Under the pieces are notes generated by a model. The model had not been told where the DNA came from and made no database searches. It saw only the letters and a program-made list of their open reading frames with translations. DNA of 64,000 nucleotides. It comes from Candidatus Hydrogenedentota bacterium. GTDB taxonomy: Bacteria > Hydrogenedentota > Hydrogenedentia > Hydrogenedentales > SLHB01. Where the stretch lies: positions 22,228 through 86,227 of the forward strand of contig BTWA01000028.1 in assembly GCA_045863295.1 (NCBI GenBank). The letters are read 5' to 3'. The translations under genes were made by a program, and so were the position numbers. Of the stretch, positions 1 to 64,000 are shown one piece after another (position 1 is the first letter of the stretch; the number at the start of each line of letters is the position of its first letter).

Positions 1-499
1 CAGGAAAGCCCCCGGCTTGCTCAAACGCGGAGCGGCGAAACAAAGCGCAGCCGCCGCACGATTCCACCGCGCCTTCGTCAGCCGGCCAATCCAGTTCGAG
101 CACCTGGTGCCAGAGTCCGTCGTTCACTTCCTCAAGAATCCCGCAAACGGCCGCCGCAACCGGATGGTCCGCCATGAACGCGGCGGCGGTCGCCGGCCAA
201 GCGGGGTGCAATACCATGTCTCCATCGACAAAATGCAGATAGACGCCGCGCGCATGGGCCGCGCCATGATTCCGGTTCTCGGCCGCGCGCCGCCTCTTTT
301 CGCCGCCCACCACTCGATTCACGCCAATCCGTTCTGCAATGGCGGCACTGCCGTCGGTGGAAGCACCGTCGGCGTAAATGATCTCCCACGACCACCCCTC
401 CAAATGGGCGTCCTGAATGGACCGGAGGCAGGCCTCGAGGTGGCGAGATTCGTTGTATCCAATCACAATGAAGGAAATGTCGATGGCGTCGGGAGACAT
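1..499 (-). CDS. Glycosyltransferase family 2 (partial, runs off window start; absent from ORF track)
   Basis: Manual translation from ATG at 499: MSPDAIDISFIVIGYNESRHLEACLRSI...EIIYADGASTDGS...ENRNHGAAHARGVYLHFVDGD. Typical GT-A N-terminus with DxD-like VDGD. Confidence 0.9.
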   Translation of the reverse strand, partial: MSPDAIDISFIVIGYNESRHLEACLRSIQDAHLEGWSWEIIYADGASTDGSAAIAERIGVNRVVGGEKRRRAAENRNHGAAHARGVYLHFVDGDMVLHPAWPATAAAFMADHPVAAAVCGILEEVNDGLWHQVLELDWPADEGAVESCGGCALFRRSAFEQAGGFP

Positions 500-561
500 G
501 TTCAACTCAGGTTAAAGGGGGCGGTGCGGCGCATGTTGTACATCGAAACGTGCGATGTTTT

Positions 562-595
562 CCACTTTGTGCCTTCTGGCGCAGGCACAAAGTGG
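562..595. promoter_or_regulatory. Perfect 13-bp inverted repeat between divergent GT2 genes (operator candidate)
   Basis: CCACTTTGTGCCT-N8-AGGCACAAAGTGG in the 160-bp divergent intergenic gap. Confidence 0.5.
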
Positions 596-658
596 CTTGA
601 GACCAAGGGTTTCGCTACACTCTGGGAGGGTTTGCAGCCGAATCGAGGTTTTCTAGCC

Positions 659-1867
659 GTGTCAATTCTAATCGAGATATTGCTCTTCTTATGGGCAATT
701 CCCCTCGGCCTTATTGTGACGTATCAGGCCATCGTCACCGGGGCCGCCTACGCGTACCGGCCGCAGCGATCCATCGGCGCGGAACCCTTGCGATTCGCGG
801 TAGTGGTGCCCGCGCACAACGAGGCAACCGAGATTGCGGCCACTGTTCATGGAATTCAAAAACAGGAATATCCCGAGGACAAGTTCCGGCTGTTTGTGTT
901 GGCGGACAACTGCACCGACCAAACCGCGCGCGAGGCGGCCAAGGCCGGATCCGAAGTTATTGAACGCACGGATCCGCATAATCGTGGCAAAGGCCAGGCG
1001 TTGCATTGGTTGTTTGGATCCCAATTGGCCCGGTTTAAGGACTTCGAGGCCGTCGCCTTGGTGGATGCGGACACAGAAGTCAGCCCCACCTTTCTCCAAT
1101 CCATGTCGGATACCTTGCACGTGCCGGGGGTGAGAGCCGCGCAGGGCCTTTACCGTGTCAAGAATCCGGGCGAGAATTGGCGTACGGCCCTGACATTTGC
1201 GGGATTCTCCATCGTAAACTGCCTGCGGCCCATGGGCCGCTCCCACCTCGGTGGAACCGCTGACTTAAAGGGCAACGGCATGGCACTACGGATGGATCTC
1301 GTCCGCGAATTCGGCTACCCCGCCCAAACGCCTGTTGAAGATACGGAGTTCGCCCTTCTTCTCCTCTTGTCCGGCTACCGGGTGGCCTTTGCCGAGGATG
1401 CGGTAGTGCTTTCGGAAATGCCCGCGACCCGGACCCAGGCGGAATCCCAGCGAAAACGGTGGGAGGGCGGCCGGATGCTGCTGCTGAAAATGTTTGTTCC
1501 GAAATTGTTGAGGCGGTTTACGAAATCCTTCGATCCTGCGCTCCTGGATGCGGCCCTCGATCTGTGCACCCCACCACTAACCCTTCTGGTAGCCATCGAA
1601 TTGGCCGGATTTGCGGCCTCGTGTCTGGGCGGCCCGGTTTGGATGGCCGTATTTGGATCGCTGCTGTTACTGACCGCATTGCAGGTGACTTCCGCGCTCT
1701 ATGTGAACAAAGCGCCCGGCCGCGTGTGGATGGCCCTGGCAGCCGCACCCCTATTCATCTTCTGGAAGATTCCCTTATATTTGCGGATCGCATCCCAAGG
1801 ATCGCCCAAAACTTGGGAGCGCACTCAAAGGCGCGCCGAAGCCGAGAATCACGACACCAAAAGCTGA
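659..1867 (+). CDS. Membrane-bound glycosyltransferase family 2 (cellulose synthase/PgaC-like)
   Basis: VVVPAHNE, ADNCTD, VDAD, ED and QRKRW motifs plus N- and C-terminal TM helices. Likely start is GTG 659; the ORF-track extension 17-658 is mostly antisense to the upstream GT2. Confidence 0.9.
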   Translation: MSILIEILLFLWAIPLGLIVTYQAIVTGAAYAYRPQRSIGAEPLRFAVVVPAHNEATEIAATVHGIQKQEYPEDKFRLFVLADNCTDQTAREAAKAGSEVIERTDPHNRGKGQALHWLFGSQLARFKDFEAVALVDADTEVSPTFLQSMSDTLHVPGVRAAQGLYRVKNPGENWRTALTFAGFSIVNCLRPMGRSHLGGTADLKGNGMALRMDLVREFGYPAQTPVEDTEFALLLLLSGYRVAFAEDAVVLSEMPATRTQAESQRKRWEGGRMLLLKMFVPKLLRRFTKSFDPALLDAALDLCTPPLTLLVAIELAGFAASCLGGPVWMAVFGSLLLLTALQVTSALYVNKAPGRVWMALAAAPLFIFWKIPLYLRIASQGSPKTWERTQRRAEAENHDTKS

Positions 1868-1946
1868 GCGTCTTGATGAACGGCGAATGCGCCGGGCACG
1901 GGCACTTTCACTTATCGCATTGCACTCTGATTTGAGGAAACAGCCA

Positions 1947-3134
1947 TTGAAACAAGCCGTACATTTTGGAGCAGGTAATATAGGCAGGGGGTTCCTGGGT
2001 CAGTTGTATTTCGAATCCGGGTATCACACCACATTCATCGATGTGTCGGACGATCTCGTTGAGGGATTGAACAAGCACGGAGGATATCCACTTCGAATTG
2101 TCGGCGACGACATTCGCGAAGTATCCATTGGCGAGTGCTCTGCAATCCACGGCCGGGATTTCGACGCAGTCGCGGCGGCTTTGGCACAAACGGACCTGGC
2201 GTCTACCGCCGTCGGACAGGCCGCACTGCCACATATTGCGCCGCTGATTGCACGAGGCATTCAACGGCGGTTTTCCGATGATCGTGCTGCCCCGCTGAAT
2301 GTCATCATTTGCGAAAACCTGTTGGATGCCGCAAACGTGGTTCGCCAGATGATCCGCGCTCACTTGCCGGAAGCATGGCACGCGACGCTGGACAGCCACG
2401 TTGGGCTTGTGGAGGCCTCAATTGGCCGAATGGTGCCCATTATGACGATGGAACAGCGAGCCGAGAGTCCCTTGTTGGTCTGTGTGGAACCGTATTGTGA
2501 ACTGCCCGTGGACGCAAACGGTTTCAAAGGAGACATCCCACCGCTCAACCATTTGAAACCGCAGGAAAACTTCACGGCCTACGTGGAGCGAAAACTGTTT
2601 GTACACAATGCCGGCCACGCCTGTGCGGCCTACCTGGGATATTTGCGGGGCCACGAGTATATCTGGCAAGCCATGGGTGACGGCGCGGTTCGCCGCGAAG
2701 TGGAAAAAGCCATGCACGAATCCTGTCTCGGCTTGCACGCCCGGCACGGCATGGACCTGTCCGCCCTCACGGAGCATGCCGCGGATTTGATTCATCGATT
2801 TCAAAACAAGGCCCTAGGCGATCAGGTATTGCGTGTGGCGGCCGACCCCGTGCGCAAGCTCGGACCCAAGGATCGACTGATTGGAGCGTGCCACATGTGT
2901 CTGGACCAGAATGTCGAGCCGCGTAGTCTTGCGTTTGCAGCAGCCGCCGCCATGCGGTACGATCCACCGTCCGACAAAGCAGCGGAAATGGTGCAGCGCA
3001 TCTTTCACGAAAGCCATATGGATGGCGTGATGCGTGAAGTCTGCCGCGTTTCGGCCGATTCACCACTGGGCCGTTTGATAGCGGAGCAACATAACCGGCT
3101 TTCCCGAGAGGGATGGCTGCGGAAAAAGGCGTGA
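1947..3134 (+). CDS. mtlD: Mannitol-1-phosphate 5-dehydrogenase family
   Basis: HFGAGNIGRGF, ICENL, GRMVP, ERKLFVHNAGHA, RVAADPVRKL motifs. TTG start after GAGGA. Confidence 0.8.
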   Translation: MKQAVHFGAGNIGRGFLGQLYFESGYHTTFIDVSDDLVEGLNKHGGYPLRIVGDDIREVSIGECSAIHGRDFDAVAAALAQTDLASTAVGQAALPHIAPLIARGIQRRFSDDRAAPLNVIICENLLDAANVVRQMIRAHLPEAWHATLDSHVGLVEASIGRMVPIMTMEQRAESPLLVCVEPYCELPVDANGFKGDIPPLNHLKPQENFTAYVERKLFVHNAGHACAAYLGYLRGHEYIWQAMGDGAVRREVEKAMHESCLGLHARHGMDLSALTEHAADLIHRFQNKALGDQVLRVAADPVRKLGPKDRLIGACHMCLDQNVEPRSLAFAAAAAMRYDPPSDKAAEMVQRIFHESHMDGVMREVCRVSADSPLGRLIAEQHNRLSREGWLRKKA

Positions 3135-3207
3135 GCGCCCATTGTATGGGTCTGCCGCCTGTCGCACGCGTAAATAACTGTTTCACAACCGATCGATAGG
3201 AATCGCC

Positions 3208-4530
3208 ATGCAGGAAGTTTTGCTACCCCAACTGGGACAGTCCGTGGAAGAAGCGTCCATCGTTGCGTGGATTCGCAAGGAAGGCGAAGCAGTAAAAAAA
3301 GGCGATCCGCTGTTTACCGTTCAAACCGATAAGGCAGAAATTGAATGCGAGTCAACGGCGGAAGGCGTGTTGAGAAAGATACTTGTACAACCGGACACGC
3401 TGGTTCCGGTCATGACCGTCGTGGCCTTGGTAGGCAAAGTCGATGAAGCGCTCCCCGACTTGAGCAAGTACGGATCCACCCGGACAACCCCGTCTGCGCC
3501 GGCCACGCCGTCGGCCGAGTCCCCGGCTCCCGTGCCGGTCGCGGTTACGCAAGCCCCCCCTGCCCTGCTACCGCAAACCGACAAAGTACCGGTGTCGCCC
3601 CGCGCCCGCCGAACCGCCGCTGAAATGAAGATCAACCCGGCGCTTGTGGCGGGATCCGGCGTCGAAGGCCGAGTGATGGAAGCTGACGTCAAGGCCTTCG
3701 CAGAGTCAATAAGCGCTGTTAAGATGACGCCTACCGCGCGCCGGATGGCGCTGGCTAGCGGAGTCGATCCCCGCGGTTTAAGCGGAACTGGCCCCGGAGG
3801 CAAGATTACCAAGGCCGATGTCGGCGCGCCTAAGGGCGGGCTTGGACCCGCTCCGGAAAGGCCGGCCGCGGGCGACGTGCAGCGAGTTCCATTGACTCCT
3901 ATGCGCAAAATAATCGCCAGGCGCATGGCGGAAAGTCTCTTCAGCGCCCCGCATTACTATGTCACGATTGAAGTTGATATGGCAGCGTGCGCCCAATTCC
4001 GTGGCGCCTTGCCGTTTAAGGTCTCCTACAACGACCTGTTGTTACGTGCTGTTTGCCGCGCCTTGGAACATCATCCCATGGTCAATGCGCGTTGGGCGGG
4101 CGAAGCCATTGAGATTGTAGGAGACGTAAACCTCGGCGTTGCAGTCGCGCTGGACGCCGGACTGATTGTGCCGGTTGTGAAGCAAGTTCAGCGCATGTCC
4201 CTCCAGGACATTGCCCGGGAGAGCAAAGCGCTTATCGACAAGGCCCGCACCAATAAACTCACGCCAGACGATTACAGTGGCAGCACTTTTACCATCTCGA
4301 ATCTGGGTGTATTCGGCGTCGATCATTTTACGGCGATTATCAACCAGCCCGACAGCGCCATCCTCGCCGTGGGGCAGATCAAAGATACGCCCGTCGTTAT
4401 TGACGGCGGTATCCACGTGCGTCCAGTAATGAAACTGACAATGTCGAGCGATCATCGTGTGATCGATGGCTCGCTGGCAGCTCAGTTCATGGGCACGTTG
4501 AAGCAGATCCTGGAATCAGCGGATTTCTGA
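3208..4530 (+). CDS. 2-oxoacid dehydrogenase E2 dihydrolipoamide acyltransferase
   Basis: Lipoyl domain TDKA, two E3-binding domains, FTISNLG, catalytic DHRVIDG. Confidence 0.92.
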   Translation: MQEVLLPQLGQSVEEASIVAWIRKEGEAVKKGDPLFTVQTDKAEIECESTAEGVLRKILVQPDTLVPVMTVVALVGKVDEALPDLSKYGSTRTTPSAPATPSAESPAPVPVAVTQAPPALLPQTDKVPVSPRARRTAAEMKINPALVAGSGVEGRVMEADVKAFAESISAVKMTPTARRMALASGVDPRGLSGTGPGGKITKADVGAPKGGLGPAPERPAAGDVQRVPLTPMRKIIARRMAESLFSAPHYYVTIEVDMAACAQFRGALPFKVSYNDLLLRAVCRALEHHPMVNARWAGEAIEIVGDVNLGVAVALDAGLIVPVVKQVQRMSLQDIARESKALIDKARTNKLTPDDYSGSTFTISNLGVFGVDHFTAIINQPDSAILAVGQIKDTPVVIDGGIHVRPVMKLTMSSDHRVIDGSLAAQFMGTLKQILESADF

Positions 4531-4589
4531 AGCGGAAACCCATCGTATATACGTGATGCGGTGCAACCCAACCAAGACAAGGCATTACA

Positions 4590-5984
4590 ATGAGCAGCAT
4601 GTATGACGTAGCGGTGATTGGCGCGGGGCCGGGCGGGTATGTCGCGGCCGTCCGGGCGGCGCAGTTGGGTGGCAGAGTCGCCGTAATCGAAAAAGCCGAA
4701 TTGGGCGGAGTATGTCTGAACTGGGGATGCATCCCCACCAAAACGCTTATCTACGCGGGCGAGCTCTTCAAGAAGCTAAAGAAACCGGAGCAATACGGCA
4801 TCAGCGCGGACAATGTGCGTCTAAACCTGGACCCGCTTATGAAGCGCAAAGAACAAGTAGTGCGCGGCAACCGGGCGGCCGTAAAGAACCTGTTTACAAC
4901 GAATGGAATCGACCATATTCAAGGGGAAGCGCAACTCACCGGCCCCAAGGAAATCACCGTCAACGGAGAAATCGTTCGCGCCAATTCCGTAATCATTGCG
5001 ACAGGCAGTTCGTCCGCTGGATTGCCAGGAATCGCGCTGGATGGAAAGCGGGTCATAACGTCCACTGAAGCGCTGGAACTGCGGGAACTGCCGGAACGTA
5101 TTGCCGTGATCGGGGCGGGCGCTATCGGCATGGAATTCGCCTCCCTATGGAATATCTGGGGCGCGAAGATGACTGTCCTGGAACTCATGCCCCGCATACT
5201 TCCGCTTGAAGATGAAGAAGTCAGCGCATACATGCACTCGCTGTTCAAAAAGCGCGGCATGGATATCCGGGTTGGGACGATGGTGTCAAAACTGGATGCG
5301 CGTACTGATGGTATTAAATTGACTTTGGAAGGCGAACACCCTGGAACCGTGGATACCGACCTCGTATTGGTTGCCGTGGGACGAAGATTCCACTCCGAAG
5401 TAGTGACCAAAACTCCGGGGCTGGGCGTCGAAGTCACGCCTCGCGGCGCGATCATCGTGAACGAGCGCATGGAAACCACGCTGCCGGGAGTGTATGCCAT
5501 TGGCGACGTGACTGCAAAGACGCTATTGGCGCACGGAGCCTCAAACGAAGGATTGATTGCGGCCGCAAACGCCATGGGCGGCAACAAACAAATGGACTAT
5601 CGCGTCATCCCCGCATGCACGTTTACGTCGCCGGAGGTGGCGCACGTGGGCATGACGGAAGCGCAAGCCCGTGCGACCGGTCGCGACATTCACGTGGGCC
5701 GCTTTGGCTTCTCGCACAGTGGACGCGCCTTCACTATGGCCGACACGGAAGGATTCGCAAAAATCATCGGTGACGCGGGAACGGATGAGGTGCTTGGTGT
5801 GCATATCTGCGGGCCGGAAGCCGGTGAACTCATCGCACCGGCCGCCTTGGCCATGCGCCTGGAAGCCACCGTAGAGGAACTATTCGATACGGTGTATACC
5901 CATCCGACACTTTCCGAAGTGCTCATGGAAGCGGCGGGAGACTATTTCTCGCTTGGCATTCACACACCACCCAAACGCGGATAA
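4590..5984 (+). CDS. lpdA: Dihydrolipoamide dehydrogenase (E3)
   Basis: GAGPGG FAD motif, GGVCLNWGCIPTK redox disulfide, HPTLSE. Confidence 0.95.
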   Translation: MSSMYDVAVIGAGPGGYVAAVRAAQLGGRVAVIEKAELGGVCLNWGCIPTKTLIYAGELFKKLKKPEQYGISADNVRLNLDPLMKRKEQVVRGNRAAVKNLFTTNGIDHIQGEAQLTGPKEITVNGEIVRANSVIIATGSSSAGLPGIALDGKRVITSTEALELRELPERIAVIGAGAIGMEFASLWNIWGAKMTVLELMPRILPLEDEEVSAYMHSLFKKRGMDIRVGTMVSKLDARTDGIKLTLEGEHPGTVDTDLVLVAVGRRFHSEVVTKTPGLGVEVTPRGAIIVNERMETTLPGVYAIGDVTAKTLLAHGASNEGLIAAANAMGGNKQMDYRVIPACTFTSPEVAHVGMTEAQARATGRDIHVGRFGFSHSGRAFTMADTEGFAKIIGDAGTDEVLGVHICGPEAGELIAPAALAMRLEATVEELFDTVYTHPTLSEVLMEAAGDYFSLGIHTPPKRG

Positions 5985-6099
5985 ATCAAATCGACTGACC
6001 AGTTCCTGAACACGGTATGTTCAAGTCCTGAACATGTCCGCGCATGTTCTTCGTGCGTCAATCAACCGGTTCGTGCGATTTCTCCAGCAAATTCGCACT

Positions 6100-6115
6100 T
6101 GGTACAGTTCCTGCT
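6100..6115 (+). promoter_or_regulatory. Putative sigma-54 (-24/-12) promoter
   Basis: TGGTACAGTTCCTGCT has the GG-N10-GC spacing; palindromes lie upstream at 6007-6049. Confidence 0.4.
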
Positions 6116-6214
6116 TTACTACATTTGCCGCTCAATGGATCGCTTCGCGACATTGGCAGGCAAAATGTCTGTTTGTATCGTGCAGATTACAACACAGTTT
6201 GTGGAGCTGTCCAA

Positions 6215-6616
6215 ATGCGTACTCGGAATCCGTCCACCGTGTCATGCCGTTCGAACTTCAAACGCAGGGTCGTAGCCGTTCTCGGCGGCGTGTCGTCGCT
6301 GATTCTGACGCTAGGCTGTCCGATTCAGATTCCCTCGGTGGCAGGGGCCTGGAACCTAAAACTGGACGCAAATTGCGATAAGGCAGGAATTGTCCAAGAG
6401 GTTTTGACGTTGGCCGGGAAGGACAGTGCGTATGTAGAGGCATCGATTTCCGGAGTATGGGAAAAAGATGGTGAGTTTATCGAAGTAACGCTTGGATTCC
6501 CTATGGGTGAATCGTTGCGGCTGCGAGGCATGGTCAGCGGAAACACCATGGAAGGCACGTTCGATTATTCCAAATCCTTGGTGACCGGGTGTTGGACAGC
6601 AACGCGCGCGAACTAA
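6215..6616 (+). CDS. Hypothetical exported/lipoprotein (beta-rich)
   Basis: Hydrophobic segment ending LTLGC (lipobox-like), then short beta-strand pattern with two further Cys. Start uncertain. Confidence 0.55.
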   Translation: MRTRNPSTVSCRSNFKRRVVAVLGGVSSLILTLGCPIQIPSVAGAWNLKLDANCDKAGIVQEVLTLAGKDSAYVEASISGVWEKDGEFIEVTLGFPMGESLRLRGMVSGNTMEGTFDYSKSLVTGCWTATRAN

Positions 6617-6625
6617 TGCATATGA

Positions 6626-7501
6626 ATGTTCATTACCACAGGTAACGGGAGAAATCGTATGACAGGCCAAGAAAAGGTAATGCGTTGGGGCATAACGGAA
6701 TGTCTCCCCTTGCTCGCTGTTGCAGCAGCAATCGTGCTGCTATGTACGAGTACCACGGCCGCGGCGGCGCCCAGACCTGAACTCCAGGGAACATTACTTG
6801 TGAATATTTTTCCTCTAGAAGCGGTGAGCGCTGGTGCGCAATGGTCCGCGAGTAACGGCTTGATGCAGACCGGATGGCTGAACAGCGGTGCCGCAGCGTT
6901 CCTTGATCAAGGTGTTTATACGATTTCGTTCGCGCCCGTTGCGGGGTGGATTGCGCCTTCGCCCATCCAGGTTCAGCTAACCAACAGCGTCCTTGCTGAA
7001 TCCGGCACGTATCAAGCCGAGAATGAAGCCCAAACGCTTTCCCCTCCTCAAAATGTAAGCGCAACCGATGGAACCTTCGTCGATTTCGTTCGAATTACCT
7101 GGGATGGGGTGGACGGCGCAACCGGATACGAAGTCTTTCGTGAAGATACGGAAAAACCGGAAATCGAACAGCCCATCGCGACCGTTACCACAACGACCTA
7201 CGACGACACCTCCGCCGGCGAGAGCCAGCTCCTGCAGGCAAATTGCCAGCCGTATCCCGACTATGTCGTGCATACTTACCGTGTACGCGCTTTTGACTCG
7301 AGTTCCACCAGCGTAGTCAGCGAACCGGACACGGGGTACCGCGGCATCGTGGGCGTAGATGACCCATCGAAGAAGGCCGGGCTTCTGTTTGCCTCTATAC
7401 CCACAAGGCACTTCGCCGGGGGAATCGGCATCCTGATTGCCGTTGCAGTCGTGCTTACCGGTCTGAATTCAACGGGACGGACCAAACGACAAACCGGTTA
7501 A
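6626..7501 (+). CDS. Secreted fibronectin-III-like protein with C-terminal membrane anchor
   Basis: Signal peptide; PPQNVSATDGT..VRITW..ATGYEVFR..YRVRA FnIII pattern; C-terminal hydrophobic helix followed by basic tail. Start may be downstream. Confidence 0.7.
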   Translation: MFITTGNGRNRMTGQEKVMRWGITECLPLLAVAAAIVLLCTSTTAAAAPRPELQGTLLVNIFPLEAVSAGAQWSASNGLMQTGWLNSGAAAFLDQGVYTISFAPVAGWIAPSPIQVQLTNSVLAESGTYQAENEAQTLSPPQNVSATDGTFVDFVRITWDGVDGATGYEVFREDTEKPEIEQPIATVTTTTYDDTSAGESQLLQANCQPYPDYVVHTYRVRAFDSSSTSVVSEPDTGYRGIVGVDDPSKKAGLLFASIPTRHFAGGIGILIAVAVVLTGLNSTGRTKRQTG

Positions 7502-7655
7502 TTTCCGCTCCGAAGCCACGCAAGTCTGGCCACATCGCCAAAGACAACGAGACTTTCTCAGTATTCACGCGTGCAGACCGCCGAAACGAGCCGATTGGCT
7601 CGACAATTTGGTCCTGTAGTCCGTATCATCTGCCGTTTGCAGCAGTGCCGCTCAA

Positions 7656-9959
7656 TTGAGTCACGGGAATCGGACGGTGGGGCCAAAACAGCGAAGAGTC
7701 TTGGAGCAATCCGTTTGTCTTGGGATCATTGCGATCTCGGCGGCGCTGTTGCTGTATCCAGCCATTTTGGGTGAAGCCACACCGGTTTCGCTCAGTCCGA
7801 TCTTTTCTTGGGCGCCATGGCAGGATGCCACACCCGATTCACTCCGTCCTTCTGTAGCGGATCGCGCTACCGATCCCGCCCAGAAATTTCTCCCCTGGTA
7901 CGTTTTTCTTAATACCGCTGGCTTCTCCGAAGACATCTTTTGGAACCCATATGAAGCCGGCGGAGTGCCGTTTTTTGCGCTTTGGCGGACACGTTGTCTC
8001 TCGCCGTTCTCGCTGCCGTTCTACGTGTTCGATCCTTTTATGGCCCTTTCAATTTCCTTGTTTGCGAAATTGCTCGTGGCCGGTGCAAGTGCTTTCTATG
8101 CGGCAAAGCGATTTGGTTTCGCGACGTCCATGGCGCTATTTGTCGGCCTCACCTTTCAGTTAAGTGCGCCTTTGGTCTTCTGGAGTGTCTGGCCGTTAGC
8201 CGATGTAATGCCATGGTTTCCTTTGCTCGTAATATTTTGCGAACGTCTCGCCCTTGGACATTACCGCACTTGGCCGTTGGGTGCGCTTACCTTGGTGCTC
8301 ATGTTGTTGGGTGGCGATCCGGAGTCGGTCCTCATGCTGCTGGCGTTCGGGGCCTGTTCTCTGGTGGTGCGTGCCGTAATGACGCGCTCCGGCGCGGGCT
8401 CGCTGCTTGGCGCCGTTTCCACGCTTATCGGTACCTTGTTTCTTGCATTGTGCGCAATGGCCCTACAGGCAGGACCGTTCCTTGAATGGTTGCGGGAAGC
8501 GGCATCCACGGGCCGCCCCGAGGCATTGACGTCCCCGGGATTGTCCGACCTGTCCGCTCTGCTATTTGCTCCTTACATGTCCTTATCCAATTCATGGGAA
8601 GCATGGCGAGGGCATACCCTGGTTGTTTCCCTATTGCACGCTGGTCTGGTTTCAACGTGGATGCTGGTGCTTTGGATTTCATTGCGACGCCTCGCCCATG
8701 TCGGAGAAAGGCGGCGCATCGAACCACTGCTGTTTTCAACTCTGCTGTTCACGGTGCTGGGGCTGGTCGTATATCCGGTGTTGCGGTCGTTGCCGCCGCT
8801 TGCTTGGCTGAATCCCGAGCACTTCTTGTTGACGAACGGGTTTATTCTCGCCATAGCCGCGGCGGCGACGGGCGAAGAATGGCTTCAACTGAAGGCAGAC
8901 GGATGCTCCGAAACGTTGAAACGATTCGGCGTCCGGTTGGCCGTCGTCGTTGCACTTGCCGGCGTGTTGGCGGCCATGAATTTCGGCGACAATTCATGGG
9001 GGCTTGAAGTCGGTCTGGGTGTGGTTTTGTTGGCCGGGCTGCTTGCCCTCATAGGAGCAACCCTACTGTACCCTTCCATACGCGTGCTGGGATATGGCAT
9101 GTCCGTCCTGGCCTTCTTGAATTTGTATCCGTTGGCCTCCTTAAACATGCCGTGGAGCGAACGCGACGCGTTCTTTCCCAACACGGAATTCGTTTCCTCG
9201 CTTGAAGAAACCGGCTCCCGTTTGTCGGGCAGCGAAGGGTTGGCCCAGTGGCCGTTGACCGCCCACTTCATTGCACAGTTTCATGCCTTCAGTGGGACAC
9301 AGACCAAACGTCATGCCCTGTTCGAATCGGCCTTGGCGCACGATGCACTTCTGTCCCGGCGCACGGGTTCTCCTTATTTGCTCCTGACACAGGCCGACAT
9401 TCAGGGCGCATTCGCGCAAATCAGACCGCACTTGCGCATCAAGCATGTATTCTCCTCCGGTGCAGTCTTGTTTGAAGATCCGGAGGGGTATCCGCGAACG
9501 TGGTTGGCATCCTCTGTTCAAGCTGTTGACTCACCCGACGCAACCAAAATCGCTTGGGAAGCGCCTCCCTTGATGGAGCATGTTGAAGTGCCGTTCGCCC
9601 CTGCGGAAGCCCCCGGCGTCGCACACATTGAGAGTCCGGAAACGCACACACGGCTTAAAGTGAATGTCGATTCCACGGCGCCAGGATTGCTTGTGCTGGC
9701 GGACAGTTGGTATCCCGGATGGACTGCAAAAGTGAATGACGTCGAGACCGAAGTATTGCCTGTCGACGCGATGTTTCGTGGCGTAGTGACGCCTGCGGGC
9801 AAAAGCAGCGTTGTCTTCGAATATGCGCCCAATTCCCTGGAATCGTGGGCGGTCGTATCGCTGCTCTCTTGGCTCATTATACTCGCCGGAATAGTCTATC
9901 TGTTGCCAGGGGCCATTCGCAGAATACGGCAGCAATCCTCTTGGTCTTGGATTGAGTAA
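7656..9959 (+). CDS. YfhO-family polytopic membrane protein (GT-C-like)
   Basis: WNPYEAGGVPF N-terminal motif, many TM helices, LVLADSWYPGWTAKVN...FRGV...VFEYAP C-terminal YfhO signature. Confidence 0.8.
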   Translation: MSHGNRTVGPKQRRVLEQSVCLGIIAISAALLLYPAILGEATPVSLSPIFSWAPWQDATPDSLRPSVADRATDPAQKFLPWYVFLNTAGFSEDIFWNPYEAGGVPFFALWRTRCLSPFSLPFYVFDPFMALSISLFAKLLVAGASAFYAAKRFGFATSMALFVGLTFQLSAPLVFWSVWPLADVMPWFPLLVIFCERLALGHYRTWPLGALTLVLMLLGGDPESVLMLLAFGACSLVVRAVMTRSGAGSLLGAVSTLIGTLFLALCAMALQAGPFLEWLREAASTGRPEALTSPGLSDLSALLFAPYMSLSNSWEAWRGHTLVVSLLHAGLVSTWMLVLWISLRRLAHVGERRRIEPLLFSTLLFTVLGLVVYPVLRSLPPLAWLNPEHFLLTNGFILAIAAAATGEEWLQLKADGCSETLKRFGVRLAVVVALAGVLAAMNFGDNSWGLEVGLGVVLLAGLLALIGATLLYPSIRVLGYGMSVLAFLNLYPLASLNMPWSERDAFFPNTEFVSSLEETGSRLSGSEGLAQWPLTAHFIAQFHAFSGTQTKRHALFESALAHDALLSRRTGSPYLLLTQADIQGAFAQIRPHLRIKHVFSSGAVLFEDPEGYPRTWLASSVQAVDSPDATKIAWEAPPLMEHVEVPFAPAEAPGVAHIESPETHTRLKVNVDSTAPGLLVLADSWYPGWTAKVNDVETEVLPVDAMFRGVVTPAGKSSVVFEYAPNSLESWAVVSLLSWLIILAGIVYLLPGAIRRIRQQSSWSWIE

Positions 9960-9961
9960 GT

Positions 9962-9999
9962 AAAAAAAGAAAACCCGCACAGAAACGCCTGTGCGGGTT
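9962..9999 (-). terminator. Intrinsic terminator between convergent genes
   Basis: AACCCGCACAG-N6-CTGTGCGGGTT stem; the A-run on the plus strand gives a U-tail on the minus strand. Confidence 0.75.
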
Positions 10000-10016
10000 G
10001 CAATAACTACGTACGA

Positions 10017-11129
10017 TCACGATCCCTTGTTGATGGCTTTCTCTATTTTTTCATTCTCCGGCATACCCAACGACCTGGCCTTGTCGTAGTGAATCTTGGC
10101 GTTTGACGCGTTCTTCTTCTCCGTGGCATACCACCAAGCCAGATTGTAATGTGCCGGACCGTATTCGGACTGGGCCGAAACTAATTCGGAGCACATCCGA
10201 ATCGCATCGTCTACCTGCTTGTTGTGCGACAAAGCGACGGCATAGGCATTTGTCGCGTCGGCCGAATCCGAGGCCAGACTAATGGCCTTCTTGAAATGAA
10301 CGGAAGCCTCCTCGAACTTTTTGCGATTCATGGCTAACTTGCCCATGTGATACGCGCCCGTGGCACTCTGTTCCAGTCCAAGGGCATACAACAATGTCGA
10401 AGCGCTGTCCTGAACCGCCGATTCAAATCGTTCACGTAGAATCTTACCGCCTTCCGCTGTCCAGCGGTTCACTGCTTCGTCATCCACGGTAAACTGAGGC
10501 GACGTGACGTTGATGCCTTGCCGGCTGGTTGGGTCCCCCAAGTCGGTGTCCGCCAACACGAGGTCGTTGGTAACGACAAGCGTATCGCTCCATACGGTAT
10601 CGATACCCGGCAACTGCACCAATTTGCCATCGAGCCTGACGGCCAGAATCCCGCTGGGACCGTAAATTCCATACTGCGTGACCAAATCCAGAACGAGATC
10701 GTAGTCATCCTTGGCCAGATCCTCGTACCGTACGTCTATCACATCCTGCCGCGACTGAAACCCAGCCGTCGAACCGAGAGGAGCCACACTCTTCAATTCG
10801 CTGGTTACCGCGGCGTCGAGGCGCTCCGAAAGTATCTTCTCAAACGCTTCAGCAGGCTTATAATCTTTCAGCGCGTCGTGAATGCGGTCGCGATAGACCG
10901 CGTTGACCACCGCATCCGCGCCCGAACCGAGAACGAGACCAGTCGTTCCTGCAACTTTCAATGTCTTGCCGGCAGGCGACACCGCGACGATCATATCACT
11001 CGGCGTCGCTTTCACGGACCACGCCGGCTTCGCCGCGTTGCTCAACGAGGGCGGAACGTCGGGGGTCGTTGCGCAGCCTGCGGCCAAAATCAAGCCTCCG
11101 AGAAACAAAAATCCCTTCTGCAGCTTCAT
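10017..11129 (-). CDS. TPR-containing lipoprotein
   Basis: MKLQKG..LILAAGC lipobox, RBS GAGGAGAAGG, C-terminal TPR repeats. Confidence 0.75.
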   Translation of the reverse strand: MKLQKGFLFLGGLILAAGCATTPDVPPSLSNAAKPAWSVKATPSDMIVAVSPAGKTLKVAGTTGLVLGSGADAVVNAVYRDRIHDALKDYKPAEAFEKILSERLDAAVTSELKSVAPLGSTAGFQSRQDVIDVRYEDLAKDDYDLVLDLVTQYGIYGPSGILAVRLDGKLVQLPGIDTVWSDTLVVTNDLVLADTDLGDPTSRQGINVTSPQFTVDDEAVNRWTAEGGKILRERFESAVQDSASTLLYALGLEQSATGAYHMGKLAMNRKKFEEASVHFKKAISLASDSADATNAYAVALSHNKQVDDAIRMCSELVSAQSEYGPAHYNLAWWYATEKKNASNAKIHYDKARSLGMPENEKIEKAINKGS

Positions 11130-11179
11130 ACCTTCTCCTCGATTCGCACTGGGGGTTGGTCCGTCTTCGAAGTTGCCGC

Positions 11180-11938
11180 TTACTCTTCCTTGATATAAAT
11201 ATTGCGGAACTGAACTAAACTGGAAGCGCTGTTCCACTCATCCTTGGCCGCATCGTAGCCGCCATGGTGCTGCAATGCAATAGGGCCCTTCGCGGGCACG
11301 CCGGGCAATTGGGCATTCTCAATCACCTTCTTGCCGTTCAATTCCACGGTAAGACGGTCGCCTTTCATCGTAATGACAAACGTGTTCCACTCGCCCACAG
11401 GATTGTCCGCGTTCATTTTGGGGGTGACGCCGGCACGAACTTCCGGCGTTGCACTTTCGGACATCCGGTAGCCATACACCTCTCCAGACCCGATGGGCCA
11501 ACACCAGATGTTGACTTGCGCATTCGGCGTGCCGCGCAAATAGATACCGGAGTCCGCATTGGGCATCTTCGTGGTAATGGTCTTGCCGTCGGCATCCTTT
11601 TGGTCCGTTCCATCAGGCAACACGGTCGGCACAGGATAACCTTCGCCTTTGGTTTCTTTGATGCGCCACTCACAGTGCAACGTGAAATCTCCGTACTCGC
11701 CGGCGCTCCACAGACTTTGGTCGCCTTTGCGGCCTTGTTTTGGATTGCAGTCGATTGTACGGTCGACGACGGTCCAGATATCTCCCGCACCGTCGGGGAG
11801 TTTCCACCCGTCAAGATCTTCGCCATTGAACAACGGCTTCCAACCATCCCCAGCGGGCGGCTCCGCCATCGCTGGCGACGCAAAAAAGAATGGAGTTGCG
11901 AGCAAGAGTGCGAAGCAAGGCAGAATCAGGCGCTTCAT
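11180..11938 (-). CDS. DUF1080 / 3-keto-disaccharide hydrolase family, secreted
   Basis: GWKPLFNGEDLDGW, DSGIYLR, GEWN, GPIALQHHG, VQFRNIYIKE. Confidence 0.88.
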   Translation of the reverse strand: MKRLILPCFALLLATPFFFASPAMAEPPAGDGWKPLFNGEDLDGWKLPDGAGDIWTVVDRTIDCNPKQGRKGDQSLWSAGEYGDFTLHCEWRIKETKGEGYPVPTVLPDGTDQKDADGKTITTKMPNADSGIYLRGTPNAQVNIWCWPIGSGEVYGYRMSESATPEVRAGVTPKMNADNPVGEWNTFVITMKGDRLTVELNGKKVIENAQLPGVPAKGPIALQHHGGYDAAKDEWNSASSLVQFRNIYIKEE

Positions 11939-12056
11939 GACAAGGTCTCCTAAATCGTGAACGAGTTACATCGCCACAGTATGCAGGTTGTCCGTCAGAA
12001 AAGAAAAGCTTTGCACAAATCAGGGACACCCAACCGGGCGCAACTGGAGTTCCCGG

Positions 12057-12689
12057 CTACTTCAACTCCTTAATCCGGACGTCCTTGTACCAAGCCTCAC
12101 TCGGCGGACCGGAATGAATCTGCAACCCAATGATCCCGGTGCGCGCAATGGCGTCGTCCTCCTCGGTATAGTCCACCGTCTGAACGCCGTTCAGCCAAAG
12201 CTGGATCCGCGGCCCTTCGCATCGAATGACATATTCATTCCACTCGCCGGGCTTCAACGCCTTCTTCAAGGTGGCCTCGTCGGGACCCGCCAACACTTTG
12301 TTCCTCCGAGACTCGTCGTACAGGCACCCCCAGTACCCTTCCCCCATGTCAGCCTGGTAACCCGACACCTCATGATGGTCAGGAATGCGTGTGGTGCGAA
12401 ACTGGACTCCTGCGTTGGCCTTTTCCCCCACTAGCTTAAACTTCAAAGTCAGCTCGAAATCGCCATACTCGCGCTTCGTACACAGAAACTCATTACGCGG
12501 TATCGCGTCCTCCATCGACCCACCCACAATGGCCCCGTCTTCGACACGAAAGAAATCAAGATTCCCCTCCCATCCGGCAAAGGTCTCCCCATCAAACAGC
12601 GGCGCCCCGGCGTCCTTTGCTACGGCTGTTAAAACCACGGCCAATGCAACAATTGACCCAAAGCGTGCGAACGCGATCACTTTCATCAT
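12057..12689 (-). CDS. DUF1080 / 3-keto-disaccharide hydrolase family, secreted
   Basis: LFDGETFAGW, YGDFEL, NAGVQFR, GYQAD, GIIGLQIHSG, YKDVRIKEL. Confidence 0.88.
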   Translation of the reverse strand: MMKVIAFARFGSIVALAVVLTAVAKDAGAPLFDGETFAGWEGNLDFFRVEDGAIVGGSMEDAIPRNEFLCTKREYGDFELTLKFKLVGEKANAGVQFRTTRIPDHHEVSGYQADMGEGYWGCLYDESRRNKVLAGPDEATLKKALKPGEWNEYVIRCEGPRIQLWLNGVQTVDYTEEDDAIARTGIIGLQIHSGPPSEAWYKDVRIKELK

Positions 12690-12779
12690 GGCTTGCTCTC
12701 CACCCGAGATTTCGCCATCATCTTACTCCAATCGCCGTTTTAACCGCCAAGCCTGCGAAACTGACGAGAGACGCGTCGC

Positions 12780-13340
12780 ATGAACAACTTAATAACGGCA
12801 GTGTCCGAAGTAAATGACTTCATGGCCTCAAAGGGCTGGACCTACTGCCTAATTCGCGGCCTCGCTGTTCAGCACTGGGGTGAGCCCCGCACGACGCTAG
12901 ACGCAGACTTCACGTTGATTACGGGCTGGGGCCAAGAAGCCCCCTACATAGACACACTCTTGAGTCAGTTTGAATCGCGCATACCAGATGCCCGGCAAAT
13001 CGCGTTGACCCATCGGATCCTTCTCGTTCATGCGTCCAATGGCGTGCCAGTGGATATTGCACTAGGGGCCATACCTTTTGAAATCGAAATGATGAATCGT
13101 GCCACCCATATCGACCTCGCGCCAGGTTGCAGCGTCCCCTGTTGCACTGCCGAAGACTTGTTCATTATGAAGGCATTTGCCGGCCGGCCGAAAGATTGGG
13201 GAGACGCCGAAAGCATCCTGGCCCGGCAGCCGCAACTTGATGTAAACTACATCAGGCAACATCTATCAGATCTTTGCAGCGCCAAAAAGGATACACTAAC
13301 TCTTCAGAAAGCGTTGGCACTGCTCGGAGCGGCCTCATGA
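12780..13340 (+). CDS. Nucleotidyltransferase, AbiEii/DUF6036-like (putative TA component)
   Basis: LIRGLAV..GEPRTTLDAD (Pol-beta G/DxD motif) and C-terminal K..AGRPKD..D. Confidence 0.7.
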   Translation: MNNLITAVSEVNDFMASKGWTYCLIRGLAVQHWGEPRTTLDADFTLITGWGQEAPYIDTLLSQFESRIPDARQIALTHRILLVHASNGVPVDIALGAIPFEIEMMNRATHIDLAPGCSVPCCTAEDLFIMKAFAGRPKDWGDAESILARQPQLDVNYIRQHLSDLCSAKKDTLTLQKALALLGAAS

Positions 13341-13585
13341 ATATGCCTTCCCCAGAAGAACAGCGCACTCTTATTCTCCAATGGGAGGAAACCGGCCGAT
13401 TCCTCGACGAACTCCGGCGAAAAGAACTGCGCGGCAAACCCTACAACTGGCAAGAAGTCGACACCCTGCTCCAACTCGCCGACAACTACGACGGCCCCAT
13501 CGATTCCAGCGGCATCATCGAAATGCAACGCCTCTTCATGCAACACCCATTCTATAAAGACCCCAAAAACAAAATCACCGGCTGA
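13337..13585 (+). CDS. Small helical protein, probable partner of the nucleotidyltransferase
   Basis: ATGA overlap with the upstream stop; 82 aa; QWEETGRFLDELRRKEL..SGIIEMQRLF. Confidence 0.6.
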   Translation: MNMPSPEEQRTLILQWEETGRFLDELRRKELRGKPYNWQEVDTLLQLADNYDGPIDSSGIIEMQRLFMQHPFYKDPKNKITG

Positions 13586-13955
13586 TACCCAGTACAAAGC
13601 CTCGCAAGCTGGAGTTTCCTAGGCATCCTAATCTACAGTACAGACGCAAGGAGGCGGTAGCCAGACAGAAAATAGGATTCGGGGGAAAATGCCGCGAATT
13701 TTTGGCGGTCGATTTGGCATCGTGCCGATTTCTCCTTACCTGCAAATCTTGTTGCGAAAGCCTTTCAAAAATTCATACCTTTGCGCCGGGTTTTCGGGTT
13801 TATCCTTGAATCCAAAACCGTTCTCGCGGTACACTACGCCGTATTTTGTCCCCAGGGGTTTTTTTGGCGGATGGGGTTCGTGATCGCGACTGGGTTCGCG
13901 CCTACCTCACTCACTGCAGCACGCTCTCCACGGGCGATTTAAGGAGATTGGACAC

Positions 13956-16712
13956 ATGGCTAAAGCGAAGAAATACGTGTATTTCTTTGGCGGCGGCAAG
14001 GCCGAGGGCAAAGGAAGCATGAAGGAGCTGCTGGGCGGCAAGGGTGCAAACCTCGCCGACATGTGCGGCTTGGGAATTCCGGTACCGGCCGGCTTCACCA
14101 TCACGACCGAAGTCTGCACCGAGTACTACAAAAACAAGAACAAGTTGCCCAAGGAAGTCGGCATTCAGGTCGAAGAAGCCCTGAAAAAGGTCGAAAAGGT
14201 CATGGGCAAGAAGTTCGACAATCCGAAGGACCCGCTCTTGCTGTCGGTCCGCTCGGGTGCGCGCACCTCGATGCCGGGCATGATGGAAACCATGTTGAAC
14301 GTCGGCCTGACCAAGGCGACGATTCCAGGGCTCATCGCGCAGAGCGGCGACGAACGCTTTGTGTGGGACGCGTACCGCCGGTTGATTACCATGTACTCCG
14401 ACGTGGTGATGGAAAAGGCGGCGGGAATTACGCCGGAAGACGGCCACGGCGTGCGTCATCAGCTCGAACACGCGATGGACGCCATGAAGAAGGCCAAGGG
14501 AGTAACGGAAGACACCGACCTCGACGCGAACGATCTGAAGCAGCTCTGCGAAGAGTACAAGAAGATCGTGAAAAGCGTGTTGGGCAAACCCTTCCCCGAT
14601 GATTCCCGCGAACAGATGTGGGGCGGCGTCAAAGCCGTGTTTCAATCCTGGATGGGCCGCCGTGCAATTTCCTACCGCCGTATCGAAAGCATCCCCGACG
14701 AATGGGGCACGGCCGTCAATGTGCAGGCCATGGTGTTCGGCAACATGGGCGAATCGTCCGCCACGGGCGTGGCGTTTACGCGCGACCCCTCGACGGGCGA
14801 CGAGAAGTTCTACGGCGAATGGCTGGTGAACGCGCAGGGTGAAGACGTGGTGGCGGGTATCCGCACGCCATCGCCCCTGAACGAAGCCACCAAGACCGAT
14901 CACTCGAAGCACCTTGTGTCTCTGGAGAAAGCCAATTCAAAGGCCTACAAGGAACTGGTCGCGATCCGGAACAAGCTGGAAAAGCACTATCGCGACATGC
15001 AGGACATCGAATTCACGATCGAAAAAGGCCGTGTGTGGATGCTTCAGACCCGCACGGGCAAACGCACCGGCACGGCTGCGGTCCGCATGGCCGTGGAGAT
15101 GTGTGAAGACAAGCTGATCGACAAAACCACCGCGATCATGCGCGTCAAGCCGGAACAGTTGGATGAGTTGCTCCACCCGATGCTCAATCCCGCCTCCGAA
15201 AAATCGGCGAACGTGCTGGCAAAGGGCTTGCCGGCGGGTCCCGGCGGCGGCGTCGGCCAAATCGTGCTCGATGCCGACAAGGCCGAACAATGGTCGAAAC
15301 AAGGCAAAAAGGTAATCCTGGTCCGCAACGAAACGTCGCCAGAAGACGTCCACGGAATGCACGTGGCGCAAGCCATCCTGACCGCCAAGGGTGGCATGAC
15401 CTCGCACGCGGCCCTCGTGGCCCGCGGTTGGGGCAAGTGCTGCATCGTGGGTTGTTCCGCGCTGGACATCAATACGAAGACCCGTGAGGTCAAAGTAAAC
15501 GGCAAGACCTTCAAGGAAGGCGATTGGTTCTCCTTGAACGGTTCGCGCGGCATTGTCTACGAGGGCCAGGTCCCTGTGAGCCCGGCGGACCCGGACAAGA
15601 ACCCCTGGTACAAGAAGTTGATGAAGTGGGTCGACGAGATCCGCGAAATCAAGGTGCGCACCAACGCCGAGCGCCCGGAAGACGCGCAACAGGCAATTGT
15701 GTTCGGAGCGGAAGGTATCGGCCTGGCCCGCACCGAGCATATGTTCTTCGAACCGGAACGCATCATTCACGTGCGTGAGATGATCCTGGCCGAAGACGAA
15801 AATGTCCGCCGCGCCGCTGTGATGAAGCTGCTGCCCTTCCAGAAGAAGGACTTCATCGGCATTTTCAAGGCCATGGCCGGTAAGCCTGTGACGGTGCGTC
15901 TGCTCGATCCGCCGCTGCACGAGTTCATCACGCTCGACGACGCTCAAGTGAAGGAATTGTCGAAACAGATCGGCATTTCCCCGGAAAAGATCACGAGCCG
16001 CATGCGCGCGCTACACGAGTTGAATCCCATGCTGGGCCACCGTGGCTGCCGCCTCGGCATCGCCTATCCGGAAATCACCGAAATGCAGGCTCGAGCCATC
16101 CTCGAAGCCACTGCTGAACTCACCAAGCAAAAGGTCAAGGTGCTGCCGGAAATCATGGTGCCTTTGGTCGGCCACGTCAACGAATTGGCCCACCAAGAAG
16201 CCATCATCCGCCGAGTGGCGGACGAAGTGGCCAAGAAGTACGGCGTGAAGAAGCTCGAGTACATGGTCGGCACCATGATCGAAGTACCCCGCGCCGCGCT
16301 TACGGCCGACAAGATCGCGAACGTGGCGGAGTTCTTCAGTTTCGGCACGAACGATCTGACTCAAATGGGCTTCGGTTTTTCGCGCGACGACATCGGCGGT
16401 TTCCTGCCCTCGTATCTTGATGGCAAAGTCTTGCCAGCCGACCCCTTCCAGACCCTGGATCAGGAAGGCATCGGCCAACTCATCAAAATGGCGGTGGAAC
16501 GCGGCCGCGATTCGCGCCCCGGCCTGAAGTGCGGCATCTGTGGCGAACACGGCGGCGATCCGGCTTCCGTCAAATTCTGCCACCGTGTTGGCTTGGATTA
16601 TGTAAGCTGTAGCCCATTCCGCGTGCCAATCGCGCGCCTTGCGGCGGCGCAAGCGGCGATCGAAACGCCGCGTAAGTCCAAGGGCAAAAAGAAGGCGGGC
16701 AAGAAGAAATAG
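13956..16712 (+). CDS. ppdK: Pyruvate, phosphate dikinase
   Basis: LGGKGANL, LLLSVRSGA, GGMTSHAA phospho-His, FSFGTNDLTQ, GICGEHGG; AAGGAG RBS; strong codon bias. Confidence 0.97.
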   Translation: MAKAKKYVYFFGGGKAEGKGSMKELLGGKGANLADMCGLGIPVPAGFTITTEVCTEYYKNKNKLPKEVGIQVEEALKKVEKVMGKKFDNPKDPLLLSVRSGARTSMPGMMETMLNVGLTKATIPGLIAQSGDERFVWDAYRRLITMYSDVVMEKAAGITPEDGHGVRHQLEHAMDAMKKAKGVTEDTDLDANDLKQLCEEYKKIVKSVLGKPFPDDSREQMWGGVKAVFQSWMGRRAISYRRIESIPDEWGTAVNVQAMVFGNMGESSATGVAFTRDPSTGDEKFYGEWLVNAQGEDVVAGIRTPSPLNEATKTDHSKHLVSLEKANSKAYKELVAIRNKLEKHYRDMQDIEFTIEKGRVWMLQTRTGKRTGTAAVRMAVEMCEDKLIDKTTAIMRVKPEQLDELLHPMLNPASEKSANVLAKGLPAGPGGGVGQIVLDADKAEQWSKQGKKVILVRNETSPEDVHGMHVAQAILTAKGGMTSHAALVARGWGKCCIVGCSALDINTKTREVKVNGKTFKEGDWFSLNGSRGIVYEGQVPVSPADPDKNPWYKKLMKWVDEIREIKVRTNAERPEDAQQAIVFGAEGIGLARTEHMFFEPERIIHVREMILAEDENVRRAAVMKLLPFQKKDFIGIFKAMAGKPVTVRLLDPPLHEFITLDDAQVKELSKQIGISPEKITSRMRALHELNPMLGHRGCRLGIAYPEITEMQARAILEATAELTKQKVKVLPEIMVPLVGHVNELAHQEAIIRRVADEVAKKYGVKKLEYMVGTMIEVPRAALTADKIANVAEFFSFGTNDLTQMGFGFSRDDIGGFLPSYLDGKVLPADPFQTLDQEGIGQLIKMAVERGRDSRPGLKCGICGEHGGDPASVKFCHRVGLDYVSCSPFRVPIARLAAAQAAIETPRKSKGKKKAGKKK

Positions 16713-16735
16713 TCCGGCTTGTCTCACGAAAGATG

Positions 16736-16773
16736 AACCGCGCCCGTGGCCAAAAGCCGCGGGCGCGGTTTTT
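16736..16773 (+). terminator. Intrinsic terminator after ppdK
   Basis: AACCGCGCCCG..CGGGCGCGGTT stem running into a T-tract. Confidence 0.8.
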
Positions 16774-16791
16774 GTTCAACAATGGTGAAAT

Positions 16792-17607
16792 CTACTTGAA
16801 CCGGTTCAGCACGGTTTGCCGGTAACGTTCCTCACCCAATGTTCCCTGCGTCTTCATATCGGCGGGAAATTGCGCAGCCAATTGTTGTAGCAAGACAATC
16901 CGGTTCTGCGTCAACGGATGCGACGACAGCAAGGCGAAGGGCATTGAGCCGCCCCCGGACTGTTCCTGTTCCAGCATCCGGCTCATAAACGAAACCATGG
17001 CGTCGGGATTGTAGCCCGCGCGAAACAGTACGTCCATGCCCAGTTTGTCGGCCTCGCGTTCCTGATCGCGCGAAAACTTCAACGTGGCCATTCCGCCAAT
17101 TATTTGCGCGCCTGCCTGCCCGATGGGTTTTCCTTCGAGCGCGGCATTTGCCGCCGCAATCAGCAGTTCCAGTTGTTGTTGCCTGGCAATGGATTCGCCG
17201 TGATGCTCTGCCGCCACGTGGGCAATTTCGTGGCCCATTACAGACGCCAGTTCCGCCTCGTTCTGGCAGAGCTTCAACAGGCCCGTATAGATATACATAT
17301 GCCCGCCCGGGAGCGCGAATGCGTTTAGCTCGTCCTTCTCAATGACGGTAAACCGGTATTCGACGTTCTGCCGTGGCGACACCCGCGCCAGCCGGTCGCC
17401 AATCTCGCCGATGTACTTCTGAATGGACGCGTCGTCAAGCACTTTTTCCGTCTTTTCGACTTCTTGTGAAAGCTGGGCACCAATTGCCATTTCCTGCTCT
17501 TCGGACAGAGCGCTGGGCGGGGTGTAGGTGCCTTCCCCCGTGGTGGCGCAACCGGACACAACTCCGGCCGCGATCAGAGTCAATCCGATGATCCAAGGCA
17601 GTCGCAT
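16792..17607 (-). CDS. M48-family zinc metallopeptidase lipoprotein
   Basis: VSGC lipobox, NAFALPGG, HEIAH, FSRDQEREAD, SSHP. Confidence 0.9.
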   Translation of the reverse strand: MRLPWIIGLTLIAAGVVSGCATTGEGTYTPPSALSEEQEMAIGAQLSQEVEKTEKVLDDASIQKYIGEIGDRLARVSPRQNVEYRFTVIEKDELNAFALPGGHMYIYTGLLKLCQNEAELASVMGHEIAHVAAEHHGESIARQQQLELLIAAANAALEGKPIGQAGAQIIGGMATLKFSRDQEREADKLGMDVLFRAGYNPDAMVSFMSRMLEQEQSGGGSMPFALLSSHPLTQNRIVLLQQLAAQFPADMKTQGTLGEERYRQTVLNRFK

Positions 17608-17732
17608 TCATGCAATTCCTTATGGTATGGCGGTATTCCGCCTGATGCTGCCGCGCAAGAAACGAAACGGGGTATGCAAGCAAAGCCAGCATACCCCGAG
17701 TCTCTACAAGCAAATCAATCAGGTCAAACCCA

Positions 17733-18251
17733 TTAGTCGCCCTGATACAGCGGTATCTTTGAGCCGCACTGTTGTACCGGAAGTATTTCCTCAAACTTCT
17801 CTGGCGAAACGGACGGGCCCTTTGATGTGCAATGCGCATTGAAGGCTTTGCGCAATTCGTTCGCGATTTCTACTGCATTTCGCTGTTCGATGTGGTGGCG
17901 CTGCATGGCAAAGAACGGCTTTCCGTCTTTAAACAGGATGACGTTGGGAGAACTTGGCGGCAATTCTGGTCCGATGAGTTGGCGGGCGCGTTGCGTGGCT
18001 TCGGTGTCCATTCCGGCAAAGACAGTATACAGCTTGTCGGGAATGAGGTCATTTTGCAGGGCCAACATGACCCCAGGCCGACAGGCACCGGCGGCGCATC
18101 CGCACACCGAATTAATGACGAGCATGGCCGTGCCCGTGGACTGTCCCAAGGCTGCGTCTACAGCGTCAGGCGTTGTCAAAGGCGTTATGCCCACTTCCAC
18201 CAGTTCCTCCCACATGGGCCGAACGGCTTCCGGATCGTACATTGGAGGCAT
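17733..18251 (-). CDS. Bacilliredoxin BrxA/BrxB (YphP/YqiW) family
   Basis: VRPMWEEL, INSVCGCAAG, TVFAGMD, PPSSP, RHHIE. Confidence 0.88.
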   Translation of the reverse strand: MPPMYDPEAVRPMWEELVEVGITPLTTPDAVDAALGQSTGTAMLVINSVCGCAAGACRPGVMLALQNDLIPDKLYTVFAGMDTEATQRARQLIGPELPPSSPNVILFKDGKPFFAMQRHHIEQRNAVEIANELRKAFNAHCTSKGPSVSPEKFEEILPVQQCGSKIPLYQGD

Positions 18252-18541
18252 ACTTGGAAACTCCCCTTGGGTTTTCAGAGGCTGGTAGGATATCAGGCGA
18301 GCCCCGCTGCAGGCGAGTTTTGCCTCGCTTGGCGCCATCCCTTGCCTTTTCCCCTCGAACATGCTTGTACAGGGGGTTTATTCCCCGTTTGTAGGCCGAA
18401 TCGGGCGCGGGCGAAACCTGACACCCTCCGGGCTCGTCTGTCATTGTGACTCGTACTTACCGGTTTTGAACGGTTTGCCCCGTGGGTAATATGGTGTAGG
18501 CTACTTGGCGGAGTCAGGTTGAGAGCAAAGGGGAACTGGGC

Positions 18542-19480
18542 ATGTCAGGCGCTGCCGCGTCTCGCGTTGGGTTTATGTTTGCCGTCGTAGGTCTGATATT
18601 GGCAAGCGGGTGTCCACTTAATCCGCCGGCCAAAGGATTTCCAGGACCTTACAGCTACGTGGAATGGAAGACAGATTACGCGAACGGGTTTCCCCTCAGT
18701 ATTTACTATCCCAACCGCGACACCTTCAAGGACAAGGCACCGGTGATTATTTTCAACACCGGCTGGAATCAGGCACGCGGGTCTTACCTGGAATATGGGA
18801 GGCAACTGGCGGAATGGGGATTTGTCGTCGCCATACGTTTCTTTCCAAATCCGGACGTCCTGGGAATAGGACTAGACATAAATCAAGAGGAGGCGCATGT
18901 GGCGTTGGTTAGCGCCCTGATCGACTGGCTTGGCGAGCAGAACGAGAATTCCGCATCTCCCCTGTTTGAGTTGTTGGACATGGAGAAAGTCGGGGAGGCT
19001 GGCCACTCTCTAGGGACCAATTCGAACATGGCCGCGGCCATTGCCGACGATCGCATCAGGGCAATAGTTAACCTGGATGGCTGGTTCGATCACCCCGGTG
19101 GAGACTTCGTGACACATCTGCCGCACAAGAACGTGGCGATCATGTGGATAAACGCGGACCAGGGGTTATGCACTGCGCGCGGACTTCCTGATTTGATCGA
19201 CTTGTATGATTACGTTCCTTCGCCCGCAGCAGACGTGATGATTCACGGTGCTAGTCATATTGATTTCATGATTCTGCCAGCTTTACAGATGGAGTCGGCG
19301 AGCATCGTGTGCGGCCGGGGCCAACGGGATCAGGCAGAAGTACGTACGCTCGCTCTCAAGTACATGATATGCTGGTTTAATGTCCAGCTAAAGGGCATGA
19401 CCGAATTCGAGGATTATTACAAGGGCGCGAAGGCTAAGTCGGACGAGAACGAATTTGACGTTTCGTTTCGATGGAAATAG
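18542..19480 (+). CDS. Alpha/beta hydrolase lipoprotein (chlorophyllase/cutinase-like)
   Basis: LASGC lipobox, LAEWGFVV, GHSLG nucleophile elbow, candidate Asp and SHIDF His. Confidence 0.75.
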   Translation: MSGAAASRVGFMFAVVGLILASGCPLNPPAKGFPGPYSYVEWKTDYANGFPLSIYYPNRDTFKDKAPVIIFNTGWNQARGSYLEYGRQLAEWGFVVAIRFFPNPDVLGIGLDINQEEAHVALVSALIDWLGEQNENSASPLFELLDMEKVGEAGHSLGTNSNMAAAIADDRIRAIVNLDGWFDHPGGDFVTHLPHKNVAIMWINADQGLCTARGLPDLIDLYDYVPSPAADVMIHGASHIDFMILPALQMESASIVCGRGQRDQAEVRTLALKYMICWFNVQLKGMTEFEDYYKGAKAKSDENEFDVSFRWK

Positions 19481-19592
19481 AGCCGTCGCCATTGCATGAG
19501 TTCTTGAGTATCGCGAACAGGACGCTCCCTCCCCCCATTTCAGTCCGCATTCAGATTTGAGGTGCTCAAGTACACTAAGGGGGACTCTTTTC

Positions 19593-20948
19593 ATGAGCCA
19601 GTGCAACGGCACACACCGTATTCCAGGTTGCAGGCGATTGCGGTATGGGATCGTTATTCCACTTGCTTTCCTCTCTGCTGGAATTGTAGCCGCGGACGAC
19701 ACGTCGTTGGCAAATGCCATTCTAGGGGACACGCGTCTGGACACCGTATTGACCCTTGCCAGGTCCACTGTTTCATCGGGTTTCAGCGCGGGATCGGGGT
19801 ACGGCGAAGTCTGGATTCGCGACTTTACCACGTTTATGGAACTTGCCTGTGAAGTTCATCCCAAAGAACTTGTGCGCGACAAACTCCTGACCTTTTTCCA
19901 CTTTCAGACCGAAAATGGGGATATCGCCGATGGATACATCCCCAGAGAGCAGGCGAACATCTCTTATAAGTACCGCGAAAGCGCGTCGATGCCGGACGTG
20001 CTCGCACACAAGAATACAGTGGAAACGGACCAAGAAAGCTCGCTTGTCATTGGCGTTTGCCGATATGCGCGTTGTACCGGGGACACGGGGATCTTTGCGG
20101 AAGACATCAACGACATGACTGTCTCACAGCGTTTGGAACGTGCACTCGGTTATGTGCACGGACATCGGTTCGATGTTACGCACGGTCTGGTGTGGGGCGC
20201 CACGACGGCTGACTGGGGCGACGTTCAACCCGAACATGAATGGGGCGTCGAACTTGACGAAAGCAGCCATCTTGCGATCGACATTTATGACAACGCATTG
20301 TACCTAGTTGCCATTGACGAATACCTGAATTCGGGAGCTGCGATTGACGAGGACACGCGGATCAAATGGCATGGAATTCGCCAGACTATTGCGGACGCCG
20401 TACGCGCTCATCTCTGGGACAAGGACCGTGGCAAGTTCGTGCCGCATATTTATCTCGAATCGTCGCCGTTTCCGGCAAGTTATGACGAGTCTGCCGTTCA
20501 CTTTCACGGCGGCACAGCGGTTGCAATTGAGGCTGGACTCTTGTCCAGGCATGAAGTTACCCATGTACTACGTCAGATGAGGGCGAATGTACAGGCCGCC
20601 GGCGCGGCCTCCATCGGTTTGACTGTGTATCCTCCCTATCCAAGAGGCTTCTTCAAGAACCCCGGAATGGGGCCATACAGTTACCAGAATGGCGGTGATT
20701 GGACATGGTTCGGCGCGCGAATGATCAGGCAACTTGTACGGCATGGCCTGGTTGAGGAAGCGTACACCGAGTTGTTGCCAATGCTTGATCGAGTTATTGC
20801 CAATAAGGGTTTTCATGAGTGGTACACTGTGGACAACAAACCCAAGGGATCGGACACGTACCGAGGGTGCGCGGGAGTACTATACTCGGCCATTGTTGAC
20901 CTGAGGGCTTGGGCTGCATCTCACGCGAATCTGGATATCAAGGAGTAG
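19593..20948 (+). CDS. Secreted (alpha/alpha)6 glycoside hydrolase-like protein
   Basis: WIRD, ADWGD, YQNGGDW, GFHEW motifs typical of six-hairpin glycosidases. Confidence 0.7.
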   Translation: MSQCNGTHRIPGCRRLRYGIVIPLAFLSAGIVAADDTSLANAILGDTRLDTVLTLARSTVSSGFSAGSGYGEVWIRDFTTFMELACEVHPKELVRDKLLTFFHFQTENGDIADGYIPREQANISYKYRESASMPDVLAHKNTVETDQESSLVIGVCRYARCTGDTGIFAEDINDMTVSQRLERALGYVHGHRFDVTHGLVWGATTADWGDVQPEHEWGVELDESSHLAIDIYDNALYLVAIDEYLNSGAAIDEDTRIKWHGIRQTIADAVRAHLWDKDRGKFVPHIYLESSPFPASYDESAVHFHGGTAVAIEAGLLSRHEVTHVLRQMRANVQAAGAASIGLTVYPPYPRGFFKNPGMGPYSYQNGGDWTWFGARMIRQLVRHGLVEEAYTELLPMLDRVIANKGFHEWYTVDNKPKGSDTYRGCAGVLYSAIVDLRAWAASHANLDIKE

Positions 20949-21654
20949 TACCTTTGATCACCGCTCTCAGTGAGTTCAAAATTAACTTGGTGATGGCAAT
21001 TTTTTGGGCTGGTGAACCTGCCGCGAGCCTCTGATTGACTTCTAGTTCAATGCCGAGATAGCGTGCGGCCGAATATCGTCTCCTTAAGTGCGTAGTGAAT
21101 CCGTCGGAAACACCCCGGTAGGGCGCATTCCGCCGCACCACGTACTCCGGTGCGATATCGTGAATCAAGCATTGCCACCGGTGGCAAAGCGCCTTCTCCC
21201 CCGGCCGCTTTGGATCGTATAACAAGCCGACGTCCATCCGTCTGACTTGCCCGTGAAGGACGGGCGTAAATGTATGTACGGAGACATGCAAGACCCGGTC
21301 GTGATTAGTTAGCAGTCCTTCAATCTTCCTTTCGACTTCAGTCCGATACGGCATATAGTACGTCGAGAGAATCGACTCTCGAACGGCATCCGGCGCATTC
21401 TTTGTGATGTCTGAGAACAAGGAGGGATTTCCGGGAGACCGGTTGAGTTCCACTAGCAAGCGAGTAATCGTGGAAAAAAGCAGTGGTGCATTCAGTTCTT
21501 TGGCGAGACAGCGTGCCAGAGGCAGCGCGCCGGGATCGTAACCCCGATGGCTCTCCAGGCGATTATTATGTCCTTTGAAGATCGCCAGGTACTGCTTTGG
21601 TACCCGGTTGCCTCCATGTTCACACGTGAACAGGAGTGCCGTGGAGCGCGCCAT
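20938..21654 (-). CDS. N-formylglutamate amidohydrolase family
   Basis: TCEHGGN, HRGYDPGA, RLLVELNR, SVHTFTP, NAPY, IELEVNQ. Confidence 0.88.
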   Translation of the reverse strand: MARSTALLFTCEHGGNRVPKQYLAIFKGHNNRLESHRGYDPGALPLARCLAKELNAPLLFSTITRLLVELNRSPGNPSLFSDITKNAPDAVRESILSTYYMPYRTEVERKIEGLLTNHDRVLHVSVHTFTPVLHGQVRRMDVGLLYDPKRPGEKALCHRWQCLIHDIAPEYVVRRNAPYRGVSDGFTTHLRRRYSAARYLGIELEVNQRLAAGSPAQKIAITKLILNSLRAVIKGTTP

Positions 21655-22891
21655 CAAACTGTTCTCCGCGTTGCAGACATTCGCACAAGGAGCGGTACAC
21701 GTTCTTCAGATTTGCAACATTCACGTTGCCGCCGACGGCGCGCACGATGCGCCGGGAAAGCGTGCCATGGCGAAGAATATGGTTTACCGGCCCGAGTAGT
21801 CTTACTTCATCGTCAGAGCACTTTGGAACCAGGTTCTTATAGATGTGACTCCACAGTTCACCCGCCGTAGCGCTTTGCCCGTTGAAGCCGAACGCGTTGA
21901 GGTATTCGCGATTGTCTATCGGCGCATCTTCGGCCGTCCGAACGGTATCGCGCAGAATTTCCGCCAACGGAGGTACGGCCCACTTTTTTTGTTCGTCCCA
22001 ACCGCACCAGTCCTCTTCCACTAACGCCCTAATTGTCTTAGTAACCAACATCACAATGGCAATATCCGCGGCGGGGCATTCCTGGACGTCCAGGAGGCGC
22101 ACCTCAATGGTGTCTCTTTCGAAACGTGCAATGGCTCCGCGAGCATTGAGCCATTCATCCTGCAAAACGGCATCAGGATCAAGCGGAGCAATTTCACGGT
22201 ACAACGGCTGCAAGATATTCCGTTCATATTCGTCTGGCGTGAAAACGGGTTCCGGTATGACGTCGCCGGTGACCATGGGCACCTTGGCACAGTTTGTTCG
22301 ATATACTTCCAGCCGGTAATCCATGGGGCCCGCTAGTTTGGCGTCGGCAAACGGGGAACTGGCGGCTATAGCGGGCAGGAGGGGCAGGACTAGCCGAATC
22401 GCGGCATGCAGGCGGCCAAATTCCTCGTCGCCGCAAAACGGCAAATTGATGTGCGCGCTCTGCAGATTGGCCCATCCGTGTCCCTTGCAATCGAATATGC
22501 GGTTGAAGGCATCGTAAATGGGCGAGTTTTCATGAGGCCAGAGCCTCATTTCGGCGTGCGGATCCATCCACGGGTGCATGGCGGTGGGCATCAGTCGCCC
22601 GCGCATTGGATTCAGAATGCGGTTTACGTCTCGTACGTGTTGGTCGAAATGGGTCGAAAGGCCCGCAAGCGACGCAGCCGGCCCGTTTGTTTTGAATTCG
22701 ATGACGTGCAGGGTCAACTCATTTGACCAATTCAGCAGTCCGCGGTCAACTTCGTTAACGTACGAGCCGGCGACTGCTTTGATGACTTCGTCGCATGCGG
22801 GAAAGGTATTCAGCGAGTCCTCGCGGACGATCATGTATTCAAGTTCCACGCCAAACCCTTCGAACAAATGCAGGGGGGAATTTGGTGTCAT
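21620..22891 (-). CDS. Glutamate-cysteine ligase family 2 (GCS2, carboxylate-amine ligase)
   Basis: GVELEYMIV, SNEL..HVIE, AMHP, HINLP, SSPF, IEVRLLD. Confidence 0.85.
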   Translation of the reverse strand: MTPNSPLHLFEGFGVELEYMIVREDSLNTFPACDEVIKAVAGSYVNEVDRGLLNWSNELTLHVIEFKTNGPAASLAGLSTHFDQHVRDVNRILNPMRGRLMPTAMHPWMDPHAEMRLWPHENSPIYDAFNRIFDCKGHGWANLQSAHINLPFCGDEEFGRLHAAIRLVLPLLPAIAASSPFADAKLAGPMDYRLEVYRTNCAKVPMVTGDVIPEPVFTPDEYERNILQPLYREIAPLDPDAVLQDEWLNARGAIARFERDTIEVRLLDVQECPAADIAIVMLVTKTIRALVEEDWCGWDEQKKWAVPPLAEILRDTVRTAEDAPIDNREYLNAFGFNGQSATAGELWSHIYKNLVPKCSDDEVRLLGPVNHILRHGTLSRRIVRAVGGNVNVANLKNVYRSLCECLQRGEQFDGALHGTPVHV

Positions 22892-24357
22892 TTGTGCGTG
22901 CCAGGCTCCTTCAGGGCTTCGATCCGGCTCAGGAAGACGCCCATTATCTTGTTGTAGAGTTCGTCTTTCACAAGGCTGTCTTCCACCCCGGCATCAATGC
23001 TTGGATTATCGTTCACCTCGATTACACTCACCTGGTGCCGGTGCTCTTTCAAATCAACTCCGTAGAGTCCATCTCCGATGAGATTGGCGGCCTTGACGGC
23101 GGTCTTGATGACGGCAGACGGGGTTGCCTCGATGGGCACGCAATCATGCTCGCCGTAGGTAATGTTTCCACTTTGTTCCGTTTTCTGTATTTGCCAGTGT
23201 TTGCTTGCCATGTGATACCGGCACACGTATAGCGGCTCGCGGTTAAGTACACCGACGCGCCAATCAAACGTGGTGGGCATAAACTCTTGTGCGATGATCA
23301 ATTCGGACCTGTCCAGCAAGCGTTCGCATTCGCTTAGAAGCGTCTCGCGATCGTTCACCTTGATGACACCTTGGGAAAAAAAGCTGTCCGGTTGTTTCAA
23401 GATGCAGGGCAGTCCAATAAGGTCGTGCAAATCTTCGTAATTATCGCGGTGAACAATGACGGTTTTTGGGGTGCGAATGTTGTTCTTGCCGAGCAACTCG
23501 GCCAGATACACTTTGTTGCTGCAGCGCAGAATGGATTCAGGGTCGTCGATGACGACTAGTCCGTCGGCCGCCGCCCTTTGCGCAAACCGGAAGGTATGGT
23601 GATTGACCTGGGTCGTCTCCCGGATGAAGAGAGCATCGAACTCGGCGAGCCGGCCGTAGTCTTCCTTTTCGATGAACTCTGGCTCCATGCCAAGCGCTTT
23701 CGCGGCGCGTTCGAACTTCCGCAAGGCGCGCTCATTGGACGGCGGCATTTTCTCTTCCGGATTGTGCAAGATGGCGATGTCGTATCGTGCAGTCGGCTTT
23801 TTCCGCACGGCAAACCGGGGACGCGAGAAATAGACCTTAGCTGCTTCCAGCACGAATTCCCAATGCTCGTCGGGAATGTCCTTTGCTCCAATTGGGGCTA
23901 TCCGCTGCAACTCCCACTGTTCTTCAAAGGTGAAATGAGCCCGCATCAGGGGCACATGAAACGCGTTCATGAGTGCTTTGCACAGTTTGTCGTACCTTCG
24001 GGCCATATTCTGGCCGAAATAGATGCTTAGGGTGAATTCCTTTGATTGCAGCGGCCGAAGGCAGTGCTGCATCATCTCTTCCAGGTCTTCGGATGCGTAG
24101 CGCAGCAGCGTGACGGACTTCATGTCTTGAATCGTGGTCACGGCAGGGACGGGCCGGTGTCCGCGCGCGGCGGCAATCAGTGAAACATAATAGCCGAGAC
24201 TCTGATACCGATACGACCGGCAGAGATTGAATACCAGCATGCCGCGGTCGCCGCTATATTCCTGGCTGGTAACATAGGTCCGGGCATCCACTACATCGAC
24301 CCCGGGAAAATGGAGTGGCCAATGCTTGGTGTTGTCAACGATAATGAGCGCTTGCAT
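22888..24357 (-). CDS. RimK-family ATP-grasp ligase with RLAN-type N-terminal domain
   Basis: NLCRSYRYQSLGYYVSL N-terminus; FIRET, NKVY, ILKQPD, QEFM..FDWR, YGVDL, IEVNDNP. Confidence 0.88.
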   Translation of the reverse strand: MQALIIVDNTKHWPLHFPGVDVVDARTYVTSQEYSGDRGMLVFNLCRSYRYQSLGYYVSLIAAARGHRPVPAVTTIQDMKSVTLLRYASEDLEEMMQHCLRPLQSKEFTLSIYFGQNMARRYDKLCKALMNAFHVPLMRAHFTFEEQWELQRIAPIGAKDIPDEHWEFVLEAAKVYFSRPRFAVRKKPTARYDIAILHNPEEKMPPSNERALRKFERAAKALGMEPEFIEKEDYGRLAEFDALFIRETTQVNHHTFRFAQRAAADGLVVIDDPESILRCSNKVYLAELLGKNNIRTPKTVIVHRDNYEDLHDLIGLPCILKQPDSFFSQGVIKVNDRETLLSECERLLDRSELIIAQEFMPTTFDWRVGVLNREPLYVCRYHMASKHWQIQKTEQSGNITYGEHDCVPIEATPSAVIKTAVKAANLIGDGLYGVDLKEHRHQVSVIEVNDNPSIDAGVEDSLVKDELYNKIMGVFLSRIEALKEPGTHK

Positions 24358-25078
24358 GGCTTGGGGAGCGATCTCCGTCTTTCGGCTGGAGGACGAGCAG
24401 ATTGGCGTCGTAGGTCAGAACGCCCAGGAGGATGGAACAGATCAGCCGGTCCATATTGACTTTGTAGAATTGGGTATCGGAGACCGGATTGGGGTCCTGC
24501 GGGTCGGCCACGAGCACTTCCCGATCTTCCTTGTCGTATCCACAGAGCACCACAAAATGGCCCTGCGGCTCGCCGCGTACATCGTCGAAATCGTCGTTGG
24601 GACCCCACTCTCGGGCGGTTCGGTACAGGTAGGTGGAACTCAACCCAGTGAGTATGGGAACGCCGCGCTTCAAGTACCGGCGAATGAGTGACGGGGTAAG
24701 GTCTTGCAACCCCAGCCTACCGCCGGCGTCAAGGTATTTCAGATAGGCTTGCGTAGCCACGTGGAACCGCTTTCCGGACTTGTTTTTGGCTTGGGCGCGT
24801 AGCTTGTCGGCCAAATCGGTGCCGGGAACGTCAAACCATGTAGGGTCGAACATTTGCAGGTTGAAAGTATAGATTTTCGCGTCATATCCTCGCTGCAGGG
24901 CCTGCCCAGCCAGCATTACGGCCAATGTACCGCCATTTTCGAGCCGGGGCGTGGCATCGATAACCTCTTCCAGAGAATACGTGTCGCCGTAGTAATTGTA
25001 GACGGCATGCAGACACGTGGGTCCGCAGGTAAATTCGTCGGGTTGGGCCAATATGCCTAATTGAAGCCGGGCGTCCAT
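24335..25078 (-). CDS. Peptidase C39-like (papain-fold) protein
   Basis: QPDEFTCGPTCL (Q..C), GHFVVLCGYD (H), VADP (D). ATG 25078 follows AGAAGGA. Confidence 0.8.
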   Translation of the reverse strand: MDARLQLGILAQPDEFTCGPTCLHAVYNYYGDTYSLEEVIDATPRLENGGTLAVMLAGQALQRGYDAKIYTFNLQMFDPTWFDVPGTDLADKLRAQAKNKSGKRFHVATQAYLKYLDAGGRLGLQDLTPSLIRRYLKRGVPILTGLSSTYLYRTAREWGPNDDFDDVRGEPQGHFVVLCGYDKEDREVLVADPQDPNPVSDTQFYKVNMDRLICSILLGVLTYDANLLVLQPKDGDRSPSHASAHYR

Positions 25079-25262
25079 GTGTCCTTCTTGGGGCGCGTAC
25101 CAATCCCCCATCGGCCTGTCAACGCGCCTCTGTCCTTGATTATACAGGTTGTAAAGCGACCAGCGGTAGCGCACGGCCCCCGGTGGAGAGGGGTTGGCAG
25201 ACCTGTTCGCGTGATGTATAGTGGGGTATCGGGCAAGAAGCTTCAATTCCTGGGAGTCCATC

Positions 25263-27053
25263 ATGCGGATCAGAAATACTGTAGCGCTGTTCTTTGTCGT
25301 TGCGGCCTTGGTATGCAGTTCCGCCATAGCCGAAGTGAAGGTTGGCGATATTCCGGCCGAATTCCGATTTAAGGATATCCGGTATGTCGAGCGTTCGTTG
25401 AGTGAGTTGGGCGAGTCGAAAGCCATAGTGGTGATGGCTTCCTCAACCACCTGCCCGGTGGCTCAACGCTACTTGCCGGTTTTTCAGGCGTTGTCGGATC
25501 AATTCGGACATGAGGCCACGTTTGTCCTCATAAATGTCAGCGCTGATGACTCCATCATGGATATGGCTCAACAGGCCATTGACTATAATCTCACGGTAAC
25601 GCTGGCGAAAGACATAGACGGCACCGCTGTGAAAGCGCTTGGGCTGACTCGAACGCCGGAGGTGGTGGTTTTGGACAGCGAAAGGCGCGTTCGATACCGC
25701 GGGCGTGTAGACGGTCAACACCGGGTTAGTGGAGTGAGTCCGGATTCGGGTCGTGCAGACCTTGCCTTGGCGTTGGAACAGGTATTGACAGGAAAGACGG
25801 TCGAAGTCACAGAGACACCGGTTGACGGCTGCGTAATATCTGAACCAGTGACGACGGCGGAAAAGGCTTACACGTATACGAGAGACGTTGCACCGATCTT
25901 GGACGCCCATTGTGTGAAATGTCACCGGGTCGATGGCGGGGCTCCATTTTCATTGCAAACCTATTCGCGCGCGGCCGCTATGGCAGACATGATTGCGGAA
26001 GTCATTACTGAGGAGCGTATGCCACCGTGGTACGCGCATTCCGCGCACGGAACGTTTGTGAATGCGCCGTCCATTTCGGACAGTGACCGGCGAATTGTGG
26101 CCGGGTGGGCTCGCGGCGGAAAGATTGAAGGCGAGGCCGAAGACCGGCCGGAAGCGCCGGTGTTTGCGGACTCCAAATGGCGCATTGGAGAACCGGATCT
26201 GGTGATCACCGCGAAGGATGAAATGCAGATTCCGGCAACGGGCTACATCAAGTACCAGTACATTCCGATGCCGTATGTATTTCCGCACGACACGTGGATT
26301 CAGGGTCTGGAGATCAGGCCCGAGAACGCAACGGTGCTTCACCACTGCAACATGATCTATATGCTGCCGGGCCAAGAGTATAGCCAAGAGACTCAATTCC
26401 TTACGGGATACGTACCGGGGGGTGCACCCGTGGATTTGGACAAGAACCGGGCAATGATGATACCCAAAGGTGCGACGCTGGTTCTCCAAGCCCATTACGT
26501 GACTACCGGCAAAGAAGAAAGGGACCGTGTCTCCATTGGTATCCGGTTCGCAAAAGAGCCGGTGGAGAAAAGAGTCTATTATAAAATCATTAACAACGAT
26601 TCATTTGCGATTCCAGCGGGCGATCCATTTTATTGCGTAACAGCCGAGGATTCGATGGAGGAGGACAGTACGGGCATCGCGATGTTTTCACACATGCACC
26701 TGCGCGGACGGGACATGCTGTTCAATGCGCACTTCCCTGACGGCAAGAAGGAAACGTTGCTGAGTATTCCCAACTATGACTTTAATTGGCAGCTGTCGTA
26801 TGTGTGGGAACCTTTCACGAAGAAGTTTCCCAAAGGCACGCGCATCGAAGTGATTGCACACTACGACAACTCTTCGTTCAATCCGTACAATCCAGATCCT
26901 TCCGCGGTGGTCAAGGATGGCCCTCAAACCTTTGAAGAAATGATGTACGGGTTCTTCTTCTACACCCGGGATGGCGAAAACCTCAATCTGGCCGTGAATC
27001 CGGAAACTGGCGAAAGCATGGGTGAAAAAGTGGCGGCTGCCGTGGCGCCGTAA
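25263..27053 (+). CDS. Secreted redoxin + c-type heme + copper type II monooxygenase-like fusion
   Basis: Signal peptide; TCPVA thioredoxin fold; CVKCH; LHHC, AHY, HMH, EEM copper-ligand pattern. Confidence 0.75.
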   Translation: MRIRNTVALFFVVAALVCSSAIAEVKVGDIPAEFRFKDIRYVERSLSELGESKAIVVMASSTTCPVAQRYLPVFQALSDQFGHEATFVLINVSADDSIMDMAQQAIDYNLTVTLAKDIDGTAVKALGLTRTPEVVVLDSERRVRYRGRVDGQHRVSGVSPDSGRADLALALEQVLTGKTVEVTETPVDGCVISEPVTTAEKAYTYTRDVAPILDAHCVKCHRVDGGAPFSLQTYSRAAAMADMIAEVITEERMPPWYAHSAHGTFVNAPSISDSDRRIVAGWARGGKIEGEAEDRPEAPVFADSKWRIGEPDLVITAKDEMQIPATGYIKYQYIPMPYVFPHDTWIQGLEIRPENATVLHHCNMIYMLPGQEYSQETQFLTGYVPGGAPVDLDKNRAMMIPKGATLVLQAHYVTTGKEERDRVSIGIRFAKEPVEKRVYYKIINNDSFAIPAGDPFYCVTAEDSMEEDSTGIAMFSHMHLRGRDMLFNAHFPDGKKETLLSIPNYDFNWQLSYVWEPFTKKFPKGTRIEVIAHYDNSSFNPYNPDPSAVVKDGPQTFEEMMYGFFFYTRDGENLNLAVNPETGESMGEKVAAAVAP

Positions 27054-27129
27054 TCCAATATGCATACGCTTGTATAGAGATGAACGGTCATGGTGCCGTT
27101 CATCTCTGTTTTTTAAGGGGACTGCATGG

Positions 27130-27576
27130 ATGACCTTCCAAATAAGACCATTCATGGATTCGGATACTGATGCTGTAGTGGATCTCTGGCGGGCATGCGG
27201 GCTAACTGTAGCGTGGAATGATCCGTACAAGGATATTTTGCGGAAGCGGCATGTGGGGCCGGAGTTCTTTCTCGTGGCGGAAGCGACCCACCGTATCGTT
27301 GGAACAGTCATGGGTGGTTACGACGGCCACCGAGGAAACGTAAACTACTTGGGAGTTCTCCCGGATGTCAGGGGCGACGGGGTGGGCCGACAACTCATGG
27401 ATGCCGTTGAAGTGCTGCTAATGGCGGCCGGATGTCCAAAGATAAACTTGTGCGTACGTGCCACAAACATAGGCGCCATCGGATTTTATGAGACACTTGG
27501 CTATTCGCGCGATTCGGTGGTCTTGCTTGGAAAGCGACTAATTCCGGACATTCTGGACGTCCCATCGGGAATTTGA
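27130..27576 (+). CDS. GNAT acetyltransferase (YpeA-like)
   Basis: WNDPYKDI, VMGGYDGHRG.VNYLGV, GCPKINL, FYETLGY. Confidence 0.88.
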   Translation: MTFQIRPFMDSDTDAVVDLWRACGLTVAWNDPYKDILRKRHVGPEFFLVAEATHRIVGTVMGGYDGHRGNVNYLGVLPDVRGDGVGRQLMDAVEVLLMAAGCPKINLCVRATNIGAIGFYETLGYSRDSVVLLGKRLIPDILDVPSGI

Positions 27577-27602
27577 CACGGATCGCCCGCAACCGCCATA
27601 AT
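27573..27602 (+). promoter_or_regulatory. Sigma70-like promoter for rpmG
   Basis: TTGACA-N18-CATAAT. Confidence 0.5.
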
Positions 27603-27660
27603 ACCGCCTCTTGTTGACAAGGATTTTGCGCAATACGTCCGCTTAACGGAGTTATGAACG

Positions 27661-27831
27661 ATGGCGAAGAACAAAGGGAACGTCGTGCAGGTGATTCTGG
27701 AGTGCACCGAAGCACCCGGCACCTCGCGATATTACACAACCAAAAACGTGCGGAACACGACCGGCCGCATTGAGAGGAAAAAGTATAATCCCTCGTTGCG
27801 CAAGCACACCGTGCACCGCGAAAAGAAGTAA
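27661..27831 (+). CDS. rpmG: 50S ribosomal protein L33 (absent from ORF track)
   Basis: [56 protein letters not shown]. Confidence 0.95.
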
Positions 27832-27852
27832 CTTCAGCAACGAATACATTGC

Positions 27853-27891
27853 CGCGCCCGCTGGTAAATTCCGGTGGGCGCGATTTTCTTT
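27853..27891 (+). terminator. Intrinsic terminator after rpmG
   Basis: CGCGCCCGCTGG..CCGGTGGGCGCG stem followed by ATTTTCTTT. Confidence 0.7.
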
Positions 27892-27929
27892 ACGTTTCGT
27901 TTGGGTCCGGCGACCAGACAAGCAGGCCG

Positions 27930-29327
27930 TTACTGGCCCGGCCTTTGGTGCGTATCGACTATTGCATCCATCCATTGTGAAAGTCTTCCTCGCAACTCGG
28001 TGACCACCGCCACGTTAGCTGGATCGCTTATCACGTTCTTCAGTTCGAACGGATCGTCAAGCTGATCGAACAGCGCTTCTTCGTTTGTGTCGGTCAGGAC
28101 GTATTTCCACCGGTCGCCACGAATCATACGGTGACCCATACCTACCGTGGCACCCACGCCGGTACATTCGCTGAAGACGTAGTCGCGAACTGTCGCATTT
28201 GGATTCGCAAAGACCGGAGTGAGCGAACGGCCTTGAATGTGATCGGGAAGGCGAATCCCCGCGAGATCCAGGAGCGTAGGATAGATATCCAGGCTGGAAA
28301 CGAGGGCTTTGCTTCGCGCACCTTCTTTGACCACGCCAGGACCGTGAGCCAACATTGGCACACGCACCGATTCTTCATGCATGGTGATCTTATTACCGAG
28401 GCCGTGATTACCCAGATGGTACCCGTTATCCGCCAGGAACAGGATTACCGTATTTTCGTAGTGGCCCGAATCCTTCAGGTTGGAGATCAATTCGCCGATC
28501 TGGCGATCAAGGTGCGAAATAGTTGCGTAATAGGCACGGGTGAACTCGACAATCTGGTCCCTGGTGCGCGGCGGCCCTGAAGGGAGATCGTTATAGTTCT
28601 TCACGTACTCCGAATCGCGGTAGTACTGTTCACCCGGTTTGCCTTGGTTGTAGAGGCTGCCTTTCGGAGGCTTTTCCATAAAGTTTGGGTCCGGTTGGAT
28701 GTTTGCCTCTTTATAGAGATCGAGAAATTCCTGTTCAGGCAGTAGCGGCACGTGAGGTTGATGAGGCGCGACCCACAACAGGAACGGAGACTCCTTCCCC
28801 TTTCGGCCTGCCAGAAATTGTGCCGCATCGGCGAACGTGGTCAGGTCGTTGTAGTCACCGTTCTCTTTGCCTTCAGTGAATCCATATTCCAACGGAGATT
28901 TCAAATGGGACTTGCCGCAGAAGCCGGTTACATAGCCGGCATCGGTAAGGTCGTGTGCGAACGTTCTGTATTTGCCTTGATCCACGACGTTGGTCAAAAA
29001 TCCTGTTTGATCCAAGGCCACCGAGCCGTGCTGCTGCGGGAAAAGACTGGTAAGAATGCTGGAGCGGCTGGCCACGCAAATAGGCGACGCAACATAGGCA
29101 TGTTCGAATATCGTGCCGCCGCTTGCGAGGCGATCAAGGTTCGGCGTTTGCACGATGGGGTTGTTGTACCCAATTGCGCGGTACACCCAGTCGTCGGCAA
29201 AAATCACAAGCAAGTTTGGCCGTCGTGATTGCTGCGCGTAGCCGGCTTCGCCCGACGGAGCTAGCAAGGCAAGGGTTCCCGCGGCCGCGCATCGGAGAAA
29301 CTGCCGTCGATTGGGTTGGTAGGTCAT
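27930..29327 (-). CDS. Tat-exported sulfatase
   Basis: NRRQFL Tat motif; PNLLVIFADD; CVASR; PHVP; ADNG; K..MHEESVRVP. Confidence 0.9.
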   Translation of the reverse strand: MTYQPNRRQFLRCAAAGTLALLAPSGEAGYAQQSRRPNLLVIFADDWVYRAIGYNNPIVQTPNLDRLASGGTIFEHAYVASPICVASRSSILTSLFPQQHGSVALDQTGFLTNVVDQGKYRTFAHDLTDAGYVTGFCGKSHLKSPLEYGFTEGKENGDYNDLTTFADAAQFLAGRKGKESPFLLWVAPHQPHVPLLPEQEFLDLYKEANIQPDPNFMEKPPKGSLYNQGKPGEQYYRDSEYVKNYNDLPSGPPRTRDQIVEFTRAYYATISHLDRQIGELISNLKDSGHYENTVILFLADNGYHLGNHGLGNKITMHEESVRVPMLAHGPGVVKEGARSKALVSSLDIYPTLLDLAGIRLPDHIQGRSLTPVFANPNATVRDYVFSECTGVGATVGMGHRMIRGDRWKYVLTDTNEEALFDQLDDPFELKNVISDPANVAVVTELRGRLSQWMDAIVDTHQRPGQ

Positions 29328-29608
29328 GTTTCTACCCTTTTGTTTGGTTCGTGTTGGAACTTGCCAATTGATTTCCGCCCGAGTATGCATCGTATCGTAG
29401 GGGTTGAAGAATGCGAATCGCAACATCTTTACCGGTTTCACGGCAAGTATACCAACACAATGGCCTTGTAAAATGCGAGCTTTGGAAAGACACCAGACGA
29501 CGGATCATTCGACAAATTATCGTTCTTGGAGCATGGTTCCCATGTGGCTCCCGTTGCGGCGGTCACGGATGTGGTGGAGGCACTTGCGAAGTCGACGACT
29601 GACTTGCC

Positions 29609-30640
29609 TCAAATCTCCAATACGATCTTGCCGAATTGTTCTCCGTTTTCCATGCGCATAGTGGCTATGCGAACATCCGCATGAGCAAAGGCGGTGTCTA
29701 CCACCGGCTTGAGTTTGGACATATGCACAGTGTCCAGCATCTGGCGGAAATCTTCTTGCGTTCCCATGGTAGAACCCATAACGGTCACGTGGTTCCAATA
29801 CAAAGCGGAGATGCTGACCTGTGCAGAGGCGCCGCTAGTGACACCGCAATGCACAATGCGGCCGCCTCGCCGGACCGTATCGAAATTGATTTGCCAGGTG
29901 GCCGCGCCAGTAGTGTCAAAGGCGACGTCCACTCCGCGACCGCCGGTGATGTCCTTGACAGCCAAGGCGACGTCTGGGTTGGCGGAGTAGTTGATGGCGT
30001 GATCCGCGCCCAGTTCGCGTGCACGTCTCAATTTTTCGTCGGACGATGATGTGACGATGACTTCCGCTTGAATCAGCTTGGCGAGTTGAAGAGCGGCCAG
30101 CGCAACGCCTCCTCCGATGCCGTGAATGAGAATGCGTTCTCCGGGCTTCGTCTTTGCGCGGGAAAACAGCATTCTCCATGCGGTAATGTGCGCAAGAGGT
30201 AGTGCGGCCGCCTCCGCCGGAGTCAGATGAGACGGTTTGGACATGATGTTCGCGGCGGGAAGCGCTACCTTCTCGGCAAAAGTACCGGGGCGGCTCATGC
30301 CCACGATGCCGAAGTACAGGCATTCACTGTGTTCACCCCTCCGGCAAAACTCGCATGTTCCGCAACTCAAACCCGGATTGATGACGACTTCCGTGCCCTC
30401 CTTGATGTCCTTCACGTGGCGGCCTACGGCAGAAACAATGCCGGCGGCATCGGATCCGAGTACGTGGGGAAACATCAGTTCAAGACCGGGCCGGCCTCGT
30501 CTCACCCAAATGTCGAGGTGGTTCAATGCGGCTGCCTTGACATCAACGACGACTTCATCGACGTCGGGTTTGGGATCGGCAACTTCTTCAATATGGATGT
30601 GTTCGATTCCACCATTCTGATTGATTACAGCGGCTTTCAT
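29609..30640 (-). CDS. Zinc-binding alcohol dehydrogenase / quinone oxidoreductase family
   Basis: ALNHLD, LGSDAAG, CGTCEFC..C structural Zn site, GIGGGVA, FGKIVL. Confidence 0.88.
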   Translation of the reverse strand: MKAAVINQNGGIEHIHIEEVADPKPDVDEVVVDVKAAALNHLDIWVRRGRPGLELMFPHVLGSDAAGIVSAVGRHVKDIKEGTEVVINPGLSCGTCEFCRRGEHSECLYFGIVGMSRPGTFAEKVALPAANIMSKPSHLTPAEAAALPLAHITAWRMLFSRAKTKPGERILIHGIGGGVALAALQLAKLIQAEVIVTSSSDEKLRRARELGADHAINYSANPDVALAVKDITGGRGVDVAFDTTGAATWQINFDTVRRGGRIVHCGVTSGASAQVSISALYWNHVTVMGSTMGTQEDFRQMLDTVHMSKLKPVVDTAFAHADVRIATMRMENGEQFGKIVLEI

Positions 30641-30756
30641 GGTGAATCTCCCGATGGGTTTGTCACTGTGGTGCACAAGTTTCCATTATAGGACTTGCGA
30701 AAGCGATAGGAAATCGGGCAATTCCCCGGGGTTTTGAACCGGGGGGCCGGAAAGTG

Positions 30757-31908
30757 TCACGCAATCTCGCGGTAACATGCGGCGAGTTGGCGCGCGCTGG
30801 CGTCCCATGTGAGTTCATATGCGCGTTTAAGCCCCATTGCCGACCGGTTGGCATTTCCGTTGCTGTCTTTCCACATAGTGCAAATGCCCTCCATTATGGA
30901 TTCGGTGCTGAGCGGATCGACGTACACGGCGGCACTTCCTGCCACTTCGGGCAGTGAAGAGCTTGACGCGGTCAGCACAGGCGTGCCGGCAGCCATGGCC
31001 TCCAGCACCGGCAGTCCAAATCCTTCGTAGAGCGAGGGATAAAGGCATGCGTGCGCGCCTTTGAGCAGCGCAACGGCTTCGCGCCGGGACAAATATCCGG
31101 CGTGCAAAACACTGCCGTTTCGGCTTTGGGTTTCTATCGCGTCAAAGGTGCTCTCGGATTTCCAACCGCGCTTGCCTGCAAGCACAAGCGCTGGCAAATC
31201 GGGGAATCGTTCTCGCGCATGCACGTAAGCGGCAATCAGCCGCACAAGATTCTTGCGGGGCTCGATGGTTCCGAGATGGATGAAATAGGGGCCGGAAACA
31301 CCTATACGCCGCAACGTTTCACTGAGGAATTCCGGACCGAAGTCTTCTGCAAACTCGGTGTTGTCAACCCCGTTGGGAATTGCGCGAATTCGATCAGCGG
31401 GTACATTCAGTATGTCCATCATTTCCTGTTTGCAGTGTTCGGAAACGGTAACAATGATATCTGCCTCTCGAGCGCACTGGCGCAGCAAGGTCTTTTGAAC
31501 GTCGATAGTACGGGGTGTATGTGTCTCTGGAACGCGGTAGCACGAAAGGTCGTGCACTGTAACAACGCGGACCGCTTTACTCGCGGCGGGAGTTTGATGG
31601 CAGAGGTTGTGGGCAATGCGCGCTGGGCCGGAGAACCATTCGATAGGTGGCCAGGAGAACCGGGTCCAGGCGTAGTATTTGAGAAGCCGGCTGTGACCGT
31701 ATATGGCTTCACGCGTTGCGCTTGGAATTTTGCCTGACAGCATGGGGACGGCGTGGCGATCGCCAGTTGCAAAAATGCGGAGGTCCAGTTCCGGGTGCAG
31801 CCTCGCCAGCGCTTGAATTTGGAATAGAGCCGCATAACCGACGCCTGTCATAGGGGTCTCGGCGGCACAACTCATATCAAGAGCGACCGTGAGGGAGTTC
31901 ATGTGCAC
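30757..31908 (-). CDS. Glycosyltransferase family 4
   Basis: TVHDL, GTIEPRKNL, YPSLYEGFGLPVLEAMAAG. Confidence 0.92.
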   Translation of the reverse strand: MHMNSLTVALDMSCAAETPMTGVGYAALFQIQALARLHPELDLRIFATGDRHAVPMLSGKIPSATREAIYGHSRLLKYYAWTRFSWPPIEWFSGPARIAHNLCHQTPAASKAVRVVTVHDLSCYRVPETHTPRTIDVQKTLLRQCAREADIIVTVSEHCKQEMMDILNVPADRIRAIPNGVDNTEFAEDFGPEFLSETLRRIGVSGPYFIHLGTIEPRKNLVRLIAAYVHARERFPDLPALVLAGKRGWKSESTFDAIETQSRNGSVLHAGYLSRREAVALLKGAHACLYPSLYEGFGLPVLEAMAAGTPVLTASSSSLPEVAGSAAVYVDPLSTESIMEGICTMWKDSNGNANRSAMGLKRAYELTWDASARQLAACYREIA

Positions 31909-31945
31909 CGCCTTCAGCGGCCTTGTTCAGGCGGACGCGCGGGAA

Positions 31946-32734
31946 TCATATGGGAGTGGCCCGTTGATCGCGCCGTGCATATGCAGGGTCAGCGGGCGAG
32001 GGTTCCTTGCTGGGACGCTCTTCCAGGATGTGCACAAGCGAGTCCAAATCCTCCCCATTCGGTTTGGGCTGCGCTTCGCGCTCAATGAGCTTGAAGGCGA
32101 GTTCCGTGGCACGCATCTGAATCTCTTCAGACGAGCCGTGCATCATCTTTTGCAGCAGAACTTGTTTCAACGTTTCCTGGGTCAGTCCGGACGCTGGGGC
32201 GGCGGCATCACCGGCGGAGTATTGCGCGGGTCTTTGTACACGTACGACAGTCGGCGGGGGATCCGGCACCGCAGGTTTATGTTCGAGCACGAGGCCGCGC
32301 GCAATGTTCATTGATATGACGCACTGTTGCCGCGCGGCGTCGATGTCGGAGTTGCCTGGATACTGAACCGATAGGTCATTAAAAAGGACTAGAGCCTCGG
32401 CATATCGCTTGTTGAAGTACAGGTCGACTGCTTCGGCGAAGCGCCTCTTGGCATCGTCGGTGGGCCGGTGCCCGTTGTGGGAGATCGATTCCTGGCGCGT
32501 AGCCTGAGGAGAGGCGGCCTCTCCCCCTACTGTGAATGCATGGCCGCAGGATGGGCACGAAACCGCACGCCCCAGCGGACGGCCAGGCGCGACAGGCGTT
32601 TTCACCGGCACTGCACTTTCCTTGGTGATGGCAATGGTCTGGCCGCAGCCTGGACACAGGCCCATCTTGCCCAAGGCGGACTGGGGTACTTGAATGCGTT
32701 CGCCGCAACTGCATATGACCATCAAGCGTCGCAT
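31946..32734 (-). CDS. Zinc-ribbon hypothetical protein
   Basis: CSCG..CPGCG and CPSCG knuckles, then a TPR-like helical pair. Confidence 0.7.
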   Translation of the reverse strand: MRRLMVICSCGERIQVPQSALGKMGLCPGCGQTIAITKESAVPVKTPVAPGRPLGRAVSCPSCGHAFTVGGEAASPQATRQESISHNGHRPTDDAKRRFAEAVDLYFNKRYAEALVLFNDLSVQYPGNSDIDAARQQCVISMNIARGLVLEHKPAVPDPPPTVVRVQRPAQYSAGDAAAPASGLTQETLKQVLLQKMMHGSSEEIQMRATELAFKLIEREAQPKPNGEDLDSLVHILEERPSKEPSPADPAYARRDQRATPI

Positions 32735-32768
32735 GGTCTACACGCGGATCCTCATTGAGTTGGCCGGT

Positions 32769-34535
32769 TCAACGACGGCCCAGAAAACGCAACAAAGCTT
32801 CCACCATCATTTTCTGCTCGTCTTGTCCCGGTACGTCCATAATATCGGGCAACGAATTGGTATCTCGCACGGGAGCATCCGATCCATCCAAATCGACAGA
32901 GGCGGCCATCGGGGCATTCGCCGCAAGGGCGTCGGTAGGATGCAAGCTCTCGATAGCGTGGTTCAGGCGTTGCACTTCCCGGCCTTTGGCATCTACTTCA
33001 CCCCGGGCATTTTCCAATTCAATCGAGAGTCGCTCAATTTCGAACTGGCGGTCTTTGACCTCGGCCTGCAATGTTTCGATCGTTTCCTGACGCCTACGTG
33101 CCTCTCCCAATGCGTGTTCGGTCCGTTCCTCCGCATCTCGCAGATGCTCTTCAAGTTGCCTCAACGTCGACGCACGATCCAGATCCCGGTCTTCCGCGTC
33201 TTTCAGGGATTGCTGAAATGTTTCTCGATCCCCGGTGAGTTCCACTACTTGATCACGCAGAATATTCATGTCCAGCGCGTTGGTACGGCAGGTGTCGCGA
33301 AGTGTGTCGACCTCCTGCCGGGTACGGCGCAATTCGTCTTCGAAGGCTGCCTTTTCGAGACGGATAACTTCCACTTCCTGGCGAAGTTCATCGAGCTTGG
33401 CTTCCGCTGCGTCAGCCCTTTCGTCCGCCTGATGCACCTCGGCGGCGCGTTCCGCCGCAATACCTTTCAGTGTGGCGTGCTCGTTGTTCAAAAGCTCTAG
33501 TTCGCTTTCCAAAGAGCGCAACCGCTCCGCCGTATCGTCGGCGGCGATTCGCACAGAATCACGCGAGTCTTCCAAGCGCTGAATATCGGTTTGAAGCATT
33601 CGAATCTGTTCGTCTTTGGCGGCGGACGCCATGCGGCTTTCAATCAAGACGTTATTCAGATTCTCATTCTCGGCTTCCTTCTGTTCGATCTCGGCTTGCA
33701 ACAAGTCGATCGACTGGCGAAGCCCGTCCAATTCGCGGCTCAACCGATCGCGGTCGGCCAATGCACCGGCGGACTCTGTCTGGTCCTCATCACTGGCCTC
33801 CAGTGCATCCTGCAATTGGCGACGGAGTTCTTCGGTTTGTGCCGCCGATTGGTTCAGCTCTTCCAACAACCGGTCTACTTCACGCGTTTTGGCACGAAGT
33901 TGATCCTGTAGTTCTTCAACATGACCGATGCTTTCCGGGACCGGTGCAACGGCCATTGGCTCCAGGGCGTTTGCACGGGCCGCCAAAAGCGCCGATTCGA
34001 GTTCGGACACTTTGGATTCGGCATTTCGTACCGATTGGTCCGCCGCTGCTATTTCCGCCTCAAAATCTTCCATTCGACGAGCCGACTGAAGCGCCTTATC
34101 CTCCAGTTCGCGGACTTGCCGCTCGAACCGGGAGGCCGCTTCACGCGATTGGTCCAGATCGGCCCGGAGGCCCTCGGACCTTTTTTCGGATTCTGCCAGA
34201 GCGGCTTTCAGTTGACTGATTTCGCGCTCCAGATCGAACCCGGGAGTTGCGCTTTTGAGTGGCGCGGCCGGTTTGGCCGGCAGGGTTGCGGCGGATGGCT
34301 TTGCAGGCGGTTTGGCAAAGGTAGCCGGAGACTTGGCTGTACTTACGGAGGTAGACTCGGGCTTTCCCAGGTCCATGGGAACGAGCACCACCCGTTTACA
34401 TCTGCGGCACCAAGTGTGTTTTCCCACATTATCGGCATCAACAACCAATATTGACGAACATCGGGGGCATTCGAATGTGAGAGCTTTCTCGGGGTGTTCC
34501 ATTCGGGCCATGGGTGGTATTCCAATCGTCTTCAT
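32769..34535 (-). CDS. Zinc-ribbon + long coiled-coil protein
   Basis: CPRC..CRRC, Pro/Ala/Lys linker, about 430 aa of E/Q/R/L-rich heptads. Confidence 0.75.
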   Translation of the reverse strand: MKTIGIPPMARMEHPEKALTFECPRCSSILVVDADNVGKHTWCRRCKRVVLVPMDLGKPESTSVSTAKSPATFAKPPAKPSAATLPAKPAAPLKSATPGFDLEREISQLKAALAESEKRSEGLRADLDQSREAASRFERQVRELEDKALQSARRMEDFEAEIAAADQSVRNAESKVSELESALLAARANALEPMAVAPVPESIGHVEELQDQLRAKTREVDRLLEELNQSAAQTEELRRQLQDALEASDEDQTESAGALADRDRLSRELDGLRQSIDLLQAEIEQKEAENENLNNVLIESRMASAAKDEQIRMLQTDIQRLEDSRDSVRIAADDTAERLRSLESELELLNNEHATLKGIAAERAAEVHQADERADAAEAKLDELRQEVEVIRLEKAAFEDELRRTRQEVDTLRDTCRTNALDMNILRDQVVELTGDRETFQQSLKDAEDRDLDRASTLRQLEEHLRDAEERTEHALGEARRRQETIETLQAEVKDRQFEIERLSIELENARGEVDAKGREVQRLNHAIESLHPTDALAANAPMAASVDLDGSDAPVRDTNSLPDIMDVPGQDEQKMMVEALLRFLGRR

Positions 34536-34594
34536 GTTGGCCGCATTATATCACTTCCAACGCATAACTGTATATTGTGTATTTTGACTTCAAT

Positions 34595-35380
34595 TCAGGG
34601 AATCAACCCAAGCAGTTGCGAGTGCACGTGCCCGTTTGTGATGGCGATGCCCTGCCGTCCCGACAGTGTCTGGACCGATGAGCCGTCCAATTTGGAACTA
34701 CTGCCGCCAGCTTCTTCGGCAATGAGCATGGCGGCGGCGAAATCCCACGGATTCAGACCCACGTGAACGTAAATATCACTGTCGCCTGTCGCAATAGAGC
34801 AAATACCAATCACCGCCGCACAATAACACCGGACCTGGCCCACCTGTTCCATGAGCGGGCGGAACGTATCCACTGTAGCGGCTCTGTCCCGTTGAACAGA
34901 GAAATCGATTTCGGCGCGCGCCATGGTCAGGTCCGTGACGTTGGACACGTGTAACCGCTGGCCATTGCGCGTTGCGCCGGCGCCCCGCTCGGCCAGGAAG
35001 AGCGTCTCCTGCATAGGTACCAGGACACCGCCCGCGGCCACTTCCCCATCTTGGCAAAAGGCAATCGACACGCCGAATGCGGGGAATAGACTGCGGACGA
35101 AATTCTGGGTGCCGTCAATGGGGTCAATCAGCCAGACCCGTCCGGCATTTTGGTGGGGCAATTCATGTAGGCCGGACTCTTCGCCGACGATGATGTCGTC
35201 GGGGTATTCGTCGCGGATGCGCGCGACGATGCGCTCCTGGACTGCCAGGTCCACTTCCGTCAGCATATCGTTGGGGTCTATTTTGTGGGATATGTGCACT
35301 TCGTGCCGGGCATTGTACCGGTCACGAACGTATTCAGAGACCGCCCTCAATTCCGCTTCGATGAATGCTATTTCTGTCAA
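34595..35380 (-). CDS. Inositol monophosphatase family (SuhB-like)
   Basis: GEE, WLIDPIDGTQNF, PWDFAAA. Confidence 0.92.
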   Translation of the reverse strand: MTEIAFIEAELRAVSEYVRDRYNARHEVHISHKIDPNDMLTEVDLAVQERIVARIRDEYPDDIIVGEESGLHELPHQNAGRVWLIDPIDGTQNFVRSLFPAFGVSIAFCQDGEVAAGGVLVPMQETLFLAERGAGATRNGQRLHVSNVTDLTMARAEIDFSVQRDRAATVDTFRPLMEQVGQVRCYCAAVIGICSIATGDSDIYVHVGLNPWDFAAAMLIAEEAGGSSSKLDGSSVQTLSGRQGIAITNGHVHSQLLGLIP

Positions 35381-35559
35381 GTGAGTACCGCCTCTCTGCC
35401 TTTGCCGCTCACGTTGTTCGCGTTGGCGGGCAACAATTCGAATCCAGTTTGCATTTATTTAGTCTCCGTCGAGATTGATGGGGACGTTCCCTGGCTGCCC
35501 GGATTCTGGATCGTTGTCGATAGGCACGACTGACATCCCTGTGCGCGTTACGCGCGCGT

Positions 35560-36291
35560 TCACGTATGCGATGCGGCGCGCTGTTGGTGGCGGACACCGG
35601 CCGCACCGGCAATGATGACGTCCGTGGCGATACCAAGAAAGAGCCCGTGGCCCACGAGACCCGCAATGGCATCGAGTTCACCTGCGAGCCCTTTGAGATC
35701 GGGAATCGGCCCGAATCTGCCGTCCAGAATCAGGTTGCCCTGGTCGCTGAGAAAGGGTTTTCCGTCGGCGCCTTGACGGACAGTGACCTCTTTGGCAAGC
35801 GCGGCAATGCGTTCGCGCACGGGCCTCAACGCGAAGGGAATGACTTCGATGGGCACGGGAAACAAGGTGCCCAGCCGGGGCGAACACTTGCTTTCATCTA
35901 CCACGATAATGACGCGCTTCGATGCACTTGCCACGATCTTTTCGCGTATTAGTGCGCCGCCGCCGCCTTTGATGACATTCAGATCGGGGTCGATTTCATC
36001 GGCGCCGTCTATGGTCAGATCCACGTGGGGATGGTGCTCTAGTGTGGTCAGGGGCACCCCCAGTTTTTCAGCTTCGCCCTGCACAAACAGCGAACAAGGC
36101 ACACCGCGAATATCTTTGAGTTCGCCGGTTAGAATGCGTGCCGCAATGCGCCGAATTGCATGAATTGCCGTTGAACCGTGGCCCAAGCCCACGATCATAC
36201 CGTCACGCACCGAGTCCACCGCCTGTTCGGCCGCCTGCTTTTTGTAAAAGTCTTTTGGATCCATTGCCTGTTGCATCGTACCCTTGCTCAT
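35560..36291 (-). CDS. rpiA: Ribose-5-phosphate isomerase A
   Basis: GLGHGSTA, IDGADEID, KGGGGALIREK. Confidence 0.95.
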   Translation of the reverse strand: MSKGTMQQAMDPKDFYKKQAAEQAVDSVRDGMIVGLGHGSTAIHAIRRIAARILTGELKDIRGVPCSLFVQGEAEKLGVPLTTLEHHPHVDLTIDGADEIDPDLNVIKGGGGALIREKIVASASKRVIIVVDESKCSPRLGTLFPVPIEVIPFALRPVRERIAALAKEVTVRQGADGKPFLSDQGNLILDGRFGPIPDLKGLAGELDAIAGLVGHGLFLGIATDVIIAGAAGVRHQQRAASHT

Positions 36292-36521
36292 TGGCTCAAA
36301 AAAGAAAAATGCGCCGCCTTAGGCACGCATCGGGAGTTCCAAACCGGGAAGCGAACCGAATGGTAGCGAAGCCGGGGCTGGAATTCCAGCCGATGGTCTC
36401 GCGGTTCACTTCCCGTCCGTGCGCCAGGCGGATTATGATCTGCGAAGCCCATCGGGATACGTTGATGCGGACGTCGATCTTCGGTACAGTCGCGGACATA
36501 CCCATGTTGCGGAGACTAGCG

Positions 36522-36968
36522 ATGACTGTACAGACAGGCGGAAGGCAGGTCCTTGTCCACGGGCTGGCGCTGATACTCGCCGGGTTGCTTTGGGGCATGT
36601 GTGTTCCATTGACGCCGTATCCGAGGCTTGCGCTGGGCGCCCACATCCAATTTAATGTCAACGGCATGTTGCTTATTCTGCTGTCGCTCGTGCTGACCAA
36701 GGTACCCAACCGTTCCGGAGCCGGGACTGCCGGGGCCATGGTTTTTACAGCCTGGATGACCTGGCCGATGGCGTTGTCGGAAGTGGCGAATGCATGGTGG
36801 GGAACGAGACAAGTCCTACCTATTGCGGCGGAGCAGGCGGGCGCTAGCGGGGGCGCGACATGGCAAGAACTCATTGTGACTGCGTGCCACATCCCCGGGT
36901 CGATTGGTTTGATTCTCACAGTGGGACTGTTGTTGTCGGGCGTTCTAAGACAAGTTGACCCGGGATGA
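36522..36968 (+). CDS. Four-TM protein resembling hydroxylaminobenzene mutase Hab / styrene oxide isomerase
   Basis: GL.L.L.GLL.G..P..PRLALGAH....NGMLL..WWG...PIAA..QELI pattern recalled from HabB-like proteins. Confidence 0.6.
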   Translation: MTVQTGGRQVLVHGLALILAGLLWGMCVPLTPYPRLALGAHIQFNVNGMLLILLSLVLTKVPNRSGAGTAGAMVFTAWMTWPMALSEVANAWWGTRQVLPIAAEQAGASGGATWQELIVTACHIPGSIGLILTVGLLLSGVLRQVDPG

Positions 36969-37149
36969 GGAGTGCGTGGCCACTGGCAAGAGCGGAAGCG
37001 GTCAACACACAAAACTAGATTTCGTAGAGCCACTTTCATTCACCGGCCGATTTGACAACCGCGCGAGTCCGAATGAGAATGAGATTATTGGCGCCGCTCG
37101 CGGAGTTTTCCGCGGATGTACACATTCATTGCGAGGGGGAAATCGAATC

Positions 37150-37596
37150 GTGAAACCGAGTGACGAGATTCGCAATCCGTCGCTATTCTCGATCCAACTC
37201 GTCGCGGGCTGTATCATTACGATGATTTTTGTCTATGTGGCGGCCGGTTGGGGATTGATCGCCACAGGGGTAATTCCGAAAGAGGGGCTGGGCGACCTCA
37301 GTCCGAGCGCATACACCACGCTGTCACTAGTGTTTGTGGCAATAGGTCTGCCGATCATTGGGGCATCGTTTCCGATCAAGCGCGCGCTTCAAACCAAGAT
37401 TTCGGCGAGAAATGGTACGGGTCCATCCAATGCAAGCGCCATTGCAGTTGCTATTGCGATCTGCGAGGCACCCGCCTTGTTCGGGTTCACCTTGGCAATG
37501 CTGGGCGGAATTACACCTTACTGCTGGGTGCTCTGGTCATTGAGCTTCGCCGCGTCCATCTTACATTTCCCGTTGCGGATGCCTGAGCGGCCATAG
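37150..37596 (+). CDS. Hypothetical four-TM membrane protein
   Basis: Four hydrophobic segments; AICEAPALFG..LHFP. Confidence 0.65.
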   Translation: MKPSDEIRNPSLFSIQLVAGCIITMIFVYVAAGWGLIATGVIPKEGLGDLSPSAYTTLSLVFVAIGLPIIGASFPIKRALQTKISARNGTGPSNASAIAVAIAICEAPALFGFTLAMLGGITPYCWVLWSLSFAASILHFPLRMPERP

Positions 37597-37610
37597 TAGG
37601 AGAATCATCC

Positions 37611-38729
37611 ATGTGCTCATTGATTTCCATGATCTTCATCAGCGCCGCCGCGGGCGCGACCGCCGCAACCGGCACGGGCGATCGTTGGGTGAATCCCGCG
37701 GTCACTCCACTTGAATGCACGCGCAACGGCACTTTTTTCCAGCGATCGGACGGTTCGCTGTTGACCATTGAGTCGGGACAAGTCAGGGCAAGCACGGATG
37801 GCGGTGTTTCCTGGACGCCCGTTGGCGTTCCGTTCGATGCAGGCGCCCAATTTGAGCATGTGGGCCATGTGGGCCAGTTTATGCAAATGCGAGATGGTTC
37901 ATGGGTGGTTGTATATCTCGATATGGCCCATATCAACTGGGGCTGGAATGATGAACGAGGCGAACCAAACCCCGATGTGAAGCTCGAGATGTGGTCTGTA
38001 CGGAGCAAGGACGAAGGCACGACGTGGATAGATAAGCAGCGCGTCCTGGATGGATACAATGCGGATTTTATGGGCTTTATCGAAACAAGGGACGGCCGCT
38101 TGGTCGCCTCGGTCGAACATTTGGATCCGAACATCAAGCGATGGGTCGCGATGTCACTGTGGTCAGACGATGGTGGGGTTACCTGGAACAAGAGCAATGT
38201 GATTGATTTGGGCGGCCATGGTCACCACGACGGCGCCCTGGAACCGTCCGTCGTGGAATTGAAAGACGGCCGATTAATGATGTGGATACGCACGAACCAT
38301 GATTACTTCTGGAAGGCGTATTCGAACGACGGCGGTCGCAATTGGCGTCACGTGGAGCGAAGCACGGTTGAAGCGAGTAGTGCTCCCGCGTGGTTAGGCC
38401 GAATGGCTAGCGGCCGCCTCGGCCTACTGTGGAATCCCGCTAAAGCGGAAGGCGCCACGGTAATCGATCGCCGGCCTCCTGGACCGGGCCACGCCAATCC
38501 GACATCCTGGTTTCGGGAAGAACTCTGTATTGCGTTTTCCGATGACGACGGCGAGACATGGTCTAAACCGGTTGTAATTGCGCGGCAGCCAAAAGGGCAG
38601 CTGTCGTACCCGTACTTTCTTGAACGGGCGCCTGGGGAACTGTGGGTGTTTACCCGGTACACGTTTATGCCGGGCGGCGCGGCGGCGCCGCTGCAGGTGC
38701 GGCTGAAGGAACAGGATTTTGTGAAATAA
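37611..38729 (+). CDS. BNR-repeat sialidase-like (GH33-type) secreted protein
   Basis: Five Asp-boxes (STDGGVSW, SKDEGTTW, SDDGGVTW, SNDGGRNW, SDDDGETW), EP, SYP; AGGAGA RBS. Confidence 0.85.
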   Translation: MCSLISMIFISAAAGATAATGTGDRWVNPAVTPLECTRNGTFFQRSDGSLLTIESGQVRASTDGGVSWTPVGVPFDAGAQFEHVGHVGQFMQMRDGSWVVVYLDMAHINWGWNDERGEPNPDVKLEMWSVRSKDEGTTWIDKQRVLDGYNADFMGFIETRDGRLVASVEHLDPNIKRWVAMSLWSDDGGVTWNKSNVIDLGGHGHHDGALEPSVVELKDGRLMMWIRTNHDYFWKAYSNDGGRNWRHVERSTVEASSAPAWLGRMASGRLGLLWNPAKAEGATVIDRRPPGPGHANPTSWFREELCIAFSDDDGETWSKPVVIARQPKGQLSYPYFLERAPGELWVFTRYTFMPGGAAAPLQVRLKEQDFVK

Positions 38730-38812
38730 TTGCGCATAGACTCGCACATTTGGGCCATGAATCCAGTGTGGGTATTTGCGCATCTCCCGTTCGTTTTGAG
38801 TAGGTACATGTA

Positions 38813-40117
38813 ATGAAGAAGACTGAGTCCGTTCGGTGGAGTCTCATGGCACTGTGTTGCTTCGTCACGGTGGCGGGGGCTGTCGCGGACCGATACGATG
38901 AACCGCCGATTGAGTACAGCAAGGCCGACGATAGCAATGCCGTGTCCCAAATGGCGGCCGATTTGGCCGATGGCACGCTGGTTCTGGAACGGAGTGCTCC
39001 GTTTGGATATCTGAAGCCGTTGCTGGCGTACCTGGGAGTGCCGCAGGAGTCTCAAGTGCTGGTTTTCTCCAAAACCAGTCTCCAGACCCGATTCATTTCG
39101 CCCGATAGCCCTCGCGCTATTTACTTTAATGACGACATCTATGTCGGGGCCGTGAAGTACAGCGGCACAATAGAGATTTCGACGGCGGACCCGAAACTTG
39201 GAACGGCATTCTACACGCTCTCAGAACACGAATCGGGCCGGCCCATGATAACTCGTCAAACCGACAACTGTCTGCAATGTCACGCGTCCACCCTTACCGA
39301 CGGATTTCCGGGGCACATAGTACGATCTGTTTATCCCGATGCCGAGGGCTTTCCCATTTTGCAGGCGGGCACCCATGTCACGACGCATGAGAGCCCATTT
39401 GTTGAGCGCTGGGGCGGCTGGTATGTCACCGGAACGCACGGAAGCATGCGGCACATGGGCAATTCGATTGCCGTTCCCACCGAGTACGCTGCGGAAATCG
39501 ATACCGAGGCGGGAGCAAACAGAACTGATCTGACACACGTGGCGGATCTGGGAGATTACCTGACCCCACACAGCGACATTGTCGCCCTGATGGTTCTTGA
39601 ACATCAGACACGAATGCATAACTTGATGACGTCCGCGGATTTCGAAACCCGTCTCGCCTTGCGTGATCAGGCCATCATGGACGAGGCGCTCAATCGGTCT
39701 GGCGGTGAGCTGAGCGAATCCACGCAACGCCGGATTGCAAGCGCCGGATCCAAGCTGGTTGACTACTTGCTGTTCGCGAGGGAGGTGCCCCTGAAAAGTG
39801 CCATCGCTGGAACGTCGGGGTTCGCGGAGTGGTTCACAGCCCAAGGTCCACGAGACAGCCTTGGCCGTTCCGTGCGCGAGTTTGATCTCCGGACCCGCCT
39901 GTTCAAGTATCCGTTAAGTTACCTCATATATTCTGCGCAATTCGATGCACTACCTGTGGAAATGAGAGAATACGTTTATGCTCGGCTGTGGGGCATCCTT
40001 ACTGGCGGGGCCGATGCAGAACGCTACCCCCATTTGGATGAAGGAACGCGCAAGGCTATCCGCCAAATCCTGGCGGAAACCAAGACAAACCTTTCCAGCC
40101 ATTGGAAAGCTGATTAA
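38813..40117 (+). CDS. Secreted monoheme c-type protein of unknown function
   Basis: Signal peptide, SQVLVFSKTSLQ, CLQCH, RWGGWYVTG, SDIVALMVLEHQ. Confidence 0.7.
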   Translation: MKKTESVRWSLMALCCFVTVAGAVADRYDEPPIEYSKADDSNAVSQMAADLADGTLVLERSAPFGYLKPLLAYLGVPQESQVLVFSKTSLQTRFISPDSPRAIYFNDDIYVGAVKYSGTIEISTADPKLGTAFYTLSEHESGRPMITRQTDNCLQCHASTLTDGFPGHIVRSVYPDAEGFPILQAGTHVTTHESPFVERWGGWYVTGTHGSMRHMGNSIAVPTEYAAEIDTEAGANRTDLTHVADLGDYLTPHSDIVALMVLEHQTRMHNLMTSADFETRLALRDQAIMDEALNRSGGELSESTQRRIASAGSKLVDYLLFAREVPLKSAIAGTSGFAEWFTAQGPRDSLGRSVREFDLRTRLFKYPLSYLIYSAQFDALPVEMREYVYARLWGILTGGADAERYPHLDEGTRKAIRQILAETKTNLSSHWKAD

Positions 40118-40221
40118 AGTAGGGCGATAGCTTCGCCTATGCCATTCGTTGCAGGGTGCTTCCGCAAATCGTTACACTCGCGCAAAGAGGCGGAACGCTG
40201 TATACACGGGGGAGGCATCCC

Positions 40222-41217
40222 ATGCACATGAAAATAGGTGTTTGCATCGTACTCGCGGGCATGATGGCGGGATGCGGCGGGCAGTCCCCTGCGGGAAATG
40301 AACCTTCGCAGTCTTCGCAGCCAGTTTCGCCCACCGCGGACACGGTCAAGGTGGCTTTCGTCACTAACAACCCCTCAGACTTCTGGAAGATTGCCGAAGC
40401 CGGTACCCGGAAAGCCTCCGAGGAATTGGGGTGCGAGGTGGAGTTTCGGGTACCTCCCAATGGCACGGCGCAGGAACAGCAGTCCATTCTTGAGGATCTC
40501 GTTACCCGGGGTATCGACGGCATTGCCATCAGCCCGAAAGATCCCGTGAATCAAACGTCCATGCTCAACGCAGCGGCGGCCAAGGTGCCGTTGGTGACGC
40601 AGGACTCCGACGCGCCTGACAGCGACCGCATCTGCTATATCGGCACAGACAATTACGAAGCGGGTATTGCCGCGGGAGGACTCATCAAGCGCGCCCTCCC
40701 GGAAGGCGGAAAGATCATGTTGTTTGTGGGCACGTTGGATGCTCAAAACGCACAGGATCGCAAGCGTGGAATCGAGGAAGCGTTGAAGGGGTCCAACATC
40801 ACGATTGTCGACACGCGCACTGACGAAACCGATCGCGTAAAGGCGATCAACAACGTTCAGGACGCGCTCGTATCGACGCCCGATTTGGTGGGAATGGTCG
40901 GTCTTTGGAGTTATAACGGCCCGGCGATTCTGAATGGCGTACGCGATTCGCGCAAACTGGGCCGAGTAAAAATCATCTGCTTCGACGAGGAAGAGGAAAC
41001 GCTCCAAGGCGTAAAGGACGGCCATATCGCGGGAACTATTGTGCAGCAGCCGTTCGAGTTTGGCTATCAATCAGTTAAATTGCTGGTGCAGTTGGCGGCG
41101 GGTGATCAATCCGGAGTTCCGGAATCGAAACAGCTGGTCATACCGGTAAAGACAATTACCCAGGAAAACTTGGAAGCGTTTTGGAGCGAACTCAAGCAAC
41201 AGACGGGCAAAGCGTGA
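40222..41217 (+). CDS. Sugar ABC transporter substrate-binding lipoprotein (RbsB-like)
   Basis: MAGC lipobox, DFW, YIGTDNYEAG, CFD, QQPFEFGY. Confidence 0.9.
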   Translation: MHMKIGVCIVLAGMMAGCGGQSPAGNEPSQSSQPVSPTADTVKVAFVTNNPSDFWKIAEAGTRKASEELGCEVEFRVPPNGTAQEQQSILEDLVTRGIDGIAISPKDPVNQTSMLNAAAAKVPLVTQDSDAPDSDRICYIGTDNYEAGIAAGGLIKRALPEGGKIMLFVGTLDAQNAQDRKRGIEEALKGSNITIVDTRTDETDRVKAINNVQDALVSTPDLVGMVGLWSYNGPAILNGVRDSRKLGRVKIICFDEEEETLQGVKDGHIAGTIVQQPFEFGYQSVKLLVQLAAGDQSGVPESKQLVIPVKTITQENLEAFWSELKQQTGKA

Positions 41218-42245
41218 GAAAGTCAGTCGGCTTGACAGGTTTCTTGGCTGTCTTGGTGGCAGGTACTATCGCCTGGGAACTGGCCACAACGGGTAGAACG
41301 ACCTTTCTCACAGCTGAGAATGGTAAGAATCTGCTGACGCTAGTTGGGCTTTACGGTATTTTGAGCCTCGGCCAGTCGATCGTCATTATCACCGGGGGTA
41401 TCGATCTTTCCGTCGGCAGTCTGGTTTGCCTTGCGGGGTCTTGCGCTGCTTTATGGATGGACAAGGGAGACGGGACTTCACCCTACATTGCTATCCCCGC
41501 GGTCCTATTCCTGTGCGCTGGCGTGGGCCTATGGCACGGCGTACTCATCACTAAAGCGCGCATGCAACCATTCGTGGTTACACTTTGCAGCCTTTTCTTC
41601 CTGCGTGGGTTTGCGCGGTTGATCACAGAGGACGGCACACAAGGGTTTGGCAGCGCGTTCGAAGGGTTGCGCTGGCTGGGCGGCGGTTCAATTTACGATC
41701 TTATTGGCGGCCGTGCCGACGGCATGGTACCCCCGCCCGAAAGTTTCATTCACATAGCCATGGACCTGATGCCTGCCTCGTTCCTGGTCATGTTGGTGCT
41801 GGCCTTGGTTCTTGGCCTTTACCTGCACCAGTCGCCGCAAGGACGGCACATATTTGCCCTTGGCGCCAATGAAGAGGCGGCCCGTTTCAGCGGAATTCGC
41901 ACGAACCGGCTCAAGTTGATCGCCTACATTGCATGTAGTCTGATATCCGGACTGGGTGGTTTGCTCATGGCATTCAAAAGTAACTCCATTCAGCCCTCCA
42001 ACTTCGGCAGCTTCTATGAGTTGTACGCCATTGCCGGCGCGGTTCTCGGTGGTTGCAGTCTGCGCGGAGGGTCGGGCGTAGTTGTGGGAGTTGTACTTGG
42101 CACCGCGATAATCCGCGTTTTGTACAATATGGTCAATTTGCTGAGCATCCCCAGTCAGTTGGAGTATGTTGTGATTGGTGGTGTAATCCTTGTGGGCGTG
42201 TTCGCCGATGAGGTATTTTCACAGCGGTCACGAACCGCACGTTAG
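41214..42245 (+). CDS. Sugar ABC transporter permease (RbsC-like)
   Basis: ITGGIDLSVGS, GANEEAARFSGI, YELYAIAGAVLGG; GTGA overlap. Confidence 0.9.
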   Translation: MRKSVGLTGFLAVLVAGTIAWELATTGRTTFLTAENGKNLLTLVGLYGILSLGQSIVIITGGIDLSVGSLVCLAGSCAALWMDKGDGTSPYIAIPAVLFLCAGVGLWHGVLITKARMQPFVVTLCSLFFLRGFARLITEDGTQGFGSAFEGLRWLGGGSIYDLIGGRADGMVPPPESFIHIAMDLMPASFLVMLVLALVLGLYLHQSPQGRHIFALGANEEAARFSGIRTNRLKLIAYIACSLISGLGGLLMAFKSNSIQPSNFGSFYELYAIAGAVLGGCSLRGGSGVVVGVVLGTAIIRVLYNMVNLLSIPSQLEYVVIGGVILVGVFADEVFSQRSRTAR

Positions 42246-42276
42246 AACCACGATCGACCGGATCGGACAGAGCCCT

Positions 42277-44529
42277 ATGTCGAATTACGAATACGCCGGA
42301 TACCTGAAATCCATCCTTTACGCTCCAGACCCGGGCGAAGCAGCCAGGGCGGAATCGGTTTTTTTCAGCGCGGACGACATCGCAAAGTGGAGCGTCAAGG
42401 ATTTTGACGTGGAAGCGGAGTGGAAGCGGATTCCAGTCCACCGATCGCGAACGGACCAGGGTGTCCGGTTGGTTGGCCGGTTTGAAGACGTCACCCGAAT
42501 TGATCTGGTGCCCAAAAATGCACCCCGCTTTTGGGTGCCCTTGGGAACGCTCAATCTTCAGGACAACCGCTTTCCCATTGATCTGAACTGGTACCCGATT
42601 CTTGAAGTAACCTACCGGTGCGCGAGCCCGAACGCAAGCCCGTGCTTGGCGTGGACGTATGCCGGAGGAAAGTGTTTGGAATCCCTGCCGGTTACTCAAG
42701 CGATGCGGACGGTGGTCAAGATGCTGCCTTGGAACGGCTTTCCCACTTTCCTGGACAAGCTCGTCTTGCGGCTGTACTCCAATTCCCGTACCACAGAGAC
42801 CCTTGAAGTTGAGTCTATTCGATTCCGCAAGTTGACGCCCGAAGAGCGGGAGGCTTGCGACCGCGATCTTGCCCGCCTGGATTCCACTCCTCGTCCGATG
42901 GCCAAGGAATGCTCGGCGTCGTTCTCGCCACTGGGCGTGACCATGAACGCGGACACGGTGCGCCGCAATGCCCAACTCCTGGGGGTATCGTTAGGCGAGT
43001 ATTGGGATCTGGCGATGGAGGACATCGTCCGTCATCACCACAATGCGGTCATTCTGGATCGAGCCCAGGAGTTGTCGGAACCGGAGTGGTCGGACTTGTT
43101 GTCGACCATGGCGCATCACGGGGTGCGGCTCGTACCTCAACTAAACTTGGACGTTGAGAATGAAGAGTACGTTCGGGAAGCGGTGGAGGCCTACGTCCGG
43201 CCACGAGCCGGCGACGATACCATTCTTGCGTGGCGAGTGAGCGGATGTGATGAAGACACGTCGTTGCACAAGCTGATCGCGCTCCGCAAACTGGTGGACG
43301 AGGCCGACTCGCGGCATCCGCTTGCCATTTGCACACGCGGAATCAACTCATATGCTGCTCTTGCTCCTCATTTTGATATCAGCGGAATCTCGTATGTCGA
43401 ATCGCATTCGCCGTGGCAGTTGGGCGAAGTGGTGCGCACTCACCAGCAATTGTGCAAGGGACAACAGTTCTGGCTCGACGGTCCGGCGTTCGTCTACGCG
43501 ACAGATACGCCGGAGTGGAGTACCTGCCCTGAAATGCGACTGATGGTAAATCTTGCATTTGCCAACGGCGCCCGTGGATGGTTTAGCCATGCATACTGCA
43601 ACGATCCGTTTTGGGTTACTGGCAGTTATCAAAGGACCTTAACCGGGCCCTTTCTCACGTTCAGCGACCTATGGCTGGAATTGGACCGGCGGATGGAGCG
43701 CCTCGCGGCAGTTACGCCGCTGCTGCTGGAAACCGAGCCTGCGTCTATTCCTCGATTGTGGTACGCCCAGAGTTCCATTGCCGAAGACAACTATAAATTG
43801 CCGGAGGGCATGGCGGCCGTAAGCTCTTACCGGCTCAAGGGTCCCGACTTCGACCTCTTTTTTGTGGTCAGCAATGACGTGCGCGGCATGTCCGCGCTGT
43901 ACGCCAACATTCCGCAGGATGCGTTAGAAGGGAATCAAATCTACGACCTGACTGACTTCATGCAAGAGCGGGTATGGAAGCCGATGAATCTTGAGCGCCA
44001 TTTGGAAATGTTTCCGGGGCAAGCGCAGGTGGTATTGCTGGGCCGGCCAGAAGTATGCGATCGGATTCACCACGTGGTGTCGAAGCACCTTATCAATGTG
44101 GATATGCAGCAATTAAATTTCTATTTGAAGATGGCACGCACCTATGGATTGGATATGGGGCCGGTCGAAGATCTCCTAAGCAAAGCTACAACCGGAGACA
44201 CGCTCATTGATCTGGCCATGACCGATCAGGCGCGCGACTTGTTGGTGGACATGATCTACAATACGCCGGACATCTTCCAACCCAGAAGCCATATTATTGA
44301 AATCAGCTCAGCCCTTTGCGCGTGCGACGGTGTCCTCTGCAGGATGATGAGCCGGGGCAAGGTGGAAGAAGCGATGGAATGGGGGCAGCGTGTAATTCCG
44401 CTGGCCCGTGAGGTGACGCGTTACCGCATTGAATTGCGGCGTGGGCTTGGTCACGACATCACCCCGCATACGGCGGATATAGTGAAGCGCACCCATTCAC
44501 TGCTCAATGAGTTACGAAATCTGCGGTGA
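42277..44529 (+). CDS. Large hypothetical protein, possible glycoside hydrolase-like barrel
   Basis: About 750-aa ORF without signal peptide; ILAW.V..DE and LAFANGARG patterns. Confidence 0.6.
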   Translation: MSNYEYAGYLKSILYAPDPGEAARAESVFFSADDIAKWSVKDFDVEAEWKRIPVHRSRTDQGVRLVGRFEDVTRIDLVPKNAPRFWVPLGTLNLQDNRFPIDLNWYPILEVTYRCASPNASPCLAWTYAGGKCLESLPVTQAMRTVVKMLPWNGFPTFLDKLVLRLYSNSRTTETLEVESIRFRKLTPEEREACDRDLARLDSTPRPMAKECSASFSPLGVTMNADTVRRNAQLLGVSLGEYWDLAMEDIVRHHHNAVILDRAQELSEPEWSDLLSTMAHHGVRLVPQLNLDVENEEYVREAVEAYVRPRAGDDTILAWRVSGCDEDTSLHKLIALRKLVDEADSRHPLAICTRGINSYAALAPHFDISGISYVESHSPWQLGEVVRTHQQLCKGQQFWLDGPAFVYATDTPEWSTCPEMRLMVNLAFANGARGWFSHAYCNDPFWVTGSYQRTLTGPFLTFSDLWLELDRRMERLAAVTPLLLETEPASIPRLWYAQSSIAEDNYKLPEGMAAVSSYRLKGPDFDLFFVVSNDVRGMSALYANIPQDALEGNQIYDLTDFMQERVWKPMNLERHLEMFPGQAQVVLLGRPEVCDRIHHVVSKHLINVDMQQLNFYLKMARTYGLDMGPVEDLLSKATTGDTLIDLAMTDQARDLLVDMIYNTPDIFQPRSHIIEISSALCACDGVLCRMMSRGKVEEAMEWGQRVIPLAREVTRYRIELRRGLGHDITPHTADIVKRTHSLLNELRNLR

Positions 44530-44670
44530 CGCAATGGTACCCCTGGCCGGATTCCGGCCCGGAATTACAATACTGCGATTCCCTGGGAACTCTGGCAGCC
44601 AGCCAGACATTGTAATGGGTAGGATCGCCGGATTCAGACTCAATTTACATCCCCCGTGGAGCCAACCCCT

Positions 44671-44699
44671 TTCAACCGCAACGGGTTAGGCGATATACT
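44671..44699 (+). promoter_or_regulatory. Putative sigma70 promoter of the exbB operon
   Basis: TTCAAC-N17-TATACT. Confidence 0.35.
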
Positions 44700-44891
44700 G
44701 TGCCGAAAGAAACCGGAAGTCGATCGGCGAAACCGTAGCCTTTCTGGTGCTTGGCAGGTGGACCGGGATGCCAATGCGGATGGCTGCGCGTACAAGCGAA
44801 CACGGTGGAAGTCCTGCTTGTCCCTAGCCAGATCCGAACTATGGAAAAGAAACTGCATTGGACGTTTCGAATGAGGAAGGAGCGTTGCGCG

Positions 44892-45683
44892 TTGCTTAGA
44901 ATTCCCTTAATCCTTTGGGTCGCCTTGGGGGCGCATTTCTGCGCATGGTCCCATGCGCAGGATATTCCAAATCTGGAATCCGGCACCCCTTCCGAGACCG
45001 CTGCCAGCCAGGAAGCCTCATCGTCCACCGACAATGCCGGTGCCGGTAGCGGATTTGAGGCCATGACCTTGATGGACATGATTCGTGCGGGCGGCGTGAT
45101 TTTGTACGCCATCATGGCGTTGAGTGTCTTTTCGCTGGTTATGGCCGTGTATTACCTGATTACCATAACGCCGGGCAGAGAGGCGCCTTCGTCGCTAATG
45201 AAACGCGCGGTAGCCCAGGTTCGTGCGGGGGATGTTCGAGGCGCATATCAAATGTGTGAGGAACGCGACGAACTGCTGGCGAATGTACTGCGGGCTGGAC
45301 TCAAGATGTATGGGCATGACCGTTTTGTGATCCAAGAGGCGATGGAGAGCGAGGGCGAACGCGGAGCCGCACAACTCTGGCAACGTATTTCCTATCTTAA
45401 CAATGTCGGCGCAATCGCACCATTGTTGGGCCTGTTGGGCACGGTGTGGGGCATGATGGGCGCGTTTGGAACCATCGCATTTAACAACACGGAATCTCGC
45501 GGCGAAGCAATGGCCTATAGCGTGGCGCAGGCCATGGTGACTACTGCCGCGGGCTTGATGCTGGCGATACCGGCTCTTCTCATCTACTACTATCTGCGAG
45601 GCCGTGTGGTCGCCATTGTGTGTTCGGTAGAATCATCTGCGACAGAGATGGTCGAACTACTGGCGCGGAGAAAAGAGGAATGA
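44892..45683 (+). CDS. MotA/TolQ/ExbB proton channel
   Basis: APLLGLLGTVWGM, AMVTTAAGL.LAIP; N-terminal signal/periplasmic extension. Start 44871 or 44892. Confidence 0.92.
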   Translation: MLRIPLILWVALGAHFCAWSHAQDIPNLESGTPSETAASQEASSSTDNAGAGSGFEAMTLMDMIRAGGVILYAIMALSVFSLVMAVYYLITITPGREAPSSLMKRAVAQVRAGDVRGAYQMCEERDELLANVLRAGLKMYGHDRFVIQEAMESEGERGAAQLWQRISYLNNVGAIAPLLGLLGTVWGMMGAFGTIAFNNTESRGEAMAYSVAQAMVTTAAGLMLAIPALLIYYYLRGRVVAIVCSVESSATEMVELLARRKEE

Positions 45684-46102
45684 ATTTTCGTAAGCACAGC
45701 GAGCATGAAGACAGCTCTCTCCAACTGGCACCGCTTATTGACATCGTCTTCTTGACGCTGGTGTTTTTCATGACAACCACGGTTTACTCCTCTCAAGAAC
45801 GCGAAGTGGACATTCAATTACCCACGGCGAGCACCTCTCAGCAAATTGAGCGGGCACGCGGCGAGATTTATATAAACATTCGAGAAGACGGACAGGTTGT
45901 CTTGAACAACCGCGAACTTACCCTCCCCGAATTGCAGGAAGTGTTATTTCAGGTGGCAGAGAGTTTTCCAGGCGGTTCGGTGATTGTTCGCGGCGACAGG
46001 CTTTCTCACTTGGGTGTGGCCCTTGGCGTATTGGACTGTTGCCGCAAAGCCGACATACAAAACGTGTCGTTTGCGGCAGTGCAGGATGAGTATGCGCAAT
46101 AA
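45680..46102 (+). CDS. ExbD/TolR
   Basis: APLIDIVFLTLVFFM with essential Asp; VIVRGD; ATGA overlap. Confidence 0.92.
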   Translation: MNFRKHSEHEDSSLQLAPLIDIVFLTLVFFMTTTVYSSQEREVDIQLPTASTSQQIERARGEIYINIREDGQVVLNNRELTLPELQEVLFQVAESFPGGSVIVRGDRLSHLGVALGVLDCCRKADIQNVSFAAVQDEYAQ

Positions 46103-48431
46103 ATTCGGCATTTGGGCGGCGACTGCCCTGATTTTCGCATCCGGGACAGTAGCGTCCTCCGCGCAGGATTCCGCTGAACAGGCCAAGATTGACGTGGCAA
46201 ACAGCTTCTTTGCGTACGGGTTTCACGATATTGCTGCCGAATCGTATCGCGAGTATTTGGATGCGTATCCAGAAGGTGCCTTTGCTACGGCTGCGTGGTA
46301 CCGGCTCGGTGAAAGCGAGTATAACGCGCGTCTATATGATTCCGCGCTGGCGGCGTTTGGCGAGTTGCTCAAGCGTGAGGTCGACACTGAGACAAGACTC
46401 CAAGCCACCCTACGGCGAGGCGAGATCCTCTACCGACTGGAACGACCGGACGAGGCTGTCCCTGTGCTCGAGTCTTTGGTGGGGCCCGACATTACAAGCG
46501 ATGTCCGGGCCGGGGCGTTGTACTACCTGGGCAAACTCCGATTTGACGGCGGCGATCCCGCGGCGGCCGCGAATGCATTGCAGATGCTCATCCAGGAAAT
46601 ACCAGAGACTCCCCTGGTTCCGTATGCCCGGTATCAGTTGGGCATGGTCCTACTGGCGCAGAATGCACTCGATTCTGCGGCGGCGGAATTCGCGGCGGTA
46701 TCAGCGTCAGATGCAGATTCCACGCTTCGAATGGAGAGTCTGTTTCGCGCGGCAGAAACCTACGATAGGCTCGGCTGGTTCGATGCTGCTGAAAAGACTT
46801 ACCGGCAACTGCAAACGGATTTCCCGGAATCCGTATACGCGGAACGGGCAGCGTACGGATATGCATGGGCTTTGTTTCACGCCGGCAAGTTTGATCAGTC
46901 TCGCGCGTCGGCCGCTGACTTTGCGAAGAAATACCCGCAATCCGAATTTGTCGCAGGAATGCGCTACCTGGAGGCCAATTGCGTTCAACAGTCCAAGGAC
47001 TACAACGCAGCGCTCGAACTGTATCAATCGGTGCAGGCGGACTTTCCAAAGTCTCCCTTTGCTCCGCGTGCGGCGCAGAAGGCCTGCTGGGTACTCTACT
47101 TGAGCGGCAAACGCGAAGAGTCCAAACAAGCTGTATCTGCTTTTCTAAATGCACATCGGGATACCGAACATGTCGGGGATGCGGCATTCTTGATGGGGCT
47201 GCTGCTCGCCGACGAAGGCCTGTTTGAGGGAGCCTTTCAAGAATTCCGGCTGGTTTCAGAGAAGTATCCGAACAGCGAATTTGCAGCGGACGCCTTGTAT
47301 AAAATGGGCGAGACCCTCTCGCAATTGCAGCGAATGGATGAGGCCGCCAAGGTTTTCAAAGCCTTCGCGCAACAGTATCCGGACAGCCCTTTGGCCGAGG
47401 ATGCGATACTGCGCGTGGGTGACGCCAAGTTTTTTGCGGCGTCATTCCAGGATGCGGTGAGCGAGTATAAGGCCATTTTGGCCGGTGCACCGGATCCGTA
47501 TAAAGAGGAAGAAACGCTGTACCGGCTGGCGATCACGTATCACAATATGCGCGATTTCAAGGCCAGTACCGACACATTTCGCACGATACTGGAGAAGTTT
47601 CCGGAGAGCCGCTATCGCGCCGAGGCGCGCGTGCGGATCGGCGACTATTTGGCGCGCGAAGGAAACGATCCCGTCAAGGCAGTGGAGTCGTACGAAGCCT
47701 CGCTTGCGATCGAACCCGACGGCGCGTACGCCGGGCGCGCCATGAAAGGCATCGCCCTGACCCGCTATGAGACCAAGGATTTGGACGGCGCAGCGGAGAT
47801 CTTCTTGCGCTTGATGAAGGAGTTTCCGGCGGAGAAATTGAATGAGCAGTCGTATCGCTGGACGGCGCAATACTTGCTCGACGCGCAGCGATGGGACGAT
47901 GCCATCACCGCGCTGAAAGCTTTACTGGAAGCATTTCCCGACTATCCAAATCCGGAACGCGTACGGCTCGAGATCGCAAAGTGCAACGAATTTGCCGGGC
48001 GGACGGACGAGGCGCTCGATCAATTCGAAGTGGTGGTAAAAGAAGCGCCGCGTAGTTCGTCGGCAGTCGAGGCCACCTACCGCGTGGCGCGGATACACGA
48101 GGATCGGAAAGACCTGGACAAGGCCTTGAAGTACTATGAAGAGGCTGCCAGCACCAATACGGGAGACACCGCAGCCCGCGCACGATTCCGGCAGGCAGAA
48201 CTGCTGGAACAACGCGAGAATTTCGAGGACGCGGCAAAGAGCTACTTGCTGGTTGCCATATTGTTTCTGCATCAGGAACTGTCGCCTGAATCGTTGATCC
48301 GCGCGGGACGTTGTTTTGAACAGGCAAACCGAATGGATCAGGCTCGAAAGGCGTATGAAGGGTTGGTCAAAGACTTTCCCGACAGCCCGCAGGCGGAAAA
48401 GGCCAAGGCTCGTTTGACTGAGTTGGGTTGA
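46086..48431 (+). CDS. Periplasmic multi-TPR protein (CpoB/YbgF-like repeats)
   Basis: Signal peptide, many TPRs with YP.S/FP.S turns; overlaps exbD. Confidence 0.85.
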   Translation: MSMRNKFGIWAATALIFASGTVASSAQDSAEQAKIDVANSFFAYGFHDIAAESYREYLDAYPEGAFATAAWYRLGESEYNARLYDSALAAFGELLKREVDTETRLQATLRRGEILYRLERPDEAVPVLESLVGPDITSDVRAGALYYLGKLRFDGGDPAAAANALQMLIQEIPETPLVPYARYQLGMVLLAQNALDSAAAEFAAVSASDADSTLRMESLFRAAETYDRLGWFDAAEKTYRQLQTDFPESVYAERAAYGYAWALFHAGKFDQSRASAADFAKKYPQSEFVAGMRYLEANCVQQSKDYNAALELYQSVQADFPKSPFAPRAAQKACWVLYLSGKREESKQAVSAFLNAHRDTEHVGDAAFLMGLLLADEGLFEGAFQEFRLVSEKYPNSEFAADALYKMGETLSQLQRMDEAAKVFKAFAQQYPDSPLAEDAILRVGDAKFFAASFQDAVSEYKAILAGAPDPYKEEETLYRLAITYHNMRDFKASTDTFRTILEKFPESRYRAEARVRIGDYLAREGNDPVKAVESYEASLAIEPDGAYAGRAMKGIALTRYETKDLDGAAEIFLRLMKEFPAEKLNEQSYRWTAQYLLDAQRWDDAITALKALLEAFPDYPNPERVRLEIAKCNEFAGRTDEALDQFEVVVKEAPRSSSAVEATYRVARIHEDRKDLDKALKYYEEAASTNTGDTAARARFRQAELLEQRENFEDAAKSYLLVAILFLHQELSPESLIRAGRCFEQANRMDQARKAYEGLVKDFPDSPQAEKAKARLTELG

Positions 48432-48453
48432 GGCGCTTTTGCGAGATAGCACG

Positions 48454-50220
48454 ATGTCCGATAAGCGAACCATCTTGATTGCCAGCGTCACGATATCCAT
48501 CGTGGCTCACGGCCTATTGTTGATTGCCGCGCCCCATGTAGACATGTTGGGGGCAAGCGCCTCGCCGGTGCCTCGACGACCGCTGATTCATGTGCAGTTG
48601 GTCGATGATGTACTTGCGCGCAATATGCCGGGCGATAGCGATGATTCTCTCCGTAATCTCGCGACAAGGCCCGGCACCATCGCGGATTTGTTATCGCAAC
48701 AAACCGAGACTCTGACACCTTCAAATCCGGCCCGGGTGGAGATTCCAAGGTTGACCGAACGCATTGTCCAGGATCCACTCCCTCTGCCCCCGTCGCCAGA
48801 GACGGATGAGGGTGTGTTGCGGCAGTTTGACAGTAAGATTATTGAGATCTCCGAGTCTCTAGCACGTGAAAATGTCGAAGTCGCCCGCCGACTTGTGCAA
48901 CCTGGCTTAGACCGAATTGTCGCGACGGACGAAGACCCCGTATTGCGCACGCCTGCAACTGAAATGGTGGATGAAGTCTTATTCATCGATCCGTTGAAAC
49001 CCGGCATCGGCCTGGAAGGACCGGGTGGGACTGTCAAAGGTGAGACTGGGAGCGATATGGATCGCCTATTGGAATATCCGGCCAAGCTGGAACCCATCCC
49101 TGAAGCATTAGAACCGGTTACAACCTTGCCTGAATTGCCCGTGGATCGTGACGTCGTTAGGTCGCGGGTAATGGAAAACGTGAAGCAGGAACGCCAATAC
49201 GTGGCGATGGACGAATTTGTGGAGATGCGTCTGGACGCGTTTATTCCCCCAGGCGAAAAGGAGGGATTCTTCCGCCTTCGAATTGTCCCCAAGGACGGAA
49301 ATGCGCTTGAAGCACTACCCAAAGACGTGACGTTTGTCATCGACGCGTCGAGCAGCATCCTTCAACGCAAGTTGGATGAGACTGTTGCCGGTGTGGGTAA
49401 ACTGGTGAATGGGCTAAAGGCCGACGATCGCTTCAACGTCGTTGTCTTTCGTGACAATCCATCGCAATTTCACACGGCGCCGGTAGCAGCCACACCTGAG
49501 AACAAGAAAGCGGCATTGGAATTCATCGGCGGTTTGCAAGCACGTGGAGAAACGGACATCTATCAGGCCATGCAACCCGCGATATTAACGCCTCCACGCA
49601 ACGGGATCCCGGGCATTGTACTTGTCATGTCCGATGGACGCCCCACAAAAGGCATCAAGGATGGGCGAGAGATCATTAACGCACTGACCCAGGAGAATGC
49701 ATTGAGGAACAGCATATTCGCTTTTTCTGGCGGACGCACCGTGAATCAATTCATGCTTGACTTGCTTGCCTACCGCAATAAGGGCGAGTGCAAAGTAGTG
49801 CCTCAAGTGGAAAGCATGGCCAGCGAGATGCAATCGTTTTTCGGCCAACTCTCGGACCCTCTGTTGGTAAACTGCAAAGCGGATTATGGCCGCATCGACG
49901 AGGATTCTGTATTTCCTAAAAATTTGCCGGATTTCTACCGCGGCCAGGCGGTCACAATTTATGGACGGTTTGATCCCACGCAGGATCATTCCATTGCCGT
50001 TCGACTTTCGGGCGTTGCGGGCGATGTTAAGAAGGAAGCTGCGTTCGCCGCCGATTTGCGGCAGGCGCAATCGGGCGATGCGGAAATCGCTCGCATGTGG
50101 GCGTTTCGAAAGATTTATGATTTGATTGGTGAAATTGTGCGCCAGGGAGAAGACCCCAAATTGTTGACCGAATTGCGTGAACTCGGCCGCACCTACAATA
50201 TTCGAACCAGTTACGATTAG
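48454..50220 (+). CDS. Membrane-anchored VWA-domain protein with TonB-like SxxxH anchor
   Basis: SIVAH TM helix, Pro-rich linker, MIDAS DASSS..GETD..MSDG. Confidence 0.8.
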   Translation: MSDKRTILIASVTISIVAHGLLLIAAPHVDMLGASASPVPRRPLIHVQLVDDVLARNMPGDSDDSLRNLATRPGTIADLLSQQTETLTPSNPARVEIPRLTERIVQDPLPLPPSPETDEGVLRQFDSKIIEISESLARENVEVARRLVQPGLDRIVATDEDPVLRTPATEMVDEVLFIDPLKPGIGLEGPGGTVKGETGSDMDRLLEYPAKLEPIPEALEPVTTLPELPVDRDVVRSRVMENVKQERQYVAMDEFVEMRLDAFIPPGEKEGFFRLRIVPKDGNALEALPKDVTFVIDASSSILQRKLDETVAGVGKLVNGLKADDRFNVVVFRDNPSQFHTAPVAATPENKKAALEFIGGLQARGETDIYQAMQPAILTPPRNGIPGIVLVMSDGRPTKGIKDGREIINALTQENALRNSIFAFSGGRTVNQFMLDLLAYRNKGECKVVPQVESMASEMQSFFGQLSDPLLVNCKADYGRIDEDSVFPKNLPDFYRGQAVTIYGRFDPTQDHSIAVRLSGVAGDVKKEAAFAADLRQAQSGDAEIARMWAFRKIYDLIGEIVRQGEDPKLLTELRELGRTYNIRTSYD

Positions 50221-50278
50221 TATTCACAGGCCTGCGCGGCCACACACCTCGCAAGACGGAACATGACCGGGGGAAGCC

Positions 50279-51994
50279 TTGCAGACTATTCACGAAGTCC
50301 CACTACATCCAGTCTCCGGATGGATTTCGGCGCTCGCGCAACCAACATTACGCGTACGCCATCAATTCGAATCTGTATGGGGAGGCGACGAGGAAGTCCT
50401 GCATGGCCGCTTGCGACAAGTTCAAAACGCATTGGGTCTCTTTCTCGAACGGTATGGAAATCTGCCGGTCGTTATAGTCCGGTGCCCAGGCCGGATTAAC
50501 CTGCGCGGCATGCATGTCGACACCCACGGCGGCTATCTAAATCTGGTTACTCATCATCGGGAAGCCGTAATCGTTGCATCTCCGACGGAAAATCGGCGTA
50601 TCGAAGTCTGTAATGCGGATGCCACCTATGATCCTGTTGCGTTTGATATGGATGATTCCTGCGTTCCGAAGGGGCACCGTTGGTATTCGTTTATTACATC
50701 CGATGAGATTCGTCAGCGATTAGCAGAGCGCCCGGGATTCTGGGGGCACTATCTGGAAGGCGCGGCTCTTCGCATGCAATACGGTCAGCCGGAAAGGCCG
50801 ATCCGCGGAATGCGGGCAGTCGCTGCAAGTGACATCCCCTGCGGCGCTGGACTCAGCTCATCCACCGCGCTAGTTCTCGCCACCTTGGGCGCGCTTATGC
50901 ATGTGAACGAAGTCGTGTGGAGCCCGAGCGAAACCATTCTCGCCGCCCGCGATAGTGAATGGTACGCAGGTGCGCGCATTGGTGTCAGCGATCAGGCGGC
51001 CATGGTATTGGGCGGCCGCAACAGGCTTTACCATGCGGCGCTTTACGCGGAAGCCCGATCGGCTGACAGTCACGAGGAACCAGCCCTCGAAATCCGCAAT
51101 AGCCGGCATTGCGAATTGCCCGGTGACATGGCCATCCTTGTAGTCAATTCACGTACGAGACGCCACTTGAGCGGTGCGGCCTTGGTTGAGTACACGCAAA
51201 ACCGGTTTGCTTACTCCATGGCGCTCGAAATCCTTCGGCAGGAAATGACACGCGCCGGCGTGGACGCGGAAATTGCCAATCGCTACAACCGCCTTTCCGC
51301 GTTTGATGTAGATGGCCTTGGCATGATCGGCGGCATTTCGAAATTGTACAGCTTGCTAACCGCGGTTCCTCGTTACATCAGCGTTTCCCAGTTGGAATGT
51401 AAGTATCATCTGCCTCGCCTGAATGGCCTGTATATGCAGGCATTTGGTATGTTGCCCGAGCAGTCCCGCCCCACGAACATAAATTTACGTGGACCGCTGT
51501 TATTCGGAATTGCCGAGTCCGAGCGGGCACGCCTTTTCTTTGGCGCGGCTGCCAACCGGGACTGGACGGCCGCCGGTCAATGGATGTCTCTCGGCCACGA
51601 TGGAGACCGGCGCTACGATAGCCTGGGGCTACCTTGGAATTGGGACTGTACGGACTCCCTTATGGAAGCTCTCCAACAGAACGCCACCCCATTGGCCACC
51701 TGCCCCGGACGGTATGGGGCAAGCAGCCGGTTTCTGGACGGTCTGGTGGATGCGGCTATGGAGGCGGGCGCACTGGGGGCATGCCTAACTGGTGCGGGAA
51801 TCGCCGGAAGTGTAATTGCGCTTGTCCGCGCCCAAGAAGTGAATACGGTTGCGGACTGCCTTCGCCGGACCATGGCATCAACCGAATATGCCGCATGGTG
51901 TGGTGGACAGGTGCCCTTGGAAACGGCTGATCTGGCTGATTCCGTTGTTGTAAACCATGCCACGGAAGGCCTTTGCGCCCTACAGGTGCCCTGA
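50279..51994 (+). CDS. GHMP sugar kinase, galactokinase-like (divergent)
   Basis: PGRINLRGMHVD, IPCGAGLSSS, SDQ, LTGAGIAG. Confidence 0.8.
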   Translation: MQTIHEVPLHPVSGWISALAQPTLRVRHQFESVWGGDEEVLHGRLRQVQNALGLFLERYGNLPVVIVRCPGRINLRGMHVDTHGGYLNLVTHHREAVIVASPTENRRIEVCNADATYDPVAFDMDDSCVPKGHRWYSFITSDEIRQRLAERPGFWGHYLEGAALRMQYGQPERPIRGMRAVAASDIPCGAGLSSSTALVLATLGALMHVNEVVWSPSETILAARDSEWYAGARIGVSDQAAMVLGGRNRLYHAALYAEARSADSHEEPALEIRNSRHCELPGDMAILVVNSRTRRHLSGAALVEYTQNRFAYSMALEILRQEMTRAGVDAEIANRYNRLSAFDVDGLGMIGGISKLYSLLTAVPRYISVSQLECKYHLPRLNGLYMQAFGMLPEQSRPTNINLRGPLLFGIAESERARLFFGAAANRDWTAAGQWMSLGHDGDRRYDSLGLPWNWDCTDSLMEALQQNATPLATCPGRYGASSRFLDGLVDAAMEAGALGACLTGAGIAGSVIALVRAQEVNTVADCLRRTMASTEYAAWCGGQVPLETADLADSVVVNHATEGLCALQVP

Positions 51995-52774
51995 CTCTAA
52001 TGCAATGCCTGCCATAACGCCTGTCCTGGCGCGAAACGTCCTGAAAGGGCGGTCTTTTCCCACCCCCCATATTCCGCCATAAGTTGGCACTGGCATTTGA
52101 CTTTCCTTGACGGTTCCTACCCCATCTGCTAGACTTTCCGACAAATGCGACAAATCCCTGCCGTGTTCGACAAGTTGAGGAAATTTGGAACCTAATATTG
52201 AACTGGGAACCCAATATTTGTTGTAGCTAACGGCAAGCCGCCCAGAGCGGAAGTCGATCGGCTATCGTGAGGGTTCCCCCTTGGTGGATGGGTTCAATAG
52301 AATTTCCTCGCTACCGGCACAGGGCGGGGCAGCATTTTGAAGGCAGATTTCACCACGCGTCGCGCGTGGTGAAATTTGCTTGTCCACCCGCCATCGTGTG
52401 GCACGAGTGGGCAACGATTGAGGTACGGTTCACGGATTGCCAGTCTTGGAATTGCTGCTATTCTTGACCAAACTTGATCGAATCGGCGCGTAGTTCATTT
52501 TTTTCACAGACGAATCAGCACAAGATGAAGGGGTGGGGATCTATTTGTCCACAACAAAATGATGTGTAGATGAATCATTTTTGTCGAATATATTAGTTAG
52601 CGCACTTTGTATATTATTTGTAATTTTTATTTTGTCCCTTCCGTGTTATAATTTGATTGTCAAAGCTGCAAGCAGGGGCTTTCGGTTGCGTAAATTCCGA
52701 TGGCCCCTAGAATTACTTCAGTACCGCAATGTGGGTCAGCGATTTGTGGGTGCATAAAAAGGACAAGATAAGTC

Positions 52775-52803
52775 TTGACAAAATCTCATATTATTGCTAA
52801 CAT
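52775..52803 (+). promoter_or_regulatory. Sigma70-like promoter of the pil operon
   Basis: TTGACA-N17-TAACAT with extended -10 TG. Confidence 0.6.
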
Positions 52804-52908
52804 CAAAACGATACAGACCTCTATGGGCGAAGCCTTGGAGTGCGCGCGAATGCTGTGGGGTGTTCGCGTATCGGGGCGCAACCGGCTGCTTAGCGGCCTT
52901 GAGGTTGT

Positions 52909-54150
52909 TTGAACGTGCTGTTCGCAAAACCCACCAAGGCAATAGGCCTCGATGTCGGGACGCATTCCGTAAAGGCCGTCCAGATGTCCAAGGCGAGTGG
53001 TCGCTTACGCGTTGAACGCGTAGGGTACGCCTTGATTGATCGAGGCGAGTTCAACCTCGATCCGGTTCGTGCCCAGGCAATGGCTGTTCGAGAAGCATTG
53101 CGCGTTATCCCCACCAATCAATCTATTGTACTGGGCGCTCTGCCCGGCCAAACAGTTGTCATACGTTATCCCCGGCTACAAGATCTGCCCGACAATCAAT
53201 TGTCAGCGGCGGTAGAGAAAGAGGCGGGGCAAAATATCCCTTATGAATTGTCGGAAGTATTTCTTGACTGGTCGCCCCTCGCGAAAATCACCGAAGGCAA
53301 CAAGACCCTTAACAAAGTATTGTTGGTGGCGGCTCGATACGAAATTATTGACTCGCGTGTGCAAGTGGCGGAAGAGGCTGGAATTCAGTTTTCCACGTTG
53401 GGTGTGGACAGCCTGGCACTTGCGGACGCGGCGGAAGCGTGCGACTTTCTACGCGTGGGCGAATCGGTTGCCATGGTCAACCTGGGCAGTTCGAGCACCA
53501 GTATTCATTTTGTGAAAGACGGCGTCTCGAATTTCATCCGAGACGTAAACTGGGGTGCGCGCGAGTTGCTACAGGCCATTATGAAAGCGCGCCGGTGCGA
53601 ATTTGCGGAGGCGGAACGTCTGCTTCAGGCGAGCAGTGTGCCGGAGCCGATTCCAGCCCCGCCCCCGCTTCCAGGGCAAAGCGCTCCGGAGTCCGCGGAA
53701 CCGGAAAAGCCGGCCGCGCCTTCGGGTGGAAATTTGCTGGACCCCTTGGATGATGAATTGGGTGCGTTGGGGGCTCTGGGGGATTTGGCGGCCGAACCCG
53801 CACCGGCAGCCGCACCCACGAAACCGCAGCCGCAAGAAAAGTCGATAGACGAACTTATTTCTCTTCCCCTGGCCAAGCTGGTCAGCGAGTTGCGCCGCTC
53901 TTTTGACTATTACGAGCAGCAATTGTACGAACAGCCGGTGGATCGGCTGATTCTGAGCGGAGGTTCCGCCGAATTGCCGCTGGTGCACAACATGCTTGCG
54001 GAAGAATTGAGCATACCGGTTGAAGTGGCCGATCCTTCGCAAAGCGCGATATACCTGAACGAGGAGTCGCAGGTGTATCCGATGTTGGAGCATCCACCGC
54101 AGTTTATGGTTGCGGTGGGGCTCGCAGCGCGTGGAGTGGCAGAACTATGA
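52909..54150 (+). CDS. pilM: Type IV pilus assembly protein PilM
   Basis: IGLDVGTHSVK actin-like fold, VLLVAA, RRSFDYY, ILSGG, VAVGLAAR. Confidence 0.93.
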   Translation: MNVLFAKPTKAIGLDVGTHSVKAVQMSKASGRLRVERVGYALIDRGEFNLDPVRAQAMAVREALRVIPTNQSIVLGALPGQTVVIRYPRLQDLPDNQLSAAVEKEAGQNIPYELSEVFLDWSPLAKITEGNKTLNKVLLVAARYEIIDSRVQVAEEAGIQFSTLGVDSLALADAAEACDFLRVGESVAMVNLGSSSTSIHFVKDGVSNFIRDVNWGARELLQAIMKARRCEFAEAERLLQASSVPEPIPAPPPLPGQSAPESAEPEKPAAPSGGNLLDPLDDELGALGALGDLAAEPAPAAAPTKPQPQEKSIDELISLPLAKLVSELRRSFDYYEQQLYEQPVDRLILSGGSAELPLVHNMLAEELSIPVEVADPSQSAIYLNEESQVYPMLEHPPQFMVAVGLAARGVAEL

Positions 54151-54818
54151 TTCGCATCAATCTGCTTCCCCATCACCTGCGTCCCATCAAGCGGACTCCG
54201 TTGCCGTACATCTTGAGCGGTGCGGTGTTGGTTGTGGCGGTGCTTGCGGTGGCAAGCAACTTCATTGCGATTCGCGCTCAGTTGGCCTCCAAACAGGGCC
54301 AATTGCAGAACTATCAGGCGGAATTGGACGAATTGGATGCAATCATCAAGGAATCAGACCGTCTGGAAAGCCTGAAAGTGGGCTTGGCGGAAAAGATTGC
54401 CACGATCGATGAGATTGTGCGCGACCGCATTATCTGGTCGCGTGAGTTATATAACCTGAGCCGTTTGCTTCCCAAGAACATGTGGTTTCGCCGGGTGGAA
54501 GTGACGAAACGATCGTTTACCGAGCGGGTACCTGATCTGGATCCCAAGGGCATGCCTAAAGTGGATCCGAATACAAAGCAACCGATAATGAAAGAGATAC
54601 GTCGTGACCGGCCAATCCTGCGGGTATCGGGTTATGTCACGGATACGATTACAGGATCGGATGATTTGACGCCGTTCATTGCCAATGTCTCGGACGATTC
54701 GGAATTCACCGCGCGCTTCACGTTGGAACCGCCGGAACTGGGCAGCACGACGTTTGAGGGATTTGAAGTGAATTCGTTCTCTCTGGATTTCCTGATTGAA
54801 GAAGGAGGGAACCAGTGA
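54147..54818 (+). CDS. pilN: Type IV pilus assembly protein PilN
   Basis: IRINLLP motif, TM helix, coiled coil, LPKNMW. Confidence 0.9.
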   Translation: MIRINLLPHHLRPIKRTPLPYILSGAVLVVAVLAVASNFIAIRAQLASKQGQLQNYQAELDELDAIIKESDRLESLKVGLAEKIATIDEIVRDRIIWSRELYNLSRLLPKNMWFRRVEVTKRSFTERVPDLDPKGMPKVDPNTKQPIMKEIRRDRPILRVSGYVTDTITGSDDLTPFIANVSDDSEFTARFTLEPPELGSTTFEGFEVNSFSLDFLIEEGGNQ

Positions 54819-55426
54819 TGTTCGATTCCATGAAAGGAACGGTTACCCGGAACGACTGGATTGCGGTGGGCGTCGTGTTGGCGATTACCGTCGCCATCGT
54901 GGCGGGTTATTGGTTTGGCGTTCGCGGAAAGCAGTTGCAGCAGATTACTGACATCGACACGAAGATTGCGACGGTGGAAAAGGATCTTCGCGAAGCGCAG
55001 GAGAAGCAGAAAAACATTGCCAAGCTCCGCGAAGAGACCGACAAGATCAACCGGCTGGTTTCGGATTTCGAGAAAAGACTACCTTCCGAGCGCGAAATCC
55101 TGGGTTTGGTAGGCACGTTTGAGCAATTCGCATTTCAAGTGAGCCTTCGCCACCAGTTGAAGCCGGAAACGCCCGTGAAAGACGAACGCAAGGAAACGAT
55201 TCCCTATAGCGTGACGGTGTGGGGCGATTTCCACCAGATCGCGAGTTTTATCAACCGCCTGGAGCGGTATGAACGGTATTTGAAAGTGTCCAACCTTTTG
55301 ATAGAGCAACAGGAAGCGGGCCTTTCCAAGGCGACCTTTACGTTAAGTACGTTCCGATTTCTGGGCAAGGCGGCCACGCCGGTCCCGCAAACGGCGGCTG
55401 CTCCCGCGGCGGGAGTCGCCCAATGA
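54815..55426 (+). CDS. pilO: Type IV pilus assembly protein PilO
   Basis: TM helix, coiled coil, LPSEREI, GDFHQIASF..LE..R; operon position. Confidence 0.88.
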   Translation: MMFDSMKGTVTRNDWIAVGVVLAITVAIVAGYWFGVRGKQLQQITDIDTKIATVEKDLREAQEKQKNIAKLREETDKINRLVSDFEKRLPSEREILGLVGTFEQFAFQVSLRHQLKPETPVKDERKETIPYSVTVWGDFHQIASFINRLERYERYLKVSNLLIEQQEAGLSKATFTLSTFRFLGKAATPVPQTAAAPAAGVAQ

Positions 55427-56064
55427 GCCGGGAACAGAAGAGCCAGACACCCAAGTATGTTGCGCTGGGCGTTTTAGGTGTTGCGGCGCTCGGGATTCTG
55501 GGATACCAGATGATGAACATGATGCCCGCCGCGCCCCCTCCGCCGCCTGCCGATGCGAATGCGGCGTCCGCCGAGGCCACGCCCGGTGCGCCAGCCAGCA
55601 CGGCGCCCGCGGCAGGATCACCTGCGGCAGGATCGCCGGCGGCCCAGACGGTGCAGTCCCGTTTTCAACGATCAAATGTCAATCTCGACGAGTTGATTGC
55701 GAAGATTCAAGACATTGACTTTGACTATGACGTAGACAAGGTGGACGTCGATCCGTTTCGTCCGTTGGTCGGCCCCATGGCGCCGGCGCAATTCGCGGTA
55801 CAGACCGGCACGTCCGGTCCGGGCCTTGGCGCGATGGAGTTGTTCCTTCGCAGTGTGTCGGTCACGGGAATCATCATGAATCCGAACCGGCCGCTGGCGG
55901 TCGTGAATTACCGCGACATGGCGACCAATCAGGACGCCTCCGAAGTAGCTTACATCGGCTTCATGTTCCCGAACACGGGCGTGTACGTTGAAGATATCAA
56001 GCCAGAGAGAATCGTCCTCAGGGCAAACGACATAGCGGTTCCCATTGAGTTAAAGGAGCGGTAG
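55423..56064 (+). CDS. PilP-like protein (TM-anchored)
   Basis: DPF motif, VTGII..P.AVV; located between pilO and pilQ; no Cys. Confidence 0.65.
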   Translation: MSREQKSQTPKYVALGVLGVAALGILGYQMMNMMPAAPPPPPADANAASAEATPGAPASTAPAAGSPAAGSPAAQTVQSRFQRSNVNLDELIAKIQDIDFDYDVDKVDVDPFRPLVGPMAPAQFAVQTGTSGPGLGAMELFLRSVSVTGIIMNPNRPLAVVNYRDMATNQDASEVAYIGFMFPNTGVYVEDIKPERIVLRANDIAVPIELKER

Positions 56065-56067
56065 GCG

Positions 56068-59000
56068 ATGCGTCATATCCCACGACTCAGCAGTATGCTG
56101 GCGTTGCTCGTGATTGGCGCCGCAACGGTGTTCCCCGTAGACGCGGCAGAGCCACTCGATCAACGAAAACGCGAATTGCTGGAGACCAGCCTTATGAAGC
56201 AGGGCCAGACCCTGAGCAGGCCGGTGCTCATGGACTCCGCGCAGCGGGCCGCCGCCATCACGGGACTGACATTTACGGACGATCCGGATCGCCCTGCCCT
56301 GGCGATTCAGGTTGAAGGGGACGCACCGTATACCTGGTTCCACCTTAACGACGGCAAACGGTTTGTTTTAGACCTTCACAATACAATCAATCTCGAGTCG
56401 GGCCGTGTAATCAAGACGGAATCCCAATCGGCGGTGCGCGAGGTTCGCACGAGCCTGTTCGCGTTTGAGCCGCAGTTTGTTTCGCGAGTGGTGGTGGAGG
56501 CCTCAGCCCCGCTCCAACCGGCCTTTGTCAAAGAGAACGGCCTTCTTCGCGTCGAACTGACCGTAAACGGTAGCAGCGAGTCAAGCCGCCTCGCTACCCT
56601 ATTGGACTTGCAGGAACAGGAAGTACTGGCCGCAAAATCCCGTATGGCTGAAGCTGGCCGGCGTGCCGCGGCCGAACGCGATCGCATGGATGTCCGGTTG
56701 TCGGCGGTTTCCACGTCCGGAAAAGAATCGCTGAGTTCGGTGGAAACCGAATTTGAAAAGCAGTTTGCGTCCATATCGAAGATGTTGGACGAAACGGCAT
56801 CTCTGGCGCTGGACCGCGTTGCGGCGTGCAAATCAAAGGCTGACGAAATCGAAAGCCGGATGGCATCCGGGCAGGTGACGGAAAGTGCCGGGGCCGATGC
56901 GTTGCGCGCACTGCGTGAGGGCGCCCTCGCTGAACACAAGAAGACAGTGGGCGCGTTGAAATCACATGATCGTGCATTGAAAGTGGCCACCGACCGTTTG
57001 AGCAACAAGCTGGACATCATTGCAAAGAACGTGGAAACGAGTACGGAGTTCGCAACGACGGAGCCTGTACTTGCATCTCTGGATATCGAGAAGGTCGAGG
57101 TCGCACCCGATGCTCAGGCGTCGATTCATGTTGACATGACGGTGATGGGCCCGCCCGCGCCAATGCAAATGGCCGCCGCGGCCGTACCGTACGGCCCCTG
57201 GATACCGTTGTCTGCCGCAGGCGAACAACAGCCCCAGACGGACGAAGAGAAAAAAGAATTTGATTCCATGCGCAGCCTCTTTGACAGCCTGAACGAAGGC
57301 GATCAAGGCGTGGCAGCGCCTGCGCCCGAAGGCGAGCCAGCCCCGGTAGACGACCCGGCGCCCACCGAAGATTCCGCGCCTGATAATTCAAAGACCGACG
57401 TTGTCGCGCCTGCGCCGACTATTGTGGAACCGGCCCCGGCCGACCGCGCTCCCGATGCGGAGCCCGAAGTGAAAGTAGCTCCGGAAGCCGCGCCTCAATC
57501 CACTCAACCGGTGGACGAACAACCCGCACCAGAGGCCCCCGCGGCCGATGCGCCTTCGGCCCCGGTGGAAGCGGCGCCGGTTATCGCGGAGGAGCCCGTA
57601 GTCGCAGCAGTGGACACCGAAACTCAAGCACCCGAGGCTGAAACCGTGGAAGCGGCCGCGCCGCAATCCGATACGGCAACACCGGCGGACGAATCGGCTG
57701 CCGCGGAACCGGCGGCAGTGGAAGAAACCCCTTCGGAAGAAGCGGCCGCGCCGGAATCCCCCACTCCGGTCTCTGAACCTTCGGGTTTGCGCGTTGAAAT
57801 GAATGTGGAACCGAGTGCGCCGGCCGCGCCGCCGGCAACTCCTGCCGCGAGCGCACCCATCGTCATGCCAGCGGTTGTACAATCGGAAGGCAGCCGCGAT
57901 GCGCTGGACACAATAGTCGATGTCGTCGACTTCCGCGACATGGACCTGAAGGAAGTGGTGCCGCTGCTCGCTGAAGCAGCCAACGTGAACGTAATTGCAG
58001 GCGCCGACGTTGTTGGAACGGTAAATTTCCGTGCTCGCAATGTGACATTGCGTCAAGCGCTGGAAACCGTGCTCAATATCAACAATCTCGGCCTGGTCGA
58101 AGACAAGGGCATTTTCCGCGTCGTTCCCCGGGCGGATGCGTTGGCCGCGCACCGCGTGACCCGCATGGTGCCTTTGGTCAATGGCAAGGCGGAAGCGGTG
58201 AAGCAGACGTTGGATGCAGTCGTAATCGGATCGCCGGACGCGGAGTTGGTGACGGTGGCGGCCAACGCGGCGACAAACGTCATCGTGCTTGCGGGCGTCA
58301 AAGACCGTGTGGACGAATTTGAACAACTGGTCCGGCAACTGGACGTGACGGAGCCGGAGTTGCCGACCGCCACGGAAGCGCTAAAACTGAACTACCTGGA
58401 TCCGACTGAGGCCAAGACGATTGTGACTTCGATGTTGACGCCCGAAATCGGCAAATCCGAAGCGGACGTGCGGGGCCGTCACATCATCGTCACCGACCAA
58501 CCGATGGTGGTGGAGCAGATTCGGGCCGTACTGAAGAGCATTGACACGCCTACCAAGCAGGTCAGCATTGAGGCCATGATTATTGACGCGATTCTGCGCG
58601 ACTCCGCGCAAACCGGCGTGGACTGGACCATAGAAGCGTTGCGCCGGTTCAGTACGAACGGCGATCTCGTCAGCGACGTATCGCAACTGCAGTTCGACGG
58701 CAACCTCGGTAACGTTGGATCGGGTGATTTGGATGCAGGCATTCTTACGCTGGGTCTCTTGACCAGCGAGGTTCGAGTGCAGGCCGCGATTGCCGCGGAA
58801 GTGGCAAACAACAACGCGCAGATTCTGGCGAATCCCAGCGTAGTCACGTTGGAGAACAAGCCAGCGACCATTAGCATCGTGCAAGAATTTCCGTATCAGG
58901 AAATTACACAAGGTCTGACGGGCCCGCCCGTAGCCTCGACCGAGTTCAAGCCCATTGGCGTGTCCCTCGATGTAACTCCTGCGGTCACCCATGACAATGA

Positions 59001-59433
59001 CATTATCGTCGAGATTCTGGCCAAGCAAAGCTCGGTGAGCGGTGTGACCGATACGGGAGTGCCCATCGAAGACAAGCGCGAAGCGGATACCACGTTGCGC
59101 ACCCAGAACGGCCAGACGGTGTTTATCGGCGGTCTGCGCCGCATCGATGACGTGCTAGGCGTATCGAAAGTGCCTGTGCTGGGTGATATCCCGGTAATCA
59201 ACTTCATGTTCCGGAACACGACGTCGGAGAAGACGAATACGGAGTTGCTGATATTCCTCACCTGCAATGTGAAGGAACCGGCCCTGCCGAATCTGACGAC
59301 GACGGAGCAATACGAGTACGACAAGTTGGATGCGACTCCCAAGGTGCCGGATGCGCAACGGCAAATGTACAAGGATTACGTGAAGCCTCATACCACACGC
59401 GACCCGCTGTGGAAATGGCGTCGAACGAACTAG
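56068..59433 (+). CDS. pilQ: Secretin PilQ with AMIN-like domain and long acidic linker
   Basis: RFVLDL (AMIN-like), DFRDMDL (N0), QVSIEAMI, ILANPSVVTLEN, KVPVLGDIP..FMFR, ELLIFLT. Confidence 0.92.
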   Translation: MRHIPRLSSMLALLVIGAATVFPVDAAEPLDQRKRELLETSLMKQGQTLSRPVLMDSAQRAAAITGLTFTDDPDRPALAIQVEGDAPYTWFHLNDGKRFVLDLHNTINLESGRVIKTESQSAVREVRTSLFAFEPQFVSRVVVEASAPLQPAFVKENGLLRVELTVNGSSESSRLATLLDLQEQEVLAAKSRMAEAGRRAAAERDRMDVRLSAVSTSGKESLSSVETEFEKQFASISKMLDETASLALDRVAACKSKADEIESRMASGQVTESAGADALRALREGALAEHKKTVGALKSHDRALKVATDRLSNKLDIIAKNVETSTEFATTEPVLASLDIEKVEVAPDAQASIHVDMTVMGPPAPMQMAAAAVPYGPWIPLSAAGEQQPQTDEEKKEFDSMRSLFDSLNEGDQGVAAPAPEGEPAPVDDPAPTEDSAPDNSKTDVVAPAPTIVEPAPADRAPDAEPEVKVAPEAAPQSTQPVDEQPAPEAPAADAPSAPVEAAPVIAEEPVVAAVDTETQAPEAETVEAAAPQSDTATPADESAAAEPAAVEETPSEEAAAPESPTPVSEPSGLRVEMNVEPSAPAAPPATPAASAPIVMPAVVQSEGSRDALDTIVDVVDFRDMDLKEVVPLLAEAANVNVIAGADVVGTVNFRARNVTLRQALETVLNINNLGLVEDKGIFRVVPRADALAAHRVTRMVPLVNGKAEAVKQTLDAVVIGSPDAELVTVAANAATNVIVLAGVKDRVDEFEQLVRQLDVTEPELPTATEALKLNYLDPTEAKTIVTSMLTPEIGKSEADVRGRHIIVTDQPMVVEQIRAVLKSIDTPTKQVSIEAMIIDAILRDSAQTGVDWTIEALRRFSTNGDLVSDVSQLQFDGNLGNVGSGDLDAGILTLGLLTSEVRVQAAIAAEVANNNAQILANPSVVTLENKPATISIVQEFPYQEITQGLTGPPVASTEFKPIGVSLDVTPAVTHDNDIIVEILAKQSSVSGVTDTGVPIEDKREADTTLRTQNGQTVFIGGLRRIDDVLGVSKVPVLGDIPVINFMFRNTTSEKTNTELLIFLTCNVKEPALPNLTTTEQYEYDKLDATPKVPDAQRQMYKDYVKPHTTRDPLWKWRRTN

Positions 59434-59452
59434 GATTCACCCGCGAAACGAT

Positions 59453-59494
59453 CGGCGCGGCGGATTACCCAGGAAACCCGCGCCGTTATTTTTT
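59453..59494 (+). terminator. Intrinsic terminator after pilQ
   Basis: CGGCGCGG..CCGCGCCG followed by TTATTTTTT. Confidence 0.65.
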
Positions 59495-59582
59495 GGGATA
59501 TCGATTCAACATGGTACAATCGAATTTCCGTCAGGTGGGGAATTCAAGCGGTATTGAACAAACGCAACACGGAGACCGGTAC

Positions 59583-60338
59583 ATGCGGAAGCACGTGGTG
59601 GTGGTGGGGAAAAATTCGCCTCTGGCCGAGGCGATCGCAAAGGCAGCAAATAAATCCAATATCGGCGTCGAACAAGTCGATCCCAAATCGCCCCTCCCCC
59701 CCGCCACCGCCGCCGTAGCCGGCGGCGTCGACGATATCAAGGCCATGCTATCCGTGGCCGATCAATTGGGACAACAACACGAGGAACTCCTGCGGATCAT
59801 CGCGTGGACCGGCGACGTGCGCGAAGGGTTTCCAAAGGGCGACTCCGATCGCGTCCATGCCTGCGCCGCGAAGTTTGGCGAGTTCCTGAAGTTGGATATC
59901 GAAGAACAGCTTGCGCTGGAGCGGGCCGCCCTGGTTCGAGGTATCGGCAAGTTTTGTATTCCCAACGCGGTATTGCTGAAGCGCGGCCTCTTAACACACG
60001 ACGAATGGACCACCTTGCGCGAGTATCCGAGTTTTGGCGCTGAGGTCGTCTCAAAAACCTCGGTCCTGAAAGACACAGAAGCCATTATCCGGTACTACCG
60101 CGAATGCCACGACGGCACCGGATATCCCGACGGTCTCGAAGGCGACGCCATCCCCCGGCTTGCGCAGGCGCTCCTTATTGCCGACGTGTTTTGCGCCATG
60201 ACCAGCCTTCGCCCCTACCGCGACACCAAGAACTCCATCGCCGATGCCACGGCCTATCTGAAAGCGGAAAAGGGCAAGAAATTTCGGCCCGATCTCGTCG
60301 AGGCTTTCTTGAAGGGAAGACCCTGGCAGGGGAAATAG
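59583..60338 (+). CDS. Degenerate HD-GYP domain protein
   Basis: DGTGYPDGL and MTSLRPYR retained, but the HD motif reads RG. Confidence 0.85.
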   Translation: MRKHVVVVGKNSPLAEAIAKAANKSNIGVEQVDPKSPLPPATAAVAGGVDDIKAMLSVADQLGQQHEELLRIIAWTGDVREGFPKGDSDRVHACAAKFGEFLKLDIEEQLALERAALVRGIGKFCIPNAVLLKRGLLTHDEWTTLREYPSFGAEVVSKTSVLKDTEAIIRYYRECHDGTGYPDGLEGDAIPRLAQALLIADVFCAMTSLRPYRDTKNSIADATAYLKAEKGKKFRPDLVEAFLKGRPWQGK

Positions 60339-60348
60339 GGCGAACGTG

Positions 60349-61080
60349 CTAAAGTTTGCGCGGGGGTATGTAGAGCCATAGGTGAAGCCCTCCGGCCACA
60401 TAGACACTCGCAACTAAGTAATATGCAACGTACAACAGGGACAAACATGCCGCCACAGGGTGCGGTTCCGGGTATACCCACAACAAGTACAGCAACAATC
60501 CAGACCAAGCAATGGTCAAAACCATGGTTAATGTTCGAAATCTGACGGTTCGGCTGGGATACAAAAACTTCATCGGCACGAATACCAGCAGCGAGAGCCC
60601 CGCGATGGTTGCCATGTTTACCCACGGGTTCAATTCCAGCAAGAACAAATAGAGCACGACGATGTTCCAATACGAGGGAAAACCGACGAAGAAGTGGTCG
60701 TCGGTTTTGGCGTTGGCTTGACAAAACTGGTAGGCGGACGCCATGGCGATCATTCCCGCCGCGAGGCCGCCGTAGCCCTTGGGAACGAGGCCGTAGACGT
60801 AGAGGAAGACTGCGGGCGCAATGACGTAGGTCAGGTAGTCGACGATGTTGTCCAGCAGGGCGCCGTCAAACGTGGGCAGGATTTTTTTTACATCGGCAGC
60901 GCGCGCAAGCATGCCATCAATTCCGTCGATGGCGGTGGCCACGATCAGCCAGACGAAGAATAGTTTCCATTCGGCATTCATCGCGGCCAGGATGGCGTTT
61001 ATGCCGCATACAGCGCCGAACGCCGTAATTGCATGCACGCCCCATGCGGCGGCCTTTCGCGCGAGGGAATAGTCAGCCAT
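60349..61080 (-). CDS. pcs: Phosphatidylcholine synthase
   Basis: DGMLAR-X8-P-X3-G-X3-D-X3-D Pcs-type motif; FFVGFPSYWN. Confidence 0.82.
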   Translation of the reverse strand: MADYSLARKAAAWGVHAITAFGAVCGINAILAAMNAEWKLFFVWLIVATAIDGIDGMLARAADVKKILPTFDGALLDNIVDYLTYVIAPAVFLYVYGLVPKGYGGLAAGMIAMASAYQFCQANAKTDDHFFVGFPSYWNIVVLYLFLLELNPWVNMATIAGLSLLVFVPMKFLYPSRTVRFRTLTMVLTIAWSGLLLYLLWVYPEPHPVAACLSLLYVAYYLVASVYVAGGLHLWLYIPPRKL

Positions 61081-61366
61081 CCGCGGGCCGATCCGAATGG
61101 CCGAGGTTCATGCCCGGTGCAATCCGGTCGCGGATGCGCTGTTTCAGCTCTTTCGCCTCGGGGAAACGGCCTTCGGCTGTGCGTGACCAGACGGCGTCGC
61201 CTGAACAGCGCACCTCGAACGCGCCCGCGGTTTCGGACGGCACCAAGGCCACTTCGCCCAACTGGTCTTCGAAGGTGGTAAGGAGTTCCTGGGCATACCA
61301 AGACGCACGCAATAGCCAGCGGCACTTTGGGCAATACACGATTTCGACTCGGGGTTTGACTGACAC
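61073..61366 (-). CDS. SelT/SelW/SelH (Rdx) family thioredoxin-like protein
   Basis: [40 protein letters not shown]. Confidence 0.9.
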
Positions 61367-61522
61367 TACCGGCACCCTCCCAGGGCACACAATATCACGC
61401 GGCCCATGGCGTTTGTCAGCCACGCCGCGACCGTTGGAACGGACCTCCCATGTTGGATACACTGGCGCGCGATATTCACCGGGCCAGTTCGCGGCCCGTT
61501 TATCCATGTGGGGTCCATCGCC

Positions 61523-63043
61523 GTGAAGCACCATATTCTAACCGTCTACCCATCGAAGAAGCCGTTGCCAAAGACCGAGCAATTGGCATGGAAGCTTGCC
61601 AATTTGTCCGCAGCCTCGCCTCCCGTGAGCGATGCGGCCAGAGAGATGGTCATCAACCGGATTATCGACAATGCGGCGGTCGCGCTGGCGGCTGTGAACC
61701 GACCGGCCGTGGCCAATGCCCGCAGCCAGGCAGTGTGCCACCCTCGAGCCGGAGGGGCGTGCATCATGGGGCTGCCCAGCGATGTTCGGGTGGACGCGGA
61801 GTGGGCGGCTTGGGCCAATGGCACGGCCGTGCGCGAACTCGATATGCACGACACATTTCTCGCTGCGGACTACTCACATCCCGCGGACAACATTCCTCCA
61901 ATTCTCGCCGTAGCGCAGCAGTGCGCGGACCGGTTCAAACTCACGGGCAGGGACGTCGTGCGTGGCATTCTGGCGGCGTACGAGATACAGATTAATCTGG
62001 TCAAAGCAATCTGCCTGCACAAGCACAAGAAAGATCACATCGCCCACTTGTGTCCGGCGCAGGCGGCGGGCATCGGATCCATGTTACGTCTGCCCGCGGA
62101 CACGATTTATCAGGCCATTCAACAGGCCGTGCACGTTTCGTTTACTACGCGCCAATCACGCAAGGGGGAGATATCCAGCTGGAAAGCTTACGCGCCCGCC
62201 CACGCGGGCAAGCTGGCGGTCGAAGCCGTGGACCGTGCCATGCGGGGCGAGTCCAGCCCTTCACCCATTTATGAAGGCGAAGACAGCGTGCTGGCATATA
62301 TGCTGGACGGTCCGCAAAGCCGATACGAAGTGCCGTTGCCGGAACCTGGCGAGCCGCACGTGGCCATTCTGGATTCATACACCAAGGAGCACAGCGCCGA
62401 GTATCAGGCGCAAGCCTTAATCGACCTTGCGTTCCGCATGCGCGCACGCATCACCGATTTCGGCACGATTGAATCGATTTGTATTTATACCAGCCATCAC
62501 ACGCATTACGTGATCGGTTCCGGTGCCAACGATCCCCAGAAGTATGACCCGAACGCCAGCCGAGAAACACTGGATCACAGCATCATGTATATCTTCACCG
62601 TTGCACTTCAGGACGGCCGCTGGCACCACGTGGACAGCTATACCCGGGAGCGCGCGGCACGGCCGGATACGGTGATCCTTTGGCGTAAAGTGACGACCCA
62701 GGAAGACCCGGAATGGACCCGCCGCTACCACACCAGCGACCCCACGGAAAAAGCATTTGGCGGCCGGGTGGAAATCCTGCTCGCCAACGGTGACCGCATC
62801 GTGGACGAAATGGCCTTGGCAAACGCACATTCCCTGGGTGCACGTCCGTTTGAACGCGCGGACTATATTGGCAAGCTGTCGACCATTACAGGGGGAATTC
62901 TGTCAGCAGGGGAACGAAACCGGTTTTTGGAGGTCGTGCAACGGCTACCTGAACTATCATCCGGCGAACTCGCGGGTCTCACTGTCAGGGCGGACGGCGT
63001 TGAGGTGGTGCATCGGGCACGGGACAACCGGGGTATTTTCTAG
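61523..63043 (+). CDS. prpD: 2-methylcitrate dehydratase (MmgE/PrpD family)
   Basis: [38 protein letters not shown]. Confidence 0.88.
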
Positions 63044-63233
63044 CGCATCGTCGCATTTCCGGTGAAATTGGGCCGGTACGGGTCCCAAGTACGGGGATTG
63101 ACGGTTTGGCCCTGCCCTGTAAGCATCACCTTGCGCCGGAATGCTATAGTGTGAGTTCGATTGCCGGTCCGGCAGACTGGGCAAATGGTTTCGTTTGGGT
63201 GGCACACTTTCGATTCAGCGCTTGGGAGCAACC

Positions 63234-64000
63234 ATGAAGAAGACGCATTCCGTATCCCGCCGTTCATTTCTAAAGACCGCCGCAGGCGTTGTCGCGGCGC
63301 CGACTTTCATACCCGCCTCCGCATTGGGGGCCGATGGCCATACGCCCCCCAGCGACCGTATTGTCATTGGGTGCGTGGGTGTGGGCGGGCAGGGCACGAG
63401 CAACATGAACGCATTCCTGCATACGGAGGGCGCGCAAATCGTCGCGGTTTGCGACGTGGACGCGAATCGGAAAACGAACGCCCAGAACATTGTAAACGAG
63501 TTTTACTCAGACAAGAGCTGCGCCGCATTCGAGGATTTTCGCGAGGTGCTTTCGCGCGAGGACATCGATGCGATTTCCATTGGCACGCCGGATCACTGGC
63601 ATTGCATTCCCGTTCTGGAGGCAGCCAGGGCAAGGAAACATATTTATTGCGAAAAGCCCCTGAGCCTCACCGTGCACGAGGGGCGCCGCATGTGCGACGC
63701 CGTACATGCCTCGGGCGTGACTTTTCAGACCGGCACTTGGCGGCGTTCCCGTGCGGGTTGCCGCCGGGCGTGCGAACTGGTGCGCAACGGGCATCTGGGT
63801 GAATTGAAAACTATCCGAATCGGCCTTCCGAAGGGATTCCAGATTCGCGGCGGCTTTTCGAATATGCACGTCGATATGCCGGTCCCCGAGGGGTTCAATT
63901 ACGATCTCTGGCTTGGCCCCGCCCCTTTGAAGCCTTATACGGAAGGCCGTTGTCACTTCAATTTCCGCTGGATCCTGGACTACTCGGAAGGCTATATCAG
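63234..64000 (+). CDS. Tat-exported Gfo/Idh/MocA oxidoreductase (partial; absent from ORF track)
   Basis: MKKTHSVSRRSFLK..IGCVGVGGQG..GTPDHWH..YCEKPL..YDLWLGPAP. Confidence 0.9.
   Translation, partial: MKKTHSVSRRSFLKTAAGVVAAPTFIPASALGADGHTPPSDRIVIGCVGVGGQGTSNMNAFLHTEGAQIVAVCDVDANRKTNAQNIVNEFYSDKSCAAFEDFREVLSREDIDAISIGTPDHWHCIPVLEAARARKHIYCEKPLSLTVHEGRRMCDAVHASGVTFQTGTWRRSRAGCRRACELVRNGHLGELKTIRIGLPKGFQIRGGFSNMHVDMPVPEGFNYDLWLGPAPLKPYTEGRCHFNFRWILDYSEGYI

Follow-up and report, generated by a model that had tools for sequence, protein, structure and literature searches.

What does a motor of the TolQR/ExbBD type do when its genes are packed together with those for a TPR protein and a VWA protein, and do the four genes make up a machine of their own? 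To our knowledge, the only uses of 5:2 proton motors that have been characterised are those in Ton, Tol and the flagellar stator, together with a few more. With a transducer that is tipped by a VWA domain, this list would gain an output of a new kind, in which a metal-dependent clasp takes the place of strand addition. The locus that raises the question lies in a Candidatus Hydrogenedentota genome that is 96% complete (GenBank assembly GCA_045863295.1); the window, by which we mean the whole stretch of DNA that was analysed, comprises 64,000 nucleotides of contig BTWA01000028.1. The reading preferred here, with a probability of about 0.7, is that the operon encodes a self-contained envelope machine driven by the proton motive force, of the kind known as vWA force transducers. 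The features that enter into the argument are the following.

44871..45683, + strand: ExbB/TolQ-like stator subunit (Pfam MotA_ExbB; start probably ATG 44871 or 44841)
45680..46102, + strand: ExbD/TolR-like stator subunit, single copy (Pfam ExbD, transmembrane Asp)
46086..48431, + strand: secreted TPR protein of 781 aa, apparently with eight CpoB/YbgF-type modules (NCBIfam tol_pal_ybgF, BLASTP, Pfam)
48454..50220, + strand: likely vWA-type transducer of 588 aa, with anchor helix, long linker and ITIH-like VWA head (Pfam, AF2, Foldseek)
48463..48537, + strand: anchor helix, VWA protein residues 4-28, with Ser15-x3-His19 (ortholog alignment)
48586..48615, + strand: motor-box-like alternating strand motif, VWA protein residues 45-54 (alignment, distant homologs)
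48628..48867, + strand: VWA protein linker residues 59-138, predicted to lie in the TPR groove (complex prediction)
49324..49800, + strand: VWA domain, residues 291-449, with complete MIDAS motif (Pfam, invariant residues)
50279..51994, + strand: GHMP-family, galactokinase-like kinase of 571 aa (Pfam GHMP_kinases_N/C, GalKase_gal_bdg)

The first four of these genes are tightly packed on the plus strand, and their junctions are just as the preliminary description had given them: an ATGA overlap at 45680-45683 between the ExbB-like and ExbD-like genes, a 17 bp overlap between the ExbD-like and TPR genes, and a 22-bp gap between the TPR and VWA genes. The start of the first gene had been placed at TTG 44892, which is probably wrong; an in-frame ATG at 44871 (or 44841) yields a proper signal peptide, a feature that is seen in all 24 of the listed ortholog N-termini and that here accompanies a low-complexity periplasmic N-terminal extension. 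A scan of positions 44300-53000 returned 5 promoter-like sites where 6.0 were expected and 8 terminator-like sites where 8.6 were expected, counts so near expectation that they do not inform the limits of the operon. An upstream open reading frame of 779 aa (42190-44529) was considered as a further member and rejected; it has no match in Pfam or NCBIfam, and its adjacency to the operon is not conserved.

That the four genes belong together is argued by their conservation. Of the Hydrogenedentota-type loci whose upstream DNA extends to 3.7 kb or more, all 51 have the ExbB, ExbD and TPR genes upstream of the VWA gene, on the same strand and in the same order. The survey of the VWA gene's neighbourhood that had been proposed as a check thus found an arrangement that is far beyond chance. 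The VWA gene itself occurs in 123 of the 135 genomes of the phylum (85 of the 86 high-quality ones), nearly always as a single copy. The four-gene order is shared by two further loci, one from Brocadiia and the other L076 ('MAG: bacterium'), and the motor and TPR genes are absent beside the VWA gene in three of five well-flanked loci of other phyla (Verrucomicrobiia, Victivallales). With a single-copy system in nearly every genome, and with no Ton in the genome examined, Hydrogenedentota offer a clean test case.

The recurring neighbourhood consists of the motor, TPR, VWA and kinase genes only, and no gene for an outer-membrane partner or channel was found within it. Where the downstream DNA of a Hydrogenedentota-type locus reaches 1.9 kb or more, the kinase gene follows in 41 of 58 cases, and it follows in none of the eight loci of other phyla; the GHMP kinase is thus a frequent downstream neighbour whose membership in the system is uncertain. 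A link to the pil operon, which the preliminary description had suggested, found no support, since none of the window's pilMNOPQ genes (52909 onwards) recurs in 79 related loci.

The two stator subunits are recognisable members of their families. The ExbB-like protein matches Pfam MotA_ExbB (E 1.2e-29), and its two pore threonines, noted previously from the transmembrane segments, both align to those of the solved TolQ (8odt) and ExbB (5sv0) structures. The ExbD-like protein matches Pfam ExbD (E 1.6e-21), and its transmembrane Asp, which had been called essential, occupies the position of the corresponding Asp in E. coli ExbD and TolR. Assignment to one or the other known system is a different matter. 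In NCBIfam, the ExbB-like protein scores 82.3 bits for tolQ (cut-off 221) and 59.8 bits for exbB (cut-off 206), and the ExbD-like protein scores 48.7 bits for tolR (cut-off 127.3). Comparison with solved structures gives near equal scores for TolQ (52.3 bits) and ExbB (52.0 bits), so that the pair is not classifiable by this means. In an ExbB tree whose references for TolQ, ExbB and MotA were from E. coli only, the phylum's vWA-linked ExbB proteins group in a clade of their own (support 92/96), apart from E. coli TolQ and ExbB, from the MotA group and from the genome's two other ExbB paralogues. The proposed phylogenetic check was thereby answered with respect to TolQ and ExbB. The vWA-linked ExbB proteins of locus L076 and of Brocadiia were not placed with support; the vWA-linked label requires two changes on the tree, and a single change in 16% of bootstrap trees.

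The remainder of the genome is informative about Ton and Tol. Neither the TonB C-terminal domain (PF03544) nor the Plug domain of TonB-dependent receptors (PF07715) has a match genome-wide. A TolA-TolB locus lies on contig C5, without adjacent tolQR, and a Pal-CpoB locus lies on contig C9; the genome's seven OmpA-family matches all lie off the window's contig. The earlier observation that TonB-dependent receptors, TolB and Pal are all missing from the window is borne out by these results.

The unaccompanied TolA-TolB locus does open another possibility, in which the ExbBD pair serves TolA-like or TonB_2 proteins encoded elsewhere, and the TPR and VWA proteins work independently, for example as a Bat-like pair. 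The slight lean of the NCBIfam scores to tolQ/tolR over exbB/exbD points in the same direction. However, such clients would have two further ExbBD pairs on hand, one of which scores higher for tolQ (119 bits), and the synteny in 51 of 51 loci would be left aside, as would two features described below, the Ser-x3-His anchor of the VWA protein and the predicted binding of its linker by the TPR protein. The Bat (BatA-E) VWA/TPR operon was itself tried as a match and rejected, BatC being matched at 29.2 bits (cut-off 175), with no MoxR or DUF58 genes in the conserved set. We consider this possibility quite improbable. A separate module, neither Ton nor Tol, had been proposed in the preliminary description, and the conserved synteny, the lack of a TonB C-terminal domain or receptor, the location of Tol-Pal elsewhere and the separate ExbB clade all argue for it.

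If the operon is indeed a self-contained machine, the candidate client of its stator is the VWA protein. The protein had been described as membrane-anchored, and in the AF2 model it begins with a helix at residues 4-28, continues through a low-confidence linker (low pLDDT) of roughly 220 residues and ends in a high-confidence fold at 249-588; Pfam matches to VWA_3, VWA and VWA_2 fall at 291-448. Of 20 aligned orthologs, 19 keep His19 of this helix and 16 keep Ser15, and the spacing of the two residues is equal to that of S16/H20 in E. coli TonB and S18/H22 in TolA. The Ser-x3-His pair recurs in all six distant homologs with an N-terminus, which come from Verrucomicrobiia, Victivallales, Planctomycetota and one unclassified bacterium. 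In a genome-wide control, only 23 of 2304 open reading frames with an N-terminal hydrophobic segment carried Ser-x3-His within it, and among these 23 are the TolA-like protein, a protein encoded after another ExbBD pair and a second protein with TonB_2. The distal Leu and second Ser of the SHLS motif are absent (His+7 is Ala26 and His+11 is Asp30), the family consensus at these positions being Ala-Pro. About 20 residues past the helix, residues 45-54 have the consensus F-R-V-x-L-x-D, which is kept in orthologs and distant homologs and is placed like the corresponding segments of E. coli TonB and TolA; the AF2 monomer model has no strand at this motor-box-like motif. The protein has no Pfam match to TonB_2 or to a TolA domain.

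The best Foldseek match of the head is ITIH1 (6fpy, E 1.5e-23), with which it shares a MIDAS-bearing VWA domain set in a beta-sandwich frame (residues about 250-588), and the list of matches also includes pilus adhesins and integrins. The likeness to ITIH1 is one of fold, at 19% identity, to a eukaryotic secreted protein that has neither membrane anchor nor motor. The MIDAS residues D297-x-S299-x-S301, T367 and D394 are invariant in sets of 20 and of 31 sequences, and the DxSxS element is found in seven of seven distant homologs. Taken together, the Ser-x3-His helix, the linker of about 220 residues and the ITIH-like head suggest, from sequence and model, that the VWA protein is likely the force transducer of the motor rather than a mere neighbour, a feature that the preliminary description had overlooked.

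Proteins of this design are already in print. Williams-Jones et al. (2025, Mol Biol Evol, PMC12204202) described vWA force transducers from sequence and models, with Tichowtungia aerotolerans as the type example. In that paper, members are encoded beside tolQR-like and TPR genes, a function is proposed only, no deletion phenotypes are reported, and the full SHLS motif is attributed to 'many' members, not all. Hydrogenedentota have no mention in its main text and six in its supplement, on tol-pal only. This paper alone was found by a literature search on vWA force transducers with TolQ, and a search on ExbB in Hydrogenedentes found no paper. The class is therefore an already published one whose occurrence in Hydrogenedentota is not reported in PMC12204202, and the value of the present analysis lies in extending and sharpening rather than in discovery.

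The Tichowtungia system can be compared by its published description. In both cases the inner-membrane helix bears the Ser and His known from TonB and TolA, the C-terminal part is a globular vWA fold, and tolQ-like, tolR-like and TPR genes adjoin. The linker of the published class is said to be disordered, with a motor-box strand; the linker here has low pLDDT and the motif at 45-54, with no strand in the monomer. Half of the SHLS motif (Ser and His) is kept in the present protein, and there is one tolR-like gene, whereas in the PVC group the published systems 'often' have a heterologous pair. The published TPR partner is not described in PMC12204202 as an array of CpoB modules or as a linker binder, and it is on these two points that the present locus adds to the class.

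The TPR protein had been called a 780-aa periplasmic scaffold, and what is found is a secreted protein of 781 aa with a signal peptide and without a lipobox Cys. It matches TPR_6 (E 8e-59), TPR_16 and YfiO among many TPR families in Pfam. NCBIfam tol_pal_ybgF (TIGR02795) is matched at 295.5 bits (cut-off 90.1) in 8 stretches, the CpoB equivalog NF008068 is matched at 138 bits, under its cut-off of 383, and BLASTP gives repeated matches to the TPR domain of E. coli CpoB (best E 8e-12). Judged by these profiles, the protein is a chain of eight CpoB/YbgF-type modules, which is new relative to PMC12204202.

The second point is a predicted contact. Modelling of the TPR-VWA complex, an earlier proposal, predicts that the TPR protein binds linker residues 59-138 with a score of 0.63, compared to 0.01 for the best of three controls. 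Of 157 solved complexes 116 attain this mark, as do 2 of 215 mismatched pairs, a calibration that holds only roughly because the alignments were self-made. The three runs share at least 23% of contacts, and the pLDDT of the partner in the complex model is 43-46, so that the partner's own fold is uncertain. On the TPR side, 22 of 70 conserved residues (Ala, Gly, Leu and Pro excluded) lie at the interface against 7.2 expected, an enrichment that is not independent evidence because TPR grooves are generally conserved and the alignment is visible to the model. On the linker side, 3 of 10 conserved residues lie at the predicted interface against 2.4 expected (p 0.43), which is no enrichment, and the strongly conserved stretch 145-162 of the VWA protein falls outside it. 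Binding of the transducer linker by the TPR protein is thus a prediction of the model, and it too is new relative to PMC12204202.

These parts can be assembled into the envelope machine that we prefer as follows. In the inner membrane, the ExbB-like and ExbD-like proteins would together make up a stator of the TolQR/ExbBD type, and the VWA protein would dock on it as a client by way of the N-terminal helix with its Ser-x3-His pair, offering the motor-box-like strand to ExbD. The linker of some 220 residues would then cross the periplasm, and the integrin/ITIH-like head could grip a putative outer-envelope ligand through a metal ion held at the MIDAS. The TPR protein, with its eight CpoB-type modules, would wrap linker residues 59-138 in its groove and might serve the transducer as sheath, ruler or regulator. 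The data show the gene content, the motifs, the folds, the conservation and the synteny; from these we infer that stator and transducer are coupled, that the TPR protein binds the linker and that force is transmitted. The model makes testable predictions, including a contact of His19, a TPR groove on linker 59-138, a ligand of the MIDAS and a possible role in division.

Such a machine would resemble both Ton and Tol while differing from each. The stator family and the Ser-x3-His anchor are common to all three; the motor-box-like strand motif is a likeness to Ton, and the CpoB-type TPR partner and frequent division-gene adjacency are likenesses to Tol-Pal. In contrast to Tol-Pal, a VWA head stands in place of TolA domain III, the operon has no TolB or Pal, the tolQ and tolR scores stay below their cut-offs, the TPR protein has 781 aa and eight modules whereas CpoB in E. 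coli has 263 aa, and the genome has its TolA-TolB and Pal-CpoB loci elsewhere. It differs from Ton by the VWA head and by its occurrence in a genome with neither the TonB C-terminal domain nor Plug.

What work the machine would do is a further question. In Myxococcus, the Agl-Glt system combines an ExbBD-type motor with TPR proteins and the VWA adhesin CglB. The present operon has the same three kinds of component, and it might be a gliding or adhesion machine in which the motor moves the cell over a surface by driving the VWA protein or else an adhesin that partners it. Adhesion is what VWA heads serve as modules, and the Foldseek list includes pilus adhesins and integrins. In 13 of 43 loci, a gene for a PilT-like ATPase is found upstream of exbB, and PMC12204202 itself proposes that the class may act in gliding. 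Against this, CglB is an outer-membrane surface adhesin, whereas the VWA protein here is anchored in the inner membrane and not secreted; GltC is matched at 17.9 bits against a cut-off of 450, and the conserved neighbourhood contains no Glt homologues. Furthermore, a VWA gene that is near-universal and almost always single-copy in its phylum is more in line with housekeeping than with motility as an accessory trait, and gliding is accordingly held to be unlikely.

Import or export is another conceivable output, with the VWA head opening or unplugging an outer-membrane channel or secretin, in the manner of TonB at its receptors, or acting on surface glycan assembly. In a genome without TonB and TonB-dependent receptors, the outer membrane may be energised for another process. 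Next to the VWA gene, three of eight loci of other phyla have a Wzy_C/O-antigen-ligase-like gene, and the sugar kinase gene so often found after the VWA gene in the phylum could be read in the same sense. However, the Hydrogenedentota set shows no such Wzy_C neighbour, the kinase is a cytoplasmic protein whose gene is missing from all eight loci of other phyla, and no outer-membrane channel gene is conserved nearby. The chances of this output appear as slim as those of gliding.

For the envelope machine preferred here, Tol-like housekeeping in envelope integrity or cell division is the favoured job, and only tentatively so, with the odds against it. Slightly less probable again is a fuller version, in which the machine would be a third housekeeping force-transduction system beside Ton and Tol, ancestral to Hydrogenedentota, nearly essential there and linked to cell division; the sheath of CpoB modules would thread or gate the linker, and the motor would pull the VWA clasp on its outer-envelope ligand during constriction.

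An observation on gene order touches on this subject. In 17 of 43 loci, which are scattered across the ExbB tree, the ftsZ gene is found upstream on the same strand at a distance of no more than 4.5 kb, an adjacency newly noted here. It is absent in the other 26 of the 43 loci and in the source genome, where ftsZ is on contig C46. The adjacency is a hint of a division or envelope role, and it may be an inherited gene order without functional meaning.

Judged from sequence comparison, the four-gene operon belongs to a class already published, the "vWA force transducers" of Williams-Jones et al. 2025 (PMC12204202), and extends that class to another phylum; the analysis supports a separate proton-driven envelope machine. 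In the available portions of that paper, the class is placed in Proteobacteria, Planctomycetes, Verrucomicrobia, Bacteroidetes and Rhodothermaeota, AF3 models place the helix on the motor, and gliding motility is suggested for a class with no known phenotype. Its main text makes no mention of Hydrogenedentota, and the six mentions in its supplement concern an unfinished tol-pal search. The window operon differs from the published class in having a single tolR-like gene. Added here are phylum-wide conservation figures for the operon, the absence of a Ton system from the window's own genome (G000), the nature of the TPR partner as a CpoB array, a predicted complex between that partner and the linker of the VWA protein, and the adjacency of the operon to a division cluster in a subset of related loci.

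The tight packing first described from the sequence alone, with two overlaps and a short gap, is borne out by the coordinates, and all four products have Pfam matches.

Genes and junctions of the operon (window coordinates)
44871/44892-50220, +: four genes with near-zero spacing
ExbB-like gene, +: Pfam MotA_ExbB, E 1.2e-29
45680-45683, +: ExbB-like/ExbD-like junction, ATGA overlap
ExbD-like gene, +: Pfam ExbD, E 1.6e-21
46086-46102, +: ExbD-like/TPR junction, 17-bp overlap
TPR gene, +: 781-aa product, many Pfam TPR families
48432-48453, +: TPR/VWA junction, 22-bp gap
VWA gene, +: 588-aa product, Pfam VWA domain at residues 291-448

The key stator residues named in the preliminary description also hold: in alignments, both pore threonines of the ExbB-like protein match positions in solved TolQ and ExbB, and the transmembrane Asp of the ExbD-like protein aligns with that of E. 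coli ExbD and TolR. The TTG at 44892 that had been taken as the ExbB start is probably too late. The true start is probably the in-frame ATG at 44871 or 44841, since a signal peptide then results, as in all 24 ortholog N-termini listed; the peptide is followed by a Pro/Ala-rich stretch and then by the first membrane helix. In the four-gene cluster of a Brocadiia locus, the ExbB-like protein (L083:3201-4235) carries an IPT/TIG (Ig-like) domain N-terminal to its MotA_ExbB domain. Directly 5' of the window operon lies a 779-aa ORF (42190-44529) that matches no Pfam or NCBIfam family and lacks a counterpart among the related loci.

The VWA protein appears to be built like TonB or TolA. Its AF2 model consists of a confident helix (residues 4-28), a low-confidence linker that extends to around residue 245, and a confident globular part (249-588). 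The N-terminal helix bears Ser15-x3-His19, with His in 19 of 20 orthologs and Ser in 16 (Ala or Thr in the others) in a 20-row alignment, and an identically spaced pair occurs in TonB and TolA of E. coli K-12. The pair is also found in all six distant homologs for which the N-terminus is available; their sources are Verrucomicrobiia, Victivallales, Brocadiia, another Planctomycetota, and L076, a locus with no title beyond 'MAG: bacterium'. Of the classical SHLS motif, the VWA protein lacks the distal Leu and Ser and has Ala26 and Asp30 at those positions. In a control scan of G000 covering 13,049 ORFs of 120 aa or longer, 2304 had a hydrophobic 19-mer within their first 110 residues, and only 23 of these held Ser-x3-His inside that segment; among the 23 are the TolA-like protein, another TonB_2 protein, and the 274-aa protein that follows the ExbB-ExbD pair of contig C8. 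About 20 residues past the anchor helix is a conserved alternating motif, F-R-V-x-L-x-D, at the position of the TonB/TolA strand (the motor box in PMC12204202); it is not folded in the AF2 monomer model. With the globular part as query, the best Foldseek match was inter-alpha-inhibitor heavy chain 1 (6fpy, E 1.5e-23), followed by other VWA proteins, integrin beta subunits and pilus adhesins. The MIDAS residues D297, S299, S301, T367 and D394 are invariant in both ortholog alignments, and DxSxS is present in 7/7 distant homologs. The C-terminal end (window 50197-50217) has a pattern, Y-x-[IVL]-x-T/A-x-Y, that is kept even in other-phyla homologs of about 33% identity.

The vWA-linked motor appears to be a lineage of its own. 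Scores fall far under the NCBIfam equivalog cut-offs, both for the ExbB-like protein (tolQ, 82.3 bits vs 221; exbB, 59.8 vs 206) and for the ExbD-like protein (tolR, 48.7 vs 127.3), and among solved structures TolQ and ExbB score similarly against the former. An ExbB tree was built from 38 rows: E. coli TolQ, ExbB and MotA (no AglR reference), paralogues from G000 and four other system-carrying genomes, and 18 vWA-linked ExbBs. Fifteen of the vWA-linked rows form one clade with support of 92/96. E. coli TolQ and ExbB group outside it, as do the MotA group and the groups of the C8 and C35 pairs, so that the phylogeny proposed earlier sets this clade apart from the E. coli references. Where titles were shown, members of the clade are labelled Hydrogenedentota, except for some uncultured MAGs labelled Nitrospirota. 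Two further rows, one of them from Brocadiia, adjoin the clade with weak support, and the vWA-linked ExbB of L076 has no supported placement.

Neither a TonB C-terminal domain nor the Plug domain of TonB-dependent receptors occurs in G000 (6.3 Mb, 96% complete). Of its four MotA/ExbB-family loci, one is in the window; its Tol-Pal parts are split and lie outside the window.

Other motor and Tol-Pal loci of G000
Contig C4: flagellar MotAB pair
Contig C8: ExbB-ExbD pair, then a 274-aa protein of no known family
Contig C35: ExbB-ExbD pair
Contig C5: TolA-like protein adjoining TolB
Contig C9: OmpA-domain gene, then a YbgF-type TPR gene

Because Ton is absent and the Tol-Pal parts are elsewhere, the window module is an extra system and not the organism's Ton or Tol. 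The lack of a TonB-dependent receptor, TolB or Pal in the window, remarked on earlier, agrees with the absence of Plug and the location of TolB and the OmpA-domain gene, and the proposal of a separate motor module is upheld by these facts together with the distinct ExbB clade. The 274-aa protein (P0122) behind the C8 pair (L086:4231-6187) has an N-terminal helix with Ser-x3-His but matches no Pfam or NCBIfam family, and may represent a further transducer whose C-terminal domain is undescribed. Contig C45 (34596-35923) carries a pair of neighbouring paralogous ORFs, each about 200 aa long, in which an N-terminal hydrophobic helix opens with S-x3-H.

Across its full length the VWA protein shares 43-51% identity with its nearest relatives; those that are named, like the titles of the related genomic loci, are Candidatus Hydrogenedentes. 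A profile search of the phylum (one genome per species, E <= 1e-60) found the protein in 123/135 genomes, and in 85 of the 86 with completeness of 90% or more and contamination of 5% or less, nearly always as one match. When related loci were scored by phmmer with the window's proteins as queries, ExbB, ExbD and TPR lay upstream on the same strand in all 51 Hydrogenedentota-type loci that extend 3.7 kb or more 5' of the VWA gene; the neighbourhood survey called for earlier thus finds the four genes together throughout this set. With the same flank, two of five loci from other phyla (the Brocadiia locus and L076) share the gene order, and the three from Verrucomicrobiia and Victivallales lack it. 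Clustering of ORFs from 79 loci gave only five recurrent families, the four operon genes and a downstream GHMP/galactokinase-like kinase, which occurs in 41 of the 58 Hydrogenedentota-type loci whose downstream flank is long enough and in 0/8 of other phyla. In those 41 loci its frame often overlaps or abuts that of the VWA gene. In the window this is a 571-aa cytoplasmic galactokinase-like GHMP kinase (50279-51994). In three of the eight other-phyla loci, the VWA gene adjoins a gene for a Wzy_C (O-antigen-ligase-like) membrane protein.

Wzy_C neighbours of the VWA gene
L076:9010-10362
L083:9995-11305
L085:1784-3718, overlapping the VWA gene

The TPR protein carries a signal peptide and lacks a lipobox cysteine. 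It is a chain of CpoB-type modules, because the NCBIfam tol_pal_ybgF model matches eight stretches (295.5 bits vs a cut-off of 90.1) and the TPR domain of E. coli CpoB aligns repeatedly along it in BLASTP (best E 8e-12); the available part of PMC12204202 gives no such chain for its TPR partner. Complex prediction with mature TPR residues 26-781 and linker residues 30-250, using 31-row alignments from the same loci, scored 0.63, 0.63 and 0.62 in three runs, with 0.01 for the best of three controls. The score mark was reached by 116/157 solved complexes and 2/215 mismatched pairs, a calibration that is only rough with self-made alignments. Contact agreement among the runs was at least 23%, and partner pLDDT was only 43-46. 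In the model, linker residues 59-138 run antiparallel along the inside of the TPR solenoid, with contacts of 117-132 to TPR 146-217 and of 97-104 to TPR 332-402. Conserved TPR residues (excluding Ala, Gly, Leu and Pro) are enriched at the interface (22/70 vs 7.2 expected, p 2e-7), which is not independent evidence, since conservation is common in the grooves of TPR proteins and the alignment was an input to the model. The modelling of TPR with VWA proposed in the preliminary description yielded a predicted interface, but conserved linker residues are not enriched there (3/10 vs 2.4 expected, p 0.43); the predictions support TPR-linker binding rather than show it. A strongly conserved linker stretch, R145-R146-x-V148-x-P150...P162, lies outside the confident TPR interface. 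Its motif, R-R-x-V-x-P...R...P (residues 145-162, window 48886-48939), is nearly invariant.

The suggested link to the pil operon is not supported, as the window's pilMNOPQ genes do not recur beside the operon in related loci. A different neighbour emerged: of the 43 loci that extend 2.8 kb or more 5' of exbB, 17 have ftsZ within 4.5 kb upstream of it on the same strand. Genes for a Mur ligase and FtsQ usually come before ftsZ, and in 13 loci a PilT-like ATPase stands between ftsZ and exbB. The arrangement is probably old, because the 17 loci are scattered over the ExbB clade. Taken together, the nearby ftsZ, the CpoB-type partner and the presence of a single copy in nearly every genome make a Tol-like housekeeping function, in division or envelope integrity, our preferred guess; its probability is put at only about 0.3, because inherited gene order could account for the adjacency of ftsZ. 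That the operon encodes a third force-transduction system with a housekeeping role, linked to division, is doubtful and slightly less probable still. In G000 the operon is in the middle of contig C28, and the division block is at the end of another contig.

Division block of G000
C46:1121-5804: Mur ligase-ftsQ-ftsZ-pilT-like block, about 1.1 kb from the contig end; precedes the exbB operon in 17/43 related loci

Follow-up and report, generated by a model that had tools for sequence, protein, structure and literature searches.

A candidate ExbB/ExbD-coupled envelope transducer with an ITIH-like VWA head in Hydrogenedentota

A four-gene cassette and its surroundings

The window analysed here, a 64,000-nucleotide stretch of a Candidatus Hydrogenedentota genome, contains a tightly packed run of genes in the order exbB-exbD-TPR-VWA. 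The VWA gene is the last of the run and encodes a candidate transducer. The features of the locus are listed below.

44841..45683, + strand: exbB/tolQ-like motor subunit (PF01618, E 1.5e-29), with TM1 Ser95 at 45123-45125
45680..46102, + strand: exbD/tolR-like subunit, single copy (PF02472, E 2.2e-21), with Asp21 at 45740-45742
46092..48431, + strand: 779-aa TPR protein with CpoB/YbgF-like repeats (TPR_6, E 7.6e-59; TIGR02795)
48454..50220, + strand: candidate VWA-bearing transducer, 588 aa, ATG to TAG, arranged as anchor, linker and VWA
48463..48537, + strand: its N-terminal helix, residues 4-28, with S11, S15-x3-H19 (48496-48510) and P27 (block pLDDT 83-97; conservation)
48538..49200, + strand: its linker, residues 29-249, of which about 100-165 (48751-48948) form a conserved helical stretch (model mostly of low confidence; conservation)
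48586..48606, + strand: D-box/motor-box-like strand, residues 45-51, with an alternating hydrophobic pattern at 45-49
49201..50217, + strand: ITIH-like head (VIA-align, Foldseek and hmmsearch against ITIH)
Residues about 250-287 and 469-540, + strand: hybrid beta-sandwich within the head, enclosing the inserted VWA domain
Residues 288-468, + strand: VWA domain inserted in the hybrid domain, with DxSxS at 49342-49356, T367 at 49552-49554 and D394 at 49633-49635
Residues 541-588, + strand: C-terminal helices of the head
50279..51994, + strand: galactokinase-like GHMP kinase, 571 aa, a frequent downstream neighbour (below all NCBIfam cut-offs)

The start codon of exbB is uncertain (44841 or 44871), and the start of exbD overlaps the exbB stop. 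Thr201 and Thr235 of ExbB were found in 57/57 orthologues and Asp21 of ExbD in 61/61; judged from their sequences, the motor residues of the cassette appear intact. The N-terminus of the TPR protein is signal-peptide-like, a lipobox-like pattern occurs in just 2 of its 61 orthologues, and the protein is probably soluble and periplasmic. The N-terminal extension of ExbB (44841-45100) also resembles a signal peptide with a conserved Ala-Gln end, and a variable acidic/Pro spacer separates it from TM1.

The order exbB-exbD-TPR-VWA, with one exbD, was conserved in all 54 Hydrogenedentota loci (of 80) that have at least 4.5 kb upstream. We observed the same order and a single exbD in 35 of 36 metagenome loci, the 36th having its motor genes just downstream; these are the 36 loci with enough flank among 80 found with the distant alignment, and 9 of them are Hydrogenedentota-like by TPR score. 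The genes flanking the cassette vary among loci while the cassette itself stays fixed. No gene for an outer-membrane partner, TolB, Pal or a receptor lies within the cassette, and promoter and terminator scans there gave chance-level results.

Among the surrounding genes, a 779-aa ORF at 42190-44529 matched nothing in Pfam or NCBIfam at E 0.1. A pilMNOPQ-like operon is found downstream (52909-59433), and its 1121-aa secretin carries a helical insert and a long acidic Pro/Ala-rich stretch before the STN domain. A tie between this operon and the cassette was ruled out by its occurrence in 0/40 relatives' loci. Furthermore, ftsZ lies upstream of the cassette in 19/42 and a pilT-like gene in 13/42 relatives' loci (L083:1940-3322, L095:4141-5244 and related ones), yet the ftsZ/pilT-like pair of the source genome sits on another contig (C46), away from the cassette; the hint at cell division is therefore weak.

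The head domain and the linker

The initial annotation had presented a VWA domain with an intact MIDAS as the terminal domain of the protein. Pfam VWA_3/VWA/VWA_2 matched residues 291-448, and the MIDAS is complete (D297-A-S299-S-S301, T367, D394), with its D, S, T and D present in 150/150 homologues and S301 in 149/150. The VWA assignment thus stands, but the domain is not alone. Two AlphaFold2 models (mean pLDDT 74 and 80, head blocks mostly >90) place it within a beta-sandwich that is followed by helices, forming a folded head of about residues 250-588 that exceeds the VWA domain. The best VIA-align match was ITIH1 (Z 26.5, rmsd 3.1, 324 aligned, model 256-588 on 266-607), the best Foldseek matches were ITIH heavy chains (E 3e-23), and hmmsearch matched ITIH4 (E 2e-38). 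In the published description of ITIH1, residues 266-607 correspond to Hybrid1, vWFA and helices, an arrangement compared there to that of integrin beta chains; ITIH1 is further described as binding several ligands without its MIDAS and as self-associating through it (PMC7170535). The same core fold is found in a Catenulispora VWA protein (4fx5, Z 25.4) and in archaeal ArnB (8s05, Z 24.3). As these two are nearly as close as ITIH1, the head fold alone indicates no function.

ITIH1 (6FPY), ITIH4, bacterial VIT-VWA proteins (TIGR03788) and the integrin beta headpiece all share with the present protein a VWA-in-hybrid arrangement, helices and a full MIDAS, whereas ITIH and VIT-VWA proteins possess a VIT/Hybrid2 sandwich in the place taken here by the anchor and linker. 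VIT (PF08487) gave no Pfam match in the 588-aa protein and is present in the VIT-VWA paralogues of relatives' genomes; the VIT-VWA protein of one relative is 26% identical to the head region over 334 aa. The simplest history would be the fusion of a VIT-VWA head to a TonB-type anchor. The protein has no TonB_C, TonB_2 or TolA C-terminal domain that Pfam or NCBIfam matched at E 0.1. No conserved acidic C-terminus that could serve as a MIDAS ligand was found in the TPR protein, ExbB or ExbD of the cassette.

The linker had been described as Pro/acidic. Both peptides quoted for this are present, but the linker is just moderately Pro-rich, partly conserved and about 220 aa long (median 222 in homologues, range 208-237). 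Residues 31-245 comprise 12% Pro, 18% D/E, 11% K/R and 31% large hydrophobic residues, and the linker is therefore not a low-complexity spacer of the TonB type. Residues 111-165 are conserved, with a mean top-residue share of 0.55 vs 0.25-0.28 for residues 51-70 and 166-225, and the stretch at about 100-165 was modelled by AlphaFold2 as low-confidence helices. No strands were predicted by AlphaFold2 in residues 29-245, and an Atlas search with residues 1-250 returned nothing >0.81 and no named family for the linker. The D-box-like strand sits about 17 residues past the anchor helix. Its first five positions (45-49) show the alternating hydrophobic pattern known from the TonB D-box (PMC10907165) in 117/119 homologues, and all seven positions are satisfied in just 62/119.

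The anchor helix and its predicted contact with ExbB

The protein contains a single hydrophobic segment (residues 7-25, Kyte-Doolittle 2.4), and SIVAH at residues 15-19 is the sole SxxxH anywhere in its 588 aa, in agreement with the single N-terminal transmembrane helix first proposed. The corresponding His is described as essential in the anchors of TonB and TolA. As a control, SxxxH was found within an N-terminal hydrophobic segment in 9/1132 ORFs of the genome (0.8%), the set being ORFs of at least 250 aa with a hydrophobic N-terminus, spurious ORFs among them. Three of these nine are the VWA protein itself, one TolA-like and one TonB-like protein.

Among the best 120 of 279 homologues, S15 is retained in 89 and H19 in 100, and both occur together in 83 of the 117 scorable rows of close homologues. 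H19 is substituted in 35 of 150 close homologues, by Tyr in 33 and by Asn and Phe in one each. In distant homologues, the N-terminal helix carries SxxxH in 82/95 full-length matches across phyla; these were unselected lower-ranked matches of a profile search (106 rows, 95 full length) whose scoring profile includes the helix. This count is preferred to that of alignment A2, where His and MIDAS are present in 49/49 sequences hand-picked from matches whose N-termini had already been seen. A count of 20/36 from metagenome loci was discarded, as start codons had been set too far upstream and Hydrogenedentota loci were mixed in. The motif is thus conserved across phyla but not invariant. Furthermore, the second half of the SHLS motif (Leu, Ser) is missing: position 26 is Ala or Ser, position 30 is variable, and the full S-x3-H-x6-L-x3-S motif of TonB/TolA is not satisfied by the family. 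In the description of Ton proteins, the L and S of SHLS are the less conserved residues (PMC12215075). Taken with the D-box-like strand and the motor genes of the cassette, SxxxH in 82/95 distant matches argues for the TonB/TolA-type anchor that the initial annotation had proposed.

Net charge was higher on the N side of the helix in 69/107 homologues and lower in 14, a bias that fits an N-in topology with a periplasmic rather than a cytoplasmic head. We also considered that the helix is a cleaved signal peptide that releases a soluble periplasmic ITIH-like protein. A small-x-small pattern is present at the helix end (residues 24-26) in 94/117 close homologues, and related VIT-VWA proteins in the same genomes have signal-peptide-like N-termini. 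However, Pro at +1 blocks signal peptidase I, and Pro is the next residue in 89 of those 94 homologues. The pattern was not retained in distant homologues, and a conserved mid-helix His within a 20-residue hydrophobic run is atypical of signal peptides. Cleavage of the anchor is therefore unlikely, and a soluble protein of this kind seems very improbable.

The probable periplasmic placement of the head also bears on whether the protein could serve a MoxR AAA+/Bat-type chaperone system as an ATP-driven VWA adaptor, a role for which it would be out of reach of a cytoplasmic ATPase. MoxR-VWA/Bat systems are characterized by linked MoxR AAA+ and DUF58 genes. In agreement with the claim that no AAA+ ATPase is linked to the gene, a MoxR-like match was found in 1/80 Hydrogenedentota loci, on the opposite strand and about 8 kb away. 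The source genome holds several MoxR-like genes elsewhere, off the cassette locus, and 8/80 metagenome loci have a MoxR gene downstream, 5 of them together with DUF58 and 4 with BatA-like genes, but these loci (L111, L113-L118, L120) form one metagenome clade and their MoxR operons have VWA genes of their own. We regard such an adaptor as highly unlikely.

In E. coli, the Ser and His of the anchor contact ExbB Ser34/Trp38 or TolQ Ser28/Trp32, the His-Ser contact being known from cryo-EM (PMC12215075). In a profile of the cassette ExbB, Ser95 is aligned to Ser28 of E. coli TolQ, and the His-contacting Trp of ExbB/TolQ is not kept. In 56 paired Hydrogenedentota loci, we found His with Ser in 23, His with Gly in 10, Tyr or Phe with Gly or Ala in 23, and Tyr or Phe with Ser in none. 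For covariation with residue 19, column 96 of ExbB comes first and column 95 second among 223 ExbB column states. Once kinship is corrected for on a tree, 4 independent pairs remain on supported branches; none runs in the opposite direction, but the sign test is not significant (p 0.5), and the covariation is therefore a lead rather than a proof. A Fisher p of 3e-8 for the same covariation was rejected as standalone evidence, since kin are not independent. Outside Hydrogenedentota, the His and the ExbB TM1 Ser occurred together in 28/28 scorable loci (29 examined).

The Tyr/Phe lineages (L042, L049, L055, L057, L059, L075 and others) always carry Gly/Ala-Phe at ExbB 95-96. This combination may represent a natural variant of the contact described as essential in Ton/Tol.

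Substitution of the His in 35/150 close homologues and the lack of a conserved ExbB Trp would also suit a passive membrane-anchored scaffold or MIDAS oligomer that passes no force and in which the Ser/His helix is vestigial or an assembly contact, as would the MIDAS-mediated self-association of ITIH1 (PMC7170535). We consider such a scaffold decidedly unlikely: the motor residues are invariant, the cassette is fixed across phyla and holds no other transducer, the His is found with Ser in 28/28 distant loci, and the D-box-like strand is retained.

Distribution, proposed mechanism and related systems

The VWA transducer gene was found in 92/94 Hydrogenedentota genomes, with a single match in 90. 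Distant members occur in Omnitrophota (5 of 10 looked up) and in Kiritimatiellia and Phycisphaeraceae (1 each of 10), and one distant cluster is dominated by Lentisphaerota. In comparison, TonB-dependent receptors (PF00593) were matched in 12/41 Hydrogenedentota genomes, and the source genome (96% complete) has neither a PF00593 receptor match nor a TonB_C match.

TolA-TolB, Pal-CpoB and further ExbBD genes are encoded at separate loci of the source genome. A role for the VWA protein as a stand-in for TolA was ruled out since the genome has TolA-TolB and Pal, so that the cassette constitutes a further machine of housekeeping-like character. Tol-Pal is split in this genome, with tolA-tolB on C5 and pal-cpoB on C9. 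In this genome, which gave no PF00593 match, an arginine-biosynthesis cluster contains a second exbB-exbD pair (C8:4231-6552); behind the pair come a TonB-like gene with SxxxH and one encoding a small membrane protein that has two CxxC motifs. In addition, an exbB-exbD-exbD set without adjoining transducer was found at C35:18445-20005, and an orphan TonB_2-domain protein is encoded on another contig (C11:121083 onward).

The GHMP kinase gene lies downstream of the cassette in 40/53 Hydrogenedentota loci, and its cluster held just 5/80 metagenome loci; it is probably not part of the motor machine. This sugar-kinase-like neighbour, the Ton-like anatomy of the protein and the need for another uptake route in the majority of genomes, which lack PF00593 receptors, could point to a motor-docked importer, pulling polymers or polymer-loaded periplasmic proteins through a non-classical outer-membrane channel. 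We take the mucin-uptake locus MUL1 of Akkermansia, which presumably holds TPR, VWA and ExbB/ExbD genes, as a possible parallel; mul1A is described as a mucin transport gene. However, no channel or glycan-binding gene lies within the cassette, the kinase link largely vanishes outside Hydrogenedentota, and a single-copy core distribution is unlike that of substrate-specific transporters. An importer thus appears unlikely.

We propose instead that the VWA protein is an inner-membrane, N-in transducer coupled to the ExbB/ExbD motor encoded upstream. By inference from Ton/Tol structures, the S15/H19 face of the anchor would pack on ExbB TM1 at Ser95, the ExbD dimer would receive the strand at residues 45-51, and the linker would be wound or shortened by proton flow. 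Through Mg2+, the head could grip an envelope protein of the periplasm or outer membrane at an acidic residue, and the motor would then pull the bound head inward. The TPR protein may guide or adapt the linker or the target, by analogy with GltG on GltD (PMC11761067).

Docking to the motor is probable, because the cassette is fixed (54/54 and 35/36 loci), SxxxH occurs in 82/95 distant matches vs 0.8% of control ORFs, the D-box pattern is found in 117/119 homologues, and the His accompanies the ExbB Ser in 28/28 distant loci. The account as a whole, combining motor coupling, MIDAS grip and an envelope role, is somewhat favored over its alternatives taken together. Counting against it, His19 is replaced in 35/150 close homologues though described as essential in TonB/TolA, the Leu/Ser of SHLS are absent and the ExbB/TolQ Trp is not kept, 10 loci keep the His without the ExbB Ser, the full D-box is present in just 62/119 homologues, and the cassette lacks a gene for an outer-membrane partner. 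As for the job of the machine, a housekeeping envelope task such as the assembly, remodelling or release of a component is most likely, ahead of receptor-based nutrient uptake, given presence in 92/94 genomes of the phylum vs 12/41 for TonB-dependent receptors.

The transducer shares with TonB/TolA and their ExbBD/TolQR motors the S-x3-H anchor, a D-box-like strand, a long linker, the essential Asp and Thr of a cognate motor and a CpoB-like TPR neighbour. Conversely, TonB and TolA possess a TonB_C or TolA C-terminal domain and the Leu/Ser half of SHLS, and they bind by beta-strand addition where a metal bridge is proposed for the VWA head. The protein would therefore work like TonB/TolA but is not a member of these families. 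In Myxococcus, the Agl-Glt gliding machinery combines a TolQR-like motor (AglRQS), a TonB-like arm (GltG) predicted along the periplasmic TPR protein GltD, and a VWA adhesin; there, the VWA domain belongs to a separate surface lipoprotein (CglB), and GltG keeps a TonB-like C-terminal domain (PMC11761067). No Glt-like outer-membrane genes were seen within the VWA cassette.

The closest precedent is a class of vWA force transducers proposed from genome analysis by Williams-Jones et al. (2025, Mol Biol Evol 42:msaf138, PMC12204202, section 8). As described there, these proteins carry an SHLS helix, a motor box, a disordered linker and a vWA domain, and are encoded beside TPR, tolQ and two tolR genes; the type locus, in Tichowtungia aerotolerans, is a prediction, with no phenotype known. 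Both families thus have a Ser/His TM helix, a motor box, a disordered linker, a vWA C-terminus, and TPR and tolQ/tolR-like neighbours. According to the same description, the present family differs by its single exbD, where the PVC type loci have, not strictly, a heterologous pair of tolR, by one transducer per locus vs two at the Tichowtungia type locus, by a linker of about 220 aa vs about 100 aa, and by its ITIH-type head of VWA, hybrid and helices, where PMC12204202 compares its fold with YfbK. Furthermore, Hydrogenedentota and Omnitrophota lie outside the phyla listed in section 8 of that paper, and 'hydrogenedent' appears nowhere in its main text; a Kiritimatiellia member of the present family does exist. 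We therefore regard the cassette as a distinct version of the class predicted in 2025, set apart from the Tichowtungia transducers by the published description rather than by sequence. A search of the literature outside subscription journals found PMC12204202 as the only paper treating such a system, and no experimental paper; 'Willebrand' is not mentioned in the available text of a 2026 review (PMC12905483).

A more speculative extension of the proposed transducer, to which we give a small chance, is a bacterial integrin-like clutch driven from inside, in which motor tension would toggle MIDAS affinity so that the head grips under load and releases on relaxation. In integrin beta chains, force and hybrid swing-out tune MIDAS affinity at the hybrid domain, and it is at the hybrid domain that the linker of the present protein enters the head. 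On this reading, Hydrogenedentota would possess the clutch as a core machine of their envelope, members also occurring in Omnitrophota, Lentisphaerota, Kiritimatiellia and Phycisphaerae, and some lineages may have re-tuned the contact between anchor and motor from His/Ser to Tyr/Gly.

For a long time, no systems other than Ton and Tol were known to use ExbBD/TolQR arms in envelope work. A third kind of arm was proposed in 2025, and the VWA family is a well-defined four-gene version of it. Its near-universal, single-copy presence in Hydrogenedentota and its spread over several other phyla suggest a basic cellular job. The natural Tyr/Gly pairs, the pairing of His19 with ExbB Ser95, the D-box-like strand and the MIDAS make sharply testable features of this machine. 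If true, the clutch would tie the motors of bacterial envelopes to the mechanical behaviour of adhesion receptors in animals.
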